Assembly: GCA_041556195.1 (NCBI GenBank)
Contig: JBFFIY010000003.1
Location: 7,504-71,503 of the forward strand
DNA length: 64,000 bases
DNA from: Enterobacterales bacterium
Lineage (GTDB): Bacteria; Pseudomonadota; Gammaproteobacteria; Enterobacterales; GCA-002770795
Reading direction: 5' to 3'
Shown here in pieces: positions 1-64,000 of this stretch. Made by a program: the position numbers and the translations under genes. The notes under the pieces are model-generated. The model saw only the letters and a program-made list of their open reading frames with translations. It ran no database searches and was not told where the DNA came from. Position 1 is the first letter of the stretch. Each line of letters begins with the position of its first letter.

Positions 1-1
1 G

Positions 2-1171
2 GTTGAATACGCGAGTGGTATTGTAGAAAAACTTAAAGGGGAATTTAGTCGTCAGGTAGGTACTGGCATTGACACTTGTTCAGAGCGTCAACCACTTGGC
101 ATAGTCGCTGGAATTACCCCGTTTAATTTTCCTGCGATGGTGCCTTTATGGATGATCCCAATGGCTCTGGCAACAGGTAATACTTTTATTTTAAAACCCT
201 CGGAACGCGACCCATCCAGCGCCAACCTGATCCATCAATTATTTACTGAAGCAGGCTTGCCTGAAGGTGTTCTTAATGTGGTTCACGGCGGCAAAGATGC
301 CGTTGATGCAATTCTTGACCATAAAGATATACATGCTGTGAGCTTCGTTGGTTCGACCCCTATCGCCGAATACGTATACACCCGTGGATCTGCAGCAGGC
401 AAACGTGTGCAGGCTCTTGGCGGTGCTAAAAATCATATGGTCATAATGCCCGATGCTGATCTTGACCAAGCGGCTGATGCCCTGATGGGAGCTGGATTTG
501 GCTCCGCTGGCGAACGTTGTATGGCAATTAGTGTTGCAGTACCTGTTGGAAAAGAAACTGCTGATCGACTGGTTGAAAAACTGGTATCACGGGTAGAGGC
601 AATAAAAATTGGCCCAAGTGATGATAGTCAAGCTGAAATGGGGCCAGTGATCACTTCAGACGCCAAGGCAAGAATTGAAGGTTTAATTGCCAAGGGGCAA
701 GAAGAAGGTGCAAAAGTTCTGGTTGATGGCAGAGGATTTCAAGTTAAGGGGCATGAGTGCGGTTTTTGGTTAGGCGGAACCTTATTAGATGCTGTTACTC
801 CAGAAATGGCCGTTTATAAAGAAGAAATTTTTGGCCCCGTTTTATCCATTGTAAGGGCTGACTCATATGAGCAGGCGGTTACTTTAATTAATGACCATGA
901 ATACGGCAATGGCACAGCGATCTTCACCCGAGACGGAGATACAGCTAGAGACTTTGCGGCAAATATTCAGGTTGGTATGGTAGGTGTTAATGTCCCTATT
1001 CCGGTACCGGTTGCCTACCATAGTTTTGGCGGTTGGAAGCGTTCAATTTTTGGCGCTCACGGTATTTACGGGCCTGAAGCTGTGCATTTTTATACCAAAC
1101 TTAAAACCGTAACGACACAATGGCCCACCGGGATCCGTTCTGGTGCAAAGTATACTTTTCCCAGCATGTAA
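2..1171 (+). CDS. mmsA: methylmalonate-semialdehyde dehydrogenase (CoA-acylating), 5' end outside window
   Basis: The frame stays open to the window start; the track ORF 137..1171 is only the part after an internal Met. Aldehyde dehydrogenase fold with catalytic Cys context GERCMA and C-terminal [22 protein letters not shown], typical of MmsA. Adjacent to pyrimidine/beta-alanine catabolic genes. Confidence 0.85.
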
Positions 1172-1256
1172 TATTTTTATTGAATGTTCGAACTAACATG
1201 ATCTAACTAGAATAATCGAACTAGAATTATCTAACTGAAAAAATGAGAGAAAAATT

Positions 1257-2135
1257 ATGACAGAAAAAGCAACACTTAGAGGTGGCTTGATCCAGATGGC
1301 CTTGAAATCATCAACGGATAACGACCCTGAAACTATACGTCAGGCGATGATTGAAGCGCATATTCCATTAATACGTGAAGCGGGTGAAAAGGGTGTACAA
1401 GTACTTTGTTTTCAAGAAGTCTTTACTCAACCTTATTTCTGTCCAAGCCAGGATCCTAAATGGTATGAAAGCGCTGAATTGATCCCGGAGGGTCCAACAA
1501 CCCAGCTGATGCAAGAGTTTGCTGCAGAATATAAAATGGTTATTGTCGTTCCAATTTATGAACGAGATGCAGTTACTGGTGTTTATTACAACACTGCAGC
1601 GGTAATTGATGCCGATGGCAGTTATTTGGGTAAATATCGTAAAACCCATATTCCACAGGTCGCGGGTTTTTGGGAAAAATTCTTTTTTAAACCCGGCTCA
1701 TCAGACTGGCCAGTGTTTGATACTCAGTATTGCAAATTAGGTGTATATATCTGCTACGATCGTCACTTTCCTGAAGGCTGGCGTGCGCTGGCATTAAATG
1801 GAGCTGAGTATATTGTTAATCCATCTGCAACGGTTGCCGGACTTTCCGAATACCTATGGAAGTTAGAACAACCTGCTTCGGCAGCCGCTAATGGTTGTTG
1901 GATTGGCGCTATCAACCGTATTGGACATGAACTACCATGGGATATTGGTGAGTTCTACGGACAAAGCTATTTTGTTAATCCTCGTGGTCAAATCGAAAAA
2001 GAAGCCAGTCGTGATCAAGATGAACTGATTATTCATGATATGGATATGAATTTAGTCAAAGAAGTACGTAATAACTGGCAATTTTTCAGAGATCGTCGTC
2101 CAAGTACCTATGGCAAATTGACCGATGGAGAGTAG
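1257..2135 (+). CDS. beta-ureidopropionase (N-carbamoyl-beta-alanine amidohydrolase), CN-hydrolase superfamily
   Basis: 292 aa. Nitrilase-superfamily Glu/Lys/Cys contexts (CFQEVF, YRKTHIP, VYICYDRHFPE). The NPSATVAGLSEYLWKLEQPASAAANG block resembles eukaryotic-type beta-ureidopropionases. Genomic context with dihydropyrimidinase. Confidence 0.8.
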   Translation: MTEKATLRGGLIQMALKSSTDNDPETIRQAMIEAHIPLIREAGEKGVQVLCFQEVFTQPYFCPSQDPKWYESAELIPEGPTTQLMQEFAAEYKMVIVVPIYERDAVTGVYYNTAAVIDADGSYLGKYRKTHIPQVAGFWEKFFFKPGSSDWPVFDTQYCKLGVYICYDRHFPEGWRALALNGAEYIVNPSATVAGLSEYLWKLEQPASAAANGCWIGAINRIGHELPWDIGEFYGQSYFVNPRGQIEKEASRDQDELIIHDMDMNLVKEVRNNWQFFRDRRPSTYGKLTDGE

Positions 2136-2174
2136 TGCGCAAAAATCCTAAAACATACAGCCGCTGGGGTATAA

Positions 2175-3623
2175 ATGAATTCAATCGATAATAGCAATAC
2201 CAGAATTGCAGACGATTTGTGGAACAAAGATCTGGCTCCAACCACTCCTCAAAATCGCACCTGGGACTGGAAGTCTTATGCTGCGCTTTGGGTGGCTATG
2301 GTGGTATGTGTCCCAACTTATATGCTGGCCGGTGGTCTGGTGGCTGAAGGAATGGCCTGGTGGCAAGCGGTGATCACCGTACTACTTGGTAATGTGATCG
2401 TGCTTGTACCCATGATATTAATTGGACATGCAGGAGCTAAACACGGAATCCCATTTCCAGTGCTACTGCGTTCTGCTTTCGGCACCAAAGGTGCGCGGAT
2501 CCCTGCTGTAGCGAGAGGTTTAGTGGCGTGTGGCTGGTTTGGTATCAACACCTGGGTAGGTGGCTCGGCGATTTATGTCATTGTCAATGCATTAACAGGA
2601 GATCTCATCACCGGTAGTGCATTGCCATTTCTAGGAATTGATTTAGGCCAATTTATCAGCTTTCTGGCGTTTTGGGCCATGCACTTATACTTCATAAAAA
2701 ATGGAACCGAAAGTATCCGTTGGCTCGAAACCTATGCAGCCCCGTTTTTAATTGCAATGGGTTTAACGCTTTTAGGCTGGGCATATTATGAAGCGGGTGG
2801 ATTTGGTGAAATGTTGTCTGCGCCATCACAATTTATCGAGGGCGGCGCAAAACAAGGCCAGTTCTGGTCAGTCTTCATTGCCAGCTTAACGGCAATGGTT
2901 GGTTTTTGGGCGACTATGGCATTGAATATTCCCGACTTCACGCGCTTTGCTAAAAGCCAGAAAGATCAAATTATTGGGCAGGCAATTGGACTACCCTTGC
3001 CGATGGCGCTATTCGCATTTATCAGTGTTGCCGTTACTTCAGCAACAGTGACCATTTTCGGGGAAGCTATCTGGGATCCGATAGTTCTGGCTTCACGAAT
3101 GGGTGGCTTAGGTGTCATTGTTGCCCTATCAGCATTGGTAGTTGCAACACTCACCACTAACCTGGCTGCCAATGTGGTTGCACCCGCTTATGGGTTCTCT
3201 AATCTTAGCCCACATAAAATCAGCTTTAAACTCGGAGGTTACATCACTGCAGGCATAGGTATCGCCATTTTCCCATGGAAATTACTGGAAACGGCTGGTG
3301 GCTATTTATTTGTCTGGTTAATTGGCTATTCAGCATTACTCGGACCCATAGCTGGAATTCTACTGGTCGATTACTTTATGGTCAGAAAACGAGTCCTGGA
3401 TCACGATGCACTGTTTGACCACGAAGGGCAATACGGAGCATGGAATAAAGCAGGACTCATTGCATTAGTTATCGGTATTTTACCAAACATCCCTGGTTTT
3501 TTATCCAAAGCCGGTTTAATGGAAAATGTACCCACTTTGTTTATTAATATTTACGACTATGCCTGGTTTGTTGGTCTATTCATTGCTGGAGCGTTATATT
3601 TACTTTTACATCGCCGTCTATGA
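2175..3623 (+). CDS. NCS1 family nucleobase:cation symporter (uracil/dihydropyrimidine/hydantoin-type permease)
   Basis: 482 aa polytopic membrane protein with the overall NCS1 pattern (N-terminal NKDLAPT..RTW, about 12 hydrophobic segments). Located between beta-ureidopropionase and dihydropyrimidinase. Confidence 0.8.
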   Translation: MNSIDNSNTRIADDLWNKDLAPTTPQNRTWDWKSYAALWVAMVVCVPTYMLAGGLVAEGMAWWQAVITVLLGNVIVLVPMILIGHAGAKHGIPFPVLLRSAFGTKGARIPAVARGLVACGWFGINTWVGGSAIYVIVNALTGDLITGSALPFLGIDLGQFISFLAFWAMHLYFIKNGTESIRWLETYAAPFLIAMGLTLLGWAYYEAGGFGEMLSAPSQFIEGGAKQGQFWSVFIASLTAMVGFWATMALNIPDFTRFAKSQKDQIIGQAIGLPLPMALFAFISVAVTSATVTIFGEAIWDPIVLASRMGGLGVIVALSALVVATLTTNLAANVVAPAYGFSNLSPHKISFKLGGYITAGIGIAIFPWKLLETAGGYLFVWLIGYSALLGPIAGILLVDYFMVRKRVLDHDALFDHEGQYGAWNKAGLIALVIGILPNIPGFLSKAGLMENVPTLFINIYDYAWFVGLFIAGALYLLLHRRL

Positions 3624-3684
3624 ACTATTTATCCAATATTCATTATTAATAAGATTAGCTGGATAGTTGCAAGAAAGTATTTAA

Positions 3685-5142
<1,458 letters not shown>

Positions 5143-5438
5143 GAAGAAGTTCATCACGAAACACGAAATTAATCTGTGGTGGAGAACTTGCGTCTGATGA
5201 AAAAACGTGGAATCTTTAACTTCAAATTGAATACAAAATGAATGGAAAACGGTTACTAGGTATGGTTAATATTCAAAAAAAACAAGAAACCAAAGCCAAC
5301 TCCAAAAAACACTTCTCTCACTTAGCAAACAAAAACCATAAATAAGTATCAGGTGGCTGTGTCCAGCGGCACAGTTCAACAGAGATTTACATTGAATAGT
5401 TAGGCTTTTATCTTGAGTGAGAATAGTAGGAAACTTAA

Positions 5439-6167
5439 ATGGAAAATAATGAATTAGATTACAAAAGAAATAATTACACTCATTTGTCTGAAGCGATTGA
5501 TGATCTTGAAAAGAATATCAGACGTTACCAAAGTGTGGGTAATATTGGATTAATTATATCTGGCGCGTTATTCGTTGTGTTGGGTTTTTTTGTGTATCAT
5601 TTGTTTGAAGGAACCTTATCTAGCGTAAGAACGTTAGGCCTCGAAGATACAGTAATCTCCTATACAATTGACCCTAAAAAGGGAGCGAAAAAAATAGTTA
5701 TAAAAGGCGATGAAGCGCCAATAGAACAAAAGTTAGAAAGAGAAAACTCAGAGTCGTTTGTGATCTTGGATGGAGAGGCTAGAGTAACCAAAACAGTATC
5801 AACTGATAACACCAGTATGGTTGTGTTATCTATAGTGGTTTATATATTAAGAACATCTCTGCTTGGTTCATTCGTTCTTTTGTCGCTAACGTACACTGTT
5901 AAGTTTACTACATCATCGTTTGACCAAGCGGTTCGTTTTACTAAGCGAAAACATGCATCACAGTTTCTTTTGGAGATGTTTAAGCATTATAACCCAGAGA
6001 TTTCAAATGTGCCAAAGATTATGGATGCATTTGGTGAGTGGAATGTTAATGTTGAATCAGCTTACACCGATGTAAAAGCAAACGAAAAAGCATTCAAAAC
6101 ATTCTTTGAACATCTAGGTAAATTAGATGAGACTTCAACAAATAAAGCCAAGGACAAACAAGCCTAA
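5439..6167 (+). CDS. hypothetical protein with two hydrophobic segments (integron-cassette-like ORF)
   Basis: 242-aa ORF with hydrophobic stretches GLIISGALFVVLGFFVY and MVVLSIVVYILRTSLLGSFVLLSL. I recognise no family. It starts 34 bp after a GTTAGGC core, and its stop codon lies inside the GCCTAAC core of an attC-like site. Confidence 0.55.
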   Translation: MENNELDYKRNNYTHLSEAIDDLEKNIRRYQSVGNIGLIISGALFVVLGFFVYHLFEGTLSSVRTLGLEDTVISYTIDPKKGAKKIVIKGDEAPIEQKLERENSESFVILDGEARVTKTVSTDNTSMVVLSIVVYILRTSLLGSFVLLSLTYTVKFTTSSFDQAVRFTKRKHASQFLLEMFKHYNPEISNVPKIMDAFGEWNVNVESAYTDVKANEKAFKTFFEHLGKLDETSTNKAKDKQA

Positions 6168-6214
6168 CCAGCGCGGTCAAGCGGACAGCCCACCGCTTAC
6201 CGCGAACGTTAGAG
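6162..6214 (+). other. integron attC-like recombination site
   Basis: Sequence GCCTAAC-cagcgcggtcaagcgg-acagccca-ccgcttaccgcgaac-GTTAGAG. It has an RYYYAAC core, a GTTRRRY inverse core, and imperfect inverted repeats with one unpaired base, closely resembling classical short attC sites. Confidence 0.75.
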
Positions 6215-6524
6215 CAAAGCACAATTATGGCAGAATGGGAAAATCCAAAAACATTTGAATCCGGCTATGGTCCAGGTATCGAAATTACAAGACTAGATCT
6301 TTATCGTCTTTAGGAATTAACTAGAATTAACTTGGACAGCCATAACTTAAAACAGCAAAATAAGTTCATCAAAAATATATTTTCCCAGGGTGCAAAACAT
6401 TGATTTTTGAAGAAAACATTTCTGGAATGAAGAAATTATCAGAGAGGTTTGAAAAAACTCAAAATACAGGCATAGCTAAGCTCGGAACCCCGATTTTTGT
6501 TCTTGTTTATGAAGATGTTGGGCT

Positions 6525-7502
6525 TTATGCTGGAGATTCAAACGGCGAAGCTTTGCCTTGACCATTCATCCACTTGCGACCAACTTTTAGAGCGATAGCT
6601 TTTATCATTTCCTTTGAACCAGCTAACCTGAAATTACGTTTTCCGAAATGATTGACTTGTTTTATCCAGGTGTCGGGCTCTATTTGCAATCGACTTAAAA
6701 TAGGTTTGAGATTAATGGGAATTGAACCGGATTTATTCTCTCTAATTGCTCTGCCTGACCAGTCAATGAGTTCAAGGTAATCGTTTAAATAAAACGGTAT
6801 GCCCTGACTGTTACTATTATCGCCATCCATTACCAATAAATTATCGGCTTGATGAGGTTTCCCCAGATGCTGCTGTATCCTTTCTCGAACGGATGTATAC
6901 TCAGAGTTTTCAGGAGTCATAGCTATATTGGCCCTAATCGGATTTAAATCTACATAGGCCATGCAGGTCATAAGTGCTGCTTCATCAAGCAATGCTTGTG
7001 ATTTAAATCTTCCCTCCCAGAAACGTCCTGTACACTTATCTTCCTTATTGGCTAACCTGGCCACATGTTCATTCAAACAGCGCATAAACCAGCTTAAGTC
7101 TGATAAACGTTCTCTTCATTTTTCAGTTTGAGTATCCAGTGCCATCTTTTGAAAATCAGAAAGAGGGTTGCCCGATTGATACATCTGAATTAACAGTCCA
7201 CCAGAGTAGAGCTTTTGCCATCGCTCAATGACTTCAGCTTGTGACCAATGTTTAGACTCCTCTGGGGACAATCTGAGCACAAGATGATAATGGTTTGACA
7301 TGACTGCATAAGCGCAGATGTCAATAGCAAAAACAGAAGAAAGTAAATTGATTCTATCAACAATCCATTGTCTTCGATGCTCAAATGACTTGCCTGAAAA
7401 CTCACCTTTACCACATAGAAAAGCTCTACGGACACAGCGACCAATACAGTGATAATAGGGGGTATCTGAGACTGAAACGATATTTTGACGGGGTTGTGTC
7501 AT
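6525..7502 (-). pseudogene. IS200-like Y1 (HUH) transposase family gene interrupted by one in-frame TGA
   Basis: Track ORFs 7116..7502 and 6525..7085 are in the same frame, separated only by a TGA at 7116..7118. The N-terminal part has the HUH motif (SNHYHLVL). The C-terminal part has FWEGRFKSQALLDE and AYVDLNPIRA, typical of this transposase-like family. Confidence 0.8.
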
Positions 7503-7603
7503 GTTGTTTCCTCCTGAAACAATGGTTTTAACTTCCTTATACTTGATTAAATTAAACTAATTGAGTTAGATTGTCAAAAAAGAAATGGGTGTCCATTAAA
7601 TCG

Positions 7604-7719
7604 TAAGAGCAAAACCAGGCACTGGTACTTATGTCAAACGTCCTGCATTTCATGCCGCTTTTGATGCTTTGAAGAAAGTGGCGGAGAGGAATCGGCCAGT
7701 GAAGGTTGATCGGGGGTAG
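7604..7719 (+). pseudogene. displaced 3' fragment of a dihydropyrimidinase gene (direct repeat copy 2)
   Basis: Encodes ..[37 protein letters not shown] with no upstream coding sequence. It matches 5027..5142 except for mostly synonymous changes. Confidence 0.85.
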
Positions 7720-8052
7720 TAGGTTTATTGAAGGGTATTCTTTATCTTATTGAAAATCACAAAAAATAAAACAATGGCAAGGTTGGCTATTGCAAATTGC
7801 CATAGAATTAGCTGTTAAGTGCAAAAAACTGAAGATTCATGCTAACATCAGAACAATATTACATTGTTTTAGGTCGTCAAATAGGCTAAGTGATGAAAAA
7901 GTGTTGTAACTATGCTATCAATAAATAAAGCATATAACCAAAAGTTGTTTCTGACTCCGTAAACTGTCACGGTTTTTGAAAAAAACTCAAAAGTCACGCC
8001 AACATACTCCACCAAAGAACAGGGCGTTAGGCGAAAAGGAAATGCTTAAAAT

Positions 8053-8355
8053 ATGAAGCAAAAGATAATTTCGTCAGCACAAAAGAAAATACTTTTCTTG
8101 CCACATGCAATTAAACAAATGTCTCATCCAGATAGAATGATTACAGCCGATGAAATAAGAGAAAGCGTTTTTTTGGGTGAAATTATCGAAGAGTATCCAG
8201 AAGATCAAAGAGGGGAAAGTTGTTTAATTTTCAATTCAAAACAGAATAGGGTAATACATGTGGTTTGCTCACCCAAGGTTGAGTATTTAGCTATAATAAC
8301 GGCTTACGTACCAGATCCGGCTCAATGGTCATCAGATTTTAAAAAGAGGAGGTAA
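8053..8355 (+). CDS. DUF4258-like putative toxin
   Basis: 100 aa. The pattern HAIKQM..R.I..DEI......GEIIEEYP.D....S.L......N..IHVV.........IITAY.PD...W matches what I recall of DUF4258 proteins. Its stop is 1 bp from the start of a YgiT-type zinc-finger ORF. Confidence 0.65.
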   Translation: MKQKIISSAQKKILFLPHAIKQMSHPDRMITADEIRESVFLGEIIEEYPEDQRGESCLIFNSKQNRVIHVVCSPKVEYLAIITAYVPDPAQWSSDFKKRR

Positions 8356-8356
8356 T

Positions 8357-8572
8357 ATGGAGTGTTTTCATTGTAAAGGCAAAATGATCAGAGGTAATGC
8401 ACCATTTAGCTCAGATCGAAATGGTTATCACATTTCATGGGACTCTATTCCGGCATGGATCTGCACACAATGTGGTGAAGCTCTTTTTGAGGAAAATGAA
8501 GTGAACCATATTCAAAAAGCATTACAACAAATTGATCACGAAACAATTGCACTAACATCAAAAACAGCCTAA
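8357..8572 (+). CDS. YgiT/MqsA-type zinc-finger antitoxin-like protein
   Basis: 71 aa with CxxC...CxxC (CFHCKG ... CTQCGE), typical of YgiT-type zinc-finger domains paired with DUF4258 toxins. Confidence 0.65.
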   Translation: MECFHCKGKMIRGNAPFSSDRNGYHISWDSIPAWICTQCGEALFEENEVNHIQKALQQIDHETIALTSKTA

Positions 8573-8647
8573 CCAGTGCGTGCATTTGACCGTTTACCCG
8601 CTTTGCACTCCGTGCTATGCATGCAAACGATGGCACACAAGTTACTT
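8567..8647 (+). other. candidate attC-like site (longer, less regular)
   Basis: It begins with the same AGCCTAACCAGYGCG as the 6162 site, again with the ORF stop inside the core. It ends at GTTACTT. Manual folding gives only imperfect pairing of the flanks (taac/gtta, gtg.g/c.cac). Confidence 0.45.
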
Positions 8648-9228
8648 AGACAGGCATAAGAGGTTATCCAGGCTATGGCTACTAAGCTTTTTTAAAAAGA
8701 ACCTAGGTGTTTTGTAAAGTGCTGTAATGAATATTCAATTTATTGATATTAAAAACAAAATATTACGCACTATATTTTCAAAAGGTATAGTGTCGTGAGG
8801 TTTAGTAGGGTAACTGGTTGTTTCGAAAAGACCCGGACATCCCACTCTTGATTATAAAAAATAATTTCCCAAGAATGGGGCACCCACAAGTTACAACAGA
8901 GAAACAAGAATCCTGGCTTCTAAATAGAAACCAGGGATTAGGTTGTCCTAGAAAGTTAAGGTTGACTATGGCAATTTGCCATAAAATTAGCTGTTATAAA
9001 TGAAGAGAAATAGATATGAAGATCACAGAACTTTCGCTAGGAAGTGATATAACAAAAAGTGCAGGTCTTCTACCTGTTTTTATGAAGGGTATTGATAATA
9101 CAGTATTACTTGCTCAAATAAAAAGGGACAGGCACTTAAAAAACACTTTTTGCCAGGTGATCTTTGGTTTTCAGGGGGCATCTAGCCAGAGAAAATGCGG
9201 TTTGTAAATTGATTAAAGGAAATATACT

Positions 9229-9579
9229 ATGATCTCCCAATTGAATAAACAACTTTGCCAGGCATGTAAAGCAGATGCGCCTCAAGTGAGCGACAAGGAA
9301 CTCGCCTTGTTGATTAAACAGATCCCTGATTGGTCAGTTGAAGTACGGCCTGTTAATGAAAAAGATGTGATGCAACTTGAACGCTCTTTTCAATTCAAAA
9401 ATTTTAAACTTGCACTTGAATTTACCAACCGAGTGGCAGATCTGGCTGAGCAAGAAGGCCACCACCCAGCGTTATTAACCGAATGGGGAAAAGTGACTGT
9501 AACCTGGTGGTCTCATAAAATAAAAGGACTGCATCAAAATGATTTTATTTGCGCAGCTAAGACCGATTCTTTATTTTGA
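9229..9579 (+). CDS. phhB: 4a-hydroxytetrahydrobiopterin (pterin-4-alpha-carbinolamine) dehydratase
   Basis: 116 aa. [21 protein letters not shown] matches the PCD/DCoH signature. RBS aaaggaaat lies upstream. Confidence 0.85.
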
Positions 9580-9584
9580 TTAAG

Positions 9585-9737
9585 AGTAACTATTCAGCTT
9601 ACTCCTAAAATGAGCCATTTCGTCGTTCAAAAATGGTCAAATAATCGAGTATAATCACATTTTTTGCCTCGAACTGACTCATTTTAGGGGCAACCTGAAC
9701 AGCTACAGGTGCATTTAGCGACTCACTGAATAGTTAC
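9585..9737. repeat. hairpin-forming intergenic repeat, family 1, copy A
   Basis: About 153 bp. The termini gtaactattcag / ctgaatagttac are inverted. An inner inverted pair is cctaaaatgag / ctcattttagg. Two more copies lie at 45165 and 45332. Confidence 0.85.
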
Positions 9738-10013
9738 GATTGAGGTATGTTTTTTATCGGAATTATAAGGGATACAGGTTTTATAAAAAGTCAATCTGGT
9801 GAATCGGGCTTCAATAGTTGGTTTTATTGTTTATAGTTTTTTCAACCTGAAAAGTAAGACTATTAGTTGTATTGAGTGAAATCGCTAGTAAATTAGGACA
9901 GGCAAGTGAAGACCTGTGAAGGAGAATTGCTAGGTTAACTTAGTCCCATCAACAGATGATAGTGAGGCTTTCACTAAAGAGTTTATTAAAATTTTGGAGC
10001 GACACAAACCAGA

Positions 10014-13000
10014 TCAGGCTGTTTTTACTCTACCCAACTGCAACAAGCTAGGTAAAAATATAAGTGTAAACACGGTGCTAATGCTCATGCCACCAACAAT
10101 AACCGCAGCAATACCGCGATAGAGTTCAGCGCCAGCTCCAGGTATAAGTAATAGGGGCAACATGCCGCAAATACTGGTGAGTGTACTCATTAAAATAGGA
10201 CGCAACCTTAAGCGAATTGCCTGCTGTACAGCATCATGGCGCGACATTCCTTCAAGCTGTCCCATTCTGGTCTGGTAGACCAATAAAATGGCATTGTTGA
10301 CGACCAGTCCTAATAATATGATAAAACCTATCATCGTCAACAGATCGAGTGGTTGAAAAATAAATTGGTTGGTAAGTTGCAATAATCCAATGCCGCCCAC
10401 GGTAGCCAGTGGAATAGTAAGTACCACTAACAGGCTATCTTTAAAAGATCTAAATAATGCAGACATTAATAAATAGAGGATGATCAGAGCCAGTATAAAA
10501 CTTTGGCTCATATTGGCTAATGCCTCGGTTAAAGCTTCGGCACTGCCACGATACTTTATTTTACCCTCTTCAGGCAGTTGCGCTAAAATGGCTGGCTCAG
10601 CTTTTTCTTTTAAGAGAGCGATAGTATCTTCCAATGAGAGATCCGATGGTGGGGTAACCTGCAGTGTGATGGTTCGTTGTCGGTCTACCCGGCGAATAGA
10701 ATTTGGCCCTGCTGTTCTGACTATCTTGCTAAGTTCTCCCACGGGTTGGATCCCGGCCTGTGGAGTATACAAGGGTATTGCAGCCAGTTCTTCAGGGGTT
10801 TCCCAATCCTCAGTACGTAAAAAGACATCGATGCGTTTTTGACCGTTAAAAAAATCGCCAACATACAATCCTGTGCCTAACGCACGTGAAATTAATGACA
10901 TCTGTTGTCGAGTCCAACCTGCTTCTGCGAGTCTTCTTTCATCGGGCTGTAACTGAAGTTCGGGCTCTGCTAGTGTTAAACCGGGTACTGGTTGGATTTG
11001 GCTGGTGGGCAACAGCTGACTTACTGCTCCATAACCCACCTGCGCTGCGCGTAATAAATCATCCACATCATTGGTTTGTATATCTATGTCAATGCGACGA
11101 CCACCGCCCAGATCCTGGAAAAGTTCCGCCTGACTTGCAAAAGCGATAGTGTCTGGAAAACCTGCCAGTATTTCACCATTGATTGTTTGCACGATTTGTT
11201 TGATATTATCGGAGTTCTCCGCACGTCCACCCATAAACCCAAATGAACCAAAAAAGCCCATCCAGCTATGATCTATCTTGGGAAGCTTTTCTCCTGTGAG
11301 GTAGGGTAATGACCGGCGATTAATTTCATCCGACATTTCTTGCTGAGCAGCTGGAGTACTTAGACCTGGCGGTGGCAAGATAAAAGCGCGGAAAGAGTTT
11401 TGATTGCCCTTGGGGAGATAGTCGACCTTAGGAAATAACAACCAACTACCGCCCAATGAGAACAACATCAACCCAATGATCCAGCCGTAACGTTTTAGCG
11501 GAGAACTGGTGATGTGCATGATTTTCTGAGTAATGGCTTGCCACCAATGTTGATGCGGATCTTCTTCAGAAACCTGTTTTAATAAACGTCTGGAAGCCGC
11601 AGGCAATACCGTGACAGCAATAATTAGTGAAGCAATAATGGCAACCGCAATGGTAATGGCTAAATCTGCAAATAATTGCCCGGAAACAGCTTCTAAAAAG
11701 GCAATGGGAAGAAAAATGGCCACGGTTGTTGCGGTAGATGCCAGCAAGGCACCCCAAACTAGCGTGGCACCCTTAAAGGCTGCTTGTTCGGGTGGTTCGC
11801 CTTTTTCTCTGAGTCTGACAATATTTTCCAGTACCACAATAGCTGCATCCAATACCATGCCTACTGAGAATGCGAGACCAGCCATTGAGATAATGTTTAA
11901 CGAACGACCTGTAATATACATCATCAGCAAAGTCGCCATAATGGAAATAGGAATGGCTGCGGCGACAATTAATGTGGCTCGAAATTTTCGTAAAAACCAC
12001 CAGAGTACGCTAATGGCCAACAGTATGCCGATTAACAAATTGCTCTGAACCAGTTGCATCGAGCGACCGATATAAATGGTTTCATCATACATTTGAATCA
12101 TTTCGACCCCGGCCTTTTTTAAGGGTCCCTGATTCAACTCATCCATGGTTTGTTGTAATCCCTTCATCACCTCTATTACGTTAACACCTTGTTCAGCTTG
12201 AGCATTCATGGCGATGGCAGGCCTGCCATCAAGACTCAAAATACCTGTTCTATCTTGTAATTTTACTTCAACTTTTGCGACATCTTTTAGATAAATAGGT
12301 TGCCCATTTCGCCACTCCAGGATCATGTTTTCAAGTTGTTCGGCATCATATTTACTGGAAAATCTCAGGGTATATTTACGGCGACCGACTTCTTTAAAAC
12401 CTGCAGAAGCATCTTTGTTTTCACTTAAGGCTGCTGATATTTTAGGAATGTCTATGCCCAGATTAGCCACCTTATAGGCATCAAAAGTGATCCTAAGTTC
12501 TCTGGGTCGACCACCAAAAGCCAAACTTTGAGAAATACCCGAAACACGTTCTAATCTGGTTTGAATCTCTTCTTGCACAAAGTCCTGGTAACTGGCAATG
12601 TCGCGTTCGTTGCCAGGCAATGGCCTTAAGGCAAACCAGGCTATTGCCGTAAAATTATTACTGCCTCCAATTGCAAGCACCGGTTCAGTAGCATCTGCAG
12701 GGTAACTAGGTACTTGATTAAGAGCATTCATTACATCAATCAATGCTCTTTCAAGATTAATGCCGGTACGATAGCGCAAAGTAATATTGCCAGAGCCTTG
12801 TCCAGAGGTAGTTTCCATGGAAATCAATCCCTGTAAACCTTTAAGTACATCTTCCTGAGGTTCTATAATTTCTGCTTCCATCTCCTCCGGGGCTGCTGAG
12901 CGCCAGTTGGTGGTGATGGTGATCATCGGTTGGCTGATATCGGGTGTTAGCTGAATGGGTAATTTAAATAGAGCAATTAACCCAAACAGAGTTACCAATA

Positions 13001-13055
13001 AAATACCCACAACAACAGCTGTGGGATTAGCTAGTGATGCAGATGTGAGTTTCAT
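10014..13055 (-). CDS. RND efflux transporter permease (AcrB/HAE-type)
   Basis: 1013 aa with 12-TM RND topology: two large periplasmic loops and hydrophobic blocks at both ends. It overlaps the upstream adaptor gene by 4 nt. Confidence 0.9.
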   Translation of the reverse strand: MKLTSASLANPTAVVVGILLVTLFGLIALFKLPIQLTPDISQPMITITTNWRSAAPEEMEAEIIEPQEDVLKGLQGLISMETTSGQGSGNITLRYRTGINLERALIDVMNALNQVPSYPADATEPVLAIGGSNNFTAIAWFALRPLPGNERDIASYQDFVQEEIQTRLERVSGISQSLAFGGRPRELRITFDAYKVANLGIDIPKISAALSENKDASAGFKEVGRRKYTLRFSSKYDAEQLENMILEWRNGQPIYLKDVAKVEVKLQDRTGILSLDGRPAIAMNAQAEQGVNVIEVMKGLQQTMDELNQGPLKKAGVEMIQMYDETIYIGRSMQLVQSNLLIGILLAISVLWWFLRKFRATLIVAAAIPISIMATLLMMYITGRSLNIISMAGLAFSVGMVLDAAIVVLENIVRLREKGEPPEQAAFKGATLVWGALLASTATTVAIFLPIAFLEAVSGQLFADLAITIAVAIIASLIIAVTVLPAASRRLLKQVSEEDPHQHWWQAITQKIMHITSSPLKRYGWIIGLMLFSLGGSWLLFPKVDYLPKGNQNSFRAFILPPPGLSTPAAQQEMSDEINRRSLPYLTGEKLPKIDHSWMGFFGSFGFMGGRAENSDNIKQIVQTINGEILAGFPDTIAFASQAELFQDLGGGRRIDIDIQTNDVDDLLRAAQVGYGAVSQLLPTSQIQPVPGLTLAEPELQLQPDERRLAEAGWTRQQMSLISRALGTGLYVGDFFNGQKRIDVFLRTEDWETPEELAAIPLYTPQAGIQPVGELSKIVRTAGPNSIRRVDRQRTITLQVTPPSDLSLEDTIALLKEKAEPAILAQLPEEGKIKYRGSAEALTEALANMSQSFILALIILYLLMSALFRSFKDSLLVVLTIPLATVGGIGLLQLTNQFIFQPLDLLTMIGFIILLGLVVNNAILLVYQTRMGQLEGMSRHDAVQQAIRLRLRPILMSTLTSICGMLPLLLIPGAGAELYRGIAAVIVGGMSISTVFTLIFLPSLLQLGRVKTA

Positions 13056-14161
13056 TGGTTACCAGAGATCAAAGATGGGTTGTTGGTTTTAATCACGACT
13101 TCTTGTCCGTTTCTCAGGCGTTCAGCGCCACGTATGACAACTCGTTCACCTTCATGAATATCACCAATTACCTGAATAAATTCTCCCGCACCCATTCCAG
13201 AGGTAACAGAGATCTGAAGAGCTTTATTGCCATCATCTATTTTAAAGATACTGATCCCTTCACGGCGTAACACTAAAGCATCTCTTGGTACAGCAATAAC
13301 CTGTTTACGTTCACCGTTGGGAATTGCTATGCGAATATCAAGCCCTACCGGCCAGTCAAAGTCTGACATATCGAGCCGAACTTCCATAAGATGTGAACGA
13401 ACTTCGGCTACAGGTACCAGTGTTTTGATAGGCGCAATACCAGTTCCCAAAGGAGATTTAACCGCTAATTTAGTGGAGGTTTTTAAAAAAGGATAAGAGG
13501 TCAAAGCAGCAGCAGCTACAGCTTCCAGATTTTTAGTCTCGACAAGCTGGATAATTGCTGTGCCACTATTAATGAATTCACCGATATTACTCAGGCGTTT
13601 AGTAACCATGCCGTTAAAAGGTGCTTTGATCCGGGTATAACTTAGTTGAACTGCCGTTTGTGCCAGCTTAGCCCTGGCTTCGGCTAAATCACCAATGGAT
13701 ACATCCCTATTAGATATGGTTTCATCCAAATCATTTATGGCGGATAACTTTCTTGCAGCCAAACCGCGTTTGCGCACCACTTCTTCTTCCAGAAACTTTA
13801 ATTTAAATTCGGCGCTTTCAACACTGGCCTGATTTTCGGTTAAAAGTATCTTTAACGTTTCAGGATTAATTTGGGCAATGACATCTCCCTTTTGAACCTC
13901 TGCACCAATCTTAGCCATTTCTATCAAACGACCAGAGACTTCTGCGGCAATTTTTGCATTATTTTGGCTGACCACAGTTCCAGAGACCCAGGCAACGGGT
14001 GCGAGAGAGCGAAGCTGAGCCGTAGCAACATTAACCTGAGGTTTTGGACGTTCTGCTGCGTTGGCCGTTATAACAAGGCTAGATAAAGAGATTGCCAGCA
14101 AGGCCACTTTAGAGAAATGGTTAACTAAAGGAGAAAGAAAAAAAGATTGTTTCTTCGACAT
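13052..14161 (-). CDS. RND efflux periplasmic adaptor (membrane fusion protein)
   Basis: Signal/anchor sequence, coiled-coil hairpin region and beta-barrel pattern of the HlyD/AcrA family. I chose the start at MSKKQSFF (ATG 14161) rather than the track start at 14185. Confidence 0.85.
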   Translation of the reverse strand: MSKKQSFFLSPLVNHFSKVALLAISLSSLVITANAAERPKPQVNVATAQLRSLAPVAWVSGTVVSQNNAKIAAEVSGRLIEMAKIGAEVQKGDVIAQINPETLKILLTENQASVESAEFKLKFLEEEVVRKRGLAARKLSAINDLDETISNRDVSIGDLAEARAKLAQTAVQLSYTRIKAPFNGMVTKRLSNIGEFINSGTAIIQLVETKNLEAVAAAALTSYPFLKTSTKLAVKSPLGTGIAPIKTLVPVAEVRSHLMEVRLDMSDFDWPVGLDIRIAIPNGERKQVIAVPRDALVLRREGISIFKIDDGNKALQISVTSGMGAGEFIQVIGDIHEGERVVIRGAERLRNGQEVVIKTNNPSLISGNQ

Positions 14162-14295
14162 GAAAAGACGTCCATCATAAATCATGGTAACAGTGGTTTA
14201 TTGCTGCTACAGACCAGGTACAACAATATTTGTTGCACCCTTTTAATTATTATAAAGGTTTAGTATAGGATAAAAACTTAACATAATAAAAAGAA

Positions 14296-14382
14296 TGGTG
14301 CCGAGAGGGGGACTTGAACCCCCACGACCAATAGGCCACTAGCACCTGAAGCTAGCGCGTCTACCAATTCCGCCACCTCGGC
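14296..14382 (-). tRNA. tRNA-Leu (anticodon CAG)
   Basis: The reverse complement reads GCCGAGGTGGCGGAATTGGTAGACGCGCTAGCTTCAGGTGCTAGTGGCCTATTGGTCGTGGGGGTTCAAGTCCCCCTCTCGGCACCA. It has a cloverleaf with a long variable arm and anticodon loop TTCAGGT, and is near-identical in its 5' half to E. coli tRNA-Leu(CAG). Confidence 0.95.
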
Positions 14383-14452
14383 AGTGAGAGATGGAGTATA
14401 CACTCTATACTCTTTTTGTAGATATATCTTTATTGAAATATTTTGTAAGGGT

Positions 14453-14887
14453 TTATGCTTCCATCCAGCTATCACTGTGTTCAGTCCATTGTTGATAATT
14501 GTCATTACCTCCACGTTCTTTCCAATCGGAATCAATGGTCAGTTTTGAAGTGATACCCCCTCGTGGATTGAAAACCATAACCAAACGTAAACGAGAGGGT
14601 TGATAAACTTCCTGAAGCTGATCATAGACGATATTAATGAGGCGCTCGTAAGAAACCACCGTATCTCTAAGTTGATAAACATATTGTTTAAGTGCTTTAA
14701 GCTCGATGATTTTCTTATTGGGATAAAAAGTGATGTAAGCCGTGGCAAAATCCGGTTGTTCCTGTACCCCCAAAAAAGTGAATTCAGGCACTTTAATTTT
14801 AATTTCGTAGGCTTCGGTGGCAGGATCGGGCAATGCTACTAATAAATTTTTATCAATAGACTCGTAGGTTTTTAAACAGTTTGACAT
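14453..14887 (-). CDS. QueF-like T-fold protein (type I QueF family) lacking the catalytic cysteine
   Basis: 144 aa. It aligns with B. subtilis QueF: PEFTFLGVQEQPDFATAYITF against [22 protein letters not shown]. The QueF motif ELKALKQY and the PRGGI block are present, but the thioimide-forming Cys position is Gly. Confidence 0.7.
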   Translation of the reverse strand: MSNCLKTYESIDKNLLVALPDPATEAYEIKIKVPEFTFLGVQEQPDFATAYITFYPNKKIIELKALKQYVYQLRDTVVSYERLINIVYDQLQEVYQPSRLRLVMVFNPRGGITSKLTIDSDWKERGGNDNYQQWTEHSDSWMEA

Positions 14888-15112
14888 AATAATTTCCTCT
14901 GTACCGTTTGAGATTTAAAACGGTAATTGCTAGTTGTCATTCGGTTTAGCTAGCTAGTGTATATAGTTTAGGGGTATATCCCCCCGAATGCTAAATTTCA
15001 CCGAATACTAAAGACTGAAATTGAGCTACTGAGCCAGAACAATAAATTTAAAGATGACAGAATAGTAAATATTATCTAAACATTAGCTAATAAGCACTTT
15101 TAAATGTATTAT

Positions 15113-15136
15113 AGACGTCTAAACATCCAAATGTCT
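15113..15136 (+). promoter_or_regulatory. putative MetJ operator (three tandem met boxes)
   Basis: AGACGTCT (8/8 to the met-box consensus AGACGTCT), AAACATCC (5/8) and AAATGTCT (6/8) lie in tandem register, ending 19 nt upstream of the metH start. metJ is encoded in this window. Confidence 0.6.
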
Positions 15137-15154
15137 ATAGATGGTGAGTTTAAT

Positions 15155-18100
15155 ATGTCTACGATTGAAAGATCAGCACAGTTAGAGCAAGCATTACAAT
15201 CACGTATTTTGTTTCTTGATGGTGCCATGGGTACCATGATTCAGGCCTACAAATTGGATGAAAAAGGCTATCGTGGTGAGCGATTCGCTGATTGGCATTG
15301 TGATATTAAGGGCAATAATGATTTGCTGTCTTTAACCCAGCCAGAAAAGATATTAGAGATCCATCGTGAGTATTTGCAAGTTGGTGCAGATATTATCGAA
15401 ACCAATACTTTCAACTCAACCCAAATTGCTATGGCCGATTATGACATGGAATCATTAACGGCTGAAATCAATCGGGAGTCAGCGCGTTTAGCGAGGCAGG
15501 CGGCAGACGAATTTACCCAGTTAACCCCTGATAAGCCCAGATTTGTGGCGGGAGTTTTAGGCCCTACTAATCGCACCTGTAGTTTATCTCCTGATGTTAA
15601 TGATCCCGGTTTTAGAAATATCTCTTTTGATGAATTACGCATTGCTTACCTGGAGTCAGCCCATGCATTGATTGAAGGTGGTGCCGACATTTTATTGGTT
15701 GAAACCGTATTTGACACCTTGAATGCCAAAGCCGCCTTATTTGCCATATTAGAGTTATTTGAACAACTCGGAACAACCTGGCCAGTGATGATTTCTGGAA
15801 CCATCACCGATGCTTCAGGCCGAACCTTAACAGGGCAAACTACCGAAGCCTTTTACAATGCACTACGTCATATCAAACCCATATCCATAGGTCTAAATTG
15901 TGCCCTGGGCGCCAAAGAACTTAGACCCTATGTAGAAGAGCTCTCGCGTATTGCAGACTGTTATGTCTCGGCTCATCCTAATGCCGGATTGCCCAATGAG
16001 TTTGGTGGTTACGATGAAACCCCGGAGGACATGGCATTAGAATTGGCAGAATGGGCAAGTAGCGGTTTGGTCAATATGGTAGGGGGTTGTTGTGGCACCT
16101 CTCCAGCACATATTAGTGAGATCATTGAAGCAGTCAGTTCAATTAAGCCTCGTTTAATTCCGGAAATCCCTCTTGCTTGTCGTTTGTCAGGTTTAGAGGC
16201 TTTTAACATCAATGAACAAAGTTTGTTTGTTAACGTGGGAGAACGGACCAATGTCACAGGTTCTGCCAGATTTTTAAGATTGATCAAAGAGGATGATTTC
16301 GAAAGTGCATTATCTGTGGCGTTACAACAGGTTGAAAGTGGTGCACCGGTAATAGACATAAATATGGATGAAGGATTGCTTGATGCCAAGGCGGCCATGA
16401 AGAGGTTTTTACATCTAATTGCTGCTGAACCAGATATTAGCCGAGTTCCGGTGATGATCGACTCCTCAAAATGGGAAGTGATTGAGGCAGGACTTAAATG
16501 CATTCAGGGCAAAGGCGTGGTGAACTCTATTTCCTTAAAAGAAGGAGAACAGAAATTTATAGAACAGGCACAGCTTGTTCGTCGCTATGGAGCAGCGGTG
16601 ATAGTAATGGCCTTTGACGAACAGGGCCAGGCAGATAATGCTACAAGAAAATTTGAGATCTGCCAACGAGCCTATAATATTTTAACCAAAACGGTAGGGT
16701 TCCCGGCAGAAGATATTATTTTTGATCCCAATGTTTTTGCCATAGGAACAGGTATTGAAGAACATAATAATTATGCCATAGATTTTATTGCAGCAACCGC
16801 AAAAATTAAAGCTGAACTACCCCATGCATTGATCTCCGGTGGCGTCTCCAATGTCTCCTTCGCCTTTCGAGGTAACAACCCCGTACGCGAAGCCATTCAT
16901 GCAGTTTTTTTATACCATGCCATTCAAGCAGGCATGGACATGGGTATTGTTAATGCGGGGCAATTGGCTATCTATGATGATATCCCGGCACCACTGTTAA
17001 AAGCTGTTGAAGATGTGGTGCTGAACAAAGATGCAGAAGCCACAGAACATCTAATGAGTATTGCTAATGATTTTTTAGAGAAAGGAGACAAAAGACAACA
17101 AAAATCTATCGAAGATTGGCGTAAGTTAGGTGTTGCTAAGCGCCTTGAACATGCTCTGGTAAAAGGAATAACGGATTATATTGAACAGGATACAGAAGAA
17201 GTAAGACAGAGCTTGAATAAAGCATTAGATGTGATAGAAGGGCCTTTAATGGATGGCATGAACGTTGTCGGTGATTTATTTGGTAGTGGTAAAATGTTCC
17301 TGCCGCAGGTTGTGAAATCGGCACGAGTAATGAAAAAAGCCGTCGCTTATTTAATGCCTTTTGTTGAAAAAGAAAAGACTGAAGGACAGGCAGAGCGAAA
17401 TAATGGTCGGGTATTAATGGCAACCGTCAAAGGTGACGTGCATGATATTGGAAAAAATATCGTGTCGGTGGTATTGCAATGTAATGGTTATGAAATTATT
17501 GATTTAGGGGTGATGGTAGCCTGTGATCAAATTTTAAAAGTGGCTCGTGAAAAAAATTGCGACATAATCGGCCTGTCAGGATTAATTACTCCATCGCTGG
17601 ATGAAATGGTACATGTTGCTCAAGAAATGCAGCGGCAAAATTTTTCCATTCCTTTGATCATCGGTGGCGCCACTACATCTGCTATGCACTGTGCGGTAAA
17701 AATTGCTCCGAGTTATCAACACCCGGTGGTTTATGTTTCTGATGCACCTCGGGCAGTGAATACCTGTGCAAAATTAATGAGTGAAAAAGACCACGTTCAT
17801 TTCATCGACCAGACGGCGCAACACTACGCACAGTTACGTCTTGACCATGAAAACCGTCAAAACAGAAGAGCGCTAATCAACATAGAAAAATCCAGAAAAA
17901 ATCGAGCGGCAATTGATTGGAATTCTGTATCGGTTACAACACCCGAATTTACCGGTGTAAAAATATTGGATGACTACCCTCTACAAGATTTAGTTGAACG
18001 AATTGACTGGACACCATTTTTCCGGGCGTGGGAGCTTGCCGGTTCATTTCCAAAAATATTAAAAGATAAAGTGGTGGGAGAGAGCGCCACAAAAATTTAT

Positions 18101-18847
18101 CATGATGCGCAGCAAATGTTACAAAAAATTGTTTCAGAAAAATGGCTTACAGCTAAAGCGGTATTTGCATTTTTTCCAGCTAACTCAGTAGCTGATGATA
18201 TAGAAATTTATGAAGATGACAATAGAAAAGCAGTTAGTTGTAAACTGCATCATCTGCGTCAACAAATGCATAGAAAAGATCAAAGGCCCAATTATTGTTT
18301 AAGTGATTTTATTGCTCCAAAAGAAACTCATGTTAAAGATTACCTGGGCGCTTTTGCGGTTACTGCAGGCATTGGAATTGAAGAACATATTGAACGATTT
18401 GAAAAAGATCATGATGATTACAATGCTATTTTATTAAAGGCGTTGGCGGATAGATTAGCAGAAGCTTTTGCCGAACGCTTACATGAAAAAGTTCGTAAAC
18501 AATATTGGGGTTATGCAAAAACTGAAAATTTAAGCAATGAAGAGTTAATTAAAGAAAAATATCAGGGAATAAGACCAGCCCCTGGTTATCCTGCATGTCC
18601 TGATCACACAGAAAAACAAACACTCTGGCAACTGATAAAACCCGATCAGAATATTGGGCTAAATCTCACCGATTCATTTGCCATGACTCCCACAGCAGCC
18701 GTTTCCGGTTGGTATTTCTCCCATCCTGAATCTCGTTATTTTGGGTTGGGTAAAATTACAGCTTGTCAGCTTGAAGATTATGCTGAAAGAAAAGACTGGA
18801 ATAAAGAACTGGCAGAAAGATGGTTGCGGCCAGTGCTTGGGTATTGA
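15155..18847 (+). CDS. metH: cobalamin-dependent methionine synthase
   Basis: About 1230 aa with Hcy-binding, pterin-binding, B12-binding ([10 protein letters not shown], the DxHxxG motif) and AdoMet-activation modules. The start at MSTIERS (ggtgag RBS) matches the E. coli MetH N-terminus. Confidence 0.97.
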
Positions 18848-18903
18848 GTTCAGGAGTATATTTTCAGTTCAATAATTTTTTCCAGACTGATCCAGTTTGA
18901 TTT

Positions 18904-19209
18904 TTAAGCCAGGATTTCCAATCCCTTTTGATCTACCAGATTAAGTAATTTAAGTGAAGGACCATTGGGATGTTTTTGGCCTTGCTCCCACTTTGCCACA
19001 GTTGATTTATGGGTGTTCAAATAAGCTGCGAACACAGCCTGGCTCGCTTTATTTTTCACTCTGATCTGTTTGATTTGATTAGCAGTCAGTTGCCTGATCC
19101 TGGGTAAACACAATCCGTCAAACTCGCGCATAGTTACATCTTTCATAACTCCAGCTTTGTGTAAATCACTAGCACTTTCATGAAGCACTTCTAATATTGA
19201 TTTATCCAT
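18904..19209 (-). CDS. HTH (Xre-like) antitoxin-type DNA-binding protein
   Basis: 101 aa. The C-terminal HTH SQAVFAAYLNTHKSTVAKWEQG is followed by PNGPSLKLL, typical of antitoxins partnered with RelE-like toxins. It overlaps the upstream toxin ORF by 8 nt. Confidence 0.7.
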   Translation of the reverse strand: MDKSILEVLHESASDLHKAGVMKDVTMREFDGLCLPRIRQLTANQIKQIRVKNKASQAVFAAYLNTHKSTVAKWEQGQKHPNGPSLKLLNLVDQKGLEILA

Positions 19210-19576
19210 TGTTTTCTACCTCGATTAATGCACCTTTTTGAATTGCTTTGGCTATCTCTTTATCACTATAATTCAATAATTCTTTGCCATATAATTTTAA
19301 CGCTTTTAACTCAACATCTTTAATATTTGCCTGGACATTTTTAGCGAAACCATAAATGAAGAAGGCTCTTGTGCCAATCTGATAAGCCAGTAGCGTACGA
19401 ATGCCTCCGCTCTTACCTCTTCCGCCTACAGCAACTCGTTTTTTCACAATATTACCGCCTAAATTAGCATCAACAAGCCCCTTTGCTATTTCTTCAACGG
19501 CCATAATGAGTGCTTTATCCTCAATCTTTTCCTTAGCAGCCCATTTACTAAATACTTTGTTTTTATAAATATTCAT
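19202..19576 (-). CDS. RelE/ParE-superfamily toxin-like protein
   Basis: About 124 aa from MNIYKNKVFSKWA. The motif KKR.A..G.GKSGG.R.L.A resembles the RelE-like addiction-module family usually paired with the downstream HTH protein. Confidence 0.65.
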   Translation of the reverse strand: MNIYKNKVFSKWAAKEKIEDKALIMAVEEIAKGLVDANLGGNIVKKRVAVGGRGKSGGIRTLLAYQIGTRAFFIYGFAKNVQANIKDVELKALKLYGKELLNYSDKEIAKAIQKGALIEVENNG

Positions 19577-19837
19577 TGATGTCCCTATATGAGTTAACTT
19601 CAAGTATAGCACTAAGTGCTATAAATGAAAAATGGTGAAATATGCTAGTTCAGGCTGTTATGTGAAAGTGAGAGAATTAACTTAATAATTGGTTTTCCAC
19701 CGTAAAGAAATAATTTTTATCAAAAACAGTTACTTAAGACTGATTGAGGATGTTTTCTAGCTTTAATTCAATAAGTTATGATGTTCTGAATCAGTTGATT
19801 TTTCCTTGCTCAACTGCTGGAGCCAGATTGAGTATTT

Positions 19838-29914: not shown

Positions 29915-32900
29915 ATGCCGTACAAGGAAGCAGAAGCAAAGCTAAGTGTTACAAAGCCTGTCAATAAGCAAGATTCTGTATTTCAGCCTTTAGTTGTTGG
30001 GTTGGGAGCCTCAGCAGGAGGCGTGGCCGCTTTACAAGACTTTTTACAATATACACCTTCTAAAACTGACTTAGCCTTTGTTATTGTCCAACACATGGAG
30101 CCTGATTCCAGTTTTGGTCAGGAAGATATGCTCGTTAAGATCTTACAACGTTCAACCTCAATGAATGTTTTACAGATCGAACATCATATGGATCTGGAGC
30201 CCAATCAGGTTTATGTGGTACCTCCTAATAATAATTTGTCTTTGCATAAATCACGATTTTGTTTGAGTGAATCAACAGGATCCCATGGTTTACATTTGCC
30301 TATTGATTTCTTTTTTCGCTCTCTTGCTTATGAGCGAAGGGAACAAAGTATCGGGTTGGTTCTTTCTGGTACCGGCGCCGATGGAACCTTAGGTTTGCAG
30401 GCGATTAAAGAGCAAGGTGGATTTTGCCTGGTACAAGAGCCGTCATCCTCAAGATTTGATGAAATGCCGCTAAATGCTATTAATGCGGGTTTGGCGGATT
30501 ATATTGATTTGGCAGAAAGGCTTCCTGCTGTATTAATGGATGAACTTGGAAGAGTGCTTTTGGAAGAGCAAAAAGAAACACAGTATTCTGCGAATGATTC
30601 TCAAGCACTTGGCAACATTATAGAAATTGTCTACGATAAAACCGAGCTGGATTTTTCTCATTATAAACACAATACCTTTTTTAGAAGAATAAACAGAAGG
30701 ATGGGAATCAAACAAATTGACCATATTAATGCTTATGTCGACTTTTTAGGTAAAAGTCCTGCGGAAGCTAATTTTTTAGCCAGGGAGATGCTCATTGGAG
30801 TTACTCGTTTTTTCAGGGATCCTGATGTTTGGAAACAGTTGAAAGATGAAATTTTCCCCAAGCTTATGAAAAATATGCCTGAAGGGGGAGTTTTACGTGC
30901 ATGGTCTTCGGGATGTTCTACAGGTGAAGAAGCCTATTCATTGGCCATTTGTTTTAAAGAAGCTCTGGCTGAACAATCAACCCAGGCCAGTTATTCTTTG
31001 CAGGTATTTGCAACAGATCTGGATCAAACCTCCGTTACCAGAGCGCGTCAGGGCCTTTATCCCATTAACATTATGTTAGATCTTTCTAATGAACGCTTGA
31101 ATGAATATTTTGATAAAGATGAACAGGGATACAAAATTTGTAAAGAAATCAGAGACATGGTCATTTTTGCTCCTCATAATCTGTTAACCGATCCGCCATT
31201 TACTCGTCTTGATATCATAAGCTGTCGAAATCTGTTAATTTATTTGACACAGGATTGCCATGAAGAGCTGTTGGCCAATTTTCATTTTAGTTTAAATCCT
31301 GAAGGCTTTTTGTTATTGGGTAGCTCAGAGTCCATAGGTAATGCGACAGATCTATATCAACCCCTGTTATCAAAAAAAATGGGGCATACTCCGTGTTATC
31401 AACGCTTAGATGTTTCCATTGAAAAGAGCAAAATCAGGCTATCAGAAATTAAAAGGCCTTATACATTCTTAACAACAGGTATACGTAAACATCGTGTCAT
31501 GAAATTGCCAACGGCCAATCAGTTACAGTCACTTACAGAAGCATTATTGCTCAATCACCATGCACCTGTGGCTGCTCTGGTTACAGAGAGTGGTAATATC
31601 GTGCATATTCATGGTGAAATCAGTGACTATCTGGCACCAGCTGCTGGCAAGGCTAATTGGAATATTCTTGTTATGGCACGAGAGGGCCTGCGACTTGCGT
31701 TAAGCGAAGCCTTTCATGATGCTTTAAGGTTGCAAAAACCTATGCAACAGTTTGCTAAAAAGAATGGCGCTGATGATACAGAGTCATTAGTAGAAATTAC
31801 CGTTCGGCCCCTGATAGAGCCTTTAGCTCTTGATAAAATGCTATTGGTAGCATTCGCCAGGAAAGAGGTGAGTGGTGAACGATATATTTCTGATGAAAAT
31901 GAAATTAGCCAACGTCACAAAGAAAGAGTTCAGTTTCTGGAGCAAGCATTGCAAAGTAGTCGAGAAGAGTTACAGGAACTTCGTGAAGACATGCAAACTT
32001 CCAAAGAAGAACTAACCTCTTCCAATGAAGAGCTCCAATCAACCAATGAAGAACTAACTACTTCTACCGAAGAACTCCGCACAATGAATGAAGAGTTGGT
32101 ACGTGCTCGTACCTTCGCGGAAGAAAATTTAATTAAGTACACCGATTTATTTAATTCTGCCCCGATAGGCTATTTTAATTTAGACAAGCAGGGCACCATT
32201 AGACAGATTAACCATGTCGGCACACAAATGTTAGCTTCTGAACCTGAAAGTTGTATTGGTGGTCGTTTTAATTTGTTTGTGGTTGAAGCTGATCGAACCA
32301 TTTTTATGGGTTGCCTGACAAAAGCTTTTGCCAGTAATGAAACCCAGTTGTGTGAAGTCGCTCTTTGGCAAGATGAAAATAAACCAAAAAATGTACAAAT
32401 ATCGGTAGCGGTTTCTGCTGACAATAATAATTGTCGAATGGTCGTAGTTGATATTAGTGAAATTAAACAGGCTCAATCAGATCTTTTTGAAAAAGATATA
32501 ATGTTTAAAGATATGGTTAATAGCATCGAGGGCATTGTATGGGAAGCTGATGCCAAGGATTTCACCTTTACCTTTATCAGTCAACAGGCGCAACCTATGC
32601 TTGGCTATTCAGAGGCTGAATGGAAGCAACCGGGTTTCTGGGCAAGCCATCTGCACCTGGAAGATAAAAACTGGGCGGTAGATTATTGTGCATCCTGTAT
32701 TGGTAAGCTTGAAAATCATGATTTTGAATATCGATTTATTACTAAAGAGGGTGGTGAAATCTGGCTGCACCACATTATTACTGTGGTTAGTGAAGCTGGA
32801 AAAGCTAAGTGTTTAAGGGGTCTTATGGTTGATGTTACTCAGCAAAAAATTGCTGAAGAGGCATTACGCATTAGTGAAAATCGTTATGACAGGGCCATTC

Positions 32901-35437
32901 AGGGTAGTAATGAAGGGTTATGGGACTGGAATATTCTGACAGGAGAAGATTATTTATCTCCTCGTTGGAAGCAATTATTAGGATTCAATGAAGATGAATT
33001 AGAAAACCATGAGGATACTTTTTTTAATCGACTACATCCAGAGGATAAACCTAAAGTTAAAAGTGCCTTACAAAAACATTTTAAAGAATACCTGCCATTT
33101 AATATTGAAGTACGTTTGCTCACAAAAGAAGGTACTTATCTCTGGTTTCATACAGCTGGAAAAGCTGAAAGAGATGGACTGGGGCAAGCTACCAAAATGG
33201 CAGGTTCAATTAGCGACATCTCTGCTAGAAAACAGATTGAAGCTCGAGAAGTTGAACGAAATAAAATTCTGGAATTGACAGCCAGGGGTTCATCAATTGA
33301 CAGAATACTAGAATCAGTTGTTCTCAGTGTTGAGCAAGAAAACCCAAACATGTTGTGCAGTATTTTATTGATGGATATGAAAGGTAAATATTTATTGATG
33401 GGATCTGCTCCAGCTTTACCCGATTTTTATAATGAGGCGGTACATGGATTTACGGTAGGTGAAGGCAGTGGTTCTTGTGGAACAGCAGCGCATTTAGGTG
33501 AAAGAGTTATAGTTGAAGATATACAAACTCATCCCTATTGGGCTGATATCAAAGAATTGCCAGGAAAGGCTGGCCTGAAATCCTGTTGGTCTGAACCTAT
33601 CAAAGATCAACAGGGTAAAGTATTAGGAACTTTTGCTATTTATCAAAATCAAATATCATCTCCTTCCGAGTTGGATATTCATATCATTGAGCAAGCGGCA
33701 AATTTAGCAGGTATCGCTATAGAACGCAATCATGCTAATGAAGAGTTAAAGTTAGCGTCACTGGTTTATCAAAATAGCAGTGAGGCCATGCTTATTATGG
33801 ATCCTGATAAAAACATTCTTAGTATTAACCCGGCATTTACTCAAATTACAGGTTATTTACTTGAGGATGTTTTAGGCAAAAAAACTTCTATTATGAACTC
33901 CAATCGCCATGACCCTGCTTTTTATAAACAGATGAGCGATGAGTTGGATAACAGTGGATTCTGGCAGGGAGAAATCTGGGAAAGACGAAAGAATGGAGAA
34001 ATTTTTGCAGAGTGGCTAACGCTTAATACTATCTATGATGATAAGGGTGAAGTTCATCGAAGAGTCGCGTTATTTTCTGATATTACTCAGAAGAAAAAAA
34101 CACAGGAATTGATTTGGAAACAAGCCAATTTTGATTTTTTAACGGGTTTACCCAATCGCAGTATGTTTAATGATCGATTGAGTCAGGAGCTCAAAAAATC
34201 TAAAAGAGAAAAATTAGCTATGGCTATCCTGCTGATTGATTTGGATCAGTTTAAAGAAGTTAACGATACTTTAGGTCATGACATGGGTGACATCTTGCTG
34301 ATTGAGGCCTCAAAACGTATATGCAGTTGTGTTCGTGAAGCTGATACTGTTGCCAGGTTAGGAGGTGATGAGTTTGTTATTATTTTAGCAGAGCTTGATG
34401 ATCTTCAAAGTGTGGAGCGCAGTGCTCAAAATATTTTGGTTAAGCTGGCAGCTCCATTCACTTTAGGGCAAGAGTTGGCTTATATTTCAGCGAGTATAGG
34501 CATTACCCTATATCCAGAGGACTCTACAGAAATTGATGCATTATTGAAAAACGCTGATCAGGCGATGTATGCTGCTAAGAAACAGGGCAGAAACCGCTAT
34601 TATTACTTTACTGCTTCCATGCAAGAAACAGCACAAACCAGAATGCGTTTGGTTAATGACTTGAGAGCAGCTTTGGATAAAGAACAATTTGCAGTATTTT
34701 ATCAACCAATTATAGAGCTATCCACCAATCATATTCACAAAGCAGAGGCTTTACTCCGTTGGAATCATCCAGAAAGAGGCATGATAAACCCCGATGATTT
34801 TATACCCATTGCAGAAGAAACGGGATTGATAGTAGAAATTGGAGAAAGGGTTTTTAAACAAGCTCTTAACCAGGTTAAGCAATTAAGAGCCGAGTTTGAT
34901 GAAAACTTTCAAATTAGTGTCAATGTCTCTCCCATTCAATTTCATAACAATAGTCTGGGTGATAACAAATGTTTTGATCATATCCAAAATTTAGATTTAT
35001 CTGGAGAATGTGTAATTATAGAAATTACTGAGGGGTTGTTACTAGATGCCAGCACGCTAGTGACTGATCAACTGTTGATCTGTCGTGATAACGGTGTTCA
35101 AGTGGCATTAGATGATTTTGGAACCGGTTATTCTTCTTTATCCTATTTAAAAAAATTCGATATAGACTACATTAAAATAGATCGCTCTTTTATCTCAAAC
35201 TTAACTGAAGACTCCGATGATAAAGTTTTGTGTGAAGCCATTGTCGTAATGGCGCATAAATTAGGGATGAAAGTAATAGCAGAAGGCATTGAAACCGAAG
35301 AGCAAAGGAAGCTGTTAATTGACGCAGGTTGTGATTATGGACAGGGATATTTTTTCTCAAAACCTATGGAGATAGATAAATTTAAAAAAAACATAGAGAC
35401 CTTTGCACGAAAGAATGGTGAAAGAAATATCAATTAA
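29915..35437 (+). CDS. multidomain signalling protein: CheB methylesterase - CheR methyltransferase - coiled coil - PAS repeats - GAF - PAS - GGDEF - EAL
   Basis: 1840 aa. CheB contexts are GASAGG, VQHM and GTGADG. The CheR SAM site is AWSSGCSTGEEAYS. A heptad-like run reads EELQSTNEELTTSTEELRTMNEEL. Several PAS-like blocks and one GAF-like block follow, with intact GGDEF (RLGGDEFVIIL) and EAL (EALLRW, DDFGTGYSS) motifs. Confidence 0.85.
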   Translation: MPYKEAEAKLSVTKPVNKQDSVFQPLVVGLGASAGGVAALQDFLQYTPSKTDLAFVIVQHMEPDSSFGQEDMLVKILQRSTSMNVLQIEHHMDLEPNQVYVVPPNNNLSLHKSRFCLSESTGSHGLHLPIDFFFRSLAYERREQSIGLVLSGTGADGTLGLQAIKEQGGFCLVQEPSSSRFDEMPLNAINAGLADYIDLAERLPAVLMDELGRVLLEEQKETQYSANDSQALGNIIEIVYDKTELDFSHYKHNTFFRRINRRMGIKQIDHINAYVDFLGKSPAEANFLAREMLIGVTRFFRDPDVWKQLKDEIFPKLMKNMPEGGVLRAWSSGCSTGEEAYSLAICFKEALAEQSTQASYSLQVFATDLDQTSVTRARQGLYPINIMLDLSNERLNEYFDKDEQGYKICKEIRDMVIFAPHNLLTDPPFTRLDIISCRNLLIYLTQDCHEELLANFHFSLNPEGFLLLGSSESIGNATDLYQPLLSKKMGHTPCYQRLDVSIEKSKIRLSEIKRPYTFLTTGIRKHRVMKLPTANQLQSLTEALLLNHHAPVAALVTESGNIVHIHGEISDYLAPAAGKANWNILVMAREGLRLALSEAFHDALRLQKPMQQFAKKNGADDTESLVEITVRPLIEPLALDKMLLVAFARKEVSGERYISDENEISQRHKERVQFLEQALQSSREELQELREDMQTSKEELTSSNEELQSTNEELTTSTEELRTMNEELVRARTFAEENLIKYTDLFNSAPIGYFNLDKQGTIRQINHVGTQMLASEPESCIGGRFNLFVVEADRTIFMGCLTKAFASNETQLCEVALWQDENKPKNVQISVAVSADNNNCRMVVVDISEIKQAQSDLFEKDIMFKDMVNSIEGIVWEADAKDFTFTFISQQAQPMLGYSEAEWKQPGFWASHLHLEDKNWAVDYCASCIGKLENHDFEYRFITKEGGEIWLHHIITVVSEAGKAKCLRGLMVDVTQQKIAEEALRISENRYDRAIQGSNEGLWDWNILTGEDYLSPRWKQLLGFNEDELENHEDTFFNRLHPEDKPKVKSALQKHFKEYLPFNIEVRLLTKEGTYLWFHTAGKAERDGLGQATKMAGSISDISARKQIEAREVERNKILELTARGSSIDRILESVVLSVEQENPNMLCSILLMDMKGKYLLMGSAPALPDFYNEAVHGFTVGEGSGSCGTAAHLGERVIVEDIQTHPYWADIKELPGKAGLKSCWSEPIKDQQGKVLGTFAIYQNQISSPSELDIHIIEQAANLAGIAIERNHANEELKLASLVYQNSSEAMLIMDPDKNILSINPAFTQITGYLLEDVLGKKTSIMNSNRHDPAFYKQMSDELDNSGFWQGEIWERRKNGEIFAEWLTLNTIYDDKGEVHRRVALFSDITQKKKTQELIWKQANFDFLTGLPNRSMFNDRLSQELKKSKREKLAMAILLIDLDQFKEVNDTLGHDMGDILLIEASKRICSCVREADTVARLGGDEFVIILAELDDLQSVERSAQNILVKLAAPFTLGQELAYISASIGITLYPEDSTEIDALLKNADQAMYAAKKQGRNRYYYFTASMQETAQTRMRLVNDLRAALDKEQFAVFYQPIIELSTNHIHKAEALLRWNHPERGMINPDDFIPIAEETGLIVEIGERVFKQALNQVKQLRAEFDENFQISVNVSPIQFHNNSLGDNKCFDHIQNLDLSGECVIIEITEGLLLDASTLVTDQLLICRDNGVQVALDDFGTGYSSLSYLKKFDIDYIKIDRSFISNLTEDSDDKVLCEAIVVMAHKLGMKVIAEGIETEEQRKLLIDAGCDYGQGYFFSKPMEIDKFKKNIETFARKNGERNIN

Positions 35438-35521
35438 TGATTCATGGAACTTGGTTAACCTCATTATCCTGGGTTCAACTGATGAATTTAGGATGATATA
35501 AATTTGGCTTAAGGTAATATC

Positions 35522-36346
35522 ATGGAAAAAGAACTTGAACAAGCAGAAGCTATCTATCAACAGATCATAGCGTTTTTCATTAACTATAGTTTTCAAATAC
35601 TGGGCGCATTTATTGTTCTTGCATTGGGTGTTTTTGTCGCTGGTAAAGTTAGTGGCTTTGTGTTTAAACTTTGTGAAAGAAAAAATTTAGATATTACCCT
35701 TAGTAACTTTATTTCCAGCACCACAAAGATCATTATTATTGCTATGGTGTCAATTATAGCTCTTGGAAAAATTGGTATTAGTGTCACCCCCTTTGTTGCT
35801 GCAATTGGCGCTTTATCTTTGGGCGCTGGATTGGCGATGCAAGGTTTGCTGTCCAATTATGGTGCCGGTTTAAATATTATTTTAGCTCGACCCTTTGTGG
35901 TAGGTGATACCATTCGAGTTCAAGGTGTGAGTGGTTTGGTGAAGGAAGTTCATCTGGCCTACACTTTGTTAACCGATGAAGACGATGTTGAAATTACCAT
36001 TCCTAACAAACATATTGTCGGTGAGATTATTCATAATTCTCACATTGATACATTAGCAGAAGAAACTATTGGTATTTCCTATGCTAGCGATCCCAATAAA
36101 GCGATTGCAATAATTAGAACAGCACTTGAAAATACTGACAAAGTTAGTCAAGAGCGTAAACTACTTATTGGAATAGAGGAATTTGCAGACAGCAGTATCA
36201 ATATTGGTATTCGTTTCTGGGCGCCAACCCAGTATTATTTTGAAACTCGTTATCGAGCAAATGCCAATATTTATTTAGCCCTTAAACAGGGCAATATTGA
36301 CATTCCATTTCCTCAAAGAGAAATACGTATTCTTGGTAAAGAATAA
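35522..36346 (+). CDS. MscS-family mechanosensitive channel
   Basis: 274 aa with three N-terminal TM segments and the MscS beta-domain motif RPFVVGDTI. Confidence 0.85.
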   Translation: MEKELEQAEAIYQQIIAFFINYSFQILGAFIVLALGVFVAGKVSGFVFKLCERKNLDITLSNFISSTTKIIIIAMVSIIALGKIGISVTPFVAAIGALSLGAGLAMQGLLSNYGAGLNIILARPFVVGDTIRVQGVSGLVKEVHLAYTLLTDEDDVEITIPNKHIVGEIIHNSHIDTLAEETIGISYASDPNKAIAIIRTALENTDKVSQERKLLIGIEEFADSSINIGIRFWAPTQYYFETRYRANANIYLALKQGNIDIPFPQREIRILGKE

Positions 36347-36352
36347 CCCTGT

Positions 36353-36385
36353 ATTCATCAGAAACAATATATGTTGCTGATGAAT
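36353..36385. terminator. hairpin between convergent genes (possible bidirectional terminator)
   Basis: The 9-bp stems attcatcag / ctgatgaat lie between the MscS stop and the GST stop. Flanking sequence is A/T-rich, but there is no long U tract. Confidence 0.4.
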
Positions 36386-36401
36386 TATAAAGACGGAAAA
36401 A

Positions 36402-37115
36402 TTACTTATCAAATAACCGCTTTCTCATACGTGCAACAAAGGCGACTAAATTACTATGAGGTGTTATTAGCTCAGTAAGAGAGGGGTTAATTTCTTCAGC
36501 CATAAAATTTACCAGAAGTCCAAATACGGTACAATCTAATGAACTTAACTGGTTTCCAAAAAAGTAATCCTGATCATCTAAAAACAAAGAAAGAGCCTTC
36601 AGTTTTTTTGAGATTGTGTTGGATATTTCCTGTTGATTATATCGTCCTGTTCCCTGTCCATAAATTGTTTTTACAACTGATTTTCTTATGATATTAGGAA
36701 TAAATAATTTAGCGAAAGCAGGCATGTGGCCGAAGAGGGCATTTTTTGTATATAAATTCCAGTTGTTATCAGATTGCCAACGTTCTCTCATCATAAACCA
36801 GGTTAGGTTATCTTCAATAAGCGCTTTAAAAGCAACTGTCTGGGCTTTTTGTAGATCAGTTAGATGTTCATCTAAATCTTTATAGCCTTTGTTAACCAGG
36901 TATTGATAAATTAATTCACTATCTTCAATAATTTTATCGCCATCACGAATGACTGGCAATTTTCCTTTAGAGAATTTTGCAGGGTTTCCATTAAATGGTT
37001 CAATTTCAAACTCAATGTCCATTGCTCTTAAAATAGCTTCTAATTTGACGCAAAATGGAGAGTAATTTGGAGTGCTGGCTACTTTGCTGATCCCGAATTG
37101 TACTAATTTAATCAT
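36402..37115 (-). CDS. glutathione S-transferase-like protein
   Basis: 237 aa. The N-terminal thioredoxin-like part (SPFCVKLE...KLPVIRDGD..IEDSELI) and a helical C-terminal domain fit the GST/metaxin-like family. Confidence 0.65.
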   Translation of the reverse strand: MIKLVQFGISKVASTPNYSPFCVKLEAILRAMDIEFEIEPFNGNPAKFSKGKLPVIRDGDKIIEDSELIYQYLVNKGYKDLDEHLTDLQKAQTVAFKALIEDNLTWFMMRERWQSDNNWNLYTKNALFGHMPAFAKLFIPNIIRKSVVKTIYGQGTGRYNQQEISNTISKKLKALSLFLDDQDYFFGNQLSSLDCTVFGLLVNFMAEEINPSLTELITPHSNLVAFVARMRKRLFDK

Positions 37116-37340
37116 GGCTTCCTCTTTTTTATGAATAAATTTATTAAGGGCTATAAACTCAAAAAACTTACCATCTACTAACGTATATAAAATTAGTAGA
37201 TGATTTTCGATAAGATCATATTTTCGACTAATTCACGGATTTATTGTATAAAAAAGTAAGTCGATGATTGATATGATGATTAGAACAACCCCAGCTTTGA
37301 TTATTATGATCAACTAAATGATTGTATGGGAAAAATATCT

Positions 37341-38303
37341 TTAATGCTCATGACTTGAGTTTTTATGTTTTTGAGCCCGTGTTTTTGTTAATCCCCTATA
37401 CACCTGTCGAGTCATTTTTTCTGTAGTGATAAAACCCCAGTTCCATTTTTCATGATATTTTTTCAGAGGGTTTATTTTAACGATTTCATCTTCACTTTTA
37501 CCAGCTTTGATAAGCTGCTTAATTAAGCTTTTAGAATCTTGCAGCATGTCAATGGAAGCCTGTAGTGCTTTTTTATCGGCGAGTGGACCATGACCGGGAA
37601 TAATTTTTGTATCAGGATCTGCCAGCTTTAATACTTTTTTCTGGGCAGAGATATAACCTTCTACACTGCCGCCACCATCTATATCGATATAGGGGAACAT
37701 GCCGTTAAACAGGGTATCTCCTGTATGAATGACATTGGCATTTTTAAAATGAATAACGGCATCACCATCCGTATGCGCGTGGGCAACATGAAATATATGG
37801 GCATCATTGCCATTTAGGTAAAAGTTAATGTCGTGAGAAAAAGTAATGACAGGCAGTGCCGCTTTAGGAGCTGGCATCATGCCATCTTTTCCGCGTACGC
37901 CTTTGGTCAATAGATGCTGGCGCAGGTTTTCATGTGCAACAATACGAGCGCCTTCTTTACCCATGGTTTCATTATTGCCGGTGTGATCCCCATGAACATG
38001 GGTGTTAATTAAAAAATCTACAGGTTTATCTGTAACGGTTTTAATTGCTGTTTTCATAATACCGAGCATGGGTGGCATTGAATCATCGATCATCACCACA
38101 CCATCTGTACCTATGGATAAGCCTATATTACCACCAGTAAAGCCACCGACACCCATTAACATATAAAGTCCTGGGGCTACTTCAGTTGATGAAAATGATA
38201 ATTCGGGTTTATCTTCGGCAAAACTAACACTTAGATTGATCGATGCCGTTAATAAAGAACCGATTAATGCACTTTTTAGTACGATGTGTTTTAGTTGTTT
38301 CAT
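37341..38303 (-). CDS. MBL-fold metallo-hydrolase (secreted)
   Basis: HVHGDHTG (HxHxDH) motif with later His/Asp ligands. Signal peptide after the MKQLKH start, which I chose over the track start at 38381 because of the ggaga RBS. Confidence 0.8.
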   Translation of the reverse strand: MKQLKHIVLKSALIGSLLTASINLSVSFAEDKPELSFSSTEVAPGLYMLMGVGGFTGGNIGLSIGTDGVVMIDDSMPPMLGIMKTAIKTVTDKPVDFLINTHVHGDHTGNNETMGKEGARIVAHENLRQHLLTKGVRGKDGMMPAPKAALPVITFSHDINFYLNGNDAHIFHVAHAHTDGDAVIHFKNANVIHTGDTLFNGMFPYIDIDGGGSVEGYISAQKKVLKLADPDTKIIPGHGPLADKKALQASIDMLQDSKSLIKQLIKAGKSEDEIVKINPLKKYHEKWNWGFITTEKMTRQVYRGLTKTRAQKHKNSSHEH

Positions 38304-38655
38304 TGATTTTTCTCCATAAATTGGGTGTTTGTATGCATAATCCACCTTAAAACAGTATGAAAAGTAACACCATGTTGACAATTCGCCAAGCTTTTATGAA
38401 CTGGTGTAATTTGCCAGGGCGTCTGATAAATTTGATTTTGGATCTTTTGGATAACAGTATATAGTGAGATCTTTGCACAAAACAGATGACCAGTAAAAAT
38501 GGTTAAAATATCCCTGCTTTTCGTCGGAAAACTTGTCAATAACTAGCTATTACCTGCGTTTCCCGTCTCAATCAGAGCTATTTTTCCTCATTTTTCTTTC
38601 GCCACTCTTTCGGGCAAAGGTCTCATAGTGTATTTCTACTGTCATTATCAATCAA

Positions 38656-39879
38656 TTGGAAAATATCAAGGTGCAACTACGGATTATTTTATTATTGATA
38701 CTTTTGCTGGCGGTTTCGGTTGGAGTTAATGTTTTTTTATACAGTCGGATAGTCTCGCACCAGTTGGATCCTTTTCTGAATAAAAAAATACAGCAAATAC
38801 CAGAAACCAGACAAATTGTTCAAAAACCTGTTTCCAGCTCGACGGAAGAAGACAACAGTGGGCCTGAAAATGAAAAGTTTATGCTGGCTCTTCAACTGTT
38901 TAATAATCATCAATTTAATGAGGCTATGGCTCAATATGAAGAGCTGCAGTTGATTAATCAAACACGGGCGAAGAAACTAAAGTGGTTATGGTTAGAACAA
39001 TTAAAAGCCAGATTGAAATCACAGCAATATAAGGCAATAGAAAGTTTTATTATGATTTATTCACAATATTATCCTTATGATATTTCTGTGTTGACCATGG
39101 AGGCACAGCTGTTGGCGAAGCAGGGGAATATTCTGGAGGCTATAGAGGTTTATTATTCGTTAATTAACAGTGGAGTAGATATAGACGCTTTTGATTTAGA
39201 AAGTGCGGGCTTAAACCCTGAACAACAATGGCTTAAGCAAGTCCATCAACTAGCCAGCAATTATTTAGCTGATCTTAAACAGCAACTTTTCTGGCAACAA
39301 ATAATTGATTTCAGTGAAACCTTATTAAACTATGAACCGGATTATCCCCCTTACAGGTTATCTCTGGCCGAAGCTCTATGGAGGCTGAAACAACCCGAAT
39401 TAGCCAAAGATCAGCTCTATGCACTACTTGAAGATCAATTATATAGCCATCAGGCTAAAACTATTTTTGAGCAGGTTAATCAGGCTGCTGTAGAAAGTGC
39501 ATCTATCTCATTAAAACCTCAAGGGGAGCATTATCTGGTTTCAGGGCAGTTTAATCGTCATGATACTGTTGAGTTGATGATAGATACCGGTGCATCTTTG
39601 TCGGTATTATCTCAAAACAAATTCGATGAGCTTTCTAATTGGTTGGCACCGGTTTATATTCAACATGCCAATATCAATACAGCAGGGGGATTGGTAAATG
39701 CGCCCATTTATCAATTTGAATACTTTGAAATTAATGGGCACTTCGTCAGCAAGTTAAATTTTGTAGTTATGGAATTAAATGATATGCGCAACGCTGATGG
39801 TCTGCTAGGGATGAATTATTTGAAGCAATTTGTATTTCAGATCGATCAGAAAAACAACCTGTTATTTCTATCAAAATGA
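38656..39879 (+). CDS. retropepsin-like (clan AA) aspartic protease with N-terminal anchor and TPR-like helical region
   Basis: The C-terminal domain has the catalytic IDTGAS motif and LLGMNYL. The N-terminal part has a TM segment. The non-ATG start is uncertain (TTG 38656 or GTG 38671). Confidence 0.7.
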   Translation: MENIKVQLRIILLLILLLAVSVGVNVFLYSRIVSHQLDPFLNKKIQQIPETRQIVQKPVSSSTEEDNSGPENEKFMLALQLFNNHQFNEAMAQYEELQLINQTRAKKLKWLWLEQLKARLKSQQYKAIESFIMIYSQYYPYDISVLTMEAQLLAKQGNILEAIEVYYSLINSGVDIDAFDLESAGLNPEQQWLKQVHQLASNYLADLKQQLFWQQIIDFSETLLNYEPDYPPYRLSLAEALWRLKQPELAKDQLYALLEDQLYSHQAKTIFEQVNQAAVESASISLKPQGEHYLVSGQFNRHDTVELMIDTGASLSVLSQNKFDELSNWLAPVYIQHANINTAGGLVNAPIYQFEYFEINGHFVSKLNFVVMELNDMRNADGLLGMNYLKQFVFQIDQKNNLLFLSK

Positions 39880-39935
39880 ATATATCTGTGAAACCTGCAT
39901 CTTAAGGTAGAGCGGGTATATATCATCAATCTACA

Positions 39936-41537
39936 TTATTGATTATCTTCCAGGATCATATCAGCAGCCTTGGCCCCAATCATAACGGTAGGAGCATTGG
40001 TGTTTCCGCTCACCAGAGTGGGCATAATGGAAGCGTCAACCACTCTTAAACCCGTTAATCCGTGAACTCTTAATCTGTCATCAACCACAGCCATGTCATC
40101 ATTTCCCATTTTACAGGTACCTACCGGGTGATAGATAGTATTGGATTTTTCTCTTAAAAACTGTTCGATTGCTTCATCGGATTGAACATGTTTTTCGGGG
40201 AAAATCTCTTCGCCTTTTACCCTGACCAGAGGTTGTTGGTTAAAAATATTTCGGGCAAGTTTAATACCCTTAACCATCGTTGCAACATCATCAGGGTGAC
40301 TGAGCATGTTGACCTCTATTTTGGGAGGGCTACTGGCCTGGTTGTTATACAAAGTGATCTGTCCGCGGCTTTTTGGTCTAAGTAAACACACATGTAACGA
40401 TATGCCATATTTGAACAAGGTGGCAATATCGCGGCCATGGTCATTCATTGAGCCAGCAATAAAATGTAATTGTAGATCAGGGGTTTTTTTACTGGGACTT
40501 GATTTAATAAAACCGCCAGCCTCGGCGACGGGGCTGGTCAATAACCCGGTTCTATTCCTAATGTATTGCCATACACTTCTGGCATGGTAAAGCAGTGCCA
40601 TAGGTCTTAATGAAATTAAAGTGGTTTTTTTATGACGCCTGACAACAAGCGCGTCCACATGATCCTGTAAATTTTGTCCAACGCCTGCCAGTTCATGTTT
40701 CACTTCAATGTCATGTGAAATTAACTGATCTTTAGGGCCAATACCGGAAAGTAATAAGATCTGTGGCGAATTAAAGGCGCCAGCACTTAATAAAATTTCT
40801 TTGTTGGCATTTATCTGGTGTAATTTACCCCCCTTCAAATATTCAACTCCAGTTACCTGCTTTTCACTGAGCAACAACCGTTGAACCAGGGCTTCTGTTA
40901 TAACAGTAAGATTGGGACGATGAGTGACAGGATGTAAAAAGCCTCTGGCGACACTCCATCTCTCTCCATTTTTTTGAGTAACCTGATAAAGCCCTATACC
41001 TTCTTGCGTTTTGCCATTAAAGTCATCATTAAGAGGATAACCTGCATTATGTGCCGCTTTGATGAATTCATCGGCTTGAGGGTGAAGAGAACGGTTTTCA
41101 GCCACATTTAATCCGCCTCCTACACCATGATATTCACTGGCACCTCGCTCCTGATTTTGGGTTTGTTTGAAATAGGGTAAAACATCTTTCCATCCCCAAC
41201 CCTTGTTGCCTAATTCTTGCCAATGATCATAATCTTGCTGTTGTCCTCGAATATAGAGCATGGCATTAACAGAGGAGCTTCCACCCAGAGTTTTGCCTCT
41301 TGGGTTAAAAATACTCCGTTGATTTTGGCTGGTTTCAGGGTGGGAGTTATAAAGCCAATTAAATTTCTTACTGTGCATCAGTAAAACCACGCCCAGAGGA
41401 ATTCGAATTCTGGCTGAATCATCCTTTGGGCCTGCTTCGAGCAAACAGACATTATTATTCGGATCTTTTGATAATCGTTCGGCTAATACACAACCGGCTG
41501 ATCCGGCTCCAACAATAATATAATCAAATTGACTCAT
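39936..41537 (-). CDS. GMC family FAD oxidoreductase (choline dehydrogenase-like)
   Basis: 533 aa. N-terminal FAD fingerprint IIVGAGSAGCVLAERLS. GMC signature blocks GGSSSVNAMLYIRG and the C-terminal HPVGTCKMG. Confidence 0.9.
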   Translation of the reverse strand: MSQFDYIIVGAGSAGCVLAERLSKDPNNNVCLLEAGPKDDSARIRIPLGVVLLMHSKKFNWLYNSHPETSQNQRSIFNPRGKTLGGSSSVNAMLYIRGQQQDYDHWQELGNKGWGWKDVLPYFKQTQNQERGASEYHGVGGGLNVAENRSLHPQADEFIKAAHNAGYPLNDDFNGKTQEGIGLYQVTQKNGERWSVARGFLHPVTHRPNLTVITEALVQRLLLSEKQVTGVEYLKGGKLHQINANKEILLSAGAFNSPQILLLSGIGPKDQLISHDIEVKHELAGVGQNLQDHVDALVVRRHKKTTLISLRPMALLYHARSVWQYIRNRTGLLTSPVAEAGGFIKSSPSKKTPDLQLHFIAGSMNDHGRDIATLFKYGISLHVCLLRPKSRGQITLYNNQASSPPKIEVNMLSHPDDVATMVKGIKLARNIFNQQPLVRVKGEEIFPEKHVQSDEAIEQFLREKSNTIYHPVGTCKMGNDDMAVVDDRLRVHGLTGLRVVDASIMPTLVSGNTNAPTVMIGAKAADMILEDNQ

Positions 41538-41704
41538 GTTTTACTGCTCTCTTATCAACTATTTACTCGTATTTAACCTGGTGTAACTGGGCGTAAATTT
41601 AAACTAAACTCATCCGATCTCTTACTTTAAGCTTTTTTATTTGGTAAGTACAGTACCCACATTTTGGATAAAGTTCACATCTGGCCGTAATGTCGATATA
41701 GTAT

Positions 41705-42454
41705 GTGCAAAAAAGGAGGAACAACTTGTCAAAAATTCTAGAATATCTGTTGCAGAGTCAAATTATTGATCAAAAAATCAATGAGTTAGATCTACGACAG
41801 CAAATTATGCACTTGCGAAGCTGGCAGTGCAGACGGTTAATGGAAAGCTATGATGAATTGTATCAGCAAAAGAAATTTCGTCTTGCCATGGAGTTTTTTA
41901 TTGAAGAGCTTTACGGGCCAAACGATTTTACTCAACGTGACAAAGACATAGAAAAAGTACTGCCTCTCATGGAAAAAGTACTTTCGGAAGAAACCCTGGC
42001 TACTTTTGAAACAGCATTAAAGTTAAATAGTTTATCCTATCAATTGGATTTGGATTTAGTCATGCAGTTACAAGCTATAGAGTCGCATGTGATAGATCCA
42101 TTGGACGATATGGCTAATCTCACAACAGAGCAGTATGCAAAGGCATATAAGGCTTGTGATAACCAACCTCTCCGTCAACAACAGTTAGACTTTATCGAAT
42201 TGCTTGCATTTAACCTGTCCGAACTGGCGCGGCGTAAATCTATCATGTTTATGCTCAAACTCTCCAGAAAACCGGCAAAATTAGCTGGTTTGAGTGAATT
42301 GCAACGGATTTTAGAGGTGGGAGCTTCGGCTTTTAAAAAATTGGGTGAAATAGACGATTTTATTCAACCTATTATTTCCGGTGAAACGGACATTATGCAA
42401 AGTCTGTTTCGGGGTGAGAATTGTCTTCCAGAGCTAGATCCTGGCTCAGAGTAA
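41705..42454 (+). CDS. conserved hypothetical protein
   Basis: 249-aa ORF with no motif I can assign. A strong SD (aaggagg) 6 nt before the TTG at 41726 suggests the true start may be there. Confidence 0.5.
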   Translation: MQKRRNNLSKILEYLLQSQIIDQKINELDLRQQIMHLRSWQCRRLMESYDELYQQKKFRLAMEFFIEELYGPNDFTQRDKDIEKVLPLMEKVLSEETLATFETALKLNSLSYQLDLDLVMQLQAIESHVIDPLDDMANLTTEQYAKAYKACDNQPLRQQQLDFIELLAFNLSELARRKSIMFMLKLSRKPAKLAGLSELQRILEVGASAFKKLGEIDDFIQPIISGETDIMQSLFRGENCLPELDPGSE

Positions 42455-42683
42455 ATTCGAAGCAGGACGCAGAAGCTTTGACTGTTATTTCGCCAAATAG
42501 TTTGTTTTTCATAACTTGAGTTGGTGTTTGTTATGCTATTTCTCATTTTTTCATCAATGGCTGACAAAAATCATCGACACCATAAAAGGATTTCGTTAAT
42601 TTATTCATAAGAAAATATAGTGTGTTTCATATATCAAGCTGAAAAATTACTACAATTACTTCATAACTCTTTAGGAGAAAATT

Positions 42684-43157
42684 ATGACTGTTCCAAGTGC
42701 TATATTGAACTATTTGAACCACAACAATATTGATTACCAGGTTATTCAACATCAACATTCTCAGGGTAGTTTCCAATCTTCTCAATTAGCTCATGTTGAT
42801 GCCAATAAGGTTGCAAAAGCGGTTTTGTTAAAAGATCGTCATGAATATGTCCTGGCTGTGTTACCGGCAAGTCGTAGCATCGACATGCATGGTGTACGAG
42901 AAGAATTTGGTGAACAAATGCAAATGGCAAAAGAGAGTGAAATTGGTCAGTGTTTTCCTGATTGTGAACTTGGCGCCATTCCGGCTATTGGTGAGCTCTA
43001 TGGCTTTAGTACTATTGTCGATAAAAAATTACAGTTGGAGCCGGAGATTTATTTCGAAGCGGGTGATCATGAAGATCTTATACAGGTGTCTGAGACTGAT
43101 TTTGAAAAAATGTTACCCGAAGCTCGTTATAGCTATATCACTAAAGACTGGGAGTGA
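42684..43157 (+). CDS. YbaK/aminoacyl-tRNA-editing-domain family protein
   Basis: 157 aa. The pattern KAVLLKD...VLAVLPA...ID...GAIPAIG fits YbaK/ProRS-associated domains. Confidence 0.6.
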   Translation: MTVPSAILNYLNHNNIDYQVIQHQHSQGSFQSSQLAHVDANKVAKAVLLKDRHEYVLAVLPASRSIDMHGVREEFGEQMQMAKESEIGQCFPDCELGAIPAIGELYGFSTIVDKKLQLEPEIYFEAGDHEDLIQVSETDFEKMLPEARYSYITKDWE

Positions 43158-43262
43158 GATAACACTCCCTTTTGCAGAAGACCCCATTAATTTGCCTGTA
43201 GCAGGATACCAGTAAATTTGTGACACTATTCGGTTGTCTGGATGATTATCAGAACAACCAGG

Positions 43263-43787
43263 TTAGTTGGTACTAACTTGTTTAATCACCTGTGCAGTTT
43301 TCTCTGTCAATCCAGTTAGTCCTAATTTCTTGCCAAATGCCATTGCCACTTCAGCAGGTTTTCCCTTTACAAAATATTCTCTCAAAGCTAACAAAGCACC
43401 AACTCGGTTGCCGCTGGCACAATGCACTAAAGTTGTTTCTTTGCCTATTAATTTATCTAGTTTAATAGCATTTTCTCTAGTGATCTCTTCGTCTCCAGAA
43501 ATTTCAAGCGAATGATATTTAAGTCCTTGTTTTTTTGCCTCTGCCTCTTCGTCAAAATCGTTAAATTCACCTTTTGCACGTAAATTAATTACAACCTTCA
43601 CCCCTTTTCGGGCAAGTAGGTTTAAGTCATATTTACTAGGCTGGCCACCAGTCATCAGGTTTGGTTGTGGAATATGCACGTTCTTTATGGACAACCTTGA
43701 ACCATGGGCAAATAGATCAGTGCTGGTAGAAAAAGTGAGAAGTAGCACAATAGTAAACGCTATTTTTATTAGTATTTTCATAGTCAC
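43263..43787 (-). CDS. secreted Cys-based phosphatase-fold protein (DUF442/PTP-like)
   Basis: Signal peptide. CX5R loop HCASGNRVG. Size and pattern are like DUF442-type phosphatase-fold proteins. Confidence 0.65.
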   Translation of the reverse strand: MTMKILIKIAFTIVLLLTFSTSTDLFAHGSRLSIKNVHIPQPNLMTGGQPSKYDLNLLARKGVKVVINLRAKGEFNDFDEEAEAKKQGLKYHSLEISGDEEITRENAIKLDKLIGKETTLVHCASGNRVGALLALREYFVKGKPAEVAMAFGKKLGLTGLTEKTAQVIKQVSTN

Positions 43788-44139
43788 TCCAGTTAGATAA
43801 TCAAAACATTTTGTATCATCGGGAAATAAGAGAATAAATTTATTATATAAACAAACATTAAATTTACAACTGTTTTTATTTTAATCAATACTTCTCTAAT
43901 TACACCAAAGAAGTCCGAACAGAGCGACTAAAGGGATGTTTAAGGACATTCAGAGACACTTGGTGACACTTATATCAATCTGAGTTATTTTTATACCCTG
44001 TCATTGCGTTAATTTGAACAATTTTGCGCGTTTTTTTTAATTAATTTAAAACCGAAATCAATATTTTTGACTTGATGGGATTAGCCATTTAAAGGTTAAA
44101 TTTAGGGTGTTTGACACTATTGCTTTATGCTCTGTGGAT

Positions 44140-45090
44140 TTAATCATGCAAAGTTGAGCTGGTTTTATAGGGAACTTTGCCCGATGGAACATGTTTTGAT
44201 GCTGGTTCTAAATGTACATCTTGATCATCAAAGAATATGTGGGGTTTAAATGCTTTTAATATTTTTGATTTATCCAGGCCACCAAGAAAAAATATTTCAT
44301 CCACATATACTCCCCAGTGTCTTAGAGTTTTAATTACACGCATTTCAGCAGGGCTGTTTCTAGCGGTTACAATGGCTATCCTGACAGGAGAATATTCGAC
44401 TTTATGCGGCAATCTATCCTGAAGACGAGATAACTTTTTGAGTAACTTTGCATAAGGCCCATCGCTTAAAGGTTTGTCTTGTTTTCTATCTTCAGTATCA
44501 TGAAAGCCTTGAAGACCTTCAGCTTTAAATACAACTTCACTTTCATCACTAAATAATACAGCATCACCGTCAAACGCTATACGAACCTGACCTTCGGGGA
44601 TTTTTTCAATATCTTTAGGTGGAGCTTTAACAACAGCAACTGCACATGTATCACTATCAATGACCTTCTGAGCATCTTCAGGATTTGTTGTAAGAAACAG
44701 GTCAACATCATAAGCCTCCAGATAGTCTACAACAGATTCACCACCTGTAAATGCTGAACGACTTATATCCAGATTTTGTTCGCGAATGTTGTGGAATACC
44801 CTGACGCCAGTTTCCGGGCTGTTTCGTGACATAACAACAACTTGAACCAGAGGTCTTTCATTTTCAGGCTGAAATTGATTAAGTGAGAATAATGCTTTGA
44901 CCAGGGGAAAACCCGTGCCGGGATCAAGGGAGTCCTTCTCTCTCTGCTCCATGTATCTTCTATATTCATCAATTGCTGCTTCGGGATCAGTGTCATACTT
45001 TTGTCTAAATATGCTATCTGCTTCGCTTAAATCAAACAAAGCGGTTGCTGTAATTCCGATGACTAATGTGTCAGATAAATCTAATGGCAT
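44140..45090 (-). CDS. 5'-nucleotidase-like protein (cytosolic 5'-nucleotidase IA-type family)
   Basis: 316 aa. Conserved blocks IAFDGDAVLFSDESE and FFDDQ resemble the bacterial homologues of cN-IA as I recall them. Confidence 0.55.
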   Translation of the reverse strand: MPLDLSDTLVIGITATALFDLSEADSIFRQKYDTDPEAAIDEYRRYMEQREKDSLDPGTGFPLVKALFSLNQFQPENERPLVQVVVMSRNSPETGVRVFHNIREQNLDISRSAFTGGESVVDYLEAYDVDLFLTTNPEDAQKVIDSDTCAVAVVKAPPKDIEKIPEGQVRIAFDGDAVLFSDESEVVFKAEGLQGFHDTEDRKQDKPLSDGPYAKLLKKLSRLQDRLPHKVEYSPVRIAIVTARNSPAEMRVIKTLRHWGVYVDEIFFLGGLDKSKILKAFKPHIFFDDQDVHLEPASKHVPSGKVPYKTSSTLHD

Positions 45091-45164
45091 GAGATCCCTT
45101 AAAATATGTCAAGACTGTAGGAAAAATTCTTATTGAACTAATGAACTTTATTAGATAAAAGTAA

Positions 45165-45317
45165 AGTAACTATTCAGCTTACCCCTAAAATGAGCCATCT
45201 CATCGTTCAAAAATGGTCAAATAATCGAGTATACTCACATTTTTTGCCTCGATCTGACTCATTTTAGAGGAAACCTGAACAGTTACGGTTACATGTAACA
45301 GCTCGCTGAGTAGTTAC
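45165..45317. repeat. hairpin-forming intergenic repeat, family 1, copy B
   Basis: Same architecture as 9585..9737. It differs from copy C by about 8 substitutions in manual alignment. Confidence 0.85.
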
Positions 45318-45331
45318 AAAGTAAAATTATA

Positions 45332-45484
45332 GGTAACTATTCAGCTTACCTCTAAAATGAGCCATCTCATCGTTCAAAAATGGTCAAATAATCGAGTATA
45401 CTCACATTTTTTGCCTCGATCTGGCTCATTTTAGAGGAAACCTGAACAGCTACGGGCACATTTAACAACTCGCTGAGTAGTTAC
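45332..45484. repeat. hairpin-forming intergenic repeat, family 1, copy C
   Basis: In tandem with copy B, separated by 14 bp. Confidence 0.85.
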
Positions 45485-45530
45485 AAATTATATTATCAAC
45501 GGTGCTTATCATTGTATAAAATAGTCTTTG

Positions 45531-45950
45531 TTAGTCTACAATTTTTAGCTCGTATAACTCACACCACTCACGTAGTGCTTCTTCTTGTGCTTTGTTTTCA
45601 TATTCATACCATTGTTCAAGCAAACTTCTGCTTTCCAGGATGCTTTTAAACCTTTGATATGCTCCCCTTTGCCGAAATATAGATTCTATTTTATCTTCTT
45701 CTTCCGGTAAAAATTGATAGGTAAACCTGAGAACCAGTTTTTTCCCCAGATTTAACTCGTTTTTATGAGGCAAAGCCAGATATTTATGTTCATCAGTAAT
45801 GTCGTCTGGTAATTCCTGTTCGTTATCACCAAATGATGAATACCAATGTGTTTCACCTGTGTGAATATTCACATAGGCTTCATTCTCTCCTAACTGTGCG
45901 GAGCTAACCATCTCAAATGCCATTTCAACGTCTGAATATTTTGTTGTCAT
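45531..45950 (-). CDS. small acidic hypothetical protein (UPF0158-like)
   Basis: 139-aa ORF. The pattern resembles UPF0158-type proteins, but this assignment rests on memory only. Confidence 0.45.
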   Translation of the reverse strand: MTTKYSDVEMAFEMVSSAQLGENEAYVNIHTGETHWYSSFGDNEQELPDDITDEHKYLALPHKNELNLGKKLVLRFTYQFLPEEEDKIESIFRQRGAYQRFKSILESRSLLEQWYEYENKAQEEALREWCELYELKIVD

Positions 45951-46143
45951 TTTTTGCCAATCTTATCTGTTAGTTTGAATTTGTTTTTTATTAAGTTAAC
46001 GGATTTTAAGCTTTTCATTTATTACATTAACCTTTTTAAAGTTAAATTATGGGCGTCCAGGATATTATGTTACAAGCCTTTGTTGAACTGCACCTATACC
46101 CGTGGTGAAAAACTTGTTATCTTAAATACCTTCTGGACTTTAG

Positions 46144-47250
46144 TTAAATGCTCTGCCTTGTCTGCAAATAAGATAAATCAGCTAAGGCCGTCCATGATTG
46201 AACTTGCTCTTTGAAGTTAGAGTAAGAATGGTAGATCTCCTGGGATAAGGGATCTTGCCCTACGTTATCTTTTACCACTTCGATGGAGAGTTGTTTGAGT
46301 TTGCTCAGGACTTCATCGGGTAGTCGGCGCACGTCAACCTGATGTTGTTGTTTGAGTACATTCAGCGCCTCAAAATTTTTGGCAGTAAAATCTGACAACA
46401 TGTCGTGGTTGGCGATTAAACAGGCATCTAATACAATTTCTTGTAAGTCTTCAGGCAGTGCTTTTAAGGCTTTTTGGTTGATGATGGCTTCCATGGTGGA
46501 GCCTGGTTCATGCCAACCGGGGTAGTAGTAATATTTAGCTGCTTTATACAGGCCAAAGGCCAGATCATTGTATGGGCCTACCCATTCAGCCGCATCAATA
46601 GCTCCTCTTTCTAAAGCGGTGAAAACTTCGGAGCCTGGCAACAATACAGGTACGCCACCAGCGCGTTTTAATACTTCACCGCCAAGTCCGGGAATACGCA
46701 TTTTCAGACCTTTAAGATCGTCAATGTTATTGATCTCTTTATTAAACCAACCCGCCATTTGTACACCAGTATTTCCAGCGGGACGTGGAATAACTCCATG
46801 AGGTTGGTAGAGTTTTTCCCACAATTTGAGGCCATCACCCTTTAGCAGCCATGCATTCATTTCTTGAGCTGTCAGGCCAAAGGGGACGGAGCTAAAAAAA
46901 GGTGCAGCTGGCATTTTGCCTTTCCAGTAATAGGAGGCACCCTGTCCCATTTGAGCTGTTCCCGCACTTACAGCATCAAATACTTGTAAGGCTGGAACGA
47001 GTTCACCAGCGCCCAAGACTCGAATTTTTAAGCGATTTCCACTCATTTTATTGATTAATCTTGCCAGATATTCTGCACCTTCGCCCAGTCCTTGAAAATT
47101 TTTCGGCCAGGTGGTGACCATGGTCCAATGGATGGTTTTTTGGGATTTTACCGCTGTATCTACAGCGCAGTCGGACTGACTACTACAAGCTGATAAGCCC
47201 GCTACAGTTGCGGTTGTACCTAATGCGGTCAGGAAATTTCTACGCTTCAT
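46144..47250 (-). CDS. TRAP transporter substrate-binding protein (DctP-type), Tat-like signal
   Basis: MKRRNFLTALGTTATVAGLSAC signal. DctP-family periplasmic-binding pattern. No DctQ/DctM genes are adjacent. Confidence 0.8.
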   Translation of the reverse strand: MKRRNFLTALGTTATVAGLSACSSQSDCAVDTAVKSQKTIHWTMVTTWPKNFQGLGEGAEYLARLINKMSGNRLKIRVLGAGELVPALQVFDAVSAGTAQMGQGASYYWKGKMPAAPFFSSVPFGLTAQEMNAWLLKGDGLKLWEKLYQPHGVIPRPAGNTGVQMAGWFNKEINNIDDLKGLKMRIPGLGGEVLKRAGGVPVLLPGSEVFTALERGAIDAAEWVGPYNDLAFGLYKAAKYYYYPGWHEPGSTMEAIINQKALKALPEDLQEIVLDACLIANHDMLSDFTAKNFEALNVLKQQHQVDVRRLPDEVLSKLKQLSIEVVKDNVGQDPLSQEIYHSYSNFKEQVQSWTALADLSYLQTRQSI

Positions 47251-47264
47251 GGTTTGCTTCTCAC

Positions 47265-48797
47265 TTATTTTTTATTTTTAGGAGAGGATTTGAGGAATGC
47301 TCTCGAAGGAGAGTTACGTGATGCGCTTGTGGAGGGAATATCCAGCTCTTCCCAGAGATCATCAATGCGTTGTTTTGTTGCATCGTCCATTGCGATAGGC
47401 TCTCCCCACTCGCGGTTAGTTTCACCTGTCCATTTATTGGTGGCATCTAACCCCATTTTTGAGCCGAGTCCGGCTATAGGTGAGGCAAAATCTAAATAAT
47501 CAATAGGGGTGTTTTCTATCATCACTGTGTCCCGTGCAGGATCCATTCGAGTGGTCATAGCCCAGATCACATCGTTCCAATCTCTGGCGTTTACATCATC
47601 ATCGGTGACAATGACAAATTTGGTGTACATAAACTGCCTTAAGAACGACCATACTCCCATCATCACGCGTTTGGCGTGACCAGGATATTGTTTTTTGATG
47701 GTGACGATAGCAAGTCGATAAGAGCAGCCTTCGGGCGGCAAGTAAAAGTCAACTATCTCTGGGAATTGCTTTTGTAAAATAGGAATAAACACTTCATTCA
47801 GTGCCTCTCCTAAAATGGCAGGTTCATCCGGTGGCCTGCCGGTATAGGTGGAGTGGTAAATTGGATTTTTTCTGTGAGTGATGCGTTCAATTGTGAAAAC
47901 TGGAAATTGCTCAACTTCGTTATAATAACCAGTGTGATCGCCATAAGGGCCTTCAGCGGCCATTTCATCCGGCGCGATATATCCTTCTAATACGAACTCG
48001 GCACTGGCTGGAACCTGTAAATCATTACCTATGCATTTGACAACTTCTGTTTTGCTGCCACGTAATAATCCAGCAAAAGCATATTCAGACAGGGAGTCTG
48101 GCACTGGCGTTACTGCACCTAAAATGGTGGCAGGATCAGCGCCAAGTGCTACCGAGATTGGGAAGTTTTCACCGGGATGCTGTTCTTTCCAGGCTTGAAA
48201 GTCTAATGCACCACCCCGATGCGATAACCAGCGCATAATCACCTTATTTTTAGAAAGTACCTGTTGGCGGTAGATCCCGAGATTTTGACGAGGTTTATCC
48301 GGGCCTTTGCTGACCACCAGCCCCCAGGTAATTAATGGTGCGGCATCTCCCGGCCAGCAGGTTTGAACGGGAATTTTATTGAGATCAACGTCTTCCCCTT
48401 CAACAATAACATCCTGACAAGGTGCCTTAGATCGTTCTTTCGGGGCCATATTCAGCACTTGTTTAAATACAGGCCACTTGTCTAAAGCATCACGAAAGCC
48501 TTCCGGTGGCTCTGGTTCTTTCAGATAAGCAAGTAATTTACCGACTTCGCGCAGGGCTGTAACGGAGGTTTTGCCCATCCCTAAGGCCACTCGTTCTGGT
48601 GTTCCGAACAGGTTTGCCAGTACCGGAATAGAATAACCCTTCGGGTTTTCAAATAATAACGCCGGCCCACCCGTTCTCAGGGTGCGATCGGCAATTTCGG
48701 TCATTTCTAAATTAGGATCAACGGGGGTTGAAATACGTTTGAGTTGTCCGCGTTCTTCCAATAATTGGATGAAATCACGTAGATCTTTATATTTCAT
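47265..48797 (-). CDS. ubiD: 4-hydroxy-3-polyprenylbenzoate decarboxylase
   Basis: 510 aa, collinear with E. coli UbiD ([14 protein letters not shown]..., [10 protein letters not shown], and other blocks). Confidence 0.92.
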
Positions 48798-48928
48798 TCA
48801 GGCCACTCCATTCAGACCAATTCAAGAGGTGGAATATAGTGCCTGATTGAGAAAGAAGGTTTAAGATTTTCTGCGACTATGGCAGCGTAGCTACAATTTC
48901 TTTTCCATTCAAACACAAGGTAGAATGT

Positions 48929-50188
48929 TTATGAGCGTTTCATTGAGTCAAAAAATTCATCATTGGTTTTTGATAGTGCCAATCGATCAATAAGGAACTC
49001 TATGCCGTCAGTTTCATCCATTGGGTGGATAATTTTACGCAGGATCCACATTTTTTGTAGCTCGTCAGTGGTGGTGAGTAAATCTTCTTTACGCGTGCCA
49101 GAGCGAGTGACGTTGATGGCAGGATATACACGTTTTTCAGCGATACGGCGATCCAGATGGAGTTCCATATTACCGGTGCCTTTGAATTCTTCGTAGATAA
49201 CTTCATCCATTTTAGAACCGGTGTCGACCAAAGCTGTGGCAATAATAGTTATGCTTCCGCCTTCTTCGATATTACGTGCAGCACCAAAAAAGCGTTTAGG
49301 TTTGTGTAGAGCGTGAGCATCGACACCACCAGTTAATACTTTACCCGATGAAGGGATCACGGTGTTGTAAGCACGGGCCAAACGAGTAATGGAATCCAAT
49401 AAAATAACCACGTCTTTTTTGTGTTCGGCTAAACGTTTGGCTTTTTCAATAACCATTTCAGCTACTTGAACGTGACGACTGGCAGGTTCATCAAAGGTAG
49501 AAGCTACCACTTCACCGCGAACGGTTCGGCTCATTTCGGTAACTTCTTCTGGTCGTTCGTCAATTAACAATACCAGTAATACGCAATCCGGGTTATTAAA
49601 GGAGATAGACTGCGCAATATTTTGCAGCATCATGGTTTTACCGGCTTTAGGAGGAGATACAATTAAGCCGCGTTGTCCTTTACCGATTGGAGCTGCTAAG
49701 TCAATAATTCTGGCAGTGACGTCTTCAGTACTACCGTTACCTCTTTCCATACGCATTCTTTCATTAGGGTGCAATGGTGTAAGGTTTTCAAACAGGATTT
49801 TGCCTTTGGCCTGTTCTGGAGATTCAAAATTAATTTCATTGACACGTAACAGTGCAAAATAGCGCTCACCTTCTTTAGGTGGGCGAATTTTTCCAGAAAC
49901 CGTATCGCCTGTTCTTAAATTAAATCGTCTGATTTGACTAGGAGAAACATAGATGTCATCTGGACCTGCCAGGTAGGAGGCGTCAGCAGATCGCAAAAAA
50001 CCAAAACCATCGGGCAAAATTTCGAGAACACCGTCCCCAAAAATATCTTCGCCACTTTTGGCGTGTTTTTTTAATACGGCAAATATGACGTCTTGTTTAC
50101 GGGTACGTCCCAGATTATCAAGTCCCATATCTTGGGCTAAGGCAATAAGGGCATTTATGGGTTTTTTCTTTAGTTCGGTTAGATTCAT
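48929..50188 (-). CDS. rho: transcription termination factor Rho
   Basis: 419 aa, near-identical in motifs to E. coli Rho (Walker A PPKAGKT, RNA-binding FGFLR). Confidence 0.98.
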
Positions 50189-50518
50189 GAGAAGATTGTC
50201 TATTGAGGTTATGTGATCCAGAAAAGGATGATTGTGTGTAGAAACTCTTTGGTTAAATTAATTGGTTAAAACTTTATTTATTTATTTAAAATTCAGGAAT
50301 TAGTCGTTGATCGGCCTGGGAAAGGGAAACGTAATGTCTCTGCAGGCAGGGCTAAGTTATCATTGGAACAGGCAAAGGTCAAATTTAAATTTTTAAAACC
50401 TGCTGGACGGAGTTGTTTTTTGAATAGAAAAACAAATATCCAATTACACTACTGTTCTATTCTAAGAAATAAGATTTCAACATAATATTTATCAGTAGTG
50501 TAATCAGCAGGTAAGGAG

Positions 50519-50845
50519 TTATAAACTGCTATCTAAAAAAGCGGCTAGCTGAGATTTAGATAAAGCACCAACTTTAGTTGCTTCAGCTTGACCATTTTTG
50601 AATAAGATTAGTGTAGGAATTCCACGAATACCAAATAGTGGTGGTGTTGCTGAGTTTTCATCAATATTTAATTTAGCGACTTTAATTTTGCCGGCATATT
50701 CTACAGCGACCTCTTCCAGAATAGGCGCAATCATTTTACAGGGACCGCACCATTCAGCCCAAAAATCAACCAATACTGGGGTGTCAGAATTAAGTACATC
50801 GGCTTCAAATGAATCGTCGGAAACATGGGCAATATTATCGCTCAT
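50519..50845 (-). CDS. trxA: thioredoxin
   Basis: 108 aa with the WCGPCK active site. Confidence 0.97.
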
Positions 50846-51209
50846 TGAATTGTCTCTCCTAAGTTTATCGCCCTACTTGGGCATTTAATGAATGATTAGG
50901 GGTAATAGATGGTGCCAACGCTTAAGAATTACAAGGGTTATATTCTATTTGTTGGTATAAATTGAATAGTATTTGACTGAAAATTGACGAACAATGCAAG
51001 GCTTGTTAGCAAATTATTAACCCTATAAATTGCTTATTTTAAGCAAAACAATAAATTTACCCTAATAATCAAGCGGTTGAGTCTCTTATACCAAAACATC
51101 TGGTTCATGCTATAGTTCTGCATTAATGTGAGTGATCTGGTTAATAGACGTTAGCCAGGTACTTGTTTCAATTTTAAAATTAACCTTATTCTCTTGGAAA
51201 TTTCTTTTT

Positions 51210-52448
51210 ATGGCAGAAAAACATTTATCTGAAGTTAAATTTTCAGAGCTGGGGTTAGAACCGCCTTTGCTACGCGCATTGGATGATTTGGGGTTTACCT
51301 ATTGTACGCCCATACAGGCTCAAGCCCTGCCACTGGCTCTTGGCGGTAAGAGTGTAGCTGGCCAGGCTCAAACAGGTACAGGTAAAACAGCTGCATTTTT
51401 GTTGGCTGTTTTAAATGACTTGTTAACCATTGAGCCTATAGAAGGTCGACGTGCGAATGAACCCCGGGCATTAATTTTGGCGCCAACCAGAGAATTAGTT
51501 ATGCAAATCTATGAAGATGCTCAGGTGCTAACAAAATATACGGATATTACTCTAGGCGTGGCTTTTGGCGGGGTGGATTATGACATTCAACAAAAAAAAT
51601 TAACTGCCGGCGTTGATATATTAATTGGTACAACAGGCCGTATAATTGATTTTTTCAAAAAAAGAGTTTTCGGATTAGATGCTATCGATATTATGGTGCT
51701 GGATGAAGCAGATAGAATGTTTGATCTTGGCTTTATCAAAGATATCCGTTATCTGTTTCGGCGTATGCCTCGGTCAGATGATCGTTTGAATATGTTATTT
51801 TCTGCCACCTTATCTCATAAGGTGATGGAGCTGGCTTATGAGCACATGAATGATCCCATCAAGGTGCAAGTTGATATCGAGAAAACTTCTGGGCGTATTG
51901 AAGAAACTTTGTTTTATCCCTCTCACAAAGAGATGATCCCTTTACTTTTGGCCTTAATCGAAAAACACCAACCAGAACGTGCGATAGTGTTTGTTAATAC
52001 CCGTCGCGAATCAGAAAAAGTTTGGGGTTATCTCGTAGGAAATGGTTTAGATGCAGGTTTATTAACGGGAGATGTGCCCCAAAAGAAGCGTTTACAGTTG
52101 CTCGGTAAGCTTAAAAGCGGTGAATTGCATATTCTGGTTGCCACTGATGTTGCCGCACGAGGATTGCATATTGAAGATGTGAGCCATATTTTTAACTATG
52201 ATTTGCCAGATGATGCTGAAGACTATGTCCATCGAATTGGCAGAACGGCAAGAGCAGGGGCATCGGGTGTTGCGATTAGTTTTGCGGGTGAGCATACCGC
52301 ATTGAATTTGCCAGCTATTGAAGACTACCTGGGTTATCCGATCCCAACAGCAACACTAAATGATATAGAGTTAATTTCTCCAAAACCGCCAAAGATCTTT
52401 TCCAGGCCTAGACCAAGGACGCCAACTCGTCCAAGAAGAGGCCGTTAA
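51210..52448 (+). CDS. rhlB: ATP-dependent RNA helicase RhlB
   Basis: DEAD-box motifs ([23 protein letters not shown]) and an Arg-rich C-terminal tail. Synteny trxA / rhlB-gppA. The start is at MAEKHLSE. Confidence 0.9.
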
Positions 52449-52452
52449 ATCC

Positions 52453-54039
52453 TTGATAACTTCACCGGCTGAAATAGGCTCCGACAACCACAAACATCCG
52501 CATCGTTTTGCTGCCATTGATATGGGATCAAACAGTTTTCATTGTTTGGTTGAAGAGTATCAGTCAGGAGAAAAACAACAACTTTATTGCGCAAAGTCTC
52601 GAGTGCGCTTAATGGCTGGTTTTGATGCCAATGGACGATTATCAGAGGCTGTCATACAAAAAGCACTGACCATTTTGAGAGAATTTGCAGAAGAGTTAAC
52701 AAAATTTGGTCCGCTTCAACTTAGAGTGGTTGGAACCAAGGCATTACGACAGGCTATTAATAGTTCAGATTTTTTAACCCGAGTTCAAGGCATTTTAGGC
52801 GTGACTCCAGATGTGATTGATGGGCTTGAAGAAGCCCGATTAATCTATCAGGGGGTATCTACTACTATACCTGAAACAGTGACCAGTTTAGTGATTGATG
52901 TTGGTGGAGGCAGTACAGAATTTATTGTCGGTAAAGGTAGTTATCCTGAAATTTTAGACAGTCTTTCTCTGGGTTGCCTGGTTTACCAGCAACAATTTTT
53001 TCCTGAGGGTGAAATCTCAGAAGGTGCTTATGTCAAAGCCAGAACACAGGCGAGACTGGATATTTACGATATTCGTTCAACATTGTTGACAAGAAAACTG
53101 ACTAGAAAATGGCAGCAGGTGATTGGTTGTTCTGGTTGTTTTGAATCACTTTTTCAAATTCAGCAGGTATTGTTCTTAGAAAAAGGGTTCTTAGAAAAAG
53201 GGTACTCAGAAACGGAAGTTTTAACTATTTCAGGCATTAAATTGATTGAACAAAAATTACTGGAATTTAATTCCAGTCATGATATTCGAATAACTGGTTT
53301 AGATGATGAGCGGCGGTTACTACTGCCAGCAGCATTAGCTATTGTCAGTGCTTTGTTTGATTTGCTCAGCATTGAAGAGGTGCAGATCAGCAATGCTGCG
53401 CTCAAAGAGGGCATTATTGTTGATCTTCAGGACGAAAGAGAAGCAAACCTGCAAAGAGAGCAAGCTGTGTTAGGGTTGATGCAACAATATCGTGTTGATA
53501 AAGAACATGCTTACCGTGTTTTGACTTCAGTAAGTGATATCTGGTCGCAACTTTCTAATTATTGGACAATAGAGCCTCATAATTTATTGGTGTTATCCTG
53601 GGCTGCTTTGTTGCACGAAATTGGACTGTCTATTTCACCACATGATTACCATTTACATGGAAGTTATTTGATAGCGAATACAGAAATTCCAGGATTTACA
53701 CGAGGGCAACAGAGTTTATTAGCCTGTTTAATTGCCGGTCAAAAAGGTGTAGTGCCCACAGACTTGATCAATGAATTACCCGAAATACATCAAAATGATG
53801 CTGGATATTTGCTTCGAATATTGCGATTGGCAAAAATCATTAGAGCCAATCGTGAAATTTCCCCGCCAACCCGAATAGAAATTAAGGCAGAAGGCAGTGA
53901 GCTCCATCTTTCTATGCTGCCATCAACACATAAGGACGTTGAATTGTTATGGGCTGGTTTAATCAGAGAAATTGACTGGCAAAAACAAGCAGGTTATAGC
54001 ACTTCTTTGCAAGGAAACTTGCAACTGACCAATTTTTAA
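52453..54039 (+). CDS. gppA: Ppx/GppA family phosphatase (guanosine pentaphosphate phosphohydrolase by synteny)
   Basis: ASKHA-fold motifs (AAIDMGSNSFH, DVGGGSTE). Its position directly after rhlB matches enteric/vibrio genomes. The start codon is uncertain (TTG in the track). Confidence 0.75.
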   Translation: MITSPAEIGSDNHKHPHRFAAIDMGSNSFHCLVEEYQSGEKQQLYCAKSRVRLMAGFDANGRLSEAVIQKALTILREFAEELTKFGPLQLRVVGTKALRQAINSSDFLTRVQGILGVTPDVIDGLEEARLIYQGVSTTIPETVTSLVIDVGGGSTEFIVGKGSYPEILDSLSLGCLVYQQQFFPEGEISEGAYVKARTQARLDIYDIRSTLLTRKLTRKWQQVIGCSGCFESLFQIQQVLFLEKGFLEKGYSETEVLTISGIKLIEQKLLEFNSSHDIRITGLDDERRLLLPAALAIVSALFDLLSIEEVQISNAALKEGIIVDLQDEREANLQREQAVLGLMQQYRVDKEHAYRVLTSVSDIWSQLSNYWTIEPHNLLVLSWAALLHEIGLSISPHDYHLHGSYLIANTEIPGFTRGQQSLLACLIAGQKGVVPTDLINELPEIHQNDAGYLLRILRLAKIIRANREISPPTRIEIKAEGSELHLSMLPSTHKDVELLWAGLIREIDWQKQAGYSTSLQGNLQLTNF

Positions 54040-54095
54040 CCAATAATGTAGATTCAAACCATCTGGAAATATGTATTTCTGCGTAGTTTAGCTAA

Positions 54096-54320
54096 CCTCT
54101 GCTCGGGATAAGACAGGTTAATTAATTATATTTAAATGTTAAATTTCAATAAGTTACAGTTATTTGTGCTTTGCACAGGTAAACAAGTAGGCTCAATGCT
54201 GGGATTTTTGTGCCTAGCAAGGCTAGTTCGCGAACAAATAGCGTGCTATTTTGAGCGAACTTAACGCAGAAAGGCGCAAAAATCACTGTATTGAGCGGCC
54301 TGGCTTATCCCGAGCTGAGG
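54096..54320. repeat. long hairpin-forming intergenic element, family 2
   Basis: The 22-bp terminal inverted repeats are cctctgctcgggataagacagg / cctggcttatcccgagctgagg. They enclose an inner imperfect hairpin of about 105 nt (54191..54296) centred on aatagcGtgctatt. Confidence 0.75.
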
Positions 54321-54487
54321 TTTGCTATGTGATTCATGTAACTCAGGTTAGGTAAATGGAACCAGGTTGGATAGCCCGGTTGAATAATAGTGCTCCTATC
54401 CCCATATAGGCTGCGTGTACAAGTCATTCAGGTTTAAAACCGGAACTTAGACTGATAGTAATTGAGATTTTCCCTAAGGTAGATTAA

Positions 54488-55516
54488 TTGATGGAAGTTA
54501 TAAACTCTCTTCAGAAAACCGACGGTTCAAATAAGGATGTATCCAACTTCCAGCAGAACTCCAATTCCCAACATAAATTGATGCCGGATATTGCCAGTAA
54601 ACACAGATCTCATAATAGTACCGTACTCGACTGGGTAGGTATGAGCGAAATTGAAATGCCTGTGGTGGTAGAAGGTCCACACCAAAGAGATCTACAGGTA
54701 AGCGCAAAGGTACAGGCGTTTGTGAATTTGATTGATCCTGATGCAAAAGGTATACACATGTCCCGGCTCTATTTGAGTCTTGATGAAGTGTTAGGTGATC
54801 ACCGTTTAAATGGAGCCTCACTAACAAAATTATTGAAGTCCTTCGCCAGTTCACATGATGAATTAAGTAATCAAGCTTATGTTGAGTTTACTTTTGATTA
54901 TCTGGTACGTAGAGCGGCATTAAAAACTGATTACGCTGGCTGGAAAGGTTATCCTGTAAAAGTTGCAGCTACACTTGAAGATAATCAAGTCGTAGTAGAA
55001 CTCAGTGTGAGTATACCTTATTCCTCAACTTGCCCCTGTTCAGCAGCTCTGGCTCGCCAACTTATTCAACAACAATTTAGTAAAGATTTTTCTTCTGAGA
55101 AAAAACTTGATGTGGATACTGTCGTGGAATGGCTTGGTTCAGAAAAAAGTATTTTGGCAACACCTCACAGCCAGAGAAGTTATGCTCAAATTAAGGTGAG
55201 TTTGGGTCAATGGAAAGATGAAATTCCAGTATTAGCTCTAATTGATAGAGTTGAATCTGTTTTAAAAACCGTGGTTCAAACTGTGGTAAAACGAGCCGAT
55301 GAACAAGAATTTGCCCTGTTAAATGGTCAGAATCTAATGTTTGTGGAAGATGCCGCCCGCAAAATTAAAGCCGTTATGGAACAAGTACCAGAATATACCG
55401 ATTTTTGGGTTCGGGTGAATCATCTTGAAAGCCTGCATGCCCATGATGCGATCGCTATAGCAGCAAAAGGCGTCGATAAGGGTTATCTACCTTTACCGGA
55501 AAGACAGTCGATTTGA
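54488..55516 (+). CDS. folE2: GTP cyclohydrolase I type 2 (FolE2/MptA family)
   Basis: Motifs KGIHMSRLY, SSTCPCS, HSQRS and ESLHAHDA fit FolE2. An N-terminal Asn/Gln/Ser-rich extension precedes the conserved core. Confidence 0.8.
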   Translation: MMEVINSLQKTDGSNKDVSNFQQNSNSQHKLMPDIASKHRSHNSTVLDWVGMSEIEMPVVVEGPHQRDLQVSAKVQAFVNLIDPDAKGIHMSRLYLSLDEVLGDHRLNGASLTKLLKSFASSHDELSNQAYVEFTFDYLVRRAALKTDYAGWKGYPVKVAATLEDNQVVVELSVSIPYSSTCPCSAALARQLIQQQFSKDFSSEKKLDVDTVVEWLGSEKSILATPHSQRSYAQIKVSLGQWKDEIPVLALIDRVESVLKTVVQTVVKRADEQEFALLNGQNLMFVEDAARKIKAVMEQVPEYTDFWVRVNHLESLHAHDAIAIAAKGVDKGYLPLPERQSI

Positions 55517-55558
55517 GATGTACCCAAGCATACCAATCTAACCAATAGGACTGGGCAA

Positions 55559-56395
55559 ATGAAAAGTGAAACCGATCTGGATCGATTTATAGATTTTGGT
55601 GGTGAAGGAGCAACTATCCATTTTTCTCATGCAAATGGTTTTCATCCTCAAAGCTATCGCAAACTGATAGATTTGTTGTTACCTGACTATAGTGTAATTG
55701 CAAGTTTACATCGACCCATTTGGAATTCCAGGGAAAAAATGGAACAGGTTTCAAGTTGGCATGTTTTTGTAGAGGATCTGATTTTATTTCTGGATTCAAA
55801 AACCAATGAAAAAGTGCATGGCGTGGGTCATTCTTTAGGCGCAGTTGTTACCTTATTGGCAGCTATTAAAAGACCTGATTTATTTAAGTCTGTGACACTC
55901 ATTGATCCTGTCTTTTTGCCTCAGCATATTTTGCTACTTTTCAATACATTGCCCTTGTTTCTTAAAAAGAAAGTTCCTATCATAAAAAAAGCTTTATTAC
56001 GGCCAGATCTCTGGGATAGTAAAGATGATGCATTTGAATTTCATCGCAAAAAGCATGTTTTTAAAGACGTAACGGATGATGTGCTTTGGGATTATATTAA
56101 TTCTGGAATCAAGGAAAATGAAGAAAAAAAGTTTACCTTAAGCTATAGCAAGCAATGGGAAGTCCATTGTTATTTATTAATACCCAATGTGTGGTCATTG
56201 ATAGCCAAATGCACTGTTCCGGTGTTCGGTATAAAAGGTGGGCATTCTAATGTGCTTTTACCTTCTGCATGGCAACGCTGGAAAAAACTATCACCCTCAC
56301 ACCAGCTTTTTGAAGTGGCAGACAGCGGCCACCTGTTGCCTTTAGAAAAACCTGAAGCTGTGAGTGATTTGATTAAGGAGTTGGTTGTCACTTGA
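55559..56395 (+). CDS. alpha/beta hydrolase
   Basis: 278 aa. Nucleophile elbow GHSLGA. C-terminal DSGHLLPLEKPE (His of the triad). Confidence 0.75.
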   Translation: MKSETDLDRFIDFGGEGATIHFSHANGFHPQSYRKLIDLLLPDYSVIASLHRPIWNSREKMEQVSSWHVFVEDLILFLDSKTNEKVHGVGHSLGAVVTLLAAIKRPDLFKSVTLIDPVFLPQHILLLFNTLPLFLKKKVPIIKKALLRPDLWDSKDDAFEFHRKKHVFKDVTDDVLWDYINSGIKENEEKKFTLSYSKQWEVHCYLLIPNVWSLIAKCTVPVFGIKGGHSNVLLPSAWQRWKKLSPSHQLFEVADSGHLLPLEKPEAVSDLIKELVVT

Positions 56396-56629
56396 ACCTA
56401 GAATCATCAGTTGAATCACAAAAATCTGCGCAAACCCTTGGTGCACCTGGAAAACTGATAAATGCGCTCATCACCAATCAGGTGACTACGGCATTTCTAA
56501 GTTTCCTATGCACACCAATTGCTTACACATCTTTTCGCGCCCAACTGATGATTCCAGGTTGAATTAATGAAATAAATTAATCTGAGATCGTAAGAAGTTT
56601 GATGATCCGACAGTGGTTTCCAGAGTTAT

Positions 56630-59344
56630 TCAAATCCCCTCAAAATCAACCGAAACCACCTTGTATTCAGGACATAGAGTTTCTTCATCATGTTCGTCAC
56701 TGGTGACATTATTCACCATAAATTCTGGAAAGTGGAAGGTGGTGAACAGGATCCCCGGTTTGACCTTTTTACTGAGTTGCACCTTAAGTTCAACTTCGCC
56801 TCTGGCTGAGAAAAGCCTCACTTGTCCGTTATCCTGGATCTGCTTGCGTTTGGCATCTTTTGGGTGAACCAGTAAAACATCTTCAGAGACTATTTTTTCA
56901 TTGCTGGTTCTGCGTGTCATGGTGCCAGCGTTGTAGTGCACCAGATCGCGGCTGGTGGTTAAAATGAAAGGATATTGTTGTTGGTTGTTTTGGAGTTCTT
57001 GAGTTTCTTCAAAGGGATAAAAATGGAAGTTGCCCAACCCACGTTTAAAGGTTTCCGTGTGTAGAATTTGGGTATCTGTACCATCGGCATTCACTGGCCA
57101 TTGTTTACCATTGTCCCCCAGTTCATCCCATTTGATGCCTGCAAAAAAAGGTACTACCTGAGATATTTCTTCCAGTACCGTCGCTGCATCATAATCCGCT
57201 TGAGCAAATCCCAGTTTATTGATCATGTCGACGATAATTTGTCCGTCTGTTTTACAACCTTTGTGGGGTGGAACAGCCGCTTGTACCCGTTGTACTCGGC
57301 GCTCGCCATTGGTGAAGGTGCCGCTTTTTTCCAGAAAGGAGCTGCCGGGCAGGATCACATCGGCCATTTTTGCGGTTTCAGAAAGAAAAATTTCCTGTAC
57401 CACTAAAAATTCCAGATTAGCCAGACTTGCCACCACATGTTGATGATTAGGATCGGTTTGTACCATGTCTTCTCCCAGCACCCACATGGCTTTTAGTTGC
57501 CCAGCTTTTGCTGCTTCAAACATTTCCGGGATTTTTAAGCCAATGTCAGATGGGAGCGGTACACCATATTTTTGTTGATAATATTGCTGATTTTGTTGCA
57601 CATTAACAGGCAAATATCCCGCACCCTGATGTGGCTGACAACCCATATCAGCCGCTCCCTGTACATTGTTTTGACCACGAAGCGGATTAACCCCAACCCC
57701 TTCTCTACCAATATTGCCGGTGAGCATGGCTAAATTAGCAATACTCATCACTGTTTTGCTGCCTTGTGAATGTTCGGTAACACCTAGTCCGTGAAAGCTC
57801 ATGGCTTTATTGGCTTTGGCATAGGCAAGAGCGGCATTTTTAACCAGTTCTCTATCGACGCCACTAACCTCTGACTGTTTTTCTATATCGAGAGCCAAAA
57901 TAGCTTGTTGGTAATCATCAAATGCTTCACAGCGATTTTTAACAAATTCCTCATCAACTAAACCAGCGTCCACAATAAAATAAGCCATCATATTAAGTAC
58001 AGCGAGATTGGTTCCCGGTCTTAGTTGTAAGTGCCAGCTGGCATGACGAGCCAATTCGGTTTCAATTGGATCAATGACGATCAAGGGTATGCCTTTCATT
58101 GCTCTTTGTTTAATTTTTGCTCCAGTGACAGGATGAGCAGAGGTAGGGTTAGCCCCAATAACCAGAATGCATTCGGTTAGTTTTAAATCCTCTATGGAAT
58201 TGGTGGCTGCACCTGTGCCAAAACTTTGTTGCATGCCATAAGCCGTGGGAGAGTGGCAAACACGGGCACAGCAATCAATGTTATTGGTGCCTATGGCCAC
58301 TCTGAGCATTTTTTGCATTAAATAATTTTCTTCATTGGTACAGCGGGAAGATGAAATTCCAGCAATGGCGTTAGCACCAAAATCAGTGGCAACTTGTTTA
58401 AATTTAGAGGCAATTAAATCATAGACTTCATCCCAACCGGCCTCTACAAACTGGCCATTCTTTTTAATTAGTGGTGAATTTAATCGATCTGGATGATTAT
58501 AAAAACGCCAGGCATAACGGCCCTTTAAACAGGTATGTCCGGCATTAACGGCGGCATCGATCGGTGCCTGAATGGATAGAATTTGTTCATTTTTAACTGA
58601 CACTTCGAGATTGCAACCTACACCACAGTAAGAGCAAACTGTTCGGATTTTATCCGTTGCCTGAATGGATTTGGACTGAAATACGTCTGAAATTGCGGCT
58701 GTAGGACAGGTTTGAGCACAGGCACCACAGGAGACACAGAGTGATTCATTAAAACTGACATTCTGTCCCATGCTAATGCGAGAATCAAAACCACGACCTG
58801 TCACATCGAGTACAAATTCTCCTTGAATTTCATCGCAGGCACGTACACAGCGATAGCAATTAATGCATTTTGAAAGATCCGCTCGCATATAAGGATGTGA
58901 GACATCTTTGGCTATTTCCAAATGATTTTGACCTGCGGCATAACGCACCTCCCTGATCCCAACATCTGCAGCGACATCTTGAAGTTGGCAGTTGCCATTT
59001 GACTCACAGGTAAGACAATCAAGAGGATGATCGGTTAGCACCAGCTCCACAATATTTTTACGCAATTTTTGAATGCGGGATGAGTCAGTATAAATATGCA
59101 TACCGCTGGTGATGGGGGTATGACAAGAAGCCATGGTTTTACGGGAGCCGTCTATGGACAGTGCCACATCGACCGAACATACCCGGCAGGAGCCAAAAGT
59201 TTCCAGGCGCGGATCATCACAAAGTGTTGGAATGGATACTTTATGTCGGCGGCATAACTCTAAAATGGTTTCATTTGCCTGAAACTCATAAGCTGTATCA
59301 TTGATGTAGGCGGTGCCTTCAATATGAGGAAAAATCTGGCTCAT
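56630..59344 (-). CDS. formate dehydrogenase alpha subunit, NAD-linked (FdsA/FdhF-like), Cys-type
   Basis: 904 aa. N-terminal 2Fe-2S and 4Fe-4S Cys clusters and a molybdopterin oxidoreductase domain. The active-site context CARVCHSPT has Cys rather than an in-frame TGA. Confidence 0.9.
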   Translation of the reverse strand: MSQIFPHIEGTAYINDTAYEFQANETILELCRRHKVSIPTLCDDPRLETFGSCRVCSVDVALSIDGSRKTMASCHTPITSGMHIYTDSSRIQKLRKNIVELVLTDHPLDCLTCESNGNCQLQDVAADVGIREVRYAAGQNHLEIAKDVSHPYMRADLSKCINCYRCVRACDEIQGEFVLDVTGRGFDSRISMGQNVSFNESLCVSCGACAQTCPTAAISDVFQSKSIQATDKIRTVCSYCGVGCNLEVSVKNEQILSIQAPIDAAVNAGHTCLKGRYAWRFYNHPDRLNSPLIKKNGQFVEAGWDEVYDLIASKFKQVATDFGANAIAGISSSRCTNEENYLMQKMLRVAIGTNNIDCCARVCHSPTAYGMQQSFGTGAATNSIEDLKLTECILVIGANPTSAHPVTGAKIKQRAMKGIPLIVIDPIETELARHASWHLQLRPGTNLAVLNMMAYFIVDAGLVDEEFVKNRCEAFDDYQQAILALDIEKQSEVSGVDRELVKNAALAYAKANKAMSFHGLGVTEHSQGSKTVMSIANLAMLTGNIGREGVGVNPLRGQNNVQGAADMGCQPHQGAGYLPVNVQQNQQYYQQKYGVPLPSDIGLKIPEMFEAAKAGQLKAMWVLGEDMVQTDPNHQHVVASLANLEFLVVQEIFLSETAKMADVILPGSSFLEKSGTFTNGERRVQRVQAAVPPHKGCKTDGQIIVDMINKLGFAQADYDAATVLEEISQVVPFFAGIKWDELGDNGKQWPVNADGTDTQILHTETFKRGLGNFHFYPFEETQELQNNQQQYPFILTTSRDLVHYNAGTMTRRTSNEKIVSEDVLLVHPKDAKRKQIQDNGQVRLFSARGEVELKVQLSKKVKPGILFTTFHFPEFMVNNVTSDEHDEETLCPEYKVVSVDFEGI

Positions 59345-60999
59345 TAGCGGTTCTCCTCTTCAAAAAAGGGTGTTAGTTCGTCTTCAAACCACTGTAAGGC
59401 GTTTTTAATGGGAAGTGGAATACCTCCTCCAAGGGCGCAAAGAGAACCAAGTTCCAGGGTTTCCAGTAAATCTTCTAATAACGAGCGATTAATTTTACTT
59501 TGTTTTGTGATGGCATTATTTAACATTTCCTGACCGCGTGTGGCGCCCAAACGACAAGGAAAACATTTACCACAGGATTCCGTAGCAGTAAATTCAAAGA
59601 GATGATGCAGGTAATTAATTAATGGCATGGAGTCTGGGATCCCTACGATACCTGCGTGACCTAATAAAAAGCCCTGTTCGGCAAAACTTTCAAAATCCAC
59701 CGTCAAATCGAAAATTTTTGATAAAGGCACTAAACCGCCCAAAGGTCCGCCGATCTGAAGTGCTTTTATTGATTTTGAAAAACCACCACCGAACTCTTCT
59801 ACAACTGTTTTTAAAGGCGTTCCCATCGCAATTTCTACCACACCGGGCTGATTGAAACTGCTATCGAGAGAGAGCAGCTTACTGCCGCTGGATTTTTCAG
59901 TGCCCACTGCTTTAAAGGCTTCAGCGCCATTTTCTAAAATCCAATGTAAAGAGGCAAAGGTTTCAACATTATTAATTATGGTTGGCTGATTAAATAATCC
60001 TTGTTGGGTAGGAAAGGGTGGACGTACTGAGACTATAGGTCGTTGTCCTTCTATGGATCTTAGTAAAGCGGTTTCTTCGCCGCAAATATAGGCACCCGCA
60101 CCGCGAATAATTTTAAATTTAAAGGATAATTTTTCTAATATTCCAGTTGTTCGGAGCTGTGAAATAGCTTGTTCACACGCATTAATAGATTCCGGGTATT
60201 CGTCACGAATATAAAGCACCCCCCATTTGGATTCAGTAAGCCAGGCGGCTACTAGCATACCAAATAATATGTGGTGAGGATTTTGCTCTAACAGATACCG
60301 ATCCGTAAAAGCACCGGGATCGCCTTCATCAGCATTGCACACAATATATTTTTCTGCACTGTCCTCATTCGCGCAGGCTTTCCACTTAAAAGCCGTGGGA
60401 AAACCCGCTCCGCCCCGTCCACGTAATCCTGAATCGGTGAGTGTTTGGAAAACTTGCTCTGTTGAATGTTGTTCAATAAGTTGCGTAAGGAGCTGGTAGT
60501 AGGCACTGATACCTTTGATTTCTTCTGTCAAAATGGGTTTAGTCAGGGAACATCTAACAGCGAGATTTTCAGAGGATGGGAAATTAGTTTCTTGCATGAT
60601 GTTATCAAGCTGGTTGATGTCGTTGCCAGAATAATTGATCCCTGCTATTTGAAAAGCAGCATTCTCATGGCAACGACCCAAACAGGTAACATGGCCAATA
60701 TGATTTTTACCAAAAGCACTTTCTAATGTCTGGGAAACAGCTGTTTGGCTGCCTGCACAGAGGCAAGCTGAACCATTGCAGACGTAGGCTTTTTTATTAG
60801 CATTATCACCTTCAATAAAATCGTAAAATGAAGCTGTGCCATGAACCGTGGCTTCTCCCACCAAAAACGATTTGGCCAATGCGAGTTTTTCTGCTTTATT
60901 GTCCGAAGGTTCAGCAGTAGCTCCTAACTCCACAATTGATTCAAATAAATTGTTATCCAGACCCTTTCGAGATGATAGGTGGCTGATATTTTTTGACAT
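59344..60999 (-). CDS. formate dehydrogenase beta subunit (fused NuoE-like/NuoF-like NAD- and FMN-binding subunit)
   Basis: 551 aa. NuoF-type GLRGRGGAGFPT and CGKCFPCR motifs. The N-terminal thioredoxin-like 2Fe-2S region resembles NuoE. Confidence 0.85.
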   Translation of the reverse strand: MSKNISHLSSRKGLDNNLFESIVELGATAEPSDNKAEKLALAKSFLVGEATVHGTASFYDFIEGDNANKKAYVCNGSACLCAGSQTAVSQTLESAFGKNHIGHVTCLGRCHENAAFQIAGINYSGNDINQLDNIMQETNFPSSENLAVRCSLTKPILTEEIKGISAYYQLLTQLIEQHSTEQVFQTLTDSGLRGRGGAGFPTAFKWKACANEDSAEKYIVCNADEGDPGAFTDRYLLEQNPHHILFGMLVAAWLTESKWGVLYIRDEYPESINACEQAISQLRTTGILEKLSFKFKIIRGAGAYICGEETALLRSIEGQRPIVSVRPPFPTQQGLFNQPTIINNVETFASLHWILENGAEAFKAVGTEKSSGSKLLSLDSSFNQPGVVEIAMGTPLKTVVEEFGGGFSKSIKALQIGGPLGGLVPLSKIFDLTVDFESFAEQGFLLGHAGIVGIPDSMPLINYLHHLFEFTATESCGKCFPCRLGATRGQEMLNNAITKQSKINRSLLEDLLETLELGSLCALGGGIPLPIKNALQWFEDELTPFFEEENR

Positions 61000-61029
61000 T
61001 TTTTATGTCCTTACATGGGTGATGCTAGT

Positions 61030-61953
61030 TTAGGGTGTCACGGGCATTAGACGCCATTCACCTGAATATAGGTTAAAGGAATTCTTTTTTAAAAAACCAA
61101 TGAGCGTTAAATCAAAACGCTCTGCTGCTGTAATAGCTAAAGAAGATGGTGCGCCCACAGCTAACATAACAGCATACCCTCCCATTATCGCCTTTTGAAC
61201 CAATTCAAAACTGGCTCGACCACTAACAACGATTATTTTATCCTGTGAATTATTGCCTTTGCATAACTCCAGACCTATGGCTTTATCCAGGGCATTATGT
61301 CGACCAACATCTTCAGCAATGCTCGATAAATTTCCATCAATATCGAAAATACCCGCCGCATGAATACCACCAGTTTGCGAGAAGAGCTGCTGATTTTGTC
61401 TGAGCTTTTCTGGCAACTCTGTTAAGAGAGCTGGATTGATTGGGTGAGTTGGTGGGAATTGCGAAGTAGGTTGATTGAGTTCTAGTGCTTTTAATGAAGT
61501 TTTACCACAAATACCGCAACTACTATGACTTATGAAATTACGTGATAGAGCTTCAAGCCTGTTTTGTGGCAATTTATTGAGTAGCAGATGAAGTTGATTT
61601 CCCTCATTTAAAGAGCCTGGCTCAGTATCTACAAACTGCACATCATTTATAGCCTGAATAATTCCCTCGGCTCTGAGTAAACCAATAGCAAGAGCTTTAT
61701 CCTGATCTGGTGTTCTCATGGTAATGGTTAATATCTGATGGTTGTTTTGGTTGTTATCATGGGGTTTTAGGTCAGAAACCGGCCAGTAAAGATGTAGCTG
61801 TAAGGGTTCTTCAACCGCTATTTTATCTCTTTGTGGTTCACGTATGAATTCACCACTAACTAAGACATACCGTGCTTTATCGACGGTTCTGGAAGGGCTT
61901 GCACTCATAGCCTGCGAGGTATTGGATTCATCCATAGCGGAGTAAACGTTCAT
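61030..61953 (-). CDS. fdhD: formate dehydrogenase accessory sulfurtransferase FdhD
   Basis: 307 aa. SSCGICG motif and the C-terminal VSGRASFELVQKA pattern of FdhD. Located upstream of the FDH subunit genes. Confidence 0.85.
   Translation of the reverse strand: MNVYSAMDESNTSQAMSASPSRTVDKARYVLVSGEFIREPQRDKIAVEEPLQLHLYWPVSDLKPHDNNQNNHQILTITMRTPDQDKALAIGLLRAEGIIQAINDVQFVDTEPGSLNEGNQLHLLLNKLPQNRLEALSRNFISHSSCGICGKTSLKALELNQPTSQFPPTHPINPALLTELPEKLRQNQQLFSQTGGIHAAGIFDIDGNLSSIAEDVGRHNALDKAIGLELCKGNNSQDKIIVVSGRASFELVQKAIMGGYAVMLAVGAPSSLAITAAERFDLTLIGFLKKNSFNLYSGEWRLMPVTP

Positions 61954-64000: not shown

Follow-up and report, generated by a model that had tools for sequence, protein, structure and literature searches.

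The interval between the dihydropyrimidinase gene and phhB in the window (the whole 64-kb stretch of DNA analyzed here) is read as the remnant of an integron cassette array that lacks an integrase, that is, as a small and partly fossilized CALIN, a reading to which we assign a probability of about 80%. Between these housekeeping genes lie two integron-type cassettes, one for a small membrane protein and one for a toxin-antitoxin (TA) pair, together with one intact attC and one decayed attC. As such, the locus is a further instance of a well-known type of relic, the integrase-less and decaying cassette array, and is in itself ordinary. A complete integron consists of an intI gene with an adjacent attI and the promoter Pc. 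This combination is absent from the window, in which neither an IntI1-like ORF nor a significant tblastn match to IntI1 was found (best E-value, 7.7), and it is the dihydropyrimidinase gene, assigned by Pfam, that lies upstream of the array. The first-pass annotation, which was made from the sequence alone and described the region as CALIN-like and free of an integrase, is borne out in this respect, and all the motifs that it quoted are present where it placed them. Across its 64 kb, the window contains seven GTTAGGC/GCCTAAC cores, against an expectation of about 5.5, and five of these are located within 5399-8573. Among 80 genome loci with a dihydropyrimidinase operon (protein identity of up to 89%), none has phhB, cassettes, or attC matches downstream.

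The site at 6162-6214 (+ strand; site 1) is a genuine attC. The attC is recombined by the integron integrase as a folded single strand, and its inverse cores, R'' (RYYYAAC) and R' (GTTRRRY), pair with each other. In site 1, R'' is GCCTAAC (6162-6168), which contains the stop codon TAA of the upstream ORF (6165-6167), and R' is GTTAGAG (6208-6214); the minimum-energy fold contains five R''/R' pairs, and R' departs from the consensus at one position. The remainder of the 53 nt consists of an unpaired 3x3-nt spacer, an L stem of 12 bp in which a single C is extrahelical, and an 8-nt loop, which together provide the imperfect L''/L' stem, the extrahelical base, and the unpaired central spacer of an attC. 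This C, a G when read on the bottom strand, belongs to the L'' arm, which also carries the extrahelical base in 13 of 13 reference attCs.

Two covariance models, both self-built with small training sets and a shortened calibration, give significant scores for site 1, on the + strand only, which is the orientation of the upstream ORF. Model R1, constructed from 13 unrelated class 1 integron attCs only (plasmid loci L092-L099), matches the site over its full length with 33.2 bits (E = 4.5e-6) and has no other match in the 64-kb window; its best score in 1.31 Mb of unrelated bacterial loci is 18.6 bits, and its own full-length training-type attCs score 25-58 bits. Model R2 gives 28.4 bits. Fold z-scores are -5.6 for the top strand and -4.5 for the bottom strand, with none of 200 shuffles folding as well. 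No other R''...R' pair of the window folds with its R boxes paired at the -0.29 kcal/mol per nt of site 1, and 40 shuffled windows gave -0.20 kcal/mol per nt at best. The earlier description of a "textbook short attC" here agrees with the model score and the z-scores, as does the folding of the bottom strand that had been proposed as a check and that reveals the single extrahelical G. No related attC was found on plasmids with site 1 as the query, and Rfam returned nothing relevant. The extrahelical base is the only one, lies 9 nt after R'' rather than the 8 nt seen in all 13 references, and belongs to a site shorter than any reference attC (57-127 nt), and site 1 is therefore considered only putatively recombination competent.

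The cassette that ends in site 1 begins at the GTTAGGC core at 5399-5405 (+ strand; crossover G|TT at 5399/5400), 33 nt ahead of the ATG at 5439. Its ORF (5439-6167, + strand) encodes 242 amino acids with two hydrophobic segments, belongs to no Pfam, NCBIfam, or PADLOC family, and has just seven homologues among 5.8 billion proteins. Comparison with one of these (contig L082; 70% identical) supports both the start of the cassette and its core boundary, as the homologous contig opens with TTAGGCTT although its 5' UTR has otherwise diverged and retains, besides this start, AGCCTAAC at the stop, in a different frame. No recognizable attC follows GCCTAAC in L082, and no attC remnant was detected upstream of 5399, where the best model match is 4-5 bits. 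Beyond site 1, the start of a next cassette (TTAGAG...; 6209-6524, + strand) contains, on translation, nothing but short ORFs that lack homologues, among them one of 53 amino acids, and reaches the transposase gene described below.

The second cassette carries a DUF4258 toxin gene (8053-8355, + strand; Pfam PF14076, E = 3.7e-18) and the gene for a YgiT-type zinc-finger (MqsA-like) antitoxin (8357-8572, + strand; TIGR03831, E = 4.5e-7), which are 1 nt apart and, from their domains, are predicted to form a type II TA pair. A GTTAGGC core (8026-8032) lies 20 nt ahead of the ATG at 8053. The unit is 80.6% identical to its counterpart in locus L091 from GTTAGGC to GCCTAAC, whereas the flanks, at about 40%, are random, and the same GTTAGGC in L091 is the R' of an 87-nt attC (28 bits). 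In metagenomic loci, TA pairs of this kind are followed by an attC that starts on the stop codon (L109, 35 bits; L136 and L123, 26 bits each; L107 and L119, 22 bits each). AttCs ending in GTTAGGCGAAAA also lie in front of the pair in L119, L136, and L133, and L119 has four attCs within 1.7 kb. The L091 comparison and the leaders of L109, L119, L133, L136, and L140 place the cassette start at the core, and the proposal of the first-pass annotation that both units are cassettes starting at a GTTAGGC core is upheld by the G|TTAGGC starts in the homologues. By this sequence comparison, the DUF4258/YgiT pair recurs as an integron cassette, and its metagenomic homologues in attC arrays share the GTTAGGCGAAAA leader and a terminal attC with its R'' overlapping the Ala-stop codons. 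These loci were found with a protein-based scan, whereas an exact-pattern metagenome scan for the leader returned nothing. The antitoxin falls into a cluster, defined at 90% identity, whose 68 members come from several phyla. In Methylococcales, close homologues of the pair lie between glnE and an aminotransferase gene without cassette signatures, and the TA pair is therefore not always cassette borne. PADLOC returned nothing for the three cassette proteins. A tyrosine-recombinase fragment near the L090/L091 array was considered as an IntI and not counted (29% identity to IntI1, with about 35 residues absent from the subject).

The GTTAGGC core of the TA cassette is also the R' of a decayed attC at 7932-8032 (+ strand; R'' ATATAAC), a relic of the cassette that preceded it. 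R2 matches this stretch with 32.7 bits (E = 9e-6), and R1 does not detect it; as R2 was trained partly on attCs from loci of TA homologues, the match reflects homology to one attC family and is not independent structural evidence. The same homology is apparent from blastn, which relates 7916-8008 to attCs of L123 and L119 (E = 5e-7), and from an identity of 60-64% to members of this family of ~100-nt attCs, where shuffles reach at most 53%. Fold z-scores are -0.06 and -0.5, compared with -4.3 to -10.2 for intact family members. With homology retained at the level of the family but the hairpin lost, 7932-8032 is classified as a relic and not as a working site. The ORF-less stretch 7720-8025, which had been suggested to be a possible empty cassette, does end in cassette material.

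The place where the TA cassette's own attC would be expected (8567-8655, + strand; site 2) holds at best a heavily decayed attC, and the site is not validated. Its GCCTAAC (8567-8573) contains the YgiT stop codon (8570-8572), and its R', GTTACTT (8641-8647), is off consensus at two of four positions. R1 yields no + strand match at an E-value of 10 or below, R2 yields 6.0 bits (E = 2), and fold z-scores of +0.6, -1.1, and -1.0 are no better than those of shuffled sequence; read as an attC on the opposite strand, the site scores 3-5 bits only. GCC-TAA (Ala-stop) terminates every YgiT homologue examined, including those outside a cassette context, so that part of the core is explained by coding. 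The 15-mer AGCCTAACCAGYGCG is present exactly twice, in site 1 and in site 2, and the motif CTAACCAGYGC was found in other loci only as chance matches inside genes. The first-pass annotation had envisaged an array of two attCs, the second being a longer and less regular palindromic site at 8567-8647. Its first member stands at 33.2 bits, whereas the second, which reaches at most 6 bits, folds like shuffled sequence, and owes its GCCTAA to codons, does not.

The two cassettes are separated by a transposase gene and a displaced gene end. The former (6525-7502, - strand) is a pseudogene of a RayT-like Y1 (HUH) transposase with an in-frame TGA at 7116-7118; its matches to NCBIfam REP_Tyr_transpos and Pfam Y1_Tnp are weak and below the curated cutoffs of both, and its homologues number more than 8,000, nearly all of about 325 amino acids. 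The conserved transposase unit extends over about 6547-7593 (DNA homology to L186, 7593..6547) and ends ~10 nt from the displaced gene end, a second copy of the dihydropyrimidinase tail (7604-7718, + strand) that comprises the last 38 codons and the stop codon with the frame intact. The first copy (5027-5141, + strand; direct repeat D1) is the 3' end of the intact gene (ORF 3700-5142; Pfam Amidohydro_1). The duplicated gene tail noted in the first-pass annotation is present, at 95% identity; the 7 nt that differ amount to one nonsynonymous codon, three synonymous codons, and a change of TAA to TAG, and the similarity stops exactly at the stop codon, downstream of which the sequences are unrelated. 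To judge from these differences, the second tail seems to be an allele that was displaced and not a recent duplication. This allelic nature, the pseudogene, and the decayed attC had all been overlooked in the first-pass annotation. A 39-nt direct repeat (7779-7817 and 8958-8996, both + strand; palindrome TGGCAA.TTGCCA in the first copy, 90% identity) was also looked for across the window and 185 loci, and no third copy turned up. An 18-nt similarity between 5390-5407 and 9724-9741 was not used, as many such are estimated to occur by chance in 5 kb.

It could be argued that site 1 is a mere transcription terminator or chance palindrome and that both gene units are ordinary chromosomal genes. 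A hairpin directly after a stop codon and a codon-determined GCCTAA at the end of the TA unit would fit such a view, but no T tract follows the stem, the + strand terminator scan is empty at site 1, no shuffle reached the observed structure, and the cores, spacer, and bulge fit attC geometry; as homology to relatives also ends exactly at the core sites and the TA pair is found inside attC arrays elsewhere, we consider this explanation extremely improbable. REPs are multicopy elements found in inverted pairs on either side of a RAYT gene. With the RayT-like gene only 310 nt away from site 1 and a Y1_Tnp gene adjoining the TA pair in L090/L091 as well, it might be supposed that the hairpins are REP-type palindromes served by the adjacent transposase and not integron sites. 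The stem sequence of site 1 is, however, single copy in the 64 kb, no hairpin is present on the far side of the transposase gene (7503-7603), which is itself a pseudogene, and the site is matched strand specifically by a model built from integron attCs only, all of which leaves hardly any room for a REP/RAYT system.

Two further alternatives concern how the locus came about. If the metagenome-derived contig were a chimera of two coexisting strains, the tail duplication would be an assembly artifact, and with it the adjacency of the cassette units. The tails do differ as alleles do (7 nt, mostly synonymous) and continue into unrelated sequence, and the sole other public contig (Logan L001; 2 kb, identical to 7625-9633) starts inside tail copy 2 and lacks the 7603/7604 junction; yet a chimera requires reads that support a path leading out of the transposase unit and into the tail, and the point at which the conserved transposase unit ends, ~10 nt short of the tail, resembles a genuine insertion junction, such that we regard a chimera as unlikely. 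The conclusions on the attC and the cassettes are unaffected by this alternative. It is somewhat more conceivable, though still doubtful, that the genome has a complete integron elsewhere and that the locus is a live satellite of it, detached by a rearrangement, with its cassettes still shuffled in trans. Site 1 is structurally intact, the relic derives from a homogeneous family of ~100-nt attCs typical of sedentary chromosomal integrons, and for about half of all CALINs the host genome also encodes an IntI (PMC4889954), which counts in favor of such a satellite. Against this, two of the three expected attCs are decayed or unrecognizable, a transposase pseudogene and a gene fragment lie within the array, and there is no integrase within the 64 kb.

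In the remnant array, the first cassette (5400-6208) consists of the ORF with two hydrophobic segments and a structurally intact attC, whose extrahelical-base arm marks the bottom strand as the recombining one, and an IntI acting in trans could in principle excise or capture it. The DUF4258/YgiT pair is a second cassette, which starts at 8027 and represents a type in wide circulation among chromosomal integron arrays. The attC before it belonged to a neighboring cassette, now lost, and its hairpin has been destroyed by point changes; with its own attC unrecognizable or gone, the TA cassette is effectively fixed. As to the history of the array, both cassettes may have arrived by IntI-mediated insertion, either within an array or at a genomic site other than an attC (attG type, GWT), and the attCs of the TA cassette may have decayed because its excision is harmful, TA cassettes with their own promoters being known to penalize excision (PMC11023631). 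The RayT-like transposase unit, together with recombination between two alleles of the locus, could then have joined two array fragments and left the second dihydropyrimidinase tail behind.

Each cassette fragment follows a dihydropyrimidinase stop codon at a distance of 250-310 nt, the two stop codons belonging to different alleles. From this it might be speculated, as a long shot, that the position behind the gene is a lineage-conserved, integrase-independent docking site (an attG hot spot in the role of a surrogate attI) at which arrays are built and subsequently exchanged between strains, the RayT-like Y1 transposase perhaps helping to move fragments along with the gene end. A Y1 transposase, which acts on single-stranded hairpins, adjoins cassette hairpins both in the window and in L091. 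The remnant array adds one more documented case of integron cassettes that end up, and then decay, outside integrons, and leaves the current understanding of integrons unchanged. It combines a cassette with an attC that appears to be in working order and a TA cassette frozen by the loss of its flanking hairpins, with the transposase and the displaced gene end marking how the fragments would have been joined. In addition, recognizing DUF4258/YgiT as a widely circulating cassette with its R'' core within the stop codon is useful for annotating such pairs.

Comparison with known systems places these features in context. The short class 1 attCs (ereA2, 57 nt; aadA1, aadA2, and aadB, 60 nt) have the same order of elements as site 1 (R'', spacer, bulged L'', loop, L', spacer, R'), and GGT-C-AAGCGG / CCGCTT-ACC in site 1 parallels GTT-C-AAGCCG / CGGCTT-AAC in the aadA sites; in contrast, the sequence outside the cores is unrelated, the distance between R'' and the extrahelical base is greater by one nucleotide, and the spacer is mostly base paired, with a 3x3-nt internal loop remaining. 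Like RAYT proteins (NCBIfam NF047646), the product of 6525-7502 has HUH (HYH) and Y...NP.RA motifs and has homologues annotated as "RayT" or "transposase," but this family of about 325 amino acids has a long C-terminal extension, and the window copy has no flanking REP pairs and a premature stop. In attG insertion (5'-GWT-3', by IntI), a cassette is expected to begin as the first one does here, at G|TTAGGC without a remnant of a left attC, as predicted for attC x attG recombination, and later loss of the attC, or "domestication," has been proposed for such cases (bioRxiv 10.1101/2022.09.11.507474). The TA cassette, unlike a single-cassette insertion, does have an attC relic on its left, and at least this part therefore derives from an array. 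Packaging of a type II TA pair as a cassette is likewise known from the Vibrio cholerae superintegron (PMC11023631), and, as with the TA cassettes of sedentary chromosomal integrons, the one described here recurs in metagenomic arrays of several attCs and has an R'' that overlaps the stop codon; it differs in its family, DUF4258 with a YgiT/MqsA-like zinc finger, and in that the window copy is stranded outside any integron between nonfunctional sites.

The closest parallel is with CALINs and SALINs (PMC4889954; bioRxiv 10.1101/2022.09.11.507474), with which the locus shares attC cassettes spaced by less than 4 kb on a single strand, the lack of a nearby intI, a small array size, cassettes unrelated to resistance genes, and a transposable element inside or adjacent to the array. 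Strictly defined, a CALIN requires that two or more attC sites be detected on the same strand within 4 kb (PMC4889954). Here, 1.7 kb of the + strand separates site 1 from the relic, and the locus qualifies only if the decayed site, which is matched by the family-informed model R2 alone, is counted. As there is just one structurally intact attC and the second is a relic at the level of sequence, a strict detector might call the locus a single attC (SALIN). A further difference from these elements is that the array described here is interrupted by a fragment of the neighboring housekeeping gene.

Reading of the region together with an ORF scan against Pfam and NCBIfam establishes the gene order between the dihydropyrimidinase gene (3700-5142, + strand), identified in that scan, and phhB (9229-9579). 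The former is followed by a spacer of 256 nt, a GTTAGGC core (5399-5405), and a 242-aa ORF with two hydrophobic segments (5439-6167, + strand; here the 2-TM ORF), which runs into site 1 (6162-6214, + strand), one of two attC candidates proposed in the first-pass annotation. About 310 nt with no credible gene lead to a RayT-like Y1 transposase gene on the - strand (6525-7502), interrupted by a single in-frame TGA at 7116-7118, and then to 7604-7718, where the final 115 nt of the dihydropyrimidinase gene occur a second time. An ORF-less stretch of 307 nt terminates in a further GTTAGGC (8026-8032), after which come a DUF4258 toxin gene (8053-8355) and a YgiT-type antitoxin gene (8357-8572), together the TA pair. 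The other candidate, site 2 (8567-8647), and an ORF-less stretch of about 580 nt lie between this pair and phhB. Every motif that the first-pass annotation had placed here is present where it was reported.

The proposal that site 1 is an attC is borne out. Upon folding, its 53 nt take the expected attC shape on both strands, with R boxes paired as CTAAC/GTTAG, a 3x3-nt internal loop, a GC-rich stem of 12 bp with one bulged base, and a loop of 8 nt (z = -5.6 and -4.5; equally good folds in 0 of 200 shuffles). When RYYYAAC...GTTRRRY motifs 45-150 nt apart were scanned for R boxes that pair in the minimum-energy fold, site 1 was the sole result in 64 kb, at -0.29 kcal/mol per nt, the best value from 40 shuffled windows being -0.20. 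Scoring by an attC covariance model was the refutation test named beforehand. For such a model (R1), class 1 integrons were located in plasmids via the attI1 sequence, and 13 attCs with boundaries set by hand were taken from eight arrays (cmlA5, aac(6')-Il, GES-24, catB6, aac(6')-31, IMP-34, arr-2, ereA2, dfrA1, aadA2, VIM-4, aadA1, and aadB); variable loops were trimmed before alignment, and canonical R/L pairing was imposed. R1 matches 6162-6214 over its full length, with 33.2 bits and E=4.5e-6; this match, confined to the + strand, is its sole one in the window. Full-length reference attCs score 25-58 bits under this model, and 1.31 Mb of unrelated bacterial loci yield one match, at 18.6 bits. 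In site 1, as in 13 of 13 references, the L'' arm carries the extrahelical base (a C in the top strand and a G in the bottom strand), and the orientation of site 1 consequently fits the attC of the upstream ORF. The bulge is 9 nt from R'', compared with 8 in the references; its being the only one is a deviation from them, and the 53 nt of the site fall below the 57 nt of the shortest reference attC. Two other explanations of the palindrome were rejected: for an intrinsic terminator there is no T tract and no + strand terminator call, and for a multi-copy REP the stem sequence is unique in 64 kb.

The 2-TM ORF has only seven detectable homologues, the nearest of which (70% identity) is encoded on a 1.6-kb metagenome contig, L082. 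This contig begins with TTAGGCTT and carries AGCCTAAC immediately 3' of the stop codon, in a frame different from that in the window. Identity between the two is 69.8% over the unit and about 40% outside it, and the 5' leader and downstream sequence are otherwise unrelated. As only the two inverse cores are conserved, which is what cassette ends predict, the 2-TM unit has cassette boundaries. No recognizable attC follows the GCCTAAC core in L082; about 370 nt (L082 774-1160), likewise without one, separate this core from a GTTAGAT core preceding the next ORF and represent a site that is either decayed or unusually long.

Site 2, also put forward as an attC, did not hold up. R1 gives no match to it on the + strand, even when filters are disabled and E values as high as 10 admitted, and its fold is no better than that of shuffled sequence. 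A second model (R2), built from 26 attCs (the class 1 set plus metagenomic sites, with the window left out), scores it at 6.0 bits (E=2). Sites 1 and 2 have 15 nt in common (AGCCTAACCAGYGCG), a match for which we estimate a chance of roughly 1e-4 once the codon-determined GCCTAA is discounted, and site 2 may be a badly decayed attC. The real second site is located upstream of the TA pair, at 7932-8032, and had been missed. There, R2 scores 32.7 bits (E=9e-6, + strand), with the GTTAGGC core at the end of the match; R1 does not detect it, and the R2 score is to be taken as evidence of homology. Independently, plain blastn matches 7916-8008 to attCs of two comparison loci, L123 and L119 (E=5e-7). 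Global identity of 7932-8032 to four family members is 60-64% (shuffles: mean 45%, maximum 53%), with common blocks visible in the alignment. Intact attCs of this family fold with z of -4.3 to -10.2, and the window copy gives z = -0.06 and -0.5. Judged by its sequence, 7932-8032 would be the relic of an attC that closed the preceding cassette, its hairpin having probably been erased by substitutions.

Two further repeats occur nearby. Directly 3' of the phhB stop codon lies a 152-nt palindromic element (9586-9737) with a perfect 12-bp outer stem (GTAACTATTCAG/CTGAATAGTTAC), a long inner stem (fold z = -4.96), and AAC...GTT termini, without an unpaired spacer or bulges; it matches neither R1 nor R2. 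A 39-nt direct repeat (7779-7817 and 8958-8996, 90% identical) contains the near-perfect palindrome TATGGCAATTTGCCATA, and its copies flank the relic-TA unit on both sides. No further copy was found in the window or in 185 fetched loci, and the repeat might be operator-like in nature or have been left behind by a separate insertion.

The TA pair circulates as an integron cassette. The 90%-identity cluster of its antitoxin comprises 68 sequences, from Methylococcales, Brocadiaceae, and others, and some genomes have the pair between housekeeping genes, without cassette signs. In the Methylococcales contigs L084 and L100-L102 it lies between glnE and a class IV aminotransferase gene; its antitoxin is 90% or more identical, its leader differs, and core sites are lacking, which shows that the module also exists in non-cassette form. 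In L090/L091, an 87-nt attC (28 bits) with GTTAGGC as R' lies upstream of the toxin gene, and the leader that follows is that of the window. The TA unit is 80.6% identical between window and L091 from GTTAGGC to GCCTAAC, with flanks at random level. A protein-guided search of metagenome contigs for the pair gave 80 more loci, among which L109 (35 bits), L136, L123, L107, and L119 have an R1-detected attC that starts on the stop codon of the antitoxin, and L119, L136, and L133 have one that terminates directly ahead of the toxin leader; L119 has four attCs within 1.7 kb. As the Ala-stop codon at the antitoxin end is conserved even in non-cassette copies, and in view of these stop-codon attCs, GCC-TAA-C is the Ala-stop codon and, in cassette copies, the R'' core as well. 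In L091 (519-570, 5239-5299, 6211-6262) and L118 (694-760), cassette ORFs, the TA pair among them, are followed by a 60-67-nt element (GCCTAACGAATAAGGTTAGATTGTG...CACAATCTGAACCGTTTGTTGGAC) that is interleaved with plus-oriented attCs. Its bulged base is on the opposite arm, and the attC model consequently scores it on the minus strand. In L091, an IS200-like element bearing terminal inverted repeats truncates the copy that lies behind the TA pair.

Upstream of the array lies a pyrimidine-catabolism-like cluster (137-5142), comprising, by Pfam or by eye, an aldehyde dehydrogenase-like ORF, a carbon-nitrogen hydrolase-like ORF, a 482-aa permease, and the dihydropyrimidinase. Conservation of the permease-dihydropyrimidinase pair in loci labeled Kangiella, Marinicella, Kordiimonas, and others suggests that this cluster itself moves horizontally. 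Seven nucleotides distinguish the two copies of the dihydropyrimidinase tail; the differences amount to one Val/Ala change, three synonymous codons, and a TAA stop against TAG, and similarity ends exactly at the stop codon. Copy 2 therefore looks like the end of a second, once-functional allele and not like a recent duplication. The transposase is a member of a very large "transposase/RayT" family (more than 8000 members, about 325 aa) that does not reach the curated cut-offs of Pfam Y1_Tnp or NCBIfam REP_Tyr_transpos, and its close homologues are all uninterrupted. DNA homology to a 75% identical copy (L186) spans 7593 to 6547, which leaves about 10 nt between the end of the conserved transposase unit and tail copy 2. 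We propose that one lineage had this unit lodged in the gene's 3' end, with relic, TA pair, and phhB downstream, that another had an intact gene with the 2-TM cassette and its own copy of the unit behind it, and that the present order arose by recombination between the two or by homology-anchored illegitimate recombination. The main alternative is an assembly chimera of two strains, and in its favor the only other public contig starts inside tail copy 2, leaving the junction unspanned.

Integron integrase joins the folded bottom strand of an attC to attI, to another attC, or to a loose GWT genomic site; the last route puts cassettes outside integrons, where hairpins can be lost afterwards (bioRxiv 10.1101/2022.09.11.507474). 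The 2-TM cassette could have arrived by insertion at such a GWT site, which would fit with there being no attC remnant on its left. The attC relic to the left of the TA cassette suggests that an array, or at any rate a part of one, arrived together with this cassette. Excision of TA cassettes, which have promoters of their own, is harmful (PMC11023631), and this may be why the TA-flanking sites have decayed and site 1 has been kept.

Absence of an integrase, as the first-pass annotation had it, is confirmed within the 64-kb window, where tblastn with IntI1 found nothing (best E-value, 7.7). Neither cassettes nor attC matches were present in 80 related dihydropyrimidinase loci, and the array is thus specific to this genome or lineage. 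That annotation's observation was largely real and its interpretation right in part: a CALIN, for which the definition asks two or more attCs on the same strand within 4 kb and no intI (PMC4889954), is what the locus amounts to if the relic is counted as the second attC, a place that site 2 fails to fill. With the relic not counted, the locus has one attC, a SALIN (bioRxiv 10.1101/2022.09.11.507474), accompanied by a stranded cassette. In sum, this is a cassette array of a known kind, small and partly fossilized.
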